Positions 1 to 42,439 of a stretch of DNA of 42,439 bases are shown here, in pieces. The stretch spans positions 1 through 42,439 of the IMG/VR virus record IMGVR_UViG_3300002092_000007. One strand, given 5' to 3'. This DNA is from a virus (lineage: Duplodnaviria; Caudoviricetes). A program made the position numbers and the translations under genes. The notes below the pieces were generated by a model that was given only the letters and a program-made list of their open reading frames with translations, made no database searches and was not told where the DNA came from. Position 1 is the first letter of the stretch; every line of letters starts with the position of its first letter.

Positions 1-101
1 CTATGTCTATGGCAATGCAACGATTGAGTCTATCTATGGCAATGCAACGATTGAGTCTATCTATGGCAATGCAACGATTGAGTCTATCTATGGCAATGCA
101 A
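1..101. repeat. Terminal direct overlap identical to 42339-42439 (circular assembly junction)
   Basis: Exact 101-nt match between the two window ends; the ORF starting at 42199 continues in frame into position 2. Confidence 0.95.
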
Positions 102-296
102 TGATTGAGTCTATCTATGGCAATGCAACGATTGAGTCTATCTATGGCAATGCAATGATTGAGTCTGTCTCTGGCAATGCAACGATTAAGTATGTCTATG
201 GCAATGCAACGATTAAGTATGTCTCTGGCAATGCAACGATTGAGTCTATCTATGGCAATGCAATGATTGAGTCTATCTATGGCAATGCAACGATTC
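2..296 (+). repeat. 27-bp tandem repeat (11 copies) encoding 9-aa units IESIYGNAT / IKYVSGNAT
   Basis: GGCAATGCAA core recurs at 11, 38, 65, 92, 119, 146, 173, 200, 227, 254, 281. Confidence 0.95.
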
Positions 297-820
297 TTCT
301 CCTTACAGGTCTTGCTTCAATAGTTTTATTATATTCAGCAAAAAAAATCGTAGCTAAAGGAATGAACTTAATAAGACAAATAGGAACAAAAAAAATAGAT
401 ATTGAAATGACAAAATCTGTAACTTTTGTTCAGATAAAAGAAACTTTTGAAACAAATCCTACTATTGAAATGTTCTCAAAGATGTATCCAGTAGAAAAAA
501 ATAAGAAAAAAGTAATTCTCTACAAAGCAGTACATAAAAAAGATGATTATTATTTCTCTGATTATAATAAAAACTTTACTTATAAAATTGGAGAAATTAA
601 AGAAGAAAAAAATGATGATTCAAAAAATTGTTCTTGTTCTTATGGTATTCATCTAGCACATAAGAATTGGGCATTACTATTTGGAAAAAGTTGGAGTGAT
701 ATGGCTATCATAGAATGCGAAACAGATATAAAAAATATTGTAGTTTCTACTGATTGTGACGGCAAACTTAGAACATCAAAAATAAAGGTCATTCGAGAAT
801 TACCAGAATCAGAATACTAA
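2..820 (+). CDS. C-terminal part of origin-spanning phage protein (starts 42199): beta-helix-like 9-aa repeats plus conserved phage C-terminal domain
   Basis: In-frame repeats followed by YKAV...FTYKIGE...CSYGIH...DGKLRTSKIKVIREL, a motif set typical of a common phage hypothetical family. Confidence 0.85.
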   Translation, partial: YVYGNATIESIYGNATIESIYGNATIESIYGNAMIESIYGNATIESIYGNAMIESVSGNATIKYVYGNATIKYVSGNATIESIYGNAMIESIYGNATILLLTGLASIVLLYSAKKIVAKGMNLIRQIGTKKIDIEMTKSVTFVQIKETFETNPTIEMFSKMYPVEKNKKKVILYKAVHKKDDYYFSDYNKNFTYKIGEIKEEKNDDSKNCSCSYGIHLAHKNWALLFGKSWSDMAIIECETDIKNIVVSTDCDGKLRTSKIKVIRELPESEY

Positions 821-848
821 AATGAAAACAACTTTCGAATATGAATAT

Positions 849-1271
849 ATGAGAGAAATAAAATTTAGAGCGTGGGATAAAGATAATGAGTTTATGGTTC
901 TTCAAGAAGGTTTGATGGACGAAAATAATTACTTTTTTAATTTTACTAATTTTGGAAAGTTAGAATTGTTACAATTAAACGATGATGACGATGATAATGG
1001 TATAAAAAGCACAAGAACTGTAAATTGCGTTTGGATGCAATACACAGGCCTCAAAGACAAAAACGGAAAAGAGATATATGAGGGGGATATTATAAATTGG
1101 ACTCACGGTGGTGAAACGGTTGATAAAGGAATAAGTCAAGTCGTATTCAATCAAGACGAATGTGCTTTTGAAGAGTGGGAAGTGGGAAAGAAAAACGGCT
1201 TTTCTATCGGTATGCTTTGGGAGATTGAAATCATCGGCAACATTTATAAAAACCTAGATTTAATTAAATAA
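849..1271 (+). CDS. YopX family protein
   Basis: MREIKFRAWDK start, MQYTGLKDKNGKEIYEGDII and EIIGNIY signatures; alternative start at 822. Confidence 0.92.
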   Translation: MREIKFRAWDKDNEFMVLQEGLMDENNYFFNFTNFGKLELLQLNDDDDDNGIKSTRTVNCVWMQYTGLKDKNGKEIYEGDIINWTHGGETVDKGISQVVFNQDECAFEEWEVGKKNGFSIGMLWEIEIIGNIYKNLDLIK

Positions 1272-1295
1272 TATGTCAGAGCCACAACAAAAACT

Positions 1296-1826
1296 ATGAA
1301 AATAAAAACAACAGGTAAATCATTAAAAGAACTTAAAGAAATTTACGGTACGGGTTCAAGTGGATTTTATCCGCAATCTTGGTATGAAAATGAAAGTTTC
1401 TATACTGAAAAACCAGAAGCAGGAACTTACGAAATTGAATTTGATAGAAAACTTTGCAATAAAACCTACAAAGAACAATTAAAAGAGCTTCCTAAAGGAT
1501 TTAGCCCCACTCATCCTGCAATAATTGTAGAAGCAATTTTATCTTATTTCAAAGAAACTGGAGAAAGACTTTTAGAGAATTGGTACGTTAAAGGTGATAC
1601 TCTCGTCTCGGTCGGTGACCGCGTCCTCGTTGGCCGCTTCGATGACGGGGGTCTCGGCGTCAGCGGCTGGCTCGACGACCGCCGCGTTGGCGTCGTGGGC
1701 TTGTCGGCGTCCCGGAAGTTAGAAATTGGAAACCTTGAATCTCTTGACACTTTTGAATCTTTGAAACTTGAATCGGCAATAAAAATAGTTAAGGATGCAG
1801 GTTATCAAATAAGCAAAATAATATAA
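1296..1826 (+). CDS. Putative DGR target protein (C-type-lectin-like fold) with a variable region near the C-terminus
   Basis: GDRVLVGRFDDGGLGVSGWLDDRRVGVVGLSASRK is encoded by an adenine-depleted, GC-rich tract dominated by NNC codons. Confidence 0.7.
   Translation: MKIKTTGKSLKELKEIYGTGSSGFYPQSWYENESFYTEKPEAGTYEIEFDRKLCNKTYKEQLKELPKGFSPTHPAIIVEAILSYFKETGERLLENWYVKGDTLVSVGDRVLVGRFDDGGLGVSGWLDDRRVGVVGLSASRKLEIGNLESLDTFESLKLESAIKIVKDAGYQISKII
1601..1718 (+). other. DGR variable-region (VR)-like tract
   Basis: Only 6 A and about 72% GC in 1601-1715 (hand count) within an otherwise strongly AT-rich gene. Confidence 0.75.
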
Positions 1827-2116
1827 TGTCACAACAAAAAACAGAGAGTGTGAAAAAAGCAATGAGTAAAATGAGAGAATACTCTGACGGAGAAGATAAG
1901 ATGCTAGGAATGATGATTTACCGCATTGATGACAAATCGCTAGAAGATATTTTTTCCCAAAACAACATAAATACTTTAGAGGAGGCTATTGAGAGAATAG
2001 AGAAAATGGAAGGAGAATATATGTATGTAAATGATTTTCCAATAAAAGAAGCAGGAAAAGCTCTTAGAAAGTCAGAAGTTTTATCAACCCTACAAGAACT
2101 AAAAGGAGAAAAATAA
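1826..2116 (+). CDS. Hypothetical phage protein
   Basis: TAATG overlap with the upstream stop; ORF track. Confidence 0.75.
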   Translation: MSQQKTESVKKAMSKMREYSDGEDKMLGMMIYRIDDKSLEDIFSQNNINTLEEAIERIEKMEGEYMYVNDFPIKEAGKALRKSEVLSTLQELKGEK

Positions 2117-2117
2117 T

Positions 2118-2315
2118 ATGTTCAATATAATAAAAGGAATTACAAAAGTAGCCTTAAGCCCTTTAAATGGGGTAAAGGAAATCTATGATGATATTACAGG
2201 GGAAAATTCAGATGAAGCTCAAGGAATATCAATTTTAACTACTGGAATTTCCTCTATCGTAAAAGGAACTGCAAAAGGTATTAAAAGTGGAGTTGAAGAT
2301 ATATTTGAAGATTAA
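2118..2315 (+). CDS. Hypothetical small protein (amphipathic)
   Basis: Tightly packed in the plus-strand operon. Confidence 0.75.
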   Translation: MFNIIKGITKVALSPLNGVKEIYDDITGENSDEAQGISILTTGISSIVKGTAKGIKSGVEDIFED

Positions 2316-2332
2316 GAACTAAAAGGAAAGAA

Positions 2333-2518
2333 ATGAAAGATAAAATACTCAAAATAAAAATATACCTTAGTGAATATATGACTTTCTACACTGGTTTTCT
2401 TGATTGGAAAGAACAAATTTGGGATAAAGACTTAGATGAAACAAATTGTTGCGACGGTAATATGTGTTGTTGTGGTGGTAGAACATTACGAGATAATTTA
2501 AAAGCTAACCTACAATAA
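2333..2518 (+). CDS. Hypothetical Cys-rich small protein
   Basis: CCDGNMCCCGG motif; operon packing. Confidence 0.7.
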   Translation: MKDKILKIKIYLSEYMTFYTGFLDWKEQIWDKDLDETNCCDGNMCCCGGRTLRDNLKANLQ

Positions 2519-2526
2519 GTAAAGAA

Positions 2527-2838
2527 ATGAAAGAAGCAATACAAAAAGCAAGAGAGGGAGGATATACACTCCAAGGAAAAGGCACAGGATTTACTGTTAT
2601 GCTTTCGGTAATAACAAATGATTATATTTTTGACCACCTACTAGGAACACAAGTACCTATTGAACGAGTTTATCTTGACAGAGATTTTTGGTATTACTTA
2701 GGTAAACAACAAAAATGGCAATCAATAGATACCGATAGGGCAAAATGGATACCTTGGATTTCTGCTTGGCACAATTTTATAGACCACCTAGCGGAAGGAA
2801 AAGATATAGATTCATTTTTTAATAACCTACTTAAATAA
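2527..2838 (+). CDS. Hypothetical phage protein
   Basis: Operon packing; WHNFIDHLAEGKDIDSFF C-terminus. Confidence 0.75.
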   Translation: MKEAIQKAREGGYTLQGKGTGFTVMLSVITNDYIFDHLLGTQVPIERVYLDRDFWYYLGKQQKWQSIDTDRAKWIPWISAWHNFIDHLAEGKDIDSFFNNLLK

Positions 2839-2839
2839 A

Positions 2840-3100
2840 ATGACCCACTCAAACAATATAGAGGAGAAGAAAGGAGAACTAAAGATTGAGGTGATTGATA
2901 CTTATAGCAATGAAGGTATTTGGCTTTCAAGTTCTATAAATGGAATACCTATATTTATTCCAAAAGAACTACAAGAAAAGCCTTTAGTTCAAATTTTACC
3001 TTTTGATAATATAAAAGATTGTAAGTGGATAATGACTAAAAAGTGTATTACTAAAGAAGAATTTAATAGCTTATACCCCGATTTTCATGTCAAACAATAA
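2840..3100 (+). CDS. Hypothetical phage protein
   Basis: Operon packing. Confidence 0.7.
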   Translation: MTHSNNIEEKKGELKIEVIDTYSNEGIWLSSSINGIPIFIPKELQEKPLVQILPFDNIKDCKWIMTKKCITKEEFNSLYPDFHVKQ

Positions 3101-3146
3101 CCTTAGAGAAGAGGAGATTTTAAAAGACCAACAAGGGGAGTAAAAT

Positions 3147-3362
3147 ATGCAACTATACGAAATACCAAAAGGTTCAAAGATACAAGTTACTATGACAAGT
3201 GGTAAAAAATGCTTTATTACATTTCATCATCTTGATGGTATGTATTCTTATTGCACACTTGAAGACGGTGACCCAGACAATGTAGTTCACTTAGCAGGAT
3301 TTACTGAACTTAAAAAAGTCGATAATTATTATGAGATAATTGAGGAAACAAATGACAAGTGA
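3147..3362 (+). CDS. Hypothetical phage protein
   Basis: FHHLDGMYSYC motif; ORF track. Confidence 0.75.
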   Translation: MQLYEIPKGSKIQVTMTSGKKCFITFHHLDGMYSYCTLEDGDPDNVVHLAGFTELKKVDNYYEIIEETNDK

Positions 3363-3522
3363 AGAAGGACAAGATAAAGTATTAAAAGTAGGACTTCTAT
3401 GGAAAGACTTTCTGTATTGGAAGAGTGGAAAGAGATTCTATGAAGACACAGGAAATTATGAAGTGGTCGATGAGAAAGATATTAATGAATTTATAAAATA
3501 TGGAAAACAAAAAACAGTATAA
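3352..3522 (+). CDS. Hypothetical small protein
   Basis: ATG (MTSEEG) overlapping the upstream gene end; the track ORF starts at TTG 3340. Confidence 0.55.
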   Translation: MTSEEGQDKVLKVGLLWKDFLYWKSGKRFYEDTGNYEVVDEKDINEFIKYGKQKTV

Positions 3523-3739
3523 AGAAACACAGTTAATGTTGATAGCATTTGCTCATTACATCAACACACACAAAGGAGAAAGATTTTGGCAAGCATTAAA
3601 GAATTGGAATCAACAATTTAATAAGGATGAACATTATATTCTAACATCATCAAGTGTTGATTTTGAGAAAGGTATCTGCAAAGATTTTAAAGATACATTC
3701 TGTAGAGGAGCTGGGGATAACGTACTTGAATTTTTTTAA
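3500..3739 (+). CDS. Hypothetical phage protein
   Basis: ERFWQALKNW motif; operon packing. Confidence 0.7.
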   Translation: MENKKQYKETQLMLIAFAHYINTHKGERFWQALKNWNQQFNKDEHYILTSSSVDFEKGICKDFKDTFCRGAGDNVLEFF

Positions 3740-3760
3740 CATTAGTGCTATTATAACTAT

Positions 3761-4330
3761 ATGAAAGCAAGAGAAGTTAAAAATGAAAATATAAGAATAT
3801 GTGAAATTTGTGGAGAAACATATTTTAGGACAGGAAAAAGAAAATCTGCGACTTGTTCTTTAGTTTGTAAAGCTAAATATAATACTAAAATACAGACAGG
3901 AAAAGAAATAAAAAAATACGGAACATATAAACCTTGTATCACTTGTAAAGAAATAATGTATGTTAATAAAGGAAGAACAAATAGAACAAAATATTGTTCA
4001 ATGAAATGTAGAAATAATGACCCAAAATCTTTTATGAAACTAAAAGGTGAAAAAAATCATAATTGGAAAGGAGGAAAACAATTAATAAAAAACTATATTT
4101 TTTTAAAAAGTCCTGACCATCCTTTTAAAAATAAAGGTGGATATGTTGCAGAACATAGATTAATTATGGAAAAAAAGATTGGTCGTTATTTAACTAAAGA
4201 TGAACAAGTACACCATATAAATGCAATTAAAACCGACAATAGAATAGAAAATTTAGAAATAGTTATGAAGAATACACATTTTGGAGTTATAAAATGTCCA
4301 CATTGCTTAAAAGATTTTAAAATAAAATAA
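3761..4330 (+). CDS. HNH homing endonuclease with N-terminal zinc fingers
   Basis: CxxC pairs, NHNWKGG, YVAEHRLIME...VHHINAIKTDNRIENL. Confidence 0.92.
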   Translation: MKAREVKNENIRICEICGETYFRTGKRKSATCSLVCKAKYNTKIQTGKEIKKYGTYKPCITCKEIMYVNKGRTNRTKYCSMKCRNNDPKSFMKLKGEKNHNWKGGKQLIKNYIFLKSPDHPFKNKGGYVAEHRLIMEKKIGRYLTKDEQVHHINAIKTDNRIENLEIVMKNTHFGVIKCPHCLKDFKIK

Positions 4331-5079
4331 TGAAAATAAAAGTAAAAGAAGATATATTTGAATTTAATGAAACTAATCATAGTTATAAACTTAATGGGAT
4401 AAAACTTCCTGGTTGCACAACAATTTTATCTATGATTTCAAAGCCAGCTCTTATCCAATGGAGTGCCAATGAGACAGCAAGATATATTAGAGAGAATTGT
4501 TTTCACAATCACGAAGGATATAAAGTTAATGAATCAGATTTAATTGAAGCATCTAAAGCTCATTCTAAAAAGAAAACAGATGCAGGAGATTGGGGAACTA
4601 TAGTACACAAAGGAATTGAAGTATGGATTAAAACAGGAGGATGTACAGGAGGAATAATCACAGATGAAGTAGAAATCAAAGGAGAGATATTTAAAATACA
4701 AGAAGACCATAAAGTAGCTATTGAACAATTCATAACATGGGCTAAATCTAATAATGTTAAATTCTTAGAGTCAGAAAAGATTTTATATTCTAAAGAAATG
4801 AATTGTGCTGGTACTTGTGACTTTGTTTGTGAGATTGATGGAAAGATATTTTTAGGTGACACAAAAACTTCAAGTAATATTTACGAAGAATTTTTTTACC
4901 AAACTGCTGCATATTCAGCGATGTTAAAAGAATTAGAATTATATACAATTGAAGGAATGGTAATAGTTAATTTAAAGAAAGATGGAACATTCAAGGTCGA
5001 ACAAAATATGGATGTAGAAGGAAATTTAGAAGCCTTCAAAGCGGCATTGGTTTTGTTTAAGAAAAAAAATAACAAATAA
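4330..5079 (+). CDS. PD-(D/E)XK exonuclease (RecB/Cas4-like recombination nuclease)
   Basis: TTILS..KPAL..W, GTIVH, E...AGTCD...DTKTS, QTAAY. Confidence 0.88.
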   Translation: MKIKVKEDIFEFNETNHSYKLNGIKLPGCTTILSMISKPALIQWSANETARYIRENCFHNHEGYKVNESDLIEASKAHSKKKTDAGDWGTIVHKGIEVWIKTGGCTGGIITDEVEIKGEIFKIQEDHKVAIEQFITWAKSNNVKFLESEKILYSKEMNCAGTCDFVCEIDGKIFLGDTKTSSNIYEEFFYQTAAYSAMLKELELYTIEGMVIVNLKKDGTFKVEQNMDVEGNLEAFKAALVLFKKKNNK

Positions 5080-5080
5080 T

Positions 5081-5233
5081 ATGGAAAGTGAATTAAATAG
5101 ACACCAAAGAAGAGTTAAAGATTGGAAAGAAAGACATAAGGATTCAATTGATAGAAAAAGAAGAATAAATGAAGAAGAAGTTAAAAGAAAGAAAGCGTGG
5201 ATTTTAAAACAAGTTAATAAAAAAACTAAATAA
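5081..5233 (+). CDS. Small basic hypothetical protein (50 aa)
   Basis: Hand-translated MESELNRHQRRVKDWKERH...KKTK; fills the gap between nuclease and SSB-like gene. Confidence 0.6.
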   Translation: MESELNRHQRRVKDWKERHKDSIDRKRRINEEEVKRKKAWILKQVNKKTK

Positions 5234-5245
5234 CAAATAACTACA

Positions 5246-5926
5246 ATGATACAAGCATCAGCACAAATTAAAAAATATGACCCAACACCAGCAGGAACAT
5301 TTCTTGCAAGATTAATTAAAGTAATCCAGATTGGAACAATTGAAGGTTCATACATGGGAGAGAAGACAATGACAAATAAAGTTCTCTTAGCTTTCGAACT
5401 TCCAACAAAGACTAAAGTATTTAAAGAAGAAAAAGGACCTCAGCCAATAATGCACCAACAAGAATATACACTTTCAATGGGAGCAAAAGCAAACCTACGA
5501 AAGATTGTTGAAGGATTGATTGGTGTAACACTTACAGACGTTGAGGCATACGCATTTGATATTGAGAAACTTGCAGGAACACCTTGCTTACTTACAATCA
5601 AACACAAGACTTCTAAAACAGGAAACGTCAGAGGAGAAATTTCATCTGTTAGTCCACTAATGGAAGGACAGACTTGTCCAGAGAAAGTTAATCCTATTGT
5701 AACTCTATCATTCTCAGACTGGAATCAAGGAATCTTTGAATCTCTACCACAATTTCTACAAGAAAAGATTAAAGGTTCTGAAGAATATAAAAAGAAGTTT
5801 AGTAATCCTGTTGTAGAAGGAGAAATCTCTCAAGAAGATGCCGATTATCTTACTAAAATGAGAGAAGGATATAATGCTCAGATTGATAAGTCTGATGATA
5901 TTAATGTAGAGGATATTCCATTCTAA
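5246..5926 (+). CDS. Single-stranded DNA-binding-like protein
   Basis: Acidic C-terminal tail ending EDIPF; located next to a recombination nuclease. Confidence 0.75.
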   Translation: MIQASAQIKKYDPTPAGTFLARLIKVIQIGTIEGSYMGEKTMTNKVLLAFELPTKTKVFKEEKGPQPIMHQQEYTLSMGAKANLRKIVEGLIGVTLTDVEAYAFDIEKLAGTPCLLTIKHKTSKTGNVRGEISSVSPLMEGQTCPEKVNPIVTLSFSDWNQGIFESLPQFLQEKIKGSEEYKKKFSNPVVEGEISQEDADYLTKMREGYNAQIDKSDDINVEDIPF

Positions 5927-6261
5927 TGAAACCAACTAAACAACAAATTGAGAAGATGCAGAAGGGTAAAGAAGAATCTAAACCTAGAGAAGTCTTTAAA
6001 ATCAAAGGTTGGATAGTAACTTGTGATAAATATAATTGGACAACTCATAAAGGAAAATTAACATACTATTTCTCTACTTTAGAGAACGCTTTATATTATA
6101 TTCAGATGATGGAAGAAAGAAAAGTCGAAGGAGAAATGGCAGAAGTAGTAAATAAGCTAGTTTTGAGTCGAGAGAAGTTCCTAGAAGGCCTCCTGCACCT
6201 GCTACAAGGTCAGCCACAGCCTTTAGATGCTCGACCCTTACATAGTTGCCATAATAGCTAA
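5926..6261 (+). CDS. Hypothetical phage protein
   Basis: TAATG overlap with the upstream gene. Confidence 0.65.
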   Translation: MKPTKQQIEKMQKGKEESKPREVFKIKGWIVTCDKYNWTTHKGKLTYYFSTLENALYYIQMMEERKVEGEMAEVVNKLVLSREKFLEGLLHLLQGQPQPLDARPLHSCHNS

Positions 6262-6294
6262 TTAATCGCTTAAAAGTCGTTATAGACAAGAGAA

Positions 6295-6630
6295 ATGATA
6301 AAAATTCAAGCATATTTAACAGGATTTTCAAGAAAAGCAGATAGGAGTTGTTCTATCCGTTTCGAAACACAGGAAATATCATCTGAAGAGCTATTAGAGT
6401 TAGATAAACACTATGGAGACTTTGGGTGGCTAGTGTTCAACCAGAATCAAATTGAGACTATGGATATTCCTACTGAACAAGCTGAGGATAAGAATAAGAC
6501 ACCTAGTAAGAGATTGAGAAATTCACTATTTGTACTATGGAAACAGAGAGGAGAGACTGGAGACTTTGAATCCTATTATCGCACTCAAGTCGAGAAATTT
6601 ATTAATGTAGTGAAGTCTAAATTAGATTAA
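6295..6630 (+). CDS. Conserved hypothetical phage protein
   Basis: KTPSKRLRNSLFVLW...FESYY motif. Confidence 0.8.
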   Translation: MIKIQAYLTGFSRKADRSCSIRFETQEISSEELLELDKHYGDFGWLVFNQNQIETMDIPTEQAEDKNKTPSKRLRNSLFVLWKQRGETGDFESYYRTQVEKFINVVKSKLD

Positions 6631-6645
6631 TGTTCCTTGAAAATA

Positions 6646-7374
6646 ATGAATAAGCAAAAAATGTTATTGTTCGATATAGAGACTTTTGCAAACTTAGGTT
6701 ATACATGGGGACGTTGGGAACAGAACGTAATAGCCTTCCAAAAAGAAGGATATATGCTAACATTCGCTTATAAATGGCTTGGAGAGAAAACAATCCATGC
6801 AAGAGGTTTACCAGACTTTCCAATGTATAAGAAGGATAAAGAAAATGATAAACAATTAGTTACAGAACTATGGGATTTATTTAATGAGGCAGATGTGATT
6901 ATAGGTCATCATCTTGATAGTTTTGATATTCGAAAGTCTAATGCGTTCTTTGCTAAAGCAGGTTTACCTCCACCAAGTCCTTATAAGACAGTAGATACCA
7001 AGAAGATTGCAAAGAGATACTTCTTCTTTAACTCAAACAAGTTAGATGATATTGGAAACTATTTAGGTTTAGGAAGAAAGATTGATACAGGAGGATTTGA
7101 TTTATGGCTTGATTGTAGAGCAGGAGATTTAAAGGCTTGGAAGAAAATGTTGAAGTACAATAAGCAAGATGTTGCTCTTTTAGAACAGGTTTATCTTAAA
7201 TTACTTCCTTGGATTAAGAATCATCCAGACCAAGGACTTAAAGGAGAATGTCCAAACTGCGGTAGTTCCCATTTGAATAAGAGAGGAATACAGATTTCTA
7301 GGAAGGGTAAGTCTCAACGTTTACAGTGCATTAACTGTGGTGCATGGAGTAGTTTAAAATTAAAAAATGGATAA
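6646..7374 (+). CDS. RNase H-like 3'-5' exonuclease (DnaQ/YprB-like) with C-terminal zinc ribbon
   Basis: FDIET, GHHLDSFD, YNKQDV motifs; CPNCGS...CINCG. Confidence 0.88.
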   Translation: MNKQKMLLFDIETFANLGYTWGRWEQNVIAFQKEGYMLTFAYKWLGEKTIHARGLPDFPMYKKDKENDKQLVTELWDLFNEADVIIGHHLDSFDIRKSNAFFAKAGLPPPSPYKTVDTKKIAKRYFFFNSNKLDDIGNYLGLGRKIDTGGFDLWLDCRAGDLKAWKKMLKYNKQDVALLEQVYLKLLPWIKNHPDQGLKGECPNCGSSHLNKRGIQISRKGKSQRLQCINCGAWSSLKLKNG

Positions 7375-7786
7375 AGAATATTTAATTTGGTTAGCAGGTT
7401 TTTGGGAAGGTGAAGGTAGTTGTGGATATTATCCTGATAAAAAAGGAGGTGTTGGAAGAATAACTTTTACTGTTAACCAAAAAGAAAGACAATCTTTACA
7501 GGAGATACATGATTTTTTTGGATACGGTGCTGTTTCTTGTGGAAGAAAAGGTACATCTAAAGAATGTTACGCATACTTTACTTCTAGTAACAGTGCGATG
7601 TATATTTTAGAATTACTACTTCCTTTTATGAGAACTGATAGAAAAATTAAACAGGCTGAAGATGCTATTAAAAATTGGAAGTGTCGAAAACAAACAAAAG
7701 AATTTAAAGAAAGATTTTCTAATTTTCAAAGAGAAAAAGCTTTAAAAGCTAATAGAAATTCTACTCGTAATAGATTTTCAAAATAA
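7367..7786 (+). CDS. LAGLIDADG homing endonuclease (single motif)
   Basis: WLAGFWEGEGS motif, VNQKE, FGYGAV. Confidence 0.85.
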   Translation: MDKEYLIWLAGFWEGEGSCGYYPDKKGGVGRITFTVNQKERQSLQEIHDFFGYGAVSCGRKGTSKECYAYFTSSNSAMYILELLLPFMRTDRKIKQAEDAIKNWKCRKQTKEFKERFSNFQREKALKANRNSTRNRFSK

Positions 7787-7792
7787 AACAAA

Positions 7793-7969
7793 ATGAAAAC
7801 AGAAAAACAAATAATTGAAGAATTTAAATTAAGATTCTTAAAGAAACTAAAGAAGAAGGTTGTAAGCGAAAGAGTGATGAAAGCAGCAGGAGATAGTGCT
7901 AGAAACGCCTTTGATGGATATAATGCTTGTGTAAAAGATGTTGAAAAGATGGTTGCAAAGTTAGACTAA
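7793..7969 (+). CDS. Small hypothetical protein (58 aa)
   Basis: Hand-translated MKTEKQIIEEFK...GYNACVKDVEKMVAKLD. Confidence 0.6.
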   Translation: MKTEKQIIEEFKLRFLKKLKKKVVSERVMKAAGDSARNAFDGYNACVKDVEKMVAKLD

Positions 7970-7981
7970 ATGTGGTACAAT
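7953..7981 (+). promoter_or_regulatory. sigma70-type promoter for the holin-like/transglycosylase pair
   Basis: TTGCAA-17 nt-TACAAT with TG extended -10. Confidence 0.7.
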
Positions 7982-8021
7982 GATAGTAGGTAGATTATAA
8001 ACTTATAATTAACTAACTAAA

Positions 8022-8210
8022 ATGAATTACAACGGAACATATATCTCAATCGCAGCTCTAATCGTAGCAGGACTTAACTATTTTGGAGTTGTTGTTGCTC
8101 AAGATACAGCAGTACAAATACTAGCAGGATTAGTGGCTCTATATGGAGTTATTAATCAAGCGGTAGCACATAAACAACTAGGAGTTGCAGCAGGAATTGT
8201 GCGTGACTAG
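8022..8210 (+). CDS. Holin-like small membrane protein
   Basis: Two hydrophobic segments; directly upstream of a muralytic enzyme. Confidence 0.6.
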   Translation: MNYNGTYISIAALIVAGLNYFGVVVAQDTAVQILAGLVALYGVINQAVAHKQLGVAAGIVRD

Positions 8211-8237
8211 TCTTTACAGACGATAAACAGTTCTACT

Positions 8238-8612
8238 ATGAAAAACACACTAACAATAGCTCTAATCGGGCTATTTTTGGTCTCATATTGCTTTGCAGAT
8301 ACTACTATAGCACCTGTTAAAGTGATTCCACCACATGAACCAACTATTAAAGAATTAATTGCTATTTATGCAAATAAGTATGATGTATCAGAATCTATGA
8401 TGCACAAAGTGATTAAATGCGAATCAGAATATAAACCTAAAGCATTAGGAGATAACGGACACGCAAGAGGATTAGTTCAGATAAATGATATTTGGCATCC
8501 AGAGGTATCTAAGTCAGATGCTTATAACCCAGAGTTTGCAATAGAGTTCTTAGCTAAAGGATTGGCAAATGGAAATGGACATGAATGGTCTTGTTATAGA
8601 AAACTTACTTGA
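8238..8612 (+). CDS. Secreted lytic transglycosylase (SLT-like)
   Basis: N-terminal signal peptide; CES, GLVQIN, NPEFAIEF, EWSCY. Confidence 0.85.
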   Translation: MKNTLTIALIGLFLVSYCFADTTIAPVKVIPPHEPTIKELIAIYANKYDVSESMMHKVIKCESEYKPKALGDNGHARGLVQINDIWHPEVSKSDAYNPEFAIEFLAKGLANGNGHEWSCYRKLT

Positions 8613-8637
8613 CAAGAAGATTAGGATATGATATAAT
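8609..8637 (+). promoter_or_regulatory. Consensus sigma70 promoter
   Basis: TTGACA-17 nt-TATAAT with TG extended -10. Confidence 0.85.
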
Positions 8638-8643
8638 ATTATC

Positions 8644-8722
8644 AAGCCAGAAAGTCCTGGAGAATAGACTTAGAAAGATGATTTCACTTAGCCCTAGCAT
8701 TAATTTGTTAGGGTTGAGTTTT
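8644..8722 (+). ncRNA. Candidate ~80-nt small RNA
   Basis: No ORF between the consensus promoter and a 14-bp terminator stem. Confidence 0.45.
8686..8722 (+). terminator. Intrinsic terminator
   Basis: ACTTAGCCCTAGCA/TGTTAGGGTTGAGT stem with three G-U pairs on the plus strand, followed by Ts. Confidence 0.7.
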
Positions 8723-9122
8723 ATATAATACCTCTAAATTTTTCAATAATTGTTTTTTCTCTATGACAATTCGGGCATAAAACTTGCATGTTTTCAATAT
8801 CTTTCTCTTTTATATATGTAGAATGAGGTAGTTTATTAGTATTTCTTCTTAAAGGTATTATATGGTCAATATCAAAGAAAGAGTACTCTCCTGGCCTATT
8901 TAAACCACATTTTGTACAGGTAAAATTTGATTTATCAATAACTTTTTTTCTCGTGGATTTTCCATGTAGTAAATCCAATTTTACTTTATCGCACTCACGA
9001 CAAGAACTAGTTAAACCACCAGACTGTGTTTTAGAAGTTCTAAAATTTTCTATGTTTAAGTCAAATATATTTTTACAAATATAACATTTTCTTTTTCCAA
9101 TTTTTATTAAATGTTTACCCAT
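8721..9122 (-). CDS. HNH endonuclease with N-terminal zinc finger
   Basis: CYIC/CREC, CTKC, DIDHIIP, NMQVLCPNCHREKT; ATG start MGKH at 9122. Confidence 0.9.
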   Translation of the reverse strand: MGKHLIKIGKRKCYICKNIFDLNIENFRTSKTQSGGLTSSCRECDKVKLDLLHGKSTRKKVIDKSNFTCTKCGLNRPGEYSFFDIDHIIPLRRNTNKLPHSTYIKEKDIENMQVLCPNCHREKTIIEKFRGII

Positions 9123-9132
9123 TATATGTACC

Positions 9133-9222
9133 AAAAAAGGCCACACGCTTAGCAGGATGTGGCCATCTTTGGTGCTAAGCTATTAATACAACTATTATAA
9201 CATATTTATAACTAAAAATCAA
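9133..9222 (-). promoter_or_regulatory. Promoter plus pseudoknotted terminator/attenuator leader of the HNH gene
   Basis: TTGATT-17-TATAAT (9222-9194); stem GGCCACA/TGTGGCC plus U6; loop 9147-9154 complementary to 9173-9180. Confidence 0.7.
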
Positions 9223-9335
9223 TACAACAAATCCCCTATCAACCAAGGGGATTTTATCGTTTAATCTTAGGAAAGAGTTTCAGTCTTGAACCCCGATTAA
9301 GTATCTATTATATCAGAATGAGTTAAAAAAGTAAA
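9222..9335 (-). ncRNA. Promoter plus candidate ~75-nt small RNA ending in a hairpin
   Basis: TTTACT-17-TATAAT (9335-9307); TTAATC/GATTAA stem; AAATCCCCT/AGGGGATTT hairpin at 9229-9254. Confidence 0.45.
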
Positions 9336-9551
9336 TCATTCTCACACCGACTCTCCGCAATTGAAGAATGGTCTGACGACTCATTGGATTGTCCATTGAA
9401 GGACTGAATCGGTGTGGCAGAGTTCCGTTTACGGGCTATTTCAATATAAACATTATCTGCATAGGTCTATATCTAGTCTCCTTGAGCTTCAATTCAGGAG
9501 ACTTGTATTAAAAATCTACTTAAATTATACTATACTTTAAAAAAAATGCAA
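9325..9551 (-). ncRNA. Promoter plus candidate ~190-nt structured RNA
   Basis: TTGCAT-16-TATAAT (9551-9524); hairpin 9475-9503; 11-bp closing stem 9343-9353/9406-9416 enclosing further stems; no convincing ORF. Confidence 0.55.
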
Positions 9552-9571
9552 GTCCATATTATGTAACTTGC
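9539..9571 (-). terminator. Intrinsic terminator after the two SD-led genes
   Basis: GCAAGT...ACTTGC stem followed by a U8 tract. Confidence 0.7.
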
Positions 9572-9757
9572 TCATTTATGTCCGAAGTTAGGTTGCCCTA
9601 AATTAGGATGTTGTTTCTTGTCTCGTATGAGAGCTTCTGCAAAGATGTTAGCAGTAGCGATAAACCCTCCTTCGAGAGCTTCCTCTACTATCATTCTATC
9701 TTCGGAAGAAAAATCCCAAGCAAGCATTAGAAACCGAAGTTGATTTTTCGTCATCAT
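9572..9757 (-). CDS. Small hypothetical protein with strong SD
   Basis: GGAAAGGAGA 7 nt upstream of ATG; ATGA overlap with the upstream ORF. Confidence 0.75.
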   Translation of the reverse strand: MMTKNQLRFLMLAWDFSSEDRMIVEEALEGGFIATANIFAEALIRDKKQHPNLGQPNFGHK

Positions 9758-9978
9758 TTGCAAATCTCCTTTCCAGTTACTCTGTTTGAAAGTACATCCA
9801 AACAGAAATCTTCCACTATTTGTGGAACAATATCAGTGAGATACCAGTGTTTAAATTGGTTCACAATGAATTGTCTTGACTTAGGCGTTTCTGCATATTC
9901 ATAAGATAATCCGAAAATTCTCTCTGAACACACGCCAAGTTTTACAGCAGCAAACATTACAATGTCTACATCTTTCAT
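9754..9978 (-). CDS. Small hypothetical protein with strong SD
   Basis: GAAAGGAGA-AAT-ATG; MKDVDIVMFAAVKLGV start. Confidence 0.75.
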   Translation of the reverse strand: MKDVDIVMFAAVKLGVCSERIFGLSYEYAETPKSRQFIVNQFKHWYLTDIVPQIVEDFCLDVLSNRVTGKEICK

Positions 9979-10000
9979 ATTTCTCCTTTCAAAGAACATT

Positions 10001-10196
10001 AGGGGATTGACTACTCACTGATAATCATTAATCCCCATTAGATGCTGGAACATTCGCTTATTCAGCTCTGCCTACAGGCGACCAGATTCATCTAAATTGC
10101 GAACAATTTGCTAGGGAGGTCTTTAGACTTTATCATTGAGATTTTCTAAGCAGTCCCCAGCAAGTTGCTAACAATGTTAGCTAACTTTCTATTATA
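10001..10196 (-). promoter_or_regulatory. -10 element and ~190-nt multi-hairpin 5' leader
   Basis: TATAAT at 10196-10191; consecutive stems GCTAAC/GTTAGC, TTGCTGGGGA/TCCCTAGCAA, ATTG-TTCG-CAAT, TTAGATG/CATCTAA, GGGGATT/AATCCCC. Confidence 0.6.
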
Positions 10197-10205
10197 ATTA
10201 TACTC

Positions 10206-11012
10206 TTATTTTTTCAATAATGCAAGTGTTGATAACTTTTGTTTCAATAGAACTATAAGTTGTTTCATTAAATCTATAAGAGAGTTTTGTAATTTAGTTA
10301 CATCTGTAGTTCCAATAAAATACATCGCACCTGTGTTTCTATGAGTTAAGAAATCTTCTGTGATAAATCTTACTCCGTCTGGTGAACTCCACTGTCCACT
10401 TGAATCTTCGCAAACTAAAGTCTTTACCCCATTTCGTAAAGTGAAGTCTACTGCACAAATAGCGTGTCCCCATTCTATTGGTTGACCATTATAAACTGGA
10501 GTTTGATTTGGTTGATTATATTCTTGTGAGTTTGATTCAACCGTAATGACACATTGTCCGTATGCTTGAATAGCTTGTGCGATTTCTTCGATGTTTTTAG
10601 GAGTGCAGAACTTATAACCTAAAGCCGCAACTGTAGTATTTAAAGGTCTTATCTTGTTCATTGTGGTTTCACTTTGAAATTGTGAGGGTTCGTCTTTCTC
10701 TAAAGCACAATGTTTGTTTTTAAATATGTCTCCTGCGTTTTGAATCCAAGCACCTTGCTCTGGGTAATTGTTTCTCCAAAAATACTCTGATGCAGAAATT
10801 TGCACACCTTCTAAAATCTCAATAGCTTTGGCACAACTCTGAAAGACACAACTTGAACTTCCGTTTTGATTACGTTGTAGGTATCTTTTGTATGTAGGTT
10901 TTTCTATCCAAGTTACTGGAAGTCCTGCATAATAAAAATTATGTTGATGGTCTTTTGCTTTTTCTTCTTCGCTACGAGTGTCTTTTGCTACTCCATTTTT
11001 AATTTCTTCCAT
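10206..11012 (-). CDS. Papain-like (C1/C39-type) cysteine peptidase, putative endolysin
   Basis: QNGSSSCV catalytic Cys, WGHAICAV catalytic His, EDSSG; follows a holin-like gene at the end of the late operon. Confidence 0.8.
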   Translation of the reverse strand: MEEIKNGVAKDTRSEEEKAKDHQHNFYYAGLPVTWIEKPTYKRYLQRNQNGSSSCVFQSCAKAIEILEGVQISASEYFWRNNYPEQGAWIQNAGDIFKNKHCALEKDEPSQFQSETTMNKIRPLNTTVAALGYKFCTPKNIEEIAQAIQAYGQCVITVESNSQEYNQPNQTPVYNGQPIEWGHAICAVDFTLRNGVKTLVCEDSSGQWSSPDGVRFITEDFLTHRNTGAMYFIGTTDVTKLQNSLIDLMKQLIVLLKQKLSTLALLKK

Positions 11013-11013
11013 A

Positions 11014-11235
11014 TTATTTAATCAAGATTAAAGACATTAAAGCCCCTACTATTAATGTTCCTACTAGAGTTCCCCCGCCTATCAATACCTTCTCTACCCA
11101 TTTTGAAGCGAATCTATCTTCAGACTTGTCTATAAATGAATCCATTTTCCTACTAAGTTCGTCAATCTTTACTTCGATGTTATCCATTTTTGTTTCAACT
11201 CTTATTAGTCTTTCTCCTTCTGATAAATCAATCAT
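11014..11235 (-). CDS. Holin-like coiled-coil protein with C-terminal TM helix
   Basis: ERLIRVETK coiled coil, FASKWVEK, hydrophobic C-terminus. Confidence 0.65.
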   Translation of the reverse strand: MIDLSEGERLIRVETKMDNIEVKIDELSRKMDSFIDKSEDRFASKWVEKVLIGGGTLVGTLIVGALMSLILIK

Positions 11236-11325
11236 CTTATGCAGGAGTTTCCTCTTTAACTTCCTCCGACTTGATTGCTTCTGATAATACTTGTGCTGAT
11301 TTCATATATTTTTATAATAATTATC

Positions 11326-13989
11326 TTATAAAAGTGCAGGAATAATTTTCGTATTATTGTCTGCGTCTGTTAATGTTGCTCCTGCACTTCCTGCCACTGT
11401 GTGAATGTTTAATGGCTCGTCCCATGCACTAGCTGGACTTGCAAATGTTTTGGTATATCCAAGTGGTAAGGCATTTGTCCAAGAAGCAAGTGTTGAAGTA
11501 TCAACAGAAATACCTGATGGAAGTCCCACCAATACTTCACCAAGGTAAACATAAGCGTTTGTTCCTGTTGCGTCTGTTGAACAGTTGAGTTCAATTTGAA
11601 TATCCTGTCGTGTCGTGGTTGGTGTGAAGACTACTTGTAACTGTTGGTCGTTAGTATTACCTGCGGCTACATTTGAAACCACTGTCGTTCCATCATAGGT
11701 TACTTTAAGAGTTGGTTTAACATGTACACCAGCGTAAAAAGCTGCGTTGTTTATCTTTACACGCAAAGTTACTGTTACTGTCTTGTTCTGTACGTTACCA
11801 ATTGTTGTAACCCCTCCGTTATCTTGGTACGCGAGTAGGTTTGTAGTACCGCTATATGGTGCAAGTCTCATTCCGAATTGACCAGCGGAAGCTGCACCAA
11901 AGGCTGTGCCAGTCCATACTGTAGTATCAGCAAGTCCATATCCTGTATGGGTGATTGTTCCTTCTTGCTGTAACAGTCTGTCGTTGTTTAGTATTTGGTT
12001 TTCTGATACGAAAGCGGTTTTTGAACCACTTACAATACCAGTGTTTAGGATAGAGCTTGTTATAGTTCCTTTATAGTTATAGTACGTCATTTGAACAAGA
12101 GTGTTGTAGTACTGGTATACATCAGTTTGATTTGCAGTTGATTGTCCGAAACTATCTCCTGTAGAATAACAACCAAAGTCATATCCTGATTGTTGAATAC
12201 CAACAAGATTATTACTAAATGTGTTGTCTCCCCAATCAGTAATAAAGAATGAAGCGTTCATTACAACTGCACCTGTTCCAGAAGAACCTCCTCCGTTGTG
12301 ACCCCAGAATCTATTTCTCCTGAATGTAGATTTAACTCCAGAAATTCTAACAAAAGTTTGTGAATTAGCACCTTCATGTTTATTGTCTACATAAGTCCAG
12401 TATCCTCCTAGGGCATTTGCTCCACTTCCGTTTACGTCAATGTTTAAGTAAATACAATTTTGTACAATAAAAGGACCTTGTCCATTTCCTGTAAATAGAG
12501 TACCGAATCCACCCATTTTTACATGGTTGACATTGTTGAATCTAAATCCTAGTTTTGGTGGGTTTATTCCTTGTCCAGCTCCATCTGTAGGGACAAGTAA
12601 TGCTGCAAAAGAGTTAGATAATGAAAGAGCAGAACAGTGATAAAAACCATGTTCTATATCAGTACCAATTCTTTGAGTGGTACTTGGCACTCCCTCGGTG
12701 GCAAGAATATAAGTGTTTTCTAATTGACAACCTTGAACTACGATATTAGCAAATCTAATTGTACGTTGTCCTGTACCTGAAGCATTTGTTGAGTTCATTT
12801 TGAAACCATATCCATTCAAACGAACAACACTTGCACCTTCACCTGTTGTTGCATTGTATGCACGAGCATAAGCCAAGTTCCCTGTAAATGTAATCGAAGT
12901 ACCTGAAATAGATTGGATAGTATATACAGTAGTATCCAATGCTCCTTTAGCAACATGTTCTCCAATAAATACAGTATCCCCTATATTCCAACCAGTTGTG
13001 TCTTTTACGGTGATTGTAGGCTGACCTGCTGCTGCGGCAGCTGCTAGTTCTGTATCTTCGTAAGCTGGAATTTCTCCGTAAATAAACAAGTTAAATCCAG
13101 TTTGACTGTTTTGCCTCATTCCTGTGAAACCAGATGATACGTTTGAGGTGTTTGTTCCTACTACCGCAGCGTTCCATTCTATGTTTCCCATAGAAGCGAT
13201 AGGAATGGGTACACCAGATGTTCCTGCTCTAAATCCTCCTGCTTCTGGCATTATGATAAATCCGTTACATACCACTTTATATGAAGAAACTGGGGTCGGA
13301 CTCCACATCAATTTACATACTGTTGAAATATCTCGTGTGTCATTTGAACATACCCAACCAGCAATAGAGTTTACAGTATCACTAGCTTGTAAAGCACCTG
13401 CCAAAGTCACTGCTGCATTTAGGTACAAAGTATCCATAGCAATAAATTGGTCTTGGTTGCTTGTGAATGTAACTTGGTTATCACACCATGCAGCGTATGA
13501 GGGTACTCCAGTAGTTACCATTTTCAAGTTCCATGTACCAGTTCCTGCTGCGGAAGTTATCGAGAAACGCCATATACCCGCTGCGTTAGTTACGGCATAA
13601 GGTGTAGCAAAACGAAAAGGTTTTATAAATCCATTGAATGTTGAATAGAGTTCAATGGTATTTGCTGTAAAGTTATACGAAGCTGAAATTTCAAGGTTAG
13701 TTAAAGTTTTTGTTGCTCTATCTGTCCATGTTGTACCTCCGACAAGCTCTTGAAGGACTACAGTCACTGAACGAGCCACTGTTGAGTCTGTTGGAATAAG
13801 TGGAAGAATAATACCTTTACAGTTTCCTGCGTTGGCAAATGTTACAGGAATAGTATAAGCACTTGTTGAGAGAGCCTGAACCGTTGAAGAAAAAGCAGAC
13901 AAGTTTCCTGCTTCGACACGGTAAAGACCATTAGCTTGTGTAATGTTTCCGTTGTAGTTCGGGTTTGTGTTATCCGATATTACTATCAT
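11326..13989 (-). CDS. Tail spike/fibre, probable receptor-binding protein with beta-helix region
   Basis: 887 aa, G/T/N/S-rich, beta-helix-like periodicity in the middle; position at the end of the structural module. Confidence 0.7.
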   Translation of the reverse strand: MIVISDNTNPNYNGNITQANGLYRVEAGNLSAFSSTVQALSTSAYTIPVTFANAGNCKGIILPLIPTDSTVARSVTVVLQELVGGTTWTDRATKTLTNLEISASYNFTANTIELYSTFNGFIKPFRFATPYAVTNAAGIWRFSITSAAGTGTWNLKMVTTGVPSYAAWCDNQVTFTSNQDQFIAMDTLYLNAAVTLAGALQASDTVNSIAGWVCSNDTRDISTVCKLMWSPTPVSSYKVVCNGFIIMPEAGGFRAGTSGVPIPIASMGNIEWNAAVVGTNTSNVSSGFTGMRQNSQTGFNLFIYGEIPAYEDTELAAAAAAGQPTITVKDTTGWNIGDTVFIGEHVAKGALDTTVYTIQSISGTSITFTGNLAYARAYNATTGEGASVVRLNGYGFKMNSTNASGTGQRTIRFANIVVQGCQLENTYILATEGVPSTTQRIGTDIEHGFYHCSALSLSNSFAALLVPTDGAGQGINPPKLGFRFNNVNHVKMGGFGTLFTGNGQGPFIVQNCIYLNIDVNGSGANALGGYWTYVDNKHEGANSQTFVRISGVKSTFRRNRFWGHNGGGSSGTGAVVMNASFFITDWGDNTFSNNLVGIQQSGYDFGCYSTGDSFGQSTANQTDVYQYYNTLVQMTYYNYKGTITSSILNTGIVSGSKTAFVSENQILNNDRLLQQEGTITHTGYGLADTTVWTGTAFGAASAGQFGMRLAPYSGTTNLLAYQDNGGVTTIGNVQNKTVTVTLRVKINNAAFYAGVHVKPTLKVTYDGTTVVSNVAAGNTNDQQLQVVFTPTTTRQDIQIELNCSTDATGTNAYVYLGEVLVGLPSGISVDTSTLASWTNALPLGYTKTFASPASAWDEPLNIHTVAGSAGATLTDADNNTKIIPALL

Positions 13990-14227
13990 CTTGTGTAGGT
14001 ATTAGTTGTTCTGATAATGTATCGAATTGATTTTGTATCTCTATTTTTCTTTCATCAAAAAATGTCGCTCTATCCTGTAAGGTTTTGAAAATGGTTGACA
14101 ATGAAGTTGACAATGGAAAGCGGAAAGACTCTTCTGTGTATTGGTCGTCTGTAGTAAAGCCAGCGAAGACAATGACGGTGGTGTCATTTTCTTGGACTGT
14201 GTTGGTGATTTGGAAGGTGGTGTTCAT
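13970..14227 (-). CDS. Small tail-associated hypothetical protein
   Basis: Overlaps the tail spike start. Confidence 0.65.
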   Translation of the reverse strand: MNTTFQITNTVQENDTTVIVFAGFTTDDQYTEESFRFPLSTSLSTIFKTLQDRATFFDERKIEIQNQFDTLSEQLIPTQDDSNIG

Positions 14228-14234
14228 ATGTTTA

Positions 14235-14783
14235 TTATACTACTGTTAAAAATTCTTGTAATTGTTCTTTGGTATTGTTTCTGTTGCCATATTTATGGTG
14301 AAATTCCTTATGTGCCTTTTTAGATAAAGTAATTCCATTTTCTATAGATGTTCTTAGTTCAGGATAAAAAGCAAAATTATGTATATGATGAACAACTAAT
14401 TTACCTCCTTTTTCTCCAGTTTTTTGGCAAGTAAAGTTATCACGTTCCATACACGCCTTACGCCAAAGTTTCAACTCTGAAGAATTTCTTATTCTTCTAT
14501 TTTCTGGAGTTATGCCACCTTTCCAAGATTTATTTCTACCTTCTAAAATTCCTTTTAATATTGAATCTCTTTGTTTTCGTTTATGTTCTTCAGAGAATGT
14601 CTTACCCAACCAAGGTTTGTTTGGGTGTTCAGTCATAAATTGACTTCTCTTTTGATTAGATTCTTTTGATTGTTTTAACCCTAAACAAAATTTCTTTCCA
14701 ACTAAATCAGGTCGTTTTTTACCCAGTTTAGCTAGACTCATTTTCTTTTTAGTTTCTTCTGTCATTTTAAATCCTTTTTTCAT
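14235..14783 (-). CDS. NUMOD3-type HNH homing endonuclease
   Basis: TEETKKKMS and SEEHKRKQ NUMOD3 motifs, WKGGIT, RDNFTCQ, HHI...NGITL...H; ATG start MKKGFK. Confidence 0.9.
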   Translation of the reverse strand: MKKGFKMTEETKKKMSLAKLGKKRPDLVGKKFCLGLKQSKESNQKRSQFMTEHPNKPWLGKTFSEEHKRKQRDSILKGILEGRNKSWKGGITPENRRIRNSSELKLWRKACMERDNFTCQKTGEKGGKLVVHHIHNFAFYPELRTSIENGITLSKKAHKEFHHKYGNRNNTKEQLQEFLTVV

Positions 14784-14793
14784 ATATGGTGTA

Positions 14794-15219
14794 TTATACA
14801 ACACTAAGACTTGTTAATACTCCTCCTGTATACACAGCAGTTTTTGTAATCGTCGCTCCACCTGCTGGATACTGAACAACAAGTTGGTGAAATGTTCCAT
14901 CTCCGTTATAAGTGATAGTTTTTGTCGTACCATCAGCATAAGATATACCTGTAAGTTTACTAGAAGTATATGAAAAAGTGGGGGCATCTTTAATAGTAAT
15001 AGGAACAGGACTAACAATTTTTGCGTAGGGTGTGAGGTCAGAAGCTACTACTGTTCCCACACTCCAACTCCTATCTGCTGTAAGGTCATAGGTAGTGCCG
15101 TTGATGGTGAGGGTGCGAGAGGTGGGGGTGTAGGTAGATGAATCCACACTTCCGTCTGCTTTAAGGAATTGAGAAGAAGTACCACCTGTTTTTATGAAAG
15201 AGTTACTTGACACTGTCAA
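14794..15219 (-). CDS. Tail-fibre-like protein fragment (start uncertain)
   Basis: GGTSSQFLKADGSVDS and RTLTINGTTYDLTADRSWS fibre motifs; only a TTG start. Confidence 0.6.
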   Translation of the reverse strand: MTVSSNSFIKTGGTSSQFLKADGSVDSSTYTPTSRTLTINGTTYDLTADRSWSVGTVVASDLTPYAKIVSPVPITIKDAPTFSYTSSKLTGISYADGTTKTITYNGDGTFHQLVVQYPAGGATITKTAVYTGGVLTSLSVV

Positions 15220-15298
15220 TAAGACTATCTTCTACATAGTCTTCGCCACCAAGGCGTTTATAGAGTGAGATTAATTGTTTCTTTTTAGAGGTCTTCAT
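15203..15298 (-). CDS. 31-aa ORF, probable true N-terminus of the out-of-frame fibre-like gene
   Basis: ATG overlaps the end of the ATP-grasp gene; MKTSKKKQLISLYKRLGGEDYVEDSLIDSVK. Confidence 0.45.
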   Translation of the reverse strand: MKTSKKKQLISLYKRLGGEDYVEDSLIDSVK

Positions 15299-16796
15299 AG
15301 AGGACTTTTTTTATTTCCTCTCTGATAGCTTTCTTGAACTCTTCGTTTTCTTTCTGGAGTTGCTCAATAGCTACAGAGTGTTCTTCGTTTATCTTGTCTA
15401 ATTTCATTTTAAACTTCTCTTCATTTCTAGCATCATCTTTGAACTCTGGAGCTTCTATATACTTATGATTGATTTCATTGAAACGATGAATAATGGAAGT
15501 AGGGTAGACTTCTTTGAAGTCAGCCTTAGTTCGTGTATAGGCTTCTTTAAAAACAAACTTATCTTTGTTATTATAACACAAATCTATCGCTTTAGCAATA
15601 TCATTATCTGAAGCTGTAATGACACCAAGGTCCCAATCATTTCCTATAGAAACAATCTCTCCATCTTTACCCTTGACTTCATAGAACCAAACGTGTTCTT
15701 CTATACCTTCAATTCCTACTCTAACTTCGTGTGATTTATTTAAATTAAACACTCTAATACCAGCACCAAATCTTTTCTTTAGTGGGTTCTTTCCTTCTGC
15801 AATCGAAGTGAAGTATTTACCTGCTCCTCCAGACATATCCATCTCTGTTTGACAAGCATCATATCCTAAACGATTACTACAAAATTCTCCGAAGTATAAG
15901 TTTCCTTCGTGTAAATATATTGAAATATCCCAAACGAACAAACCAACTCTAGACTTAGCCATCTCATAGATAATTGGGGGGAAAGCAATCTTGTTTATTT
16001 TCTCATCCAAGTCTGTAGAGATGATTAAGTTTGTTCCACATCCTACTTGATTACCATTATTATTTGAATCTCCCAGATTCTTTGTTTCAATATCAACATC
16101 TGTAAATACAGGTTCTCCATTAAAGAAAACAATCTGTGGTGTAAACTCCACTGGGTTGATTAACTTAGTTTTAAGAATAAGACCACCTTTATCATAAAGA
16201 GCTTTGTTCTTTTCTATCTGTCCAATGATTTGAGCTGTAGCTTGTTCTTCTTCATCTGATGTAGGAACAACTGTTGAAACATAGTCTCCTTTAGATTGAA
16301 CAACATATACTCCTGGGTTTGCTTCTAGGAATCTTATTGCTTCATCTGATTTAGAGAACTCATTAAAAGGAATAAGTTTAATCTCAGGATAATTCTTTTT
16401 AACAAAAGCCATAGCTTCGTCTCTGTTCTTTTCAAATTCAAAATCACTTTTCAAAGGAAATAGTCCTTTGGTGAAACCTGCTTTGATTAGAATTTCAGCG
16501 TAGAACCAAAGAGAGTTTTTGTCACAAAAAACGAAGTAGTTTTCTTTGTCTTCCACTTTAATAAGTGCCTTGACAAGTTTCTTTGCGGGGACAATCTTGA
16601 ACATATTTTGGTATTGAGAAAGTCTCATCTCTTTGACCTTTGGGTCTTCAGGAGAGTCTCCATTCTTTAGTTCAGAAACGTCTTGGATTTGTCCTATAGT
16701 CACATCGAATCCTTCTCTATGTAGTCCAAAACCAACAGAAAATCCATCCCAACCTTGCGATAAAATTATGAATTTTAACTTGCTTTTTTCTGACAT
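15285..16796 (-). CDS. ATP-grasp ligase, PurD (GAR synthetase)-like, with C-terminal coiled coil
   Basis: EKNRDEAM, DIETKNLGDSNNNGNQVGCG (cf. PurD GPNTGGMG), YFGEFCSNRLGYD (cf. PurD EFNxRxGD). Confidence 0.75.
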   Translation of the reverse strand: MSEKSKLKFIILSQGWDGFSVGFGLHREGFDVTIGQIQDVSELKNGDSPEDPKVKEMRLSQYQNMFKIVPAKKLVKALIKVEDKENYFVFCDKNSLWFYAEILIKAGFTKGLFPLKSDFEFEKNRDEAMAFVKKNYPEIKLIPFNEFSKSDEAIRFLEANPGVYVVQSKGDYVSTVVPTSDEEEQATAQIIGQIEKNKALYDKGGLILKTKLINPVEFTPQIVFFNGEPVFTDVDIETKNLGDSNNNGNQVGCGTNLIISTDLDEKINKIAFPPIIYEMAKSRVGLFVWDISIYLHEGNLYFGEFCSNRLGYDACQTEMDMSGGAGKYFTSIAEGKNPLKKRFGAGIRVFNLNKSHEVRVGIEGIEEHVWFYEVKGKDGEIVSIGNDWDLGVITASDNDIAKAIDLCYNNKDKFVFKEAYTRTKADFKEVYPTSIIHRFNEINHKYIEAPEFKDDARNEEKFKMKLDKINEEHSVAIEQLQKENEEFKKAIREEIKKVLYEDL

Positions 16797-18487
16797 TATT
16801 TTGGTACACCAGTTAATCTAGTTTTTAATGCTGATTGTTCTGTAGGTTTAAGTTGAGAAAATGCTCTCTGTAATGATGACTCTGGGTCTTTAATTGTTCC
16901 AATTGTTTTAGCAAAAGCTCCAAGTGCTGCTTCTTTAATTCCACCAGCAAGATTACCTGAAGCCAATGAGATAATTGATTCAAGAGTTGCTGCTCCTTTG
17001 ATAAAGTTTCCTAATTCTCCCCCAGCACCATTAAGTTTCTTTTTAACTTGGTCAGTTACTCCTTTTTCAATACTTTTTAGATTACTATATTGTGTTCTAA
17101 GTTCTTGGTAACCTTCACCTGTAGCATTGGTTATTTTGTTATCCATAATATCTCTCATAAATCTTGAAAGACTATCTGATACTTTAGCTCCTGCTGAGTC
17201 AGATAAAGGGTTGACATCTTTATTAATATTTTGTATAAAATTCTGTATTTGATTTAAGTCTGTGTTCTTAAAGTGAGGTTGACCACTCTTTGAATTAATT
17301 GTTGCGTAGTTATCTTCTAGGTCTTTTATTAGAGTTGCAACTTTATTTTTTATTCCACTTGTAGCATCTTTTGTAAGACTATTTAAATGTCCTATGACAT
17401 CGTTAAAATCTTTGACACTAAAGTTAGCACCTTGGTCTCCTGCTTTTGAAGCAAGAGTTGTATATTGATTATAAATCTTTGTTTTTATTTGTCCGAAAGC
17501 ATCTGCTGTTTCAAGAATTGTAGCTTTAACTGGGTTCCAAAGTTTTTCAACTCCGCTAGCGTCTTTCACAGTAATTTGTCCTGCATAATCAGACATTGTT
17601 TTTAAAGCACCAATAGTTTTAGGAACTTGGTCTAATGCTTGTTTATCAGACATCTGTCCTTTAATATTAAAAGCTCTTAAAGCGTTATCTGCTACTGTAC
17701 CTTTAATTACTTTCCATTCATCTCCAATAACTTCTCCTAATCCTGAGAATACTCCAAAACCTTTAGCTGTTTGTAGTGCTTGTTGATTTGATTGTCCTTG
17801 AGATTTTCCATAACCGAAACCAAAAGCTGCTTCAGGGAGTGCTCCTGTAATTTTAGATGTAAGATATGATGCAACTTTACCAACATAAGGAAGTTCTGAA
17901 AGATTCTTTCCTTCTGAAGTAAGTTTTATTAAGTCCCCAAATCCTGCTATTGCTTCTTTACCTACTGAAACTGCTGGAGTTCCTGCTGAGATTGCAGCAA
18001 TTTGAGCAGCTGTTGAGCCAATACTTCCTGCAACAGTAGATGTCTGGGGTTTTAATGCTGTATCAAATTGTGATTTGATATTTCCTATTCCACTTGCAAT
18101 TCCTGTTCCAGCGTCAACTTTCTTTCCTGTCGATAAACTAGCTCCTGCTCCAACAATACTTTCATCTGCTGAGGCTAAACTTTTTACTGTACCCATAACT
18201 GTATCTGCTGCAAACGCACCTGCTCCCACACCTAAATTAGAAACAAATTTACCAACTCCTTTAGCGACATTCCAAGCATTACTTAGAAATCCTCCTGAAG
18301 ATGGTGAACCTGTAGTTCCCGTTGAACCAGTAGTTTGAGTAGTATCTACTTTATCTGCATAGGTAGGATATTTAGCTAACATCTTTTGAGTAAGAGTTGC
18401 ATTGTCCACACTTGAATACTGAGGATACTTATCTTTTATAGATTGAGCAAATTGGTCAACCGTTAATTTTTGTGATGTGTCTGACAT
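16796..18487 (-). CDS. Putative internal virion (DNA ejection) protein
   Basis: G/A-rich helical protein with N-terminal FAQSIKDKYPQY module; podovirus ejection-gene position. Confidence 0.65.
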   Translation of the reverse strand: MSDTSQKLTVDQFAQSIKDKYPQYSSVDNATLTQKMLAKYPTYADKVDTTQTTGSTGTTGSPSSGGFLSNAWNVAKGVGKFVSNLGVGAGAFAADTVMGTVKSLASADESIVGAGASLSTGKKVDAGTGIASGIGNIKSQFDTALKPQTSTVAGSIGSTAAQIAAISAGTPAVSVGKEAIAGFGDLIKLTSEGKNLSELPYVGKVASYLTSKITGALPEAAFGFGYGKSQGQSNQQALQTAKGFGVFSGLGEVIGDEWKVIKGTVADNALRAFNIKGQMSDKQALDQVPKTIGALKTMSDYAGQITVKDASGVEKLWNPVKATILETADAFGQIKTKIYNQYTTLASKAGDQGANFSVKDFNDVIGHLNSLTKDATSGIKNKVATLIKDLEDNYATINSKSGQPHFKNTDLNQIQNFIQNINKDVNPLSDSAGAKVSDSLSRFMRDIMDNKITNATGEGYQELRTQYSNLKSIEKGVTDQVKKKLNGAGGELGNFIKGAATLESIISLASGNLAGGIKEAALGAFAKTIGTIKDPESSLQRAFSQLKPTEQSALKTRLTGVPK

Positions 18488-18491
18488 ATTA

Positions 18492-20282
18492 TTATATTCC
18501 TAATCCTAATGGGTCTTTATCAGAATTTGAAGAAGTTGTTGAACCTCCACTTGTTCCAATTAAACTTTGAACTGTATCTCCGATTGCTTGTTGTGCGTTG
18601 TTTGTAGATAGAATAATTGTGTCTGAGATTGCTTGGTATTGGTCTGAACTCAAACCTACTGGTATTGCCTTATTAGCTGCATCTGAGAAGAATTGTCCTC
18701 CTCTTGAACCTGCCAAAGCTGCTTGAGCTGCTGAGTAATCACTTCTAATTGTTTGTATAAGTTCTGAATATGCTGCGGCATTTGTACTACCTGTTCTTCT
18801 AAGAACATCAGCGTAACCAGCTTGAATATCAGATTCTGTAATATTAACTCCCTCTGCTTTAACTGCATCAGCAAGTGTTTTAAGTCTAGGTGTATTAAGT
18901 GTAAGGGCTTTGTTAACTGATTCAACTCTTGCAAGTCTCTCAACATTTTGTTTAACAGCTGAAGAGTTTGCTTTGTACAATGCCTGTAATTGATATTCGT
19001 CAACTCCTAGACCTTGAGCTATAGCAGCTGCGGTTCCGTCTATATATGCTTTAACTTTTTCTTTTGCTGAATTACTTGAAAGTCCTCCTAAGAATTGTTG
19101 GATATTTCCTCCTTGGAAAGCATATCTTAAAGCTGATTGGTATAAAGCATTTGCTGATTTACCTTCTAACCCTGGTATTGCTTGATTACCAGTTTTTTCG
19201 TCTGGCCTTGCTGCTGAGAAAGTTGTGGTTGCTCCTTGCATCTTTTGTTTCACTGAATCAACATATTCATTAATAGAAGGATATTTTCCTTGAGGTTTGT
19301 CACCTTCAGGTGTTCCCACAATTGCAGCGGCTCCTGCTCCACCATAATAGGCTGCAATAACTTTATCTTGATTACCTCCATATTGATTATTTAAATCTGA
19401 AAGTATTTTATTATGTAATTGTAACTGTAGAGATGGGTCATTTAAGAATTTCTGTACATCATCTGGATTATTTGGGTCCAATCCAAGCTCTGAAAGGTGC
19501 ATTGGCATTATTTGGTATTTACCTAGAGCACCAGAATCAGGATTTACTACATTTGATGGTTGACCTGCACTTTCTTGTGAAGTAATAGCATCAGATAGAC
19601 TCATTCCTCCTGATGAAATTGTTGGGTTAGCTGTAAGAGAACTTTTTACATAAGGTGAAACTCCAAGAGCTTGAAGATTTTTTGCTAAACTATCTGTGAC
19701 ACTTTTACCAAAAACAGGTTCCATAGCTTTAACTAAGTCTCCAATTTGATACCCACTATTCGTTGCAAAAGTTAAAAGATTATTTAACTCAGCTTGAGTA
19801 TTCTTTTGATTTGCGTCGTAAGCAGTTGAAAGAGATTGTATACTAGAATTAAGTGTAGAAGCTCTACCTGAAATCTGGTCGTTGAGAACTCTTATTTGAA
19901 GTTGTACTGCTTCAGGTCCAGCAGCAATAACACTAGCCATTTCAGGTGGAAGTTTTGACATTTCATCTGGAGTCAAAGGATGGTCGTAAAGATGAGAAAT
20001 AAGATAAGACCTCTGAGTAGTTAGTTCATTATTTGTTTTAAGTTTTGTATTTACAGTATCAGTAAGAGCTTTAAAAGCATTAGGGTCCATTGTTCCTTCG
20101 TTTACTTGTTTTATTTGGTCGGCAGATAATCCAAGAGATTGAAGTTTAGCATCTTCAGGACTTAGTTGTGTTGGAGTAGGTGTATAAGGAATACCAGTAA
20201 TCTTTGAAGCGGCAGCACCAGCAGTATTACCTGCATCAATCGTTGTATTAAGTGGTCCTAAATCTTTATTTGGGTCTGTCAT
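18492..20282 (-). CDS. Internal virion protein with lytic transglycosylase domain
   Basis: AITSQES, GALGKYQIMP, AAYYGG motifs. Confidence 0.8.
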   Translation of the reverse strand: MTDPNKDLGPLNTTIDAGNTAGAAASKITGIPYTPTPTQLSPEDAKLQSLGLSADQIKQVNEGTMDPNAFKALTDTVNTKLKTNNELTTQRSYLISHLYDHPLTPDEMSKLPPEMASVIAAGPEAVQLQIRVLNDQISGRASTLNSSIQSLSTAYDANQKNTQAELNNLLTFATNSGYQIGDLVKAMEPVFGKSVTDSLAKNLQALGVSPYVKSSLTANPTISSGGMSLSDAITSQESAGQPSNVVNPDSGALGKYQIMPMHLSELGLDPNNPDDVQKFLNDPSLQLQLHNKILSDLNNQYGGNQDKVIAAYYGGAGAAAIVGTPEGDKPQGKYPSINEYVDSVKQKMQGATTTFSAARPDEKTGNQAIPGLEGKSANALYQSALRYAFQGGNIQQFLGGLSSNSAKEKVKAYIDGTAAAIAQGLGVDEYQLQALYKANSSAVKQNVERLARVESVNKALTLNTPRLKTLADAVKAEGVNITESDIQAGYADVLRRTGSTNAAAYSELIQTIRSDYSAAQAALAGSRGGQFFSDAANKAIPVGLSSDQYQAISDTIILSTNNAQQAIGDTVQSLIGTSGGSTTSSNSDKDPLGLGI

Positions 20283-20283
20283 A

Positions 20284-21207
20284 TTATTTATTTAAATCTG
20301 GTTGGGCGACTGTTCCAAAATTATAAGCGGCTTGTGAATTTATATCTGCTGTTTTAGCAATATCAGCAGAAGAAGTCAATCCTCCAGTAAGTGTTGGTGA
20401 GATTGTTTCTGAACTTCCTGTCAATGGATTTCTATAATTTACATTTGTATTAAGTGTTCCATTATTTATATTTTGTGTTGTAGTATTAGAACCATATTTA
20501 GATTCAAAAGCTGTTGTAGCATCTTGAAGTTGTTTTTGTAATTGAGAACGTGTTGATGTGACGATACCTTGTTCTGAAGAAGCAAGATTCTGTTCAGCTT
20601 TTCCTCTAAAACCTGAATAAGCTGTACCTGCTGCTGCATTTGCTTCTGCAAGAGCTTTTTTATCATTTTCAAATTGTATTCTTTCTTTATCTGTTTCAAT
20701 TGAAGTAGCAACTTGTAATTGATTAATATTTTCATTAAATTGACTCAAGTCAATTTTGGCTGCATCTGCATATTTGGCAATTATATTAGGGTCTTTCTGT
20801 GCTAAAGATAAAGCCTCTGAAAAAGAAACTGGTGGTTTACCATTAAGAACTGCATTTGAATTAACATCTGCTACTGTATACAATAAAGCCTGTTGTGAGT
20901 TGATTTTAGAGCCTGTATCTGTCTTAGAGGATGAATCACTACCTTGACTACCTGAAGTATCTGTGGTGGACGTTTTTGAGGCTCCTGTGGTGTCTGTAGG
21001 ACCTCCTACGTTCTTTTTTACAGTATCTGAGAGTGAACCTCCGAAAACATCAAAGCCACCTAGATTTACTGTCTGTCCAGGCTTAATAGCATTAGGATTT
21101 GATTTAAACTGAGGATTGTTAGCCAATAGTTGACTAAGTGTGATTCCATTTGCTTGAGCTATTTTGGAAAGTGTGTCACCCTGTTTAATTGAATAGGAGG
21201 TAGCCAT
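20284..21207 (-). CDS. LysM-domain virion/ejection protein
   Basis: YSIKQGDTLSKIAQANGITLSQLLANNP...IKPGQTVNL. Confidence 0.88.
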   Translation of the reverse strand: MATSYSIKQGDTLSKIAQANGITLSQLLANNPQFKSNPNAIKPGQTVNLGGFDVFGGSLSDTVKKNVGGPTDTTGASKTSTTDTSGSQGSDSSSKTDTGSKINSQQALLYTVADVNSNAVLNGKPPVSFSEALSLAQKDPNIIAKYADAAKIDLSQFNENINQLQVATSIETDKERIQFENDKKALAEANAAAGTAYSGFRGKAEQNLASSEQGIVTSTRSQLQKQLQDATTAFESKYGSNTTTQNINNGTLNTNVNYRNPLTGSSETISPTLTGGLTSSADIAKTADINSQAAYNFGTVAQPDLNK

Positions 21208-21253
21208 TTGTTTCGTTATTATAACATATTTATTAATAATTGTCTAGTTTTAT

Positions 21254-21985
21254 TTATGATACTGTTACAGTCTTCCAAGCACCGTTGATATAAACTTTAA
21301 TAGAGTTTGTGTCAGTGTTATAGTAAGCACTACCATTTGTAGGCGTTAAAGCACCTGCTGAAGAATTTGAAAGTGGTGGTAGATTAAAGAAACAATTTCC
21401 TACACTAACACCAGTTTTATCAACTGACAAACCTAATACACTATTTTTATTAGTTAAATCTGGATAATATTGCAAGTTAGAACTTCCATCAGCACCTAAA
21501 GATTGAAGAATAGATATAATCCCAGACTTTGTGTTATCTGCATAAACTGCTCTAGCATCTTCAACAACTACAGCTTCAAGAAAATTAGGGAAAGAATTTT
21601 TATTGTTAAATGAGAGACTTAAACTAATTATCCCATTATCTCGTCTTAATGCTCCATCTTGCATAATGTCTCCGTATGGTTTTGAAGTATCAACATTAGC
21701 AGTGATATTTATAAAACCGACATTTTGATATGTATGTTGACCATTTGTTCCAATGTAAATAAAGTTTCCTCTACTTGTTCCTTGGGGAGGAGTTGCATAA
21801 AGTTCATAGACGTTATCAGAAGTCTGAAAAGCACCAGACCTTTTTGTTACAGTAAAATATCCTGTCTTATCCTTAACCTGTGTACTAGAAATATTCTTAT
21901 TGACTTTATCAGCAATAGAATCTGGCTGTCCCATAGTCTTATTGACACCTACGTTATTATGTGGTATTAGTGGTTCTTCTATCAT
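21254..21985 (-). CDS. Virion structural protein (short fibre-like)
   Basis: C-terminal PTNGSAYYNTDTNSIKVYINGAW fibre motif. Confidence 0.65.
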   Translation of the reverse strand: MIEEPLIPHNNVGVNKTMGQPDSIADKVNKNISSTQVKDKTGYFTVTKRSGAFQTSDNVYELYATPPQGTSRGNFIYIGTNGQHTYQNVGFINITANVDTSKPYGDIMQDGALRRDNGIISLSLSFNNKNSFPNFLEAVVVEDARAVYADNTKSGIISILQSLGADGSSNLQYYPDLTNKNSVLGLSVDKTGVSVGNCFFNLPPLSNSSAGALTPTNGSAYYNTDTNSIKVYINGAWKTVTVS

Positions 21986-21998
21986 AATGATTTTACTT

Positions 21999-23789
21999 TT
22001 ATTGTGTTGTTACTTGACCTTCGTCATTAATATCATCAAGGTATAGTCCTTCAAAGACTGGTGCTGTACCAGATGAGTTACCATACCATTTGAATGTGAT
22101 ATAGTGAGCATCTTGAATCGTAAGTCCATCTCCTGTGTTTACCCGTTTATCTAATGAGATTTTAATATCTTTGTAATCTCCTTCATCTGCTTTGAATTGA
22201 AGTTTTGAATCAATACCATTGTTTGTGTAGACTGTAATGAGGTCATTGATGTTATTAACGTGAGCACGATTACCTAATTCTAGTTCCTGTGTTTCCATTT
22301 CGAAATAGATTGGTGTCCCGTTGTCTGTTTGTCCTAAATCAAGTGTCTGAACATTTCCTGATGAGTCAGCGAATATAGTCTTACGACCATTTGTTGAAGT
22401 ATAGAATCTTGAGAATAGAACTGGTTTCTGTGCGTATGAATGAATTGACCAAGTCTCATCTCTTACAGAGAACTTGACAACTACATTATTATATGTCCTT
22501 TGGTTGTATCTTCCTGTATTTAAAGTTATATCACCTAAAGAAAACCATACATTATATCTATCATGTCCTGCACTTACAGCACTTTGATTTTCTACTGGAA
22601 TTGCATCTAAAAAGTCTTGGCAACCTAGACGAGAAATAAGTTCTGGAAATCCTCCATTGGTTCTATAAATTCCATCGCCTGAATAGAAGTAAACTATTCC
22701 TTGACAGTCTGTGACTGCTTCTTGAGATACTGCACCAACATTAAATATATTCGATGAATCCACAGATTTATTGATAACATCTAATCGATACATAGCATTT
22801 GATTTGAATATTAATGTTTGGTCTGCTGTTTCTGCAAATGCTGTGATGTTATTTCCATCATCTGGGTTTATATCAATCCAATCACCTGTTGTTATATCAG
22901 TATTCCATTGTAATTGTGATTCTGAAACTAATATAGTTCCTGTTGCTGGACTTGTTGGTGTTGTATTAAGTATAAATTGAAAGACTGTTGGAGAAACAAT
23001 ACTTTGAATCATCCAACTTCCATTATATCCAGTCTGGTCTGCTCCTGAAATTGTTATATAGTCATAAACATTAAAAGTATTTGTTGCAGTCGTTGTAACA
23101 ATAACTAATGAACCTGACCTAGTTATAGATGTTACTGCTTGTGTTATTACATTTGGTTGAATAATAGATGAAAAGAAAACTCTGTCTTTATTTAATGTAT
23201 TAATTGTATCTCCAGCAACCAAAAGTCTTTGTTTAGACCTTATAATTAAAGTTGGTCTTATAAATGCTCTTGTTCCTAGTAAACCAGCAGATACATCAGA
23301 CGCGGCACAATTTGTGTTATCCCAGTTATTGCCATCTGAGCTTGACATAAGTCCAATAATATGGTCTGTTGTAGTTGTTGATGCTCCATTAGCTAAGAAT
23401 ACTCTACCACCTATTGTAGCGAATCTACATGTTGCTGTGTTGTTTAAAGTGGTTACTGCTGAAGTGTGCCATGATGTATCATAGTAGTAAATTGATGCTG
23501 TTGAAGCACCTGGGAATACTGTAAGTGTTAGGTTTGGTGAACCAGCTTTTCCTACGAACTCTGTGAATCCGATAGGAGATTTACCAGATGCAACATTAGA
23601 ACCAAGTAAAGTAGTCCCAGGTCTTACTACTGCTGAACCAATGACTGTATCAAAGTTTACATTCACAGAGTTCTTTGCAGAGTTCTTAGGTAGCAAATAA
23701 TTATTCATCGAATAAGATGTTTGTCTACCTTTAGAAAAGTCCCTTAATTCAAAAGGTGTTGTAGGATGACTTGGTTTAAATACTGTCAT
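21999..23789 (-). CDS. Tail nozzle / packaged-DNA stabilisation protein (P22 gp10 / T7 gp12-like)
   Basis: Beta-propeller-like motifs (RLLVAG..RVFFS, LIFKSNAMY, VGAVSQEAV, YFYSGDGIY); position. Confidence 0.7.
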   Translation of the reverse strand: MTVFKPSHPTTPFELRDFSKGRQTSYSMNNYLLPKNSAKNSVNVNFDTVIGSAVVRPGTTLLGSNVASGKSPIGFTEFVGKAGSPNLTLTVFPGASTASIYYYDTSWHTSAVTTLNNTATCRFATIGGRVFLANGASTTTTDHIIGLMSSSDGNNWDNTNCAASDVSAGLLGTRAFIRPTLIIRSKQRLLVAGDTINTLNKDRVFFSSIIQPNVITQAVTSITRSGSLVIVTTTATNTFNVYDYITISGADQTGYNGSWMIQSIVSPTVFQFILNTTPTSPATGTILVSESQLQWNTDITTGDWIDINPDDGNNITAFAETADQTLIFKSNAMYRLDVINKSVDSSNIFNVGAVSQEAVTDCQGIVYFYSGDGIYRTNGGFPELISRLGCQDFLDAIPVENQSAVSAGHDRYNVWFSLGDITLNTGRYNQRTYNNVVVKFSVRDETWSIHSYAQKPVLFSRFYTSTNGRKTIFADSSGNVQTLDLGQTDNGTPIYFEMETQELELGNRAHVNNINDLITVYTNNGIDSKLQFKADEGDYKDIKISLDKRVNTGDGLTIQDAHYITFKWYGNSSGTAPVFEGLYLDDINDEGQVTTQ

Positions 23790-23791
23790 GT

Positions 23792-25186
23792 TTAATATAA
23801 TGGACCAAAGCCTTGTAGGCGTACACTTTTGTTATCACCGTCTCTCATTGAAAATCTATTAAGTCTAGGTTTCAATTGGAATGTTCTATTTGCTGTTTCT
23901 TTCTGAATCATCTTAGCCTTTCGAGCAAGGTATTGTTTCTGCCAAGCATCTGTCTCAGGTGTAGCATCTCCATTATTTAGTTTAAGAGAGAATTTCCATG
24001 AAAGATAGTACTGAACTACAGTAGGGTCAGGGATTACAATTGTCTGAGTATCAGTAGTTGTAGGAAGCAACTGAGAATAATAATCCATATAAGCATTGTT
24101 GTTATTTTGAGTTGCGTCTATTAGTGGGTAGAAATAAATATATCCTCCAAAAGTTGTCCAGTAAGTTGGCATACCTGTTGAAGCACTAGCGAAAGCATCT
24201 TGACCTGCTGTGTTAGTTGTGGTAGAAGGTGTTGACAATGTAAGTACATTTGTTGTAGTGTTGTTTGCTATGAATGTGTATTGATTGGCTCCGATAGTTA
24301 GAGTACCTGATGTTGGAAAATCTCCTGAATCAGTTAGAGTTACTGTAGCATCACTTACATTAATATTTGAAGCAAGTGTAGTATGAGCAACACTTTGAAG
24401 AATTTGATTCCACTTCTCTTTATCAACCCAGTTGATGTTTTGATTTGCTCCTATTCTAAAGTTATAGATAGATTTGTTTGAGTTAGCATCGTCAATGTCA
24501 GCAGGGAGAGCAATTTTAAACTGTCCTGTAGTTACTGCTCCTAGGTTAAAATCAAACTTCTGCATGAAAGACCATCTCTTTAAGTCTCTGATAACTTCCA
24601 TTTGACAGTTATCTATTTGTCTAAATGCGTAGTCGTCTGTTAAGACATCTGAAGTTCTTTTGTTTATATCCTGAAGTGCGTTGTCGATAATCTTACGAGC
24701 TGACAGTTGAGTATATCCAGATGTAGGAATAGGGTCAGAATAACCTGAGAAGTTACCTGATATAGAGTTCTTAAATCTAGCAAAGTAATAACCTGAATAT
24801 GAGTTTATATCATTGAATACAGAATAGTCTGAACCTGTGTCAATTGTTTGTGTTGCAAGAACTGTTTTTGAACCACCAATAGTTGTTGCGTTAGAAAACT
24901 CTACTTGGTCGTATAACATTATCATCAAAGGTGTTGATGATGAATGAGGGAAGACTGTATTAGCCGCTAGAGTAATTGTCGAACCTGAAGGAGCTGTTGA
25001 AGCGTGTGTTTTGACTATCTCTGAACCTTCGTTACCTAAAGAACCAAGAAGAAGTGTTTGATTTACAGCAAATCCACCAATGTTTTTTACTGTGAGTGTA
25101 CCTGAAGCAGAGGCTGTGTCAGCAGTTATGAATGTCTGTGGTTCATTAACTGTTAAATCTATATTTTTTATTGAAATGTTTGCCAT
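23792..25186 (-). CDS. Head-tail adaptor-like virion protein with accessory domains
   Basis: IIDNALQDI...WSF and PTYW...IYFYP adaptor-like motifs; upstream of the nozzle gene. Confidence 0.6.
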   Translation of the reverse strand: MANISIKNIDLTVNEPQTFITADTASASGTLTVKNIGGFAVNQTLLLGSLGNEGSEIVKTHASTAPSGSTITLAANTVFPHSSSTPLMIMLYDQVEFSNATTIGGSKTVLATQTIDTGSDYSVFNDINSYSGYYFARFKNSISGNFSGYSDPIPTSGYTQLSARKIIDNALQDINKRTSDVLTDDYAFRQIDNCQMEVIRDLKRWSFMQKFDFNLGAVTTGQFKIALPADIDDANSNKSIYNFRIGANQNINWVDKEKWNQILQSVAHTTLASNINVSDATVTLTDSGDFPTSGTLTIGANQYTFIANNTTTNVLTLSTPSTTTNTAGQDAFASASTGMPTYWTTFGGYIYFYPLIDATQNNNNAYMDYYSQLLPTTTDTQTIVIPDPTVVQYYLSWKFSLKLNNGDATPETDAWQKQYLARKAKMIQKETANRTFQLKPRLNRFSMRDGDNKSVRLQGFGPLY

Positions 25187-25187
25187 C

Positions 25188-26237
25188 TTATTTTATTATT
25201 GGTTTATTATCTTTATTAACTTCGACATTAGGTTTAGTATCTTGTGTTGTATTTAGTGTTGGCCTTAAAGAAAATCTATTAAAGAATTTAAAAGCTAATG
25301 TTGTTAATCTTGAAGCACCATTCATAATACTATCTGTCAATACTCTAACGTGTGAACCTGGTGAAAGTAGTGTGACGAATCTAGAAGCTCCATTTAAAAT
25401 TGAAGCACTAATACTTCTTTTTGCATTATAAATTCTACTAAGTGTTACAAATCTACTTGCTCCATTCATAATTGAATCAGATAAAGAACGAGCATATCCT
25501 TTTGATACTGTCGCAAAACGAGAAGCACCATTCATTATTGAATCAGTTAAACTTCTTCCATATCCTAACATTCTAGATAATGTAACTGTTCTACTTGCTC
25601 CATAAGAGACTGAGTCTGATAGAGAACGAGTATAGTTATTGATTGTAAATGGTGCTATAGAAACTATCCAATCACCATTTCTTGCTGAAAAAAAAGTTGC
25701 TGATTCAGATACACTACCTGCAGGAGTTTTACTGGCATTATTATCAAAAATTCCAGCTCCTAATGTTACAGAATTACTTAAAACTCGTGATGTAGCACCA
25801 GTGCTTGCTGCTAAACTTGTATTATGTACACCATCCCCTTGTACTCCTACACCTAAGATTACCCAACAATTATCTGCAACTGTGTTCACTGAACCAGTTA
25901 AACTTGTTGTGGCAGAGTTATTTGTTCCACTACTTGAAGCATCTGGTTGACCTGTTTGTTTTACACCTGTATAAGAGGTATTAACATTTGTTTTGGAATC
26001 AGCACCACTAGAAACAGAAACTGTATGTGAACCTGTCGCTGGATTTAATAAATAAAATAATGTAAATGAACCATTAGAATAACTTTGTGTTCCAAGTGAG
26101 GTCATAGATACACCATTATAGGTAGCTGTGGGAGTTCCAGGATTTCCTTGTTCTGTTACAGCAACAAAAAGGATTAAATTACTTCCTGTACATGTGTGTG
26201 TACTGCCCGTAGATGTTGCATCTAAAGCTATTGCCAT
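25188..26237 (-). CDS. Virion structural protein with C-terminal repeats
   Basis: S/T/G-rich beta domain plus five RSLxDSIMNGASR-like repeats. Confidence 0.7.
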   Translation of the reverse strand: MAIALDATSTGSTHTCTGSNLILFVAVTEQGNPGTPTATYNGVSMTSLGTQSYSNGSFTLFYLLNPATGSHTVSVSSGADSKTNVNTSYTGVKQTGQPDASSSGTNNSATTSLTGSVNTVADNCWVILGVGVQGDGVHNTSLAASTGATSRVLSNSVTLGAGIFDNNASKTPAGSVSESATFFSARNGDWIVSIAPFTINNYTRSLSDSVSYGASRTVTLSRMLGYGRSLTDSIMNGASRFATVSKGYARSLSDSIMNGASRFVTLSRIYNAKRSISASILNGASRFVTLLSPGSHVRVLTDSIMNGASRLTTLAFKFFNRFSLRPTLNTTQDTKPNVEVNKDNKPIIK

Positions 26238-26243
26238 TTTTTT

Positions 26244-26831
26244 TTATAAATTTATTCCCCACGTAATCGCAAGTGTATCATTTGTTGCCATAACTGCTGA
26301 TGAAGATAGGTTTGCTTCTACAAACATATTTCCTGTTGAAACTGCATCAAATAGTGCAGCGGAAACAACTGTGACAGAACCTCCTGATGTATTTGTGAAT
26401 GTTTTTGTAACTGTGTAAGAACAAGCACCGTCAAGGGTTGTTGGAGTCACATAAGAACTTTGTGTCCCTAATGCTCTTCCTAAACCTGTTGCAGATGTTT
26501 CTCCTGTAAGGGTTGTATCTGTGTGAGCTGGGGAAAGTGATGATGTTGAAAGTGCAATATACTTTGGAGGTAGAGGAGAAGAGATTGAGTTCTGTGCTGC
26601 TCCTGTAATTAGAGAAGCAATTAAGTCTCCACCCTTATCTACTCTTGAGTTATATGCAAATCCAAGAAAAGTTTGTTTTCCTGTTTTAGCACAAGTATGT
26701 ACTGCTCCAACTCTGTTGAATCTTTTAATCTTTAAAAAATAACCTACTTTTGCACCAATCTTAGTGTGTAAGAAACTTTTTATCATGTTTCCATATTTTG
26801 AATATTGGAATGGTGTTTTTTCTTCTTGCAT
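26244..26831 (-). CDS. Virion structural protein
   Basis: YIALST...DTTLTGE...ALFDAVSTGNM...DTLAITW fibre-anchor-like motif set. Confidence 0.7.
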   Translation of the reverse strand: MQEEKTPFQYSKYGNMIKSFLHTKIGAKVGYFLKIKRFNRVGAVHTCAKTGKQTFLGFAYNSRVDKGGDLIASLITGAAQNSISSPLPPKYIALSTSSLSPAHTDTTLTGETSATGLGRALGTQSSYVTPTTLDGACSYTVTKTFTNTSGGSVTVVSAALFDAVSTGNMFVEANLSSSAVMATNDTLAITWGINL

Positions 26832-26832
26832 T

Positions 26833-27258
26833 TTATTTATTTATTGCTATATAATTAGGACAGACTTTAAGGTGCCTCACCCCTTTACTAGCACATTTGT
26901 CGCAGAACCCTTTTGGTAATTTATCAACAACTTGTGTTGTTTCCAAAATAGGTGATTCTTCTAATATCTCTACTGTATCTTGGTCAACTTTATCTACTGG
27001 AGCTTCTGAAAATACTTGTAGAGGTTTTGTCGCAGCTACTCTTGCATCAATTACTTTCTGCCATTTAGCTTCCTCTTCAGGACTTTTAATGTCAGGGACA
27101 TCGATTGTTTTAATCTTTGTCACCACTGGTGCATTTTGTTTCTTCTCATTAACAACTTGGTCGACTAAGGCTTCATACTCTGGTGAGTCGATGTCTAGCA
27201 AACCAAGTTGCTTGAGATTTAATTTTCTAAGTTCTTCTACGTTTAAGTGTTTTAACAT
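26833..27258 (-). CDS. Hypothetical protein with C-terminal CxxC...HxxxC zinc motif
   Basis: FCDKCASKGVRHLKVCP. Confidence 0.7.
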   Translation of the reverse strand: MLKHLNVEELRKLNLKQLGLLDIDSPEYEALVDQVVNEKKQNAPVVTKIKTIDVPDIKSPEEEAKWQKVIDARVAATKPLQVFSEAPVDKVDQDTVEILEESPILETTQVVDKLPKGFCDKCASKGVRHLKVCPNYIAINK

Positions 27259-27270
27259 AGTCGTGTTAAG

Positions 27271-27735
27271 TTAATTATTAATTATACTGATAAATAATTC
27301 TTCAAATTTTTTCTCTTTACCTTTTGTCTTATCGTGACATTCTTTACATAAAGTTAATCCGTTACTTATATCTGTTCTTAATTCAATATAATCAACAAAT
27401 CTTTTTATGTGGTGGGCTTGTAAATCTCCACCTCTTTTTCCACAACCTGGCATTTGGCAAGTAAAATTATCTCTCTGAAAAATATCTAACCTCCATAATT
27501 TTATTTCTAATTTTTCTCTAGCTAATTTATTTTGTGATGTGATTCCACCTTTCCAAAGAACATTTTTTATTCCAATCTTTTTATCACATCTGAAACATTT
27601 GCATCCCTCTTTGTGTTTTGGTGGTTTGTTTCCTTTCGTAAATTCAGTTCTTGGTGAACTATGTTTTCCTTTAAGAATTATTGGGTCATAAAGTAATTTG
27701 TGTCCTTTTTGAAATCCTTTTAATCCTTTTGGCAT
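27271..27735 (-). CDS. HNH homing endonuclease
   Basis: WKGGIT, RDNFTCQ, LQAHHIK, NGLTLCKECH. Confidence 0.9.
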   Translation of the reverse strand: MPKGLKGFQKGHKLLYDPIILKGKHSSPRTEFTKGNKPPKHKEGCKCFRCDKKIGIKNVLWKGGITSQNKLAREKLEIKLWRLDIFQRDNFTCQMPGCGKRGGDLQAHHIKRFVDYIELRTDISNGLTLCKECHDKTKGKEKKFEELFISIINN

Positions 27736-27763
27736 AGTTACATTATAACATAGAATTTAACTT

Positions 27764-28168
27764 TTATCCAGCCTGTTGAAGAGTAGCACTGTACAATCCG
27801 TCAGTGGTAATTGTACAGAAAACTCTTATGTATCTAAACAAGTCTGATGTTGGGAAGAAGTATATTGCTGAAGTGTTTGATGAAAGTGTAGGTGCTGCAA
27901 CTCTTGTATCGAATTGTGCGTTAGTGTTTGTTACGTTAGACACAAGTCTATTGTATACAACCCAGTTCTTTCCATCATTTGAAACTTCAACTCCAAATGC
28001 TCCGTTTCCAGATGTGTGATTAGCACAAGTGAATTGAATTGATTTCAATTGTCTCATACTAGAATCGATAACATATGCTGCGGTATTTGCTACTGTCGCT
28101 GTGATACCAGAAGCATCATTAATATTTCCTGTGAAAGCATTTAGATTATCTGTTTTGTTAATTGACAC
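27764..28168 (-). CDS. Virion structural protein (GTG start)
   Basis: VEVSNDGKNW...FRYIRV jelly-roll-like motifs; head module position. Confidence 0.65.
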   Translation of the reverse strand: MSINKTDNLNAFTGNINDASGITATVANTAAYVIDSSMRQLKSIQFTCANHTSGNGAFGVEVSNDGKNWVVYNRLVSNVTNTNAQFDTRVAAPTLSSNTSAIYFFPTSDLFRYIRVFCTITTDGLYSATLQQAG

Positions 28169-28193
28169 GTTATTATTTTAGTTATTTGTTAAA

Positions 28194-28778
28194 CTAAGCG
28201 ACACGAGAGAAAGCATAGGCTGTTGCTGAAGAGAACATAATCTTGAATACTCCGATTCCTGTTACTCCTGAAGGGACTGTTAGTAATCCTGCTCCTGCTC
28301 CTGAACCTGCTGCTGCTGCTGCTGATAGAATACCGTTTACTGCAACTGCGATTGTTACTGTGTTTGCTCCTGCTGTGTTATCTACAATGAACTCAAAAGT
28401 TGTTCCTGCGGCTGCGTTCAATGCTGCACCCAAAAGTGTTCCTGTTGGAAGTGTGATTGTTGTTGCTGCTGCTGATGTTGATGTGATGTAACCTGTTGCT
28501 AATTGTGTTGCTGTAGCTGTAGCTGTAGCGTTGATAGCTGAAGCTGTTGCATAAGTAGCTGAGTTAGCTGAGAAGATACAAGAAGCTGCTGTTCCTACGT
28601 TGTAGTAGTGAGCACCTGTATCTGTTGCGATATATTCACAACCAATTGCATATCCTGATACTGCTGAAGGTACGTTTGCTGTTGTTCCTTTTGCAAGGAT
28701 AGCGTTGTTACTTCCATCAGTAAGAGCAATTTGAACAGTTGTTGATGTTGTTGGAGAAAATAAATTTGTTCCTGCCAT
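28194..28778 (-). CDS. Capsid decoration / head-fibre-like protein
   Basis: A/T/G-rich, ITLPTG motif; follows the major capsid gene. Confidence 0.65.
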   Translation of the reverse strand: MAGTNLFSPTTSTTVQIALTDGSNNAILAKGTTANVPSAVSGYAIGCEYIATDTGAHYYNVGTAASCIFSANSATYATASAINATATATATQLATGYITSTSAAATTITLPTGTLLGAALNAAAGTTFEFIVDNTAGANTVTIAVAVNGILSAAAAAGSGAGAGLLTVPSGVTGIGVFKIMFSSATAYAFSRVA

Positions 28779-28802
28779 TTTAATTTTAATTAATTTGCTA
28801 AT

Positions 28803-28865
28803 ACCTGTCTCGGTTGGGATAGAGTAACCTGGTCGATGAGATTACCCTGTCACAACCGAGAAGGT
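28803..28865 (-). other. Long imperfect RNA hairpin downstream of the major capsid gene
   Basis: About 27-bp stem ACCTTCTCGGTTGTGACAGGGTAATCT / AGGTTACTCTATCCCAACCGAGACAGGT. Confidence 0.7.
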
Positions 28866-28915
28866 TGCGATAATCCTTTGAATAGGGATTAAGAACTATT
28901 GACAATAAGCTAAAT

Positions 28916-29842
28916 CTATGTTGTAGAATTTGCTCCGATTGCCCACTGAAAACTCTGGAATCCAGGTCTAAACATTGTTGAACCTGTGTATACCTTTGTT
29001 CCATTATTGATAACTTTATCGTCATCAAACTTTGGTCTCCATCCCCAGACAACTTTAGTCATCATAGCTGCTCTTTCAAGGTCTATAACGAACCAATATT
29101 TGCTGTATGTTGTTGGAATCCAGTTAGCTACTACGAGGTCGATAGAACCAGCAGCATTGTTGAACACATTGTTCACTCTGTTTGCTGAATCTGGGTTACC
29201 GATTGAACGTAGAACTTCCTCTGCTTTCTCCTTGTTCTCTCTTGCGACAATAAGTCTAAGTTTTGTACAAGGTAGAAGTTGAATACCCTTATCATCATAC
29301 ATTCTATCAAGATTCTGCACAGCAGTCTTGACGTTATCGTATGTAAGAGGGATTGCTCCTAGTGTGTTTGACTGTGTTGAACCATCTCCCATAGGGTGAG
29401 ATGCACTGAACAAAGCTACTCCATCTCCTCCTGTGAAGAAGGTTGTACCGAATCCTAAGTAGAAAATCTTAGCAACATCAGTGTTAATTCTTGCGTTAAG
29501 TGCGTTTGCAACACCACTAACCAAGTTGTTAATCTTAGGCCATAGGTTGAATCTCAACATTTCTTCTGTGATTTCAATTGCCTTTGTGAATTTAACTGGT
29601 GTGATTGTTACGTTGTAACCAGCTGCAAGGTCCTCACGGTTGTAAGGTTCCTTTTCGCCAGTTGCTTGAGCCATTCCCAAGCCAGTGAAGTTCTCGAACT
29701 GTGAGTTCAAGATTTCAGCTGTGTGGTCTGCCATTCCGAATAGTTGGTATTCTAAACGAGTTGAAAGCTGTGTTTGCTTTTCGTCCCAAATACCTCGGAT
29801 TCGAGGGTCAGCCAAATCAAATAATCTTTGTAGGTCTGCCAA
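28916..29842 (-). CDS. Major capsid protein (HK97 fold, Mu gpT-like), TTG start
   Basis: 308 aa; ITEEM, GGDGVALFSASHP, YWFVID motifs; follows scaffold and cement genes. Confidence 0.85.
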   Translation of the reverse strand: MADLQRLFDLADPRIRGIWDEKQTQLSTRLEYQLFGMADHTAEILNSQFENFTGLGMAQATGEKEPYNREDLAAGYNVTITPVKFTKAIEITEEMLRFNLWPKINNLVSGVANALNARINTDVAKIFYLGFGTTFFTGGDGVALFSASHPMGDGSTQSNTLGAIPLTYDNVKTAVQNLDRMYDDKGIQLLPCTKLRLIVARENKEKAEEVLRSIGNPDSANRVNNVFNNAAGSIDLVVANWIPTTYSKYWFVIDLERAAMMTKVVWGWRPKFDDDKVINNGTKVYTGSTMFRPGFQSFQWAIGANSTT

Positions 29843-29892
29843 TTTAGTGTTATTATTTTCCTGATATACTTATATCTTTCAAATAAAATTAG

Positions 29893-30399
29893 TTATGCTG
29901 TTATGCCGATGTTAATTGAAGGTGTCTTTACGAACTTGACTAGACATTCTCTTAGTCCTGAGCCAGCTCCTGTTCCTCCAATGTTTCTTGGGTCGACTTT
30001 TATAATTTCAACTTGTCTTGAAGTTGTAGTAGTAACACCTGATGTAACGTCAACAACAACAGCTCCTGTTGCTCCTGAAAGTCCATAAAATGTTCCACCG
30101 TTTGTTGCGTTTCCAGTTAGGTCAGCATTTGTTCCCATGAAGAAGAGTGTGTCATCTCCTGCTGGAATAAATCCTGGATAAACCTTAGCAACGGTTTGGT
30201 TTGTAGAAGACATTGTAGCTGTTTTTGCTGCAACTCCTATGATAGGGTCTGTTGTAGCTGCAACGACTTTAAGAACGCCTGAAGCGATAGTTAAAGGGTC
30301 ACCTGCTGTAATGACTTCTGAGTTTTTGCCGAGTGTATCATATCTGAAATCTGTTTCCAAAGTTCCTTTCTGATATACTGCAGCTCCGTAAATTGCCAT
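29893..30399 (-). CDS. Capsid cement/decoration protein
   Basis: ITAGDPL...IIGVA motif; between scaffold and capsid genes. Confidence 0.7.
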   Translation of the reverse strand: MAIYGAAVYQKGTLETDFRYDTLGKNSEVITAGDPLTIASGVLKVVAATTDPIIGVAAKTATMSSTNQTVAKVYPGFIPAGDDTLFFMGTNADLTGNATNGGTFYGLSGATGAVVVDVTSGVTTTTSRQVEIIKVDPRNIGGTGAGSGLRECLVKFVKTPSINIGITA

Positions 30400-30430
30400 A
30401 TATTATTAGTAATTAGTGTATAACACTTCT

Positions 30431-31156
30431 TTATTTTTTCTTGTCTGTTTCTTGCTTTAGTTTTACCCAAGCATCTGGAGACATACCCCATTTAGCCAAT
30501 ATAGCCGCATCGTCACCTGTAAGGTGTGGAGCTTTCTCTCTCTCAGTTGGGATTGAAGTTGACCCTCTTGAGACAGCGATGTCGGAGAATATAGCATCTC
30601 CTCGTGCTTCGTCTAGTCTGTTGTTTCGTACACCTTCTAGAATTTCATCCGCAAATTCTGCTGCATAGGCTTTTTTAAGGTCTGTGAGCACTCCTTCTTG
30701 GGTTCGTTCTGAAGCTGTTTTAATCTTGTTGTAAAGTCCGATAACTCGTTTAAGTCCTTCTGAATCTTTAGCAAGATTTGGTTTGTCAGCTAAGAAAGTC
30801 TTAAGAGCATAAGTTCTAACTTCTTCTTTTTCCTTTTCTAATTCTGCTTGTAGTGGATTAACAGTATCTTTGATATGTTTATCCCAAGCCTTAGAACCTG
30901 AATCATTAAAGTCAATCTTAGGCAACTCTTCTTCTGCTTCTATTCCAGATTTCTCTTTCTTAGTTGCAGTTCGAATTGTTTTTAGTTCTGCATTTGCTTC
31001 AGCGATTGCCTTGCGAATGTTTGCTAACCTTTCCTCTTCCTTCAGTGCTAACTCTGCTTTGTCTTCCTCTGGGGATTTAGTCTTAGACTTATCCTCTAAC
31101 GCTTGAGCTGAAGTTTTGTCTTCATCAGCGAGTAACTTTTCGAGTTCTGTTGTCAT
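30431..31156 (-). CDS. Capsid scaffolding protein
   Basis: Charged coiled coil, C-terminal AKWGMSPDAW; upstream of the capsid genes. Confidence 0.75.
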   Translation of the reverse strand: MTTELEKLLADEDKTSAQALEDKSKTKSPEEDKAELALKEEERLANIRKAIAEANAELKTIRTATKKEKSGIEAEEELPKIDFNDSGSKAWDKHIKDTVNPLQAELEKEKEEVRTYALKTFLADKPNLAKDSEGLKRVIGLYNKIKTASERTQEGVLTDLKKAYAAEFADEILEGVRNNRLDEARGDAIFSDIAVSRGSTSIPTEREKAPHLTGDDAAILAKWGMSPDAWVKLKQETDKKK

Positions 31157-31204
31157 AGTTTTTAACGAACACTAACGTGGTCCGACACGATACTTATGAT
31201 TAAA

Positions 31205-31320
31205 CTTGAAAAATATCTTGAATGTATATTTCAAGACTTTTTGAAACCTTTATGTTGTGTCCACGACTACACCCCATAAAGGCTTATTAAAACCTTGAAT
31301 ATACTTTGTCGTGGTCGTGG
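31205..31320 (-). promoter_or_regulatory. Structured pseudoknot-like leader of the scaffold/capsid operon
   Basis: Long stem 31224-31260/31269-31304; loop 31261-31267 complementary to 31308-31320. Confidence 0.6.
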
Positions 31321-31338
31321 TTGAATTGTAAAAGTGCT

Positions 31339-31542
31339 TTACTTAATTCCGAAAACCTTGTTCTTTACCTTTGTGTAAGCTGCTGCGTTAAATTTCTTGG
31401 CAGGTTTAGCTTTACTCTTTGGGGTCTTTGTTGGTGTAGCTTTTGGTGCTACTTTCTTTGGAACTTTATTGTAGACAGGTGCATCCATTCCTGGAGCCTT
31501 CTTATCAATCTTTGGTGTTCCGTACTGATTCTTTGTTGCCAT
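31339..31542 (-). CDS. Small K/A/P-rich basic protein
   Basis: KKVAPKATPTKTPKSKAKPAKK. Confidence 0.75.
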   Translation of the reverse strand: MATKNQYGTPKIDKKAPGMDAPVYNKVPKKVAPKATPTKTPKSKAKPAKKFNAAAYTKVKNKVFGIK

Positions 31543-31543
31543 A

Positions 31544-31708
31544 TTATTTTTTACCTTTTTTACTCATACTAAGAGCAACTGCTACAGCCTGTTTCTGAGA
31601 AACTTTCCTTCTAGGATTAGTTTTTGAAACTGGCTTCTTAGTGTTTTTTCTAATACCTTCCTTCATTATTTTTGATACTTTATTTGAAATCTTTTTAGTT
31701 GTTTTCAT
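31544..31708 (-). CDS. Small basic protein (54 aa) with QAVAVALS motif
   Basis: Hand-translated MKTTKKISNKVSKIMKEG...QKQAVAVALSMSKKGKK; TGCTATAAT upstream. Confidence 0.75.
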   Translation of the reverse strand: MKTTKKISNKVSKIMKEGIRKNTKKPVSKTNPRRKVSQKQAVAVALSMSKKGKK

Positions 31709-31733
31709 TGTTATTATTATAGCATTAATTTAA

Positions 31734-32063
31734 TTATTTGTCAAATGTTGAACCTTCTTTTGATTTAGCTTCTATTTTAGCTGCTTCTTCAAAAGACTTT
31801 TTACATAAACCATAAAATTCTTTAAGAAGTAACTTACGACCTTTTAAAAAATATAAATCTTCTTGTGTGGTTATATTGTCAACTGCCTTATCTTGAAATC
31901 TGATTGCAAACTCTAAGTATTTTCTAAATCCTTCGTTAGCGTATGCCTGAGCTAGACCATATCTCATCTTTGCGTCAATAGTGTCTACTCCTTCTACCTG
32001 AATATATCCTGGAAGTTCTTTGATAAGTTCGTTTACCTTTTCTAATGTCGTGTCTTTTTTCAT
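31734..32063 (-). CDS. Hypothetical protein downstream of portal
   Basis: TAATG coupling with portal; FLKGR motif. Confidence 0.75.
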   Translation of the reverse strand: MKKDTTLEKVNELIKELPGYIQVEGVDTIDAKMRYGLAQAYANEGFRKYLEFAIRFQDKAVDNITTQEDLYFLKGRKLLLKEFYGLCKKSFEEAAKIEAKSKEGSTFDK

Positions 32064-34060
32064 TATTTTTTAGCTATTGCGTTGGCTGGGTTTGTTCGTA
32101 TTGCTTCTGAAGCTGGGCGATTACCTTGAGGAATAGGATTATTACCTTGTCCTCCCATTTCTGGTGGTGGATTACCTCCTGCGGAAGCGTTTTTATCTTG
32201 TTGAGGTCCTGGTGTTCCTTCGAAAGATGATGTATCAAATCCATCGTAGGCTTCTTCAACCCATTTAACGAGTTCTGGTGCGTTGACAGGTGCTGCTTGG
32301 GCAATAGATAGTCTCCATTGAGCAAATTCCATTCTTGAGGCCTGTTCTAGTCCTTGGTTTCTTTCATAAGTTGAGTTCTTGATAATCTGAACATCGAAGT
32401 TATAGTCATTAAATGTAGAAACATCTATTGCTAGAGCTTCTGTAGGTACTCCTACTTGGTCTCCAGACTCTTCAAGGACTGATAGATGGTCTGCCATCTT
32501 AACTCGGTCAGCCTTATCCATCTTATCTGTAATCTTTACAATCTTATTACCAATCTTTCCGTTAGAAAGTTTAGTGTTATGAAGTGTAATATCTCGGTAA
32601 ACAAGTTTCTCTTGTTCTTTTCCGTTCTTTCCTGTGATTTTTTCGAACTTAGGAATAGAATAGAACTGTAATATGTGGTTTAAACGTAATTGTGTTCGGT
32701 CTCTTTCTCCATCTTCTAGGTAGTTTGTAGAGAATCCTAGCTTCTGCATCATCTCTTGCTGTTGTAGTTGAATCTGTCTTGCTGCTAACTTACCTCCTCT
32801 TGGTGAAGCAGAGATACCTGTTCCCATGGCATTATTAGAGTTTGCCTGGAACTCCTTATCGATAAGTGAAAGCATCTGAACATCTCCTTGTGAGAGTCCT
32901 GGTAGGGTATCAAATTTCCATTTGTTTATATCTCCCACCTTTCGAATCTTATTAGGTGCTAGAATTTCATCTTCTATGAGGTCGTCAAGGTCTGATGTAA
33001 GACCATAAGGAAGTAAAGCTGCTTGAGCTTTGTCCACTGACATGTTAAAGAACATATTTTTAAGGTCTTGTTCTCCCATAATCTTTTGAGGAAGTCCTTG
33101 TCCCCAGAAGAAGTCATTTGCCAAAGGCTCATGAATGTATTTAGCATAAGGGTACATACCATCTTTGAATGGAATAACTCCGTTGTAGATTGGTACTCCG
33201 TTTATTAAAACGATATGTTTGTTCTTAGAACGGCAGAAGTATCTTAGAATTTCTACTTGGTCTTTCTTAAGTTCAAGTACAAGGTCTCCTCTATAAAATG
33301 TTTGTTCATCTGCTGTTAGTGTGTAGGCTCCTGGTTTAACATATTGAAAATTCTTGTAGTGTTCAAACTCATCATGAGCTTCATGGTAGTCAGTAATCTT
33401 TCTGTCAATAATCCAGTATTGTTTCTGTAGGTCTGGTTCGAAAGCATTGGCGATATAGAAATCTTCTACTGCGATAATCTTCTGATAACAGTCATCGTAT
33501 AGAACTCTTTTCTGTTTCTTGGTCTTAACCTTACCCGTAGTAGCATCAAACTTCTCAGGAACTTCCATATCTACTTCCTGTCTCATATAACCTTCGTATA
33601 CGATACAAGTTCCTTTAACGGCTGTCTCTAAAGCATTAGCAAAGAACTTTGAATCTCCATTCTCTGCATTGAGAGAGTATTCATTAGCATCTCTAAGGAA
33701 TTGTGCGAACTGCTTAGACTGGATATTAAGTTTAGTATTGACGGCAATAATCTTTGGCTTAGCTACCGATAAGGCAACCTTAACCAAATAACCTATAACC
33801 GCATTACGAGTATAGTTTAAAAATATCTGAGACTGTGTTGAATCTAAAAGAGGGTCTTGTGCTGGGATGTAACCATTCCAACGCTTTGTCCAATCATCAA
33901 TCTTGTCAATTAAAGAGTCCCCATTGAAGTAATTGTATCCTTTTTGGAGGATGTTACGGCCCTTGACATAGGCTTCCATTACTGTTTTACGAGCTTTTCT
34001 ATCTGCTTCGTTGTCAATAAACGATAAGATAGTATCTTCAGGTGATTTTTGTTCTGCCAT
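32063..34060 (-). CDS. Portal protein
   Basis: 665 aa after terL; KGTCIV, EDFYI, PYAKY...FFWGQG motifs; Q/P/G-rich tail. Confidence 0.88.
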   Translation of the reverse strand: MAEQKSPEDTILSFIDNEADRKARKTVMEAYVKGRNILQKGYNYFNGDSLIDKIDDWTKRWNGYIPAQDPLLDSTQSQIFLNYTRNAVIGYLVKVALSVAKPKIIAVNTKLNIQSKQFAQFLRDANEYSLNAENGDSKFFANALETAVKGTCIVYEGYMRQEVDMEVPEKFDATTGKVKTKKQKRVLYDDCYQKIIAVEDFYIANAFEPDLQKQYWIIDRKITDYHEAHDEFEHYKNFQYVKPGAYTLTADEQTFYRGDLVLELKKDQVEILRYFCRSKNKHIVLINGVPIYNGVIPFKDGMYPYAKYIHEPLANDFFWGQGLPQKIMGEQDLKNMFFNMSVDKAQAALLPYGLTSDLDDLIEDEILAPNKIRKVGDINKWKFDTLPGLSQGDVQMLSLIDKEFQANSNNAMGTGISASPRGGKLAARQIQLQQQEMMQKLGFSTNYLEDGERDRTQLRLNHILQFYSIPKFEKITGKNGKEQEKLVYRDITLHNTKLSNGKIGNKIVKITDKMDKADRVKMADHLSVLEESGDQVGVPTEALAIDVSTFNDYNFDVQIIKNSTYERNQGLEQASRMEFAQWRLSIAQAAPVNAPELVKWVEEAYDGFDTSSFEGTPGPQQDKNASAGGNPPPEMGGQGNNPIPQGNRPASEAIRTNPANAIAKK

Positions 34061-34113
34061 ATTTAAAATAGTTTAGTAATTGAGAATAATTATACCATAC
34101 TTGAAAGAAGTTG

Positions 34114-35415
34114 TCAATGTCTTTTTAAAAACCTTTCGAATTTCTTTTTGTTCTTAGTGTAGAAATCGAACTGCTTTAAAGTAGCTTTCTCTTCGGAGTA
34201 CAATGGGTCAATTGGGTCTTTAGGAATATCCCAAACCGCCAAAGCAATTGCCATTGTTGTATCGTCATGTTGAGAATCAGGACATGCTATTCGAATCTTT
34301 CCTCGGTCTGTCAACTGATATTGAAATGATTGTAGTTCTGAAATTACAATAGGGTCGTTGGGAATCTTAATCTTTTGTTGTTCGATTAGGAGTTTTAAGT
34401 TCGTTAGAAGGTCCTTACGAGATTGCTCTGTAAATATAAAAGGTTCAAGTCTTGGTACTCTTTGAGACAAGTCATCAAATATAGGCTCTCCGACCCCTGT
34501 AGAGTCCATTATGCAACGTGCTTTGTTATAACGTAGGTAGGTAGCCTCCGCCTTTGCTTTCTGCAAATTATAGTCAATTTGGTTGAATCTATCAGGCTTT
34601 AAAACTTTGAAAGTAGTTAAGTCGAATGGTGCAAAGACTGTATAGTCGTTAACCTTAGCCCAGTCCATTCCTATTTGGTATCGTTTACCTTTACCTACAA
34701 GGGCATCTTCTCCTTTACCATCCCATAAGACATGTTCTAAGCCTTTAAAGAATGTACCTGCTCCTTCAAGGAACTCTACTTCGTACTCTTGTTTAAAGAA
34801 GTCTTCTGTAGTGGTCTTACGAGCCTCTTCTAAGTCTTGGTCTCTAATGATTCCAGACTCTGAAGCCTTTAGTTTATTAGCATACCATTCAGATTTAGAG
34901 CCTTTCTCTTGCATCTGTTGTTCTGCATACTGGAATTTATTGAATAAGTCTCGTCTTCCTTTAGGTGTACCAACGAACCATACCCATGCGTTGGGGTTAG
35001 CAGTTACGATTGGTTGTACGATAGCAGACCATACCTCTGGTTTCATGTCATCATACTCATCGAACACTACACCTTTAGGGTTAGGACCTCGAAGAGAATC
35101 AGGGTTATCAGCTCCCATGATATATAGAACACTTCCATTCTTAAATGTCAAATATAGTTCAGAGTTATTACGCTTATCCCAAATGTCTTGAGGGACATAC
35201 TTAGCTCCCATCTCTGGGTCTTGCCATATAATCTTCTTTGCTTGACCAAGATAAGGGGCAACGTACCAATAGGTTCCTTGGATAGCTTCGGCCCATCTAA
35301 TGAGTTCATTAAGAGCTAACGTGGTCTTGTGCCCTTTTCTGTGCCAGACCAGGCATTTAAACCTTGCAGGGTTCTTTAGAACTTCTAATTGATGCTTTTC
35401 TGGTGTGAAATTCAT
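34114..35415 (-). CDS. terL: Terminase large subunit
   Basis: Walker A-like WHRKGHKTT, Walker B VVFDE, GTPKG, GMDWA, MDSTGVG, HDDTTMA. Confidence 0.95.
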   Translation of the reverse strand: MNFTPEKHQLEVLKNPARFKCLVWHRKGHKTTLALNELIRWAEAIQGTYWYVAPYLGQAKKIIWQDPEMGAKYVPQDIWDKRNNSELYLTFKNGSVLYIMGADNPDSLRGPNPKGVVFDEYDDMKPEVWSAIVQPIVTANPNAWVWFVGTPKGRRDLFNKFQYAEQQMQEKGSKSEWYANKLKASESGIIRDQDLEEARKTTTEDFFKQEYEVEFLEGAGTFFKGLEHVLWDGKGEDALVGKGKRYQIGMDWAKVNDYTVFAPFDLTTFKVLKPDRFNQIDYNLQKAKAEATYLRYNKARCIMDSTGVGEPIFDDLSQRVPRLEPFIFTEQSRKDLLTNLKLLIEQQKIKIPNDPIVISELQSFQYQLTDRGKIRIACPDSQHDDTTMAIALAVWDIPKDPIDPLYSEEKATLKQFDFYTKNKKKFERFLKRH

Positions 35416-35570
35416 TTATTAAAACCCAAAGGTTTCTCTTTCTCTGGAGGAGTTAAAGACTCTTCAATCTTATAAATACGCCCTTTCTTAGAAAGAGCTT
35501 CTACTATATTCTTTGCAGTAACTTCAATAGATATTAAAAATAGTTTATCTTTAGAGTCTTGTCGTGCCAT
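35412..35570 (-). CDS. Small hypothetical protein (52 aa), leaderless, coupled to terL
   Basis: TGTTATAAT 7 nt before ATG; ATGA overlap with terL. Confidence 0.65.
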   Translation of the reverse strand: MARQDSKDKLFLISIEVTAKNIVEALSKKGRIYKIEESLTPPEKEKPLGFNK

Positions 35571-35976
35571 GTGAAACATTATAACATAATTATTAACAAA
35601 AGTAAACTCCTTATATAATAAAAAAAATAAAATTCAGTATTTCAAAATCAAATTCTCTAATAGGCTATTGACATCAATGATTCAATGTGTTCCAATTTGC
35701 TTTAGTTGATGAAAAAAATAAAATGAATACAAATGATTATAATGATAGTCAAGGGATAGCTATGGTGATACTACGGATAAACTATTATTGTCTACCAGAT
35801 AACCAACTTGAAAAGCGTGTTTTCTAACATATATATTATAGTTTGTCAATAGACATATATATTTATTAGTGTCAATATATTTGGTCATCAATTTGACCCC
35901 TGTATATTTCTATGTCTTTAACACGATTATATCAATGTGTCAAGTAATTATTAGTGTATCAAATTACACCATTGAA

Positions 35977-36414
35977 TTAACTATTTGTCAAGTCTTTATT
36001 CTTCTTCATCTGTAATGCTAAGAAATCATCACTACCATATATAACTACATTTGTCAAATGACTATGATTGTCCGTTGATTTACCATTTAATAGTTGCAAA
36101 TCATGGTTAAGATTTTTTAATAAGTTGTTTAAATCAAATAGTTTTTCATTGTCTAAGTCCTTTGATTGTAATGCGTTAATAGTTTTATCTCTTAAGGCAA
36201 TCATTTTGTTAATTGCAGGGTTAAGAGTATCAATATAACTTCTAGCTTTTGTAGCTTTCATAGCCTTAGCACTAGAAAGAGAATATCCATTTTTAATCTG
36301 TATCTCTCTAAGGTTTACAGGCTTACCTTGACTTACCTTTTTAATTACATCTAATGCAACTGATTTAGCTTGAAAACTATTGACTTTATGGGGTTTATGT
36401 TGTTTCGTAGTCAT
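35977..36414 (-). CDS. Terminase small subunit-like protein
   Basis: GYSLSSA helix-turn-helix-like motif, QLLNGKSTDN; upstream of terL. Confidence 0.6.
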   Translation of the reverse strand: MTTKQHKPHKVNSFQAKSVALDVIKKVSQGKPVNLREIQIKNGYSLSSAKAMKATKARSYIDTLNPAINKMIALRDKTINALQSKDLDNEKLFDLNNLLKNLNHDLQLLNGKSTDNHSHLTNVVIYGSDDFLALQMKKNKDLTNS

Positions 36415-36725
36415 TTTAACATTATATCATTGATTATAATTTATGTCAATGATTTATTCATACTTACTAGCGAGGATACCGCTTAACGTTTTTTTAACAT
36501 ATTTTAATTGTCTGAGTGTATTATCTTATAATTAAAGCTTATCAGCAAAGCTATTTAATCATTACCCCATTACTGGGCGATTGAGGGACGGTATCAATTC
36601 CCCTTTAATATTTCGATAATATGTTGGTTGTTTATATTATAGCATACTTTTAAGATAATATCAATATAGTTATATCTATTATTTGACGTTATTGTAATTT
36701 GTGTTATAACTATTAAATTATAGAG

Positions 36726-36734
36726 TTATCCACA
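36726..36734 (+). promoter_or_regulatory. DnaA box upstream of the early gene cluster
   Basis: TTATCCACA exact consensus. Confidence 0.6.
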
Positions 36735-36826
36735 TCTATATGATAGTATTTAGAATTTTTGTTATATACTGTCTATAACAGGTCGATAGTTGATTATTCA
36801 ATTAAAAGAAATAACATAACATCACA

Positions 36827-37015
36827 ATGACAAAAAAAGATTATGTATTGATAGCAAGCGTATTAAACGAATTATTAGATGAAGGAGATAACGATATGTT
36901 AGACGGAATAGCAGGGATTGAAAAAGTAGCAAGAAACCTATGCTATGTATTTGCTAACAAAAATCCTCTTTTTAATCGTTCAAAGTTTTTATCAGCTTGT
37001 GGGATAACAGAATAG
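36827..37015 (+). CDS. Early small phage protein
   Basis: MTKKDYVLIA...NPLFNRSKFLSACG, a recurrent phage early-protein motif. Confidence 0.8.
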   Translation: MTKKDYVLIASVLNELLDEGDNDMLDGIAGIEKVARNLCYVFANKNPLFNRSKFLSACGITE

Positions 37016-37017
37016 AT

Positions 37018-37140
37018 ATGGACTATAAAAACTATAAAAGCAGATTAAAAGGCAAGTTATCAAAGGACACTACTCAATTTATTGATGTCTTTATAGCCTT
37101 TGTATTGATAACTATTATTATCTTAACAATATTAAAATGA
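37018..37140 (+). CDS. Small membrane protein (40 aa)
   Basis: Basic N-terminus and C-terminal hydrophobic helix; hand-translated. Confidence 0.6.
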   Translation: MDYKNYKSRLKGKLSKDTTQFIDVFIAFVLITIIILTILK

Positions 37141-37298
37141 TTAAAGACTTAGAAAGCGAGGAAATAGAGTTAAAAAGCGTTAGTGATGTCAATTTACTTG
37201 ATTTTGATGATGATTACTCAGACTTTGACATACCAAAGGAAGTAGCAAGGAGAGCATTACAAGATTTTATTGACTTACAAAAAGATGAAAACTATTAA
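37137..37298 (+). CDS. Small acidic protein (53 aa)
   Basis: ATGA overlap; DFDDDYSDFD. Confidence 0.65.
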   Translation: MIKDLESEEIELKSVSDVNLLDFDDDYSDFDIPKEVARRALQDFIDLQKDENY

Positions 37299-37443
37299 AA
37301 AAGAATACAACATATATACCTTTTTAGAGGACGGCACAATGTTTAACTCTTAAACCTTTCTTAGCTCCTATAACTCGTTTGTGGGAGCAATAGAGAGCAT
37401 GAGCTTTCTACACCTTGCTGGTGGTGTTCATTAATAATTAAAT

Positions 37444-37752
37444 ATGTACATTATGAAACACTTTACAATAGGTATAACCTTAACTGATGATTTTACTGCA
37501 AATGATTACAGTGATTTTATCAAAAAAGAATATGAGCTATCAAAAAAAGAGATAGCAAAATTAAAACCCGCTTATTTGTTTAATCTTGATGAGAATATTA
37601 AGTATTGGCAATTTGAGGGCGATTGCGTGCTTTTAAGTGAGAAAATGGATAACTATTATCATTTATCATCAACGAGTGTATTAAATAAGATTGATAACGA
37701 TAAAATTATTGGTTTTCTTGACTCTGAAAGTAACGAGATTGATTTAATTTAA
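37444..37752 (+). CDS. Early hypothetical protein
   Basis: ORF track; same-strand cluster. Confidence 0.7.
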   Translation: MYIMKHFTIGITLTDDFTANDYSDFIKKEYELSKKEIAKLKPAYLFNLDENIKYWQFEGDCVLLSEKMDNYYHLSSTSVLNKIDNDKIIGFLDSESNEIDLI

Positions 37753-37756
37753 TTCT

Positions 37757-37936
37757 ATGAGGTTATACGCAATAGCAACGAGCCAAAGCACAAGTAAAGG
37801 CATAGGGGATAACAACGAGATAGAAATAGAACTAAAAGACAAAAATAACAGGGTGGCCATTTTACAATTTAAATATATTAAGAATGAGCCGAAACTGTTT
37901 ATTAAAGTTAAAGGAGTTCAAAGAGAAATAATGTAA
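37757..37936 (+). CDS. Early hypothetical protein (59 aa)
   Basis: Hand-translated MRLYAIATSQSTSKGIGDNNEIEIEL... Confidence 0.65.
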   Translation: MRLYAIATSQSTSKGIGDNNEIEIELKDKNNRVAILQFKYIKNEPKLFIKVKGVQREIM

Positions 37937-37959
37937 ACAGCCAAAAGCAAAATAATGCA

Positions 37960-37997
37960 AAAGGCACAATCTACCAGCGGGATTGTGTCTTTTTTTA
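37960..37997 (+). terminator. Intrinsic terminator of the early cluster
   Basis: AAAAGGCACAATC...GATTGTGTC followed by a T tract. Confidence 0.8.
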
Positions 37998-38444
37998 TTA
38001 CCTAAATTCTCACACAATAACATTTTTGTCAAATATAGGCTTGACAACATTTCAAAAGTACTTTGATAGAAAATTTAAAAGTTGAAAGAATGTCAAGTGA
38101 TAAGGAATGGGTAAATCTATAAACCATTTTGGACTTTTGGACTATAATATGATTTTAAAAAAGAGCGAAATTTTGAAATCCTAAACTTACCTCTCGAAAG
38201 CCCATTTATATACATCAAAGACCTTGATTCTCCGTGAAAAACCAAGGCCTTCAAAATAGCCTCTCGAAAACCCTAGTATTTCAGGAGAACTTTAACAAAA
38301 TCAATATACTTCACATTGTTCTTAGTGACTCTCTCTTGTTCAATGTAGGTAATGAAGGACACAGCGTTAGTATGTTGCTTGTCATTCCTAGCCCATTTAG
38401 CTTTCTCAGCTCTTATTCTTCTTTGATTAATGTGTTTGGTCATT

Positions 38445-38891
38445 CTATTTGTGTAGTTCGTTTATAACTTTATCATATTGATTAAAATCACATCTTAAAG
38501 TCTCACAAAACCATTTCTCCACTCTAGTTGCTATCTGGTGAAAATCATAATACGGGCAACGACTACTGTTCCCAGGTTCTTCTTCGCCAACAATATCAGG
38601 ATATTCTTCTCTCATTTTTTCAAATGCAATATCAAAGTCATCAATCTGATTCATAGGCATACCACAACTTCTAACTAAATAAACTTCAAGAAACTCATGC
38701 AAAGCCACCAAAATATCGTAGTGAGGTCTTGTCTTTGAAACATAGATATGAACTTCGTTTTCATTTTCAGTATAATTACCAGGCGTTTCGTAAATTTGTT
38801 CTGAGTGGTCAATAAAATCTATTACAATTCTCTTTGAGGGTACTTCTGGTATTCCTTCTAAAAGAAGTTTTTGTGTATCGTCAGCAGTCAT
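38445..38891 (-). CDS. HExxE-motif metallopeptidase-like protein
   Basis: LVALHEFLE and downstream EPG...PYYDFHQIAT.VE. Confidence 0.6.
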   Translation of the reverse strand: MTADDTQKLLLEGIPEVPSKRIVIDFIDHSEQIYETPGNYTENENEVHIYVSKTRPHYDILVALHEFLEVYLVRSCGMPMNQIDDFDIAFEKMREEYPDIVGEEEPGNSSRCPYYDFHQIATRVEKWFCETLRCDFNQYDKVINELHK

Positions 38892-38895
38892 TATT

Positions 38896-39186
38896 TTATT
38901 CTAAGTCTTTAGGGTCAATAACAATAGCATCGGTAACTTTAGGTTCAGTCACATCAACTTTAGGACTTTCTTCTAAAACAACCTTAGGTGTTTCCTCTTG
39001 AGCAATAGATGAATCATATTTCTTTAGGTCAACTAACTGAATGTTAACATTAATCTTTGTAGAAGCACCAATGTTATCTTCTGCTACCATAGCAAATTCA
39101 TATTTCTTCAAAATGTCTTGAATTTCTTTTGAGCAAATATCTGCTCTAACTGCACGTTCTTGTTTTATTTGTTGTTCTGATTGCAT
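38896..39186 (-). CDS. Hypothetical protein
   Basis: ORF track; operon packing. Confidence 0.7.
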   Translation of the reverse strand: MQSEQQIKQERAVRADICSKEIQDILKKYEFAMVAEDNIGASTKINVNIQLVDLKKYDSSIAQEETPKVVLEESPKVDVTEPKVTDAIVIDPKDLE

Positions 39187-39187
39187 A

Positions 39188-39361
39188 TTATTTTTTTAGT
39201 CTATTAACAACTTCTGTACTAAAATAAACTTCACCATCGTCGTATTCTCCTGTTATTTCTGCAACAACATCAAGATTAAGATACCTAGAAAGTGCCTCAA
39301 ATTTAGACTCTAATTTCTTCAAATCTTTATTCAACTTACAAACCTTTTTGTTTTTAAACAT
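39188..39361 (-). CDS. Small hypothetical protein (57 aa)
   Basis: Hand-translated MFKNKKVCKLNKDLKKLESKFEALSRYLNL... Confidence 0.6.
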   Translation of the reverse strand: MFKNKKVCKLNKDLKKLESKFEALSRYLNLDVVAEITGEYDDGEVYFSTEVVNRLKK

Positions 39362-39430
39362 CGTGGTTATTTATTAGACTTTTAATAAAGTAATTGTAAC
39401 ATATATATATTAAAAAGCAATCCCCTAAAG

Positions 39431-39439
39431 TGTGGATAA
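39431..39439 (-). promoter_or_regulatory. DnaA box upstream of a minus-strand promoter
   Basis: TGTGGATAA = TTATCCACA on minus, followed by TTGCTT...TGTTACAAT. Confidence 0.6.
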
Positions 39440-39802
39440 CTATTCTTCTAAAATAGCTTTCAATCTATCGTAGTTTGCAATGTAATAGTGTACATCAGCT
39501 TTCACATATTCATCTTTGGTTTTATCCAAATCAATAAACCATTCAAGCCCTTTCTTATTAACAATCACTGAAGCCCAATAACTTTCATTCTGGTGAAGTT
39601 TAAAGTGGCACGAAGAACAGAGTGGAATTAAATTTTTCAAATCATAGCGAAGTCTTGTGCTTTTACTTTTGTGGCAATGGTGATGAGCAACTTGAGTAAG
39701 ATTTCCACAAAGTAAACAATTAGGAAATTGTTTTATAATAATTGGACTAAGAATATTATCACACTTAGTTCTAGCTGTTTTGACTGATGGTAGTTTCTTC
39801 AT
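39440..39802 (-). CDS. NinG/Rap-like HNH-fold recombination endonuclease
   Basis: CLLCG...AHH...STRLRYDLKNLIPLCSSCH. Confidence 0.75.
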   Translation of the reverse strand: MKKLPSVKTARTKCDNILSPIIIKQFPNCLLCGNLTQVAHHHCHKSKSTRLRYDLKNLIPLCSSCHFKLHQNESYWASVIVNKKGLEWFIDLDKTKDEYVKADVHYYIANYDRLKAILEE

Positions 39803-39873
39803 AGTTAAAGTTTAACACTAAACCTTAATTATGTCAATATTGAATTTAAAGTTAAAAAGTGTATAATCGTTTT

Positions 39874-40164
39874 ATGTTAAATATCGCAGACCTTCTAAAA
39901 AATAGAGAAGTGGAAGTCCAAGAAAACGACTATAAGAGTTGGCGAGACCAAATGATTAAAGAAACTGTGATTGCTGTAAATAATTTACGCAAAGGAACTA
40001 AGTACGAAAAGAAAGTTGAAACACCAGCTAACCTTGCCAAGCGAATAAATATGAATAAATTTTTAGCAGGAAAGAAAAATGATTATGTGTTGGACAATTT
40101 GATTAAAGAATGTAAGAGACAAGGAAGCTATGCGTTATTATATTGGTATCTAAGACAGAAGTAA
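39874..40164 (+). CDS. Hypothetical protein, leaderless
   Basis: TATAAT 6 nt before ATG at 39874. Confidence 0.7.
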   Translation: MLNIADLLKNREVEVQENDYKSWRDQMIKETVIAVNNLRKGTKYEKKVETPANLAKRINMNKFLAGKKNDYVLDNLIKECKRQGSYALLYWYLRQK

Positions 40165-40165
40165 T

Positions 40166-40540
40166 ATGTATAAATCAACTAGAAAAGAAAGAAAAGTTCC
40201 ATGTTCAAAATGTGGAGAAACTTGTATACGTTCAACTTTAAGAAAAGCTGTATGTAGTGATTGTATCAAAAAAAGACAACTAGAATATATAATCAAGAAT
40301 TACCCTAAAATTTATGGAAGAGAATACAAAGGACCTTTAAAAACAAAGACTGTTAAATGTGATTTTTGCCCTAATATGGTTGAAAGAAAGATAACAAGTG
40401 GAGGTGTTAGATGTTACGATTGTAGAATGAAAAGAGAGAGAAAGAAGGCTGTAAAATGGTATTACATGAATAAAAAGAGACAAATTGAGCTTGGAAAACA
40501 ACGATTAAAGGAGTTTTCCACACATTTGCTTGCAATTTAA
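40166..40540 (+). CDS. Zinc-finger protein (four CxxC pairs)
   Basis: CSKC, CSDC, CDFC, CYDC; basic. Confidence 0.75.
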   Translation: MYKSTRKERKVPCSKCGETCIRSTLRKAVCSDCIKKRQLEYIIKNYPKIYGREYKGPLKTKTVKCDFCPNMVERKITSGGVRCYDCRMKRERKKAVKWYYMNKKRQIELGKQRLKEFSTHLLAI

Positions 40541-40558
40541 ATTCAGGTATGGTATAAT
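40514..40558 (+). promoter_or_regulatory. DnaA-box variant plus sigma70 promoter
   Basis: TTTTCCACA at 40514; TTGCAA-17-TATAAT with TG extension. Confidence 0.7.
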
Positions 40559-40563
40559 ATTGG

Positions 40564-40668
40564 TGCAGGTGAAGTTCACTTGCCAGGGTTACCATACGTA
40601 AAGAAATTCATCAACGTGTGGTCATCGCCTAAAAACGATTGTCACACCCTGATGGATTTTTTTGTTTT
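40564..40668 (+). ncRNA. Candidate ~100-nt small RNA / attenuated leader
   Basis: GCAGGTGA/TCACTTGC hairpin, then a long stem 40605-40658 and T tract; no ORF. Confidence 0.5.
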
Positions 40669-40919
40669 ATAGTCTCACCAAATCTACACGAGATACTTAA
40701 CGGACTTGAAAGAGTTAAGGGAACGTGGACAAGCGGATACCTCATCGGGGAGAAAGCGAAGTTCTTTTAAAATTAAATACACTAATTCTATTCTTTCTTT
40801 AAAGACTTAGGATTGATTCAAAGAAAAAACACATCGATTTCTCTTTGAAAGGAAACGTCTTGGGTGGTTGGTTTATGGTATATACCATTGGTGAATACTT
40901 ATTAGTTAATTGAAATTAC

Positions 40920-41063
40920 ATGAAGGAAGAAGAAACACATATTAAATATAAAGGAAAATGTATTAAGATGCACGAAGATACTTGGAAGAAATTGATGTTA
41001 AAGAGAAAGAAAAGTGGATTGTCGTGGAATTTGTATTTATTAGAATTGATGAATAAAAAATAG
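40920..41063 (+). CDS. Small ribbon-helix-helix-like DNA-binding protein (47 aa)
   Basis: KCIKMHEDTWKKLMLKRKKSGLSWNLYLLELM strand-helix-turn-helix pattern. Confidence 0.55.
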   Translation: MKEEETHIKYKGKCIKMHEDTWKKLMLKRKKSGLSWNLYLLELMNKK

Positions 41064-41098
41064 AAACTTGACAAGTTATATCTAATATTTTATAACAC

Positions 41099-41137
41099 TT
41101 ATCCACAGTTGACATAAAATGTTCTGAGTATATACTT
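41099..41137 (+). promoter_or_regulatory. DnaA box plus sigma70 promoter of the middle operon
   Basis: TTATCCACA-G-TTGACA-17-TATACT. Confidence 0.75.
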
Positions 41138-41165
41138 AAATTATTAAAAGATAAGTCGTACATTT

Positions 41166-41381
41166 ATGAAATTATCAATCACGACAATATATGAGATTGG
41201 AGATAAGAATTATTTAGCTAAGACTCCTGTTGATATTCAAAGTATTGCTGAAGCTAAAGGAGTTCTTGACCAGCATGATGAAAAATGTGGCTCAATAGAG
41301 AGACAAATCATTAAATACATTGAAGCTTTTGATGCTGAGATTGAACAAGAAGCAGGAAGATTAACTCAATCAAATGACTAA
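41166..41381 (+). CDS. Hypothetical protein
   Basis: First gene after the promoter. Confidence 0.7.
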   Translation: MKLSITTIYEIGDKNYLAKTPVDIQSIAEAKGVLDQHDEKCGSIERQIIKYIEAFDAEIEQEAGRLTQSND

Positions 41382-41586
41382 ACGAATTTCAATCAAAGAA
41401 TATGTCAAAGGAACGAATCTCATTCCATTACAGAATATACAAGAGATTCTAAGACACCAAGTTAATAAGGAGGCAAATGCTTTCTGGTCGATGAGGCAAG
41501 ATGAGATAGAGGAATATCCTAAGCCTTTAAAGATGAAGACGACAAAGGTAGGATTATATGGATTATTCAGTAAAATATTACCATAA
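41374..41586 (+). CDS. Hypothetical protein
   Basis: Overlapping start and stop. Confidence 0.65.
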   Translation: MTKRISIKEYVKGTNLIPLQNIQEILRHQVNKEANAFWSMRQDEIEEYPKPLKMKTTKVGLYGLFSKILP

Positions 41587-42104
41587 TGTTTAAAAAAGGA
41601 GATAAAATTAGAAGAATAAGTAATAGAGAGATTTTTACTGTAAAAGGAGTTTATGGAGAACTAGAATATGACAAAAGAAATTTCAGTGATGCAGAAAAAG
41701 GTGTTTTGCTAGATAATGATTGGTGGGATTATAAAGATAATTTTGAACTCGTAGAAGAAAAATGTGAAGGGCGTGTAGATGTATTTAAACAAATTTATTC
41801 TGATTTTATTCCAGTTTCTAAGAATTTCTGGGGAAAGTCATTATTAGATTGTAGAGTACAAGGGAGTTGGGAGAATCAAGTTTATAAACCAAAGAAAACA
41901 ATTATGTCAAAAATAACAACATTTGCAAAGAATCTAGTATTATCAGCCGATGAGAAACTTCTAAGAAAGTTTGGATTAAAGAATGAATGTGGTGAATACA
42001 CATCAGATGCAAGAGAATTGGTCATTGAGAAGTTGATTGCTGATAATCAGGCTTATTTGATTGATACAGCAAAAGCATTGGAAGTAGAGGAAAAGAATAA
42101 GTAG
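41586..42104 (+). CDS. Hypothetical protein with N-terminal SH3-like FKKGDKI module
   Basis: TAATG coupling; FKKGDKIR...NFELVEE. Confidence 0.75.
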   Translation: MFKKGDKIRRISNREIFTVKGVYGELEYDKRNFSDAEKGVLLDNDWWDYKDNFELVEEKCEGRVDVFKQIYSDFIPVSKNFWGKSLLDCRVQGSWENQVYKPKKTIMSKITTFAKNLVLSADEKLLRKFGLKNECGEYTSDARELVIEKLIADNQAYLIDTAKALEVEEKNK

Positions 42105-42198
42105 TATGTAGGCCCTCTTGGGCTTACTAGAGGGATTTAATGCCTTCTGGAAAGTCCGAGAGATTCATCACCCCACATTAAAAGTTAATTAAATTAAA

Positions 42199-42439
42199 AT
42201 GTTTAGAAATAACAATGAAATAATAGTTCAAACTCAAAAAGAGTTTAATAAAATAAAAGATACATTTAGTGGGGTAATTAGAATTACTGAAACAAAAGAA
42301 TCTATATCAGTAAATAGGCAATTTTGTAACGCAAATATCTATGTCTATGGCAATGCAACGATTGAGTCTATCTATGGCAATGCAACGATTGAGTCTATCT
42401 ATGGCAATGCAACGATTGAGTCTATCTATGGCAATGCAA
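42199..42439 (+). CDS. N-terminal part of the origin-spanning repeat protein (continues to 820)
   Basis: MFRNNNEIIVQTQKEFNKIKDTFSG... runs into the IESIYGNAT repeats without a stop. Confidence 0.85.
   Translation, partial: MFRNNNEIIVQTQKEFNKIKDTFSGVIRITETKESISVNRQFCNANIYVYGNATIESIYGNATIESIYGNATIESIYGNA

What the first reader, a model, noticed from the sequence alone, without database searches (positions are those of the whole stretch)
9572..10196. Two small genes with strong Shine-Dalgarno motifs behind a five-hairpin leader in an otherwise SD-less genome
Seen: GAAAGGAGA precedes both ORFs (9978 and 9757). Almost every other gene I inspected, including capsid and terminase, is preceded only by A/T-rich sequence, a TAATG overlap or a leaderless start. 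The pair has its own -10 box, a ~190-nt run of five consecutive stems and its own terminator. Inference: a self-contained mRNA cassette built for a different translation regime. It is either a recent import from an SD-using organism or, speculatively, a stabilised mRNA meant for the larger bacterium on which a CPR episymbiont lives.
Basis: partly seen in the sequence, partly recalled or inferred. Interest (0 to 1): 0.7.

Follow-up and report, generated by a model that had tools for sequence, protein, structure and literature searches.

The report
Conserved boxA/Shine-Dalgarno phage accessory operon
In a phage whose other genes almost never have a ribosome-binding (Shine-Dalgarno) site, two small orphan genes form a unit with such sites and a likely rRNA-type 'boxA' transcription signal; distant relatives, and ultra-small Patescibacteria whose own ribosomes lack the matching sequence, keep the same signals, so the unit is an old second gene class, likely regulated separately and possibly translated in another cell.

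Summary
Both ORFs carry GAAAGGAGA, while only 2 of 60 other curated phage genes have GGAG. The unit has a promoter, a structured leader (z -3.2) and a terminator. 'Recent import' is rejected. ORF1 relatives at 37-59% identity, with saturated silent sites (34/146), head similar operons in 14 other loci, and each cassette keeps at least one strong SD amid SD-less genes. The five-hairpin leader is not conserved. What is conserved is a boxA-like 11-mer just before the first gene (9/14 loci vs 0/98 controls), also seen in Paceibacteria 16S leaders (11/27 vs about 1 expected). One ORF1 copy lies in a Paceibacterota chromosome. A cargo family from sister cassettes occurs in 22/301 genomes of that class and keeps its SD in four genomes whose 16S lacks the anti-SD. 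SD-led genes are about 9% whether or not the anti-SD is present. Best reading: a moron-like operon of a Paceibacteria-wide SD-led gene class, likely gated by NusB at boxA (0.45). Rival: mRNA translated in the episymbiont's host cell (0.3). There are no expression data, the host is inferred and the protein functions are unknown.

The parts
10197..10225 (-). Predicted sigma-70 promoter (TTGCAT, 17 nt, TATAAT; second TATAAT 10196-10191), overlapping the end of the upstream 268-aa gene
   Evidence: sequence; consensus match only
9998..10190 (-). Structured 5' leader with three firm stems (10163-10108, 10095-10038, 10036-10002) and one weak one; not conserved as a whole in relatives
10038..10095 (-). 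Sub-domain with two short blocks shared with the cassette trailer of L007 (possible conserved junction, n=2)
9987..9997 (-). boxA-like 11-mer overlapping the SD and predicted to pair with it
9982..9990 (-). Shine-Dalgarno site of ORF1
9754..9978 (-). ORF1, 74 aa (P0001): conserved first gene of the operon; four-helix fold, weak HTH resemblance, no named family
9765..9773 (-). Shine-Dalgarno site of ORF2, inside the last codons of ORF1
9572..9757 (-). ORF2, 61 aa (P0002), overlapping the ORF1 stop (ATGA); 27-30% alike to the second genes of L003 and L007
9538..9571 (-). Predicted intrinsic terminator (hairpin plus T-run), overlapping the -35 of the next promoter

Best explanation
The unit is a lineage-conserved, moron-like two-gene operon with Shine-Dalgarno sites and a boxA-like element, in a phage that likely infects Paceibacteria (Patescibacteria); it is likely transcribed from its own promoter, and NusB-S10 binding at boxA is predicted to control access to the first Shine-Dalgarno site for host ribosomes that still carry an anti-SD. 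SHOWN: the anatomy; retention of SD and boxA across diverged relatives; variable downstream cargo; the same signature on about 9% of Paceibacteria chromosomal genes, mostly orphans; boxA in Paceibacteria 16S leaders; NusB found and Rho not found in that class. INFERRED: the host; transcription; NusB binding; opening of the boxA-SD hairpin; which ribosome reads the SD; an HTH-like regulatory role for ORF1 over variable small cargo (acr-aca-like layout, recalled analogy, weak).
For: ORF1 family: 29 hits at E<=0.001, one spurious; 14 loci besides this phage. Four-fold sites are identical at 34 of 146. ORF1 has an SD in 9 of 14 loci with upstream DNA. All 15 cassettes hold at least one SD-led gene (hand count 31 of 45 genes), against 2 of 52 genes of 100 aa or more in 11 of those loci, one of them a cassette gene. 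boxA with at most 1 mismatch: 9 of 14 vs 0 of 98. Independent tests: 8 of 67 SD-led vs 7 of 424 other chromosomal genes with non-coding upstream DNA, p=2e-4, and 11 of 27 16S leaders vs 0.98 expected. boxA pairs with the SD in 5 of the 9 SD-bearing ORF1 leaders. NusB in 99 of 101 genomes; anti-SD kept in 13 of 28 16S ends. Host link: ORF1 copy in a Paceibacterota MAG contig with chromosomal genes; cargo family D in 22 of 301 class genomes, vs 1 of 201 in the phylum of G002, that one being the same phage contig; an integrated prophage in G257 with the same boxA+GAAAGGAGA leader.
Against: SD-led genes are as frequent where the 16S lacks the anti-SD (59 of 620) as where it is kept (25 of 272), and all four family-D genes in anti-SD-less genomes keep a strong SD; own-ribosome reading cannot explain those. 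A SuhB-like gene was found in only 13 of 61 class genomes, while E. coli boxA repression needs the full Nus complex (PMC5725501, passages). Direct host evidence for this phage is weak: terminase matches in 4 of 401 genomes, best 33% identity, hardly above the best cultured phage. One cassette contig is binned in a Melioribacteraceae MAG. ORF1 lacks an SD in 5 of 14 loci. The HTH resemblance is Z 5.0, not significant. The boxA motif was first seen by eye in the ORF1 loci, so the 9/14 figure is post hoc.
Confidence: 0.45

Rival explanations
1. Cross-cell message: the transcript is made in the Paceibacteria cell, where boxA/NusB keeps it untranslated and folded like rRNA and no Rho cuts it short. 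It is then passed to the larger host cell, whose ribosomes read the SD, so the small proteins act as effectors made inside the host.
For: SD frequency does not depend on anti-SD status. SD is kept in four anti-SD-less genomes, two of them with GTG/TTG starts. SD-led genes are mostly orphans (NCBIfam hit 14 of 58 vs 36 of 59). No donor was found in INPHARED or PLSDB with the queries used. Cassette GC3 exceeds flank GC3 in 9 of 9 loci. An SD-led sigma-54 activator-like gene lies in G075, where rpoN was not found. Rho is 0 of 101 over cut-off.
Against: There is no RNA evidence of transfer and no known route (I recall no precedent between prokaryotes). The stabilising five-stem leader is not conserved, and several relatives have the start just after the promoter. 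Family D is HNH-like and may hop from anti-SD-positive lineages. MAG bins can be mixed; the 16S 3' end of G257 is on another contig than its 5' half. Some SD-led genes are housekeeping-type (serS, rsmH).
Confidence: 0.3
2. The purine-rich motif is read by something other than the 16S tail (an RNA-binding protein or another part of the reduced ribosome) and marks a separately regulated gene class in Paceibacteria.
For: It would explain equal frequency in both 16S types without RNA export. Helix h26 is conserved in Parcubacteria lacking the anti-SD, role unknown (PMC9297842, passages).
Against: The motifs follow the canonical anti-SD complement with long pairing (to -16 kcal/mol) and ordinary spacing. 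No candidate factor was identified.
Confidence: 0.15
3. Imported relic: a promoter-boxA-SD cassette taken from an ordinary SD-using phage and not yet decayed.
For: boxA followed by AAAGGAG is common in viral contigs (120 loci returned, about 430 estimated). ORF2 has the third-lowest codon fit of 62 genes.
Against: Silent sites are saturated yet SD and boxA persist. Different cargo families each carry an SD. No SD-using donor was found. ORF1 codon fit is unremarkable (rank 17 of 62).
Confidence: 0.1

Closest known systems
Phage morons (autonomous promoter-gene-terminator units; recalled)
   Same: Own promoter and terminator, small accessory genes, variable cargo, site next to lysis-type genes (follows the peptidase-like homologue in L003, L004, L007, L013).
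   Different: Uses a translation signal absent from the rest of the genome, carries boxA, and is old and conserved rather than a sporadic insert.
E. coli suhB boxA control (Baniulyte et al. 2017, PMC5725501; passages read)
   Same: boxA within a few bases of an SD in an mRNA leader; consensus GYTCTTTAANA, from which the window differs at one position (G for A at 8).
   Different: There it represses translation and triggers Rho and needs the full Nus complex. In the inferred host class Rho was not found, SuhB-like genes are in 13 of 61 genomes, and boxA itself can pair with the SD.
Flavobacterium rpsU: a lone SD-led gene in an SD-blind lineage (PMC7797042, PMC13000453; abstract starts only)
   Same: SD used on a chosen minority of genes in an SD-less genome.
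   Different: Bacteroidia keep the anti-SD; here the class persists where the anti-SD is lost, and the genes are orphans, not bS21.
acr-aca operons (recalled)
   Same: Strong small operon with one conserved small helical gene and variable small partners; Aca1 and Aca10 appear among weak fold matches (Z 3.9, 3.4).
   Different: No sequence or significant fold match; the conserved gene comes first; no anti-CRISPR link was tested.
Agrobacterium T-DNA genes (recalled; analogy for the cross-cell reading only)
   Same: Genes kept in one organism with expression signals suited to its host.
   Different: No borders or transfer system were seen, and transfer here is hypothetical.

Membership tests
Phage moron | Own promoter and terminator | tested here: met
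   Consensus-level only; not listed by the scan
Phage moron | Variable content between conserved neighbours in relatives | tested here: met
   Cargo differs among L003-L016
Phage moron | Expressed from the prophage, with a benefit to the lysogen | not testable with these tools
   No RNA run listed; lysogeny of this phage not examined
boxA / Nus target | Match to the boxA consensus | tested here: met
   One difference from GYTCTTTAANA; the same 11-mer lies in the 16S leader of L040
boxA / Nus target | Conserved position and enrichment over background | tested here: met
   9/14 vs 0/98 (post hoc); 8/67 vs 7/424; 11/27 vs 0.98
boxA / Nus target | NusB in the host | tested here: met
   99 of 101 genomes of the inferred host class
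boxA / Nus target | Full complex with SuhB, and Rho, as in E. coli suhB control | tested here: inconclusive
   SuhB-like 13 of 61; Rho 0 of 101 over cut-off; genomes incomplete
boxA / Nus target | NusB-S10 binds and changes expression | not testable with these tools
   Needs a binding or reporter assay
HTH (XRE/Aca-like) regulator | Significant profile or fold match | tested here: inconclusive
   No significant Pfam, PHROG or PDB hit; best VIA Z 5.0 to MqsA, no Foldseek E<=0.001; N-terminal HTH-like motif is recalled
Known Rfam leader, riboswitch or ribozyme | Match at gathering score | tested here: not met
   0 matches in the window; only sub-threshold matches in 8600-10300

The most novel reading that the evidence does not exclude
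Patescibacteria and their phages keep a second class of genes written for another cell's ribosome. boxA marks the transcript for rRNA-like, untranslated handling in the Rho-less episymbiont, and the SD lets the larger host translate it: effectors delivered as mRNA between prokaryotes. This cassette would be a phage-borne set aimed at its host's host.
Probability: 0.3. Interest if true: 0.93.

Novelty: new variant of a known kind. Interest (0 to 1): 0.7.

Why it matters
How Patescibacteria act on their hosts, and what their many orphan genes do, is an open question. An SD+boxA signature picks out about 9% of their genes from sequence alone, and its persistence where the ribosome has lost the anti-SD needs an explanation: a non-canonical reader or translation in another cell. 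Either is testable with dual Ribo-seq in a co-culture. It also gives NusB, kept in 99 of 101 genomes that lack a detectable Rho, a candidate set of mRNA targets.

Tried and rejected
Rfam and ARAGORN found nothing. ORF1 and ORF2 had no relatives in IMG/VR by pattern scan, nor had the upstream peptidase-like gene. INPHARED gave no useful DNA or ORF1 match. ESM Atlas gave no usable hit. P0019 (repeat protein) was dropped as spurious and P0011 ignored. ORF1 was found in 1 of 401 Paceibacteria-class genomes, the centre G001 itself, so it is mainly phage-borne. No RNA holder was listed; four DNA runs, possible sources of this contig, showed no variants. Leader conservation was rejected. The leader sub-motif scan gave one viral hit, L274, antisense inside a long gene of an SD-using phage, judged chance. 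The 43 weak Rho hits are far below cut-off and read by me as ATP synthase subunits (not checked). Fold searches gave no significant match. No complex prediction was sent. The anti-SD status of G001 is unknown (no 16S found) and is known for only 9 of the 22 family-D genomes. Ten literature searches listed no paper on an SD-led or boxA-led gene class in Patescibacteria or their phages; the library is partial and no supplements were read.

Full report
Setting. The window is a whole 42,439-base virus record with terminase, portal and capsid genes, held in freshwater DNA runs. The unit lies on the minus strand after a 268-aa gene without family hit, which I read as peptidase-like from its motifs, and before a run of small promoter/hairpin units and an HNH gene.

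Observation. Both ORFs have GAAAGGAGA 3 and 7 bases before the ATG. 0 of 39 genes of 100 aa or more have a strict SD, and 2 of 60 other hand-curated genes have GGAG. Promoter and terminator are present at consensus level but were not listed by the simple scan. The leader folds better than shuffles (z -3.19). Three stems are firm, the SD stem has probability 0.73 and the first stem 0.33. Rfam and ARAGORN found nothing.

Relatives. ORF1 has 29 hits among the 50%-identity representatives, one of them spurious. A 10-sequence alignment found 16 loci in metagenome contigs: two are this phage, 14 are others; some of the 14 are clearly related to each other. Protein identity to the window is 37-59% and four-fold sites match at 34 of 146 (13 loci, L014 left out as truncated). 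ORF1 heads a short operon: ORF1, then an ORF2-like gene (L003, L007) or a second small family, often an aromatic-rich small gene, then often an HNH-like family D. ORF1 has an SD in 9 of 14 loci. All 15 cassettes hold at least one SD-led gene. By hand count 31 of 45 cassette genes do, and most of the rest abut or overlap the previous stop. Among genes of 100 aa or more in 11 of these loci, 2 of 52 have an SD. Cassette GC3 is above flank GC3 in 9 of 9 loci compared. An unused signal would not survive this divergence, so recent import is rejected.

The conserved leader element. The leaders do not align. What recurs is a boxA-like 11-mer within 70 nt of the start: at most 1 mismatch to GYTCTTTRAMA in 9 of 14 loci (8 of 13 without the window) vs 0 of 98 other ORFs. 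It is also present in four loci where ORF1 has no SD. I saw the motif by eye, named it from memory and widened the published consensus GYTCTTTAANA (PMC5725501, passages) at position 8 while narrowing its N to A/C, so this count is post hoc. On its own, the window holds 2 exact matches vs 0.62 expected, which is not significant. Independent checks: 11 of 27 Paceibacteria 16S leaders carry it vs 0.98 expected, and among chromosomal genes with non-coding upstream DNA 8 of 67 SD-led vs 7 of 424 others do. In 5 of 9 SD-bearing ORF1 leaders, boxA pairs with the SD in the local fold. boxA+SD is not peculiar to this lineage; it is common in viral contigs.

Host. One ORF1 copy lies among chromosomal genes of a Candidatus Paceibacterota MAG; another cassette contig is binned in a Melioribacteraceae MAG, probably a stray phage contig. 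Family D was found in 22 of 301 genomes of the Paceibacterota genome's class (some hits weak), in 1 of 201 of the other phylum (the same contig), and not in INPHARED or PLSDB with one query. G257 holds an integrated prophage between genes I read as chromosomal (dnaK, gatB, transketolase; not scanned), with a boxA+GAAAGGAGA leader before a D gene. The window's terminase matches only 4 of 401 class genomes, at 33% at best. A Paceibacteria host is therefore inferred, not shown.

Who reads the SD. In that class 13 of 28 16S ends keep CCTCC, in line with 48% for Parcubacteria in PMC9297842 (passages). In sampled genome stretches, with a crude ORF caller that tests up to two starts, 59 of 620 ORFs are SD-led in anti-SD-less genomes (68 of 2798 at internal ATGs) and 25 of 272 in anti-SD-bearing ones. 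SD-led genes are mostly orphans: 14 of 58 have an NCBIfam hit vs 36 of 59 random others (one SD-led protein over 700 aa left out). Of 22 family-D loci, 2 had no start. 16 of the other 20 have a strict SD (start chosen by best pairing; 8 of 9 where only one start existed) and 7 of 20 a boxA with at most 1 mismatch. Four of these genomes lack the anti-SD and all four keep the SD; five keep the anti-SD; 13 are unknown. NusB was found in 99 of 101 genomes, Rho over cut-off in 0 of 101, SuhB-like genes in 13 of 61.

Proteins. ORF1 folds confidently (pLDDT 90.7, four helices). Its best fold match is Z 5.0 to the MqsA DNA-binding domain, with other HTH proteins below, under the tool's bar; Foldseek and profile searches gave nothing significant. 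ORF2 has no family. An HTH-like regulator heading variable cargo is a weak lead.

Mechanism. Most likely (0.45): a moron-like operon of a Paceibacteria-wide SD-led gene class, transcribed from its own promoter, with NusB-S10 at boxA gating the first SD for anti-SD-bearing ribosomes. This does not explain the anti-SD-less genomes. Those are explained by translation in the larger host cell (0.3), by a non-canonical reader (0.15) or by relic import (0.1). No step of expression was observed.

Prior record. Earlier AI notes of this scan describe SD-led accessory cassettes in several Patescibacteria chromosomes. They agree but are not independent evidence; the lines shown do not mention boxA or anti-SD loss. 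Ten paper searches listed no description of this class. I read passages of PMC9297842 and PMC5725501 and only abstract starts of PMC7797042 and PMC13000453. Supplements were not read; the boxA gene list of PMC5725501 covers gamma-proteobacteria. Morons, acr-aca and T-DNA are recalled.

Verdict. The feature is real and old. The new points are the phage-borne form, the boxA element and SD retention without an anti-SD. New variant of a known kind; interest 0.7.

Noticed in passing
window 9310-9529 (-): A second promoter (TTGCAT 9551, TATAAT 9529) precedes an ORF-poor ~200-nt RNA that folds at z -4.6, with no Rfam match; candidate phage ncRNA. Two more promoter/hairpin units follow at 9335-9229 and 9222-9130.
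   Followed up: partly
window 9150-9205 (-) and L011:1088-1143: The promoter plus hairpin upstream of the HNH gene is 79% alike over 56 nt to a stretch on the opposite strand just upstream of the L011 cassette.
   Followed up: no
window 10038-10095 (-) and L007:2170-2240: Two shared blocks inside a stem with one apparent compensatory change seen by eye; RNAalifold did not recover it. Possible small conserved RNA domain, only two copies.
   Followed up: partly
L056, L092, L096, L101, L105, L113, L114, L129, L131, L148, L150, L157, L173: An unrelated small membrane-protein family preceded by boxA+AAAGGAG in viral contigs whose neighbours are mostly SD-poor where there was flank to count; the same architecture in another phage group.
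   Followed up: no
L195, L223, L224, L233, L197, L225: In anti-SD-less Paceibacteria genomes the few named SD-led genes include thyA, a thyX-like gene, tmk, purH, guaB, fabH and a sigma-54 activator-like gene; rpoN was not found in that genome.
   Followed up: partly
window 2118-2315 (+), 3147-3362 (+): Two other small early-region genes with SD-like sites, without a boxA match close to the start.
   Followed up: no
window 31160-31170 (-): A boxA-like 11-mer (1 mismatch) directly before the 241-aa gene at 31156, upstream of the capsid genes, without an SD.
   Followed up: no
window 28801-28950, 31201-31350, 35851-36000: The three strongest folding z-scores of the genome (-7.3, -6.2, -5.4 with 12 shuffles) lie outside the cassette.
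   Followed up: no
G257:C11 about 40000-68000 (L266-L268): Apparently complete integrated prophage in a Paceibacteria chromosome, with a tRNA-like stretch and a boxA+SD family-D gene near its end.
   Followed up: partly
window 101-820 (+): Protein with an N-terminal run of short tandem repeats and a C-terminal RIIB-like match.
   Followed up: no
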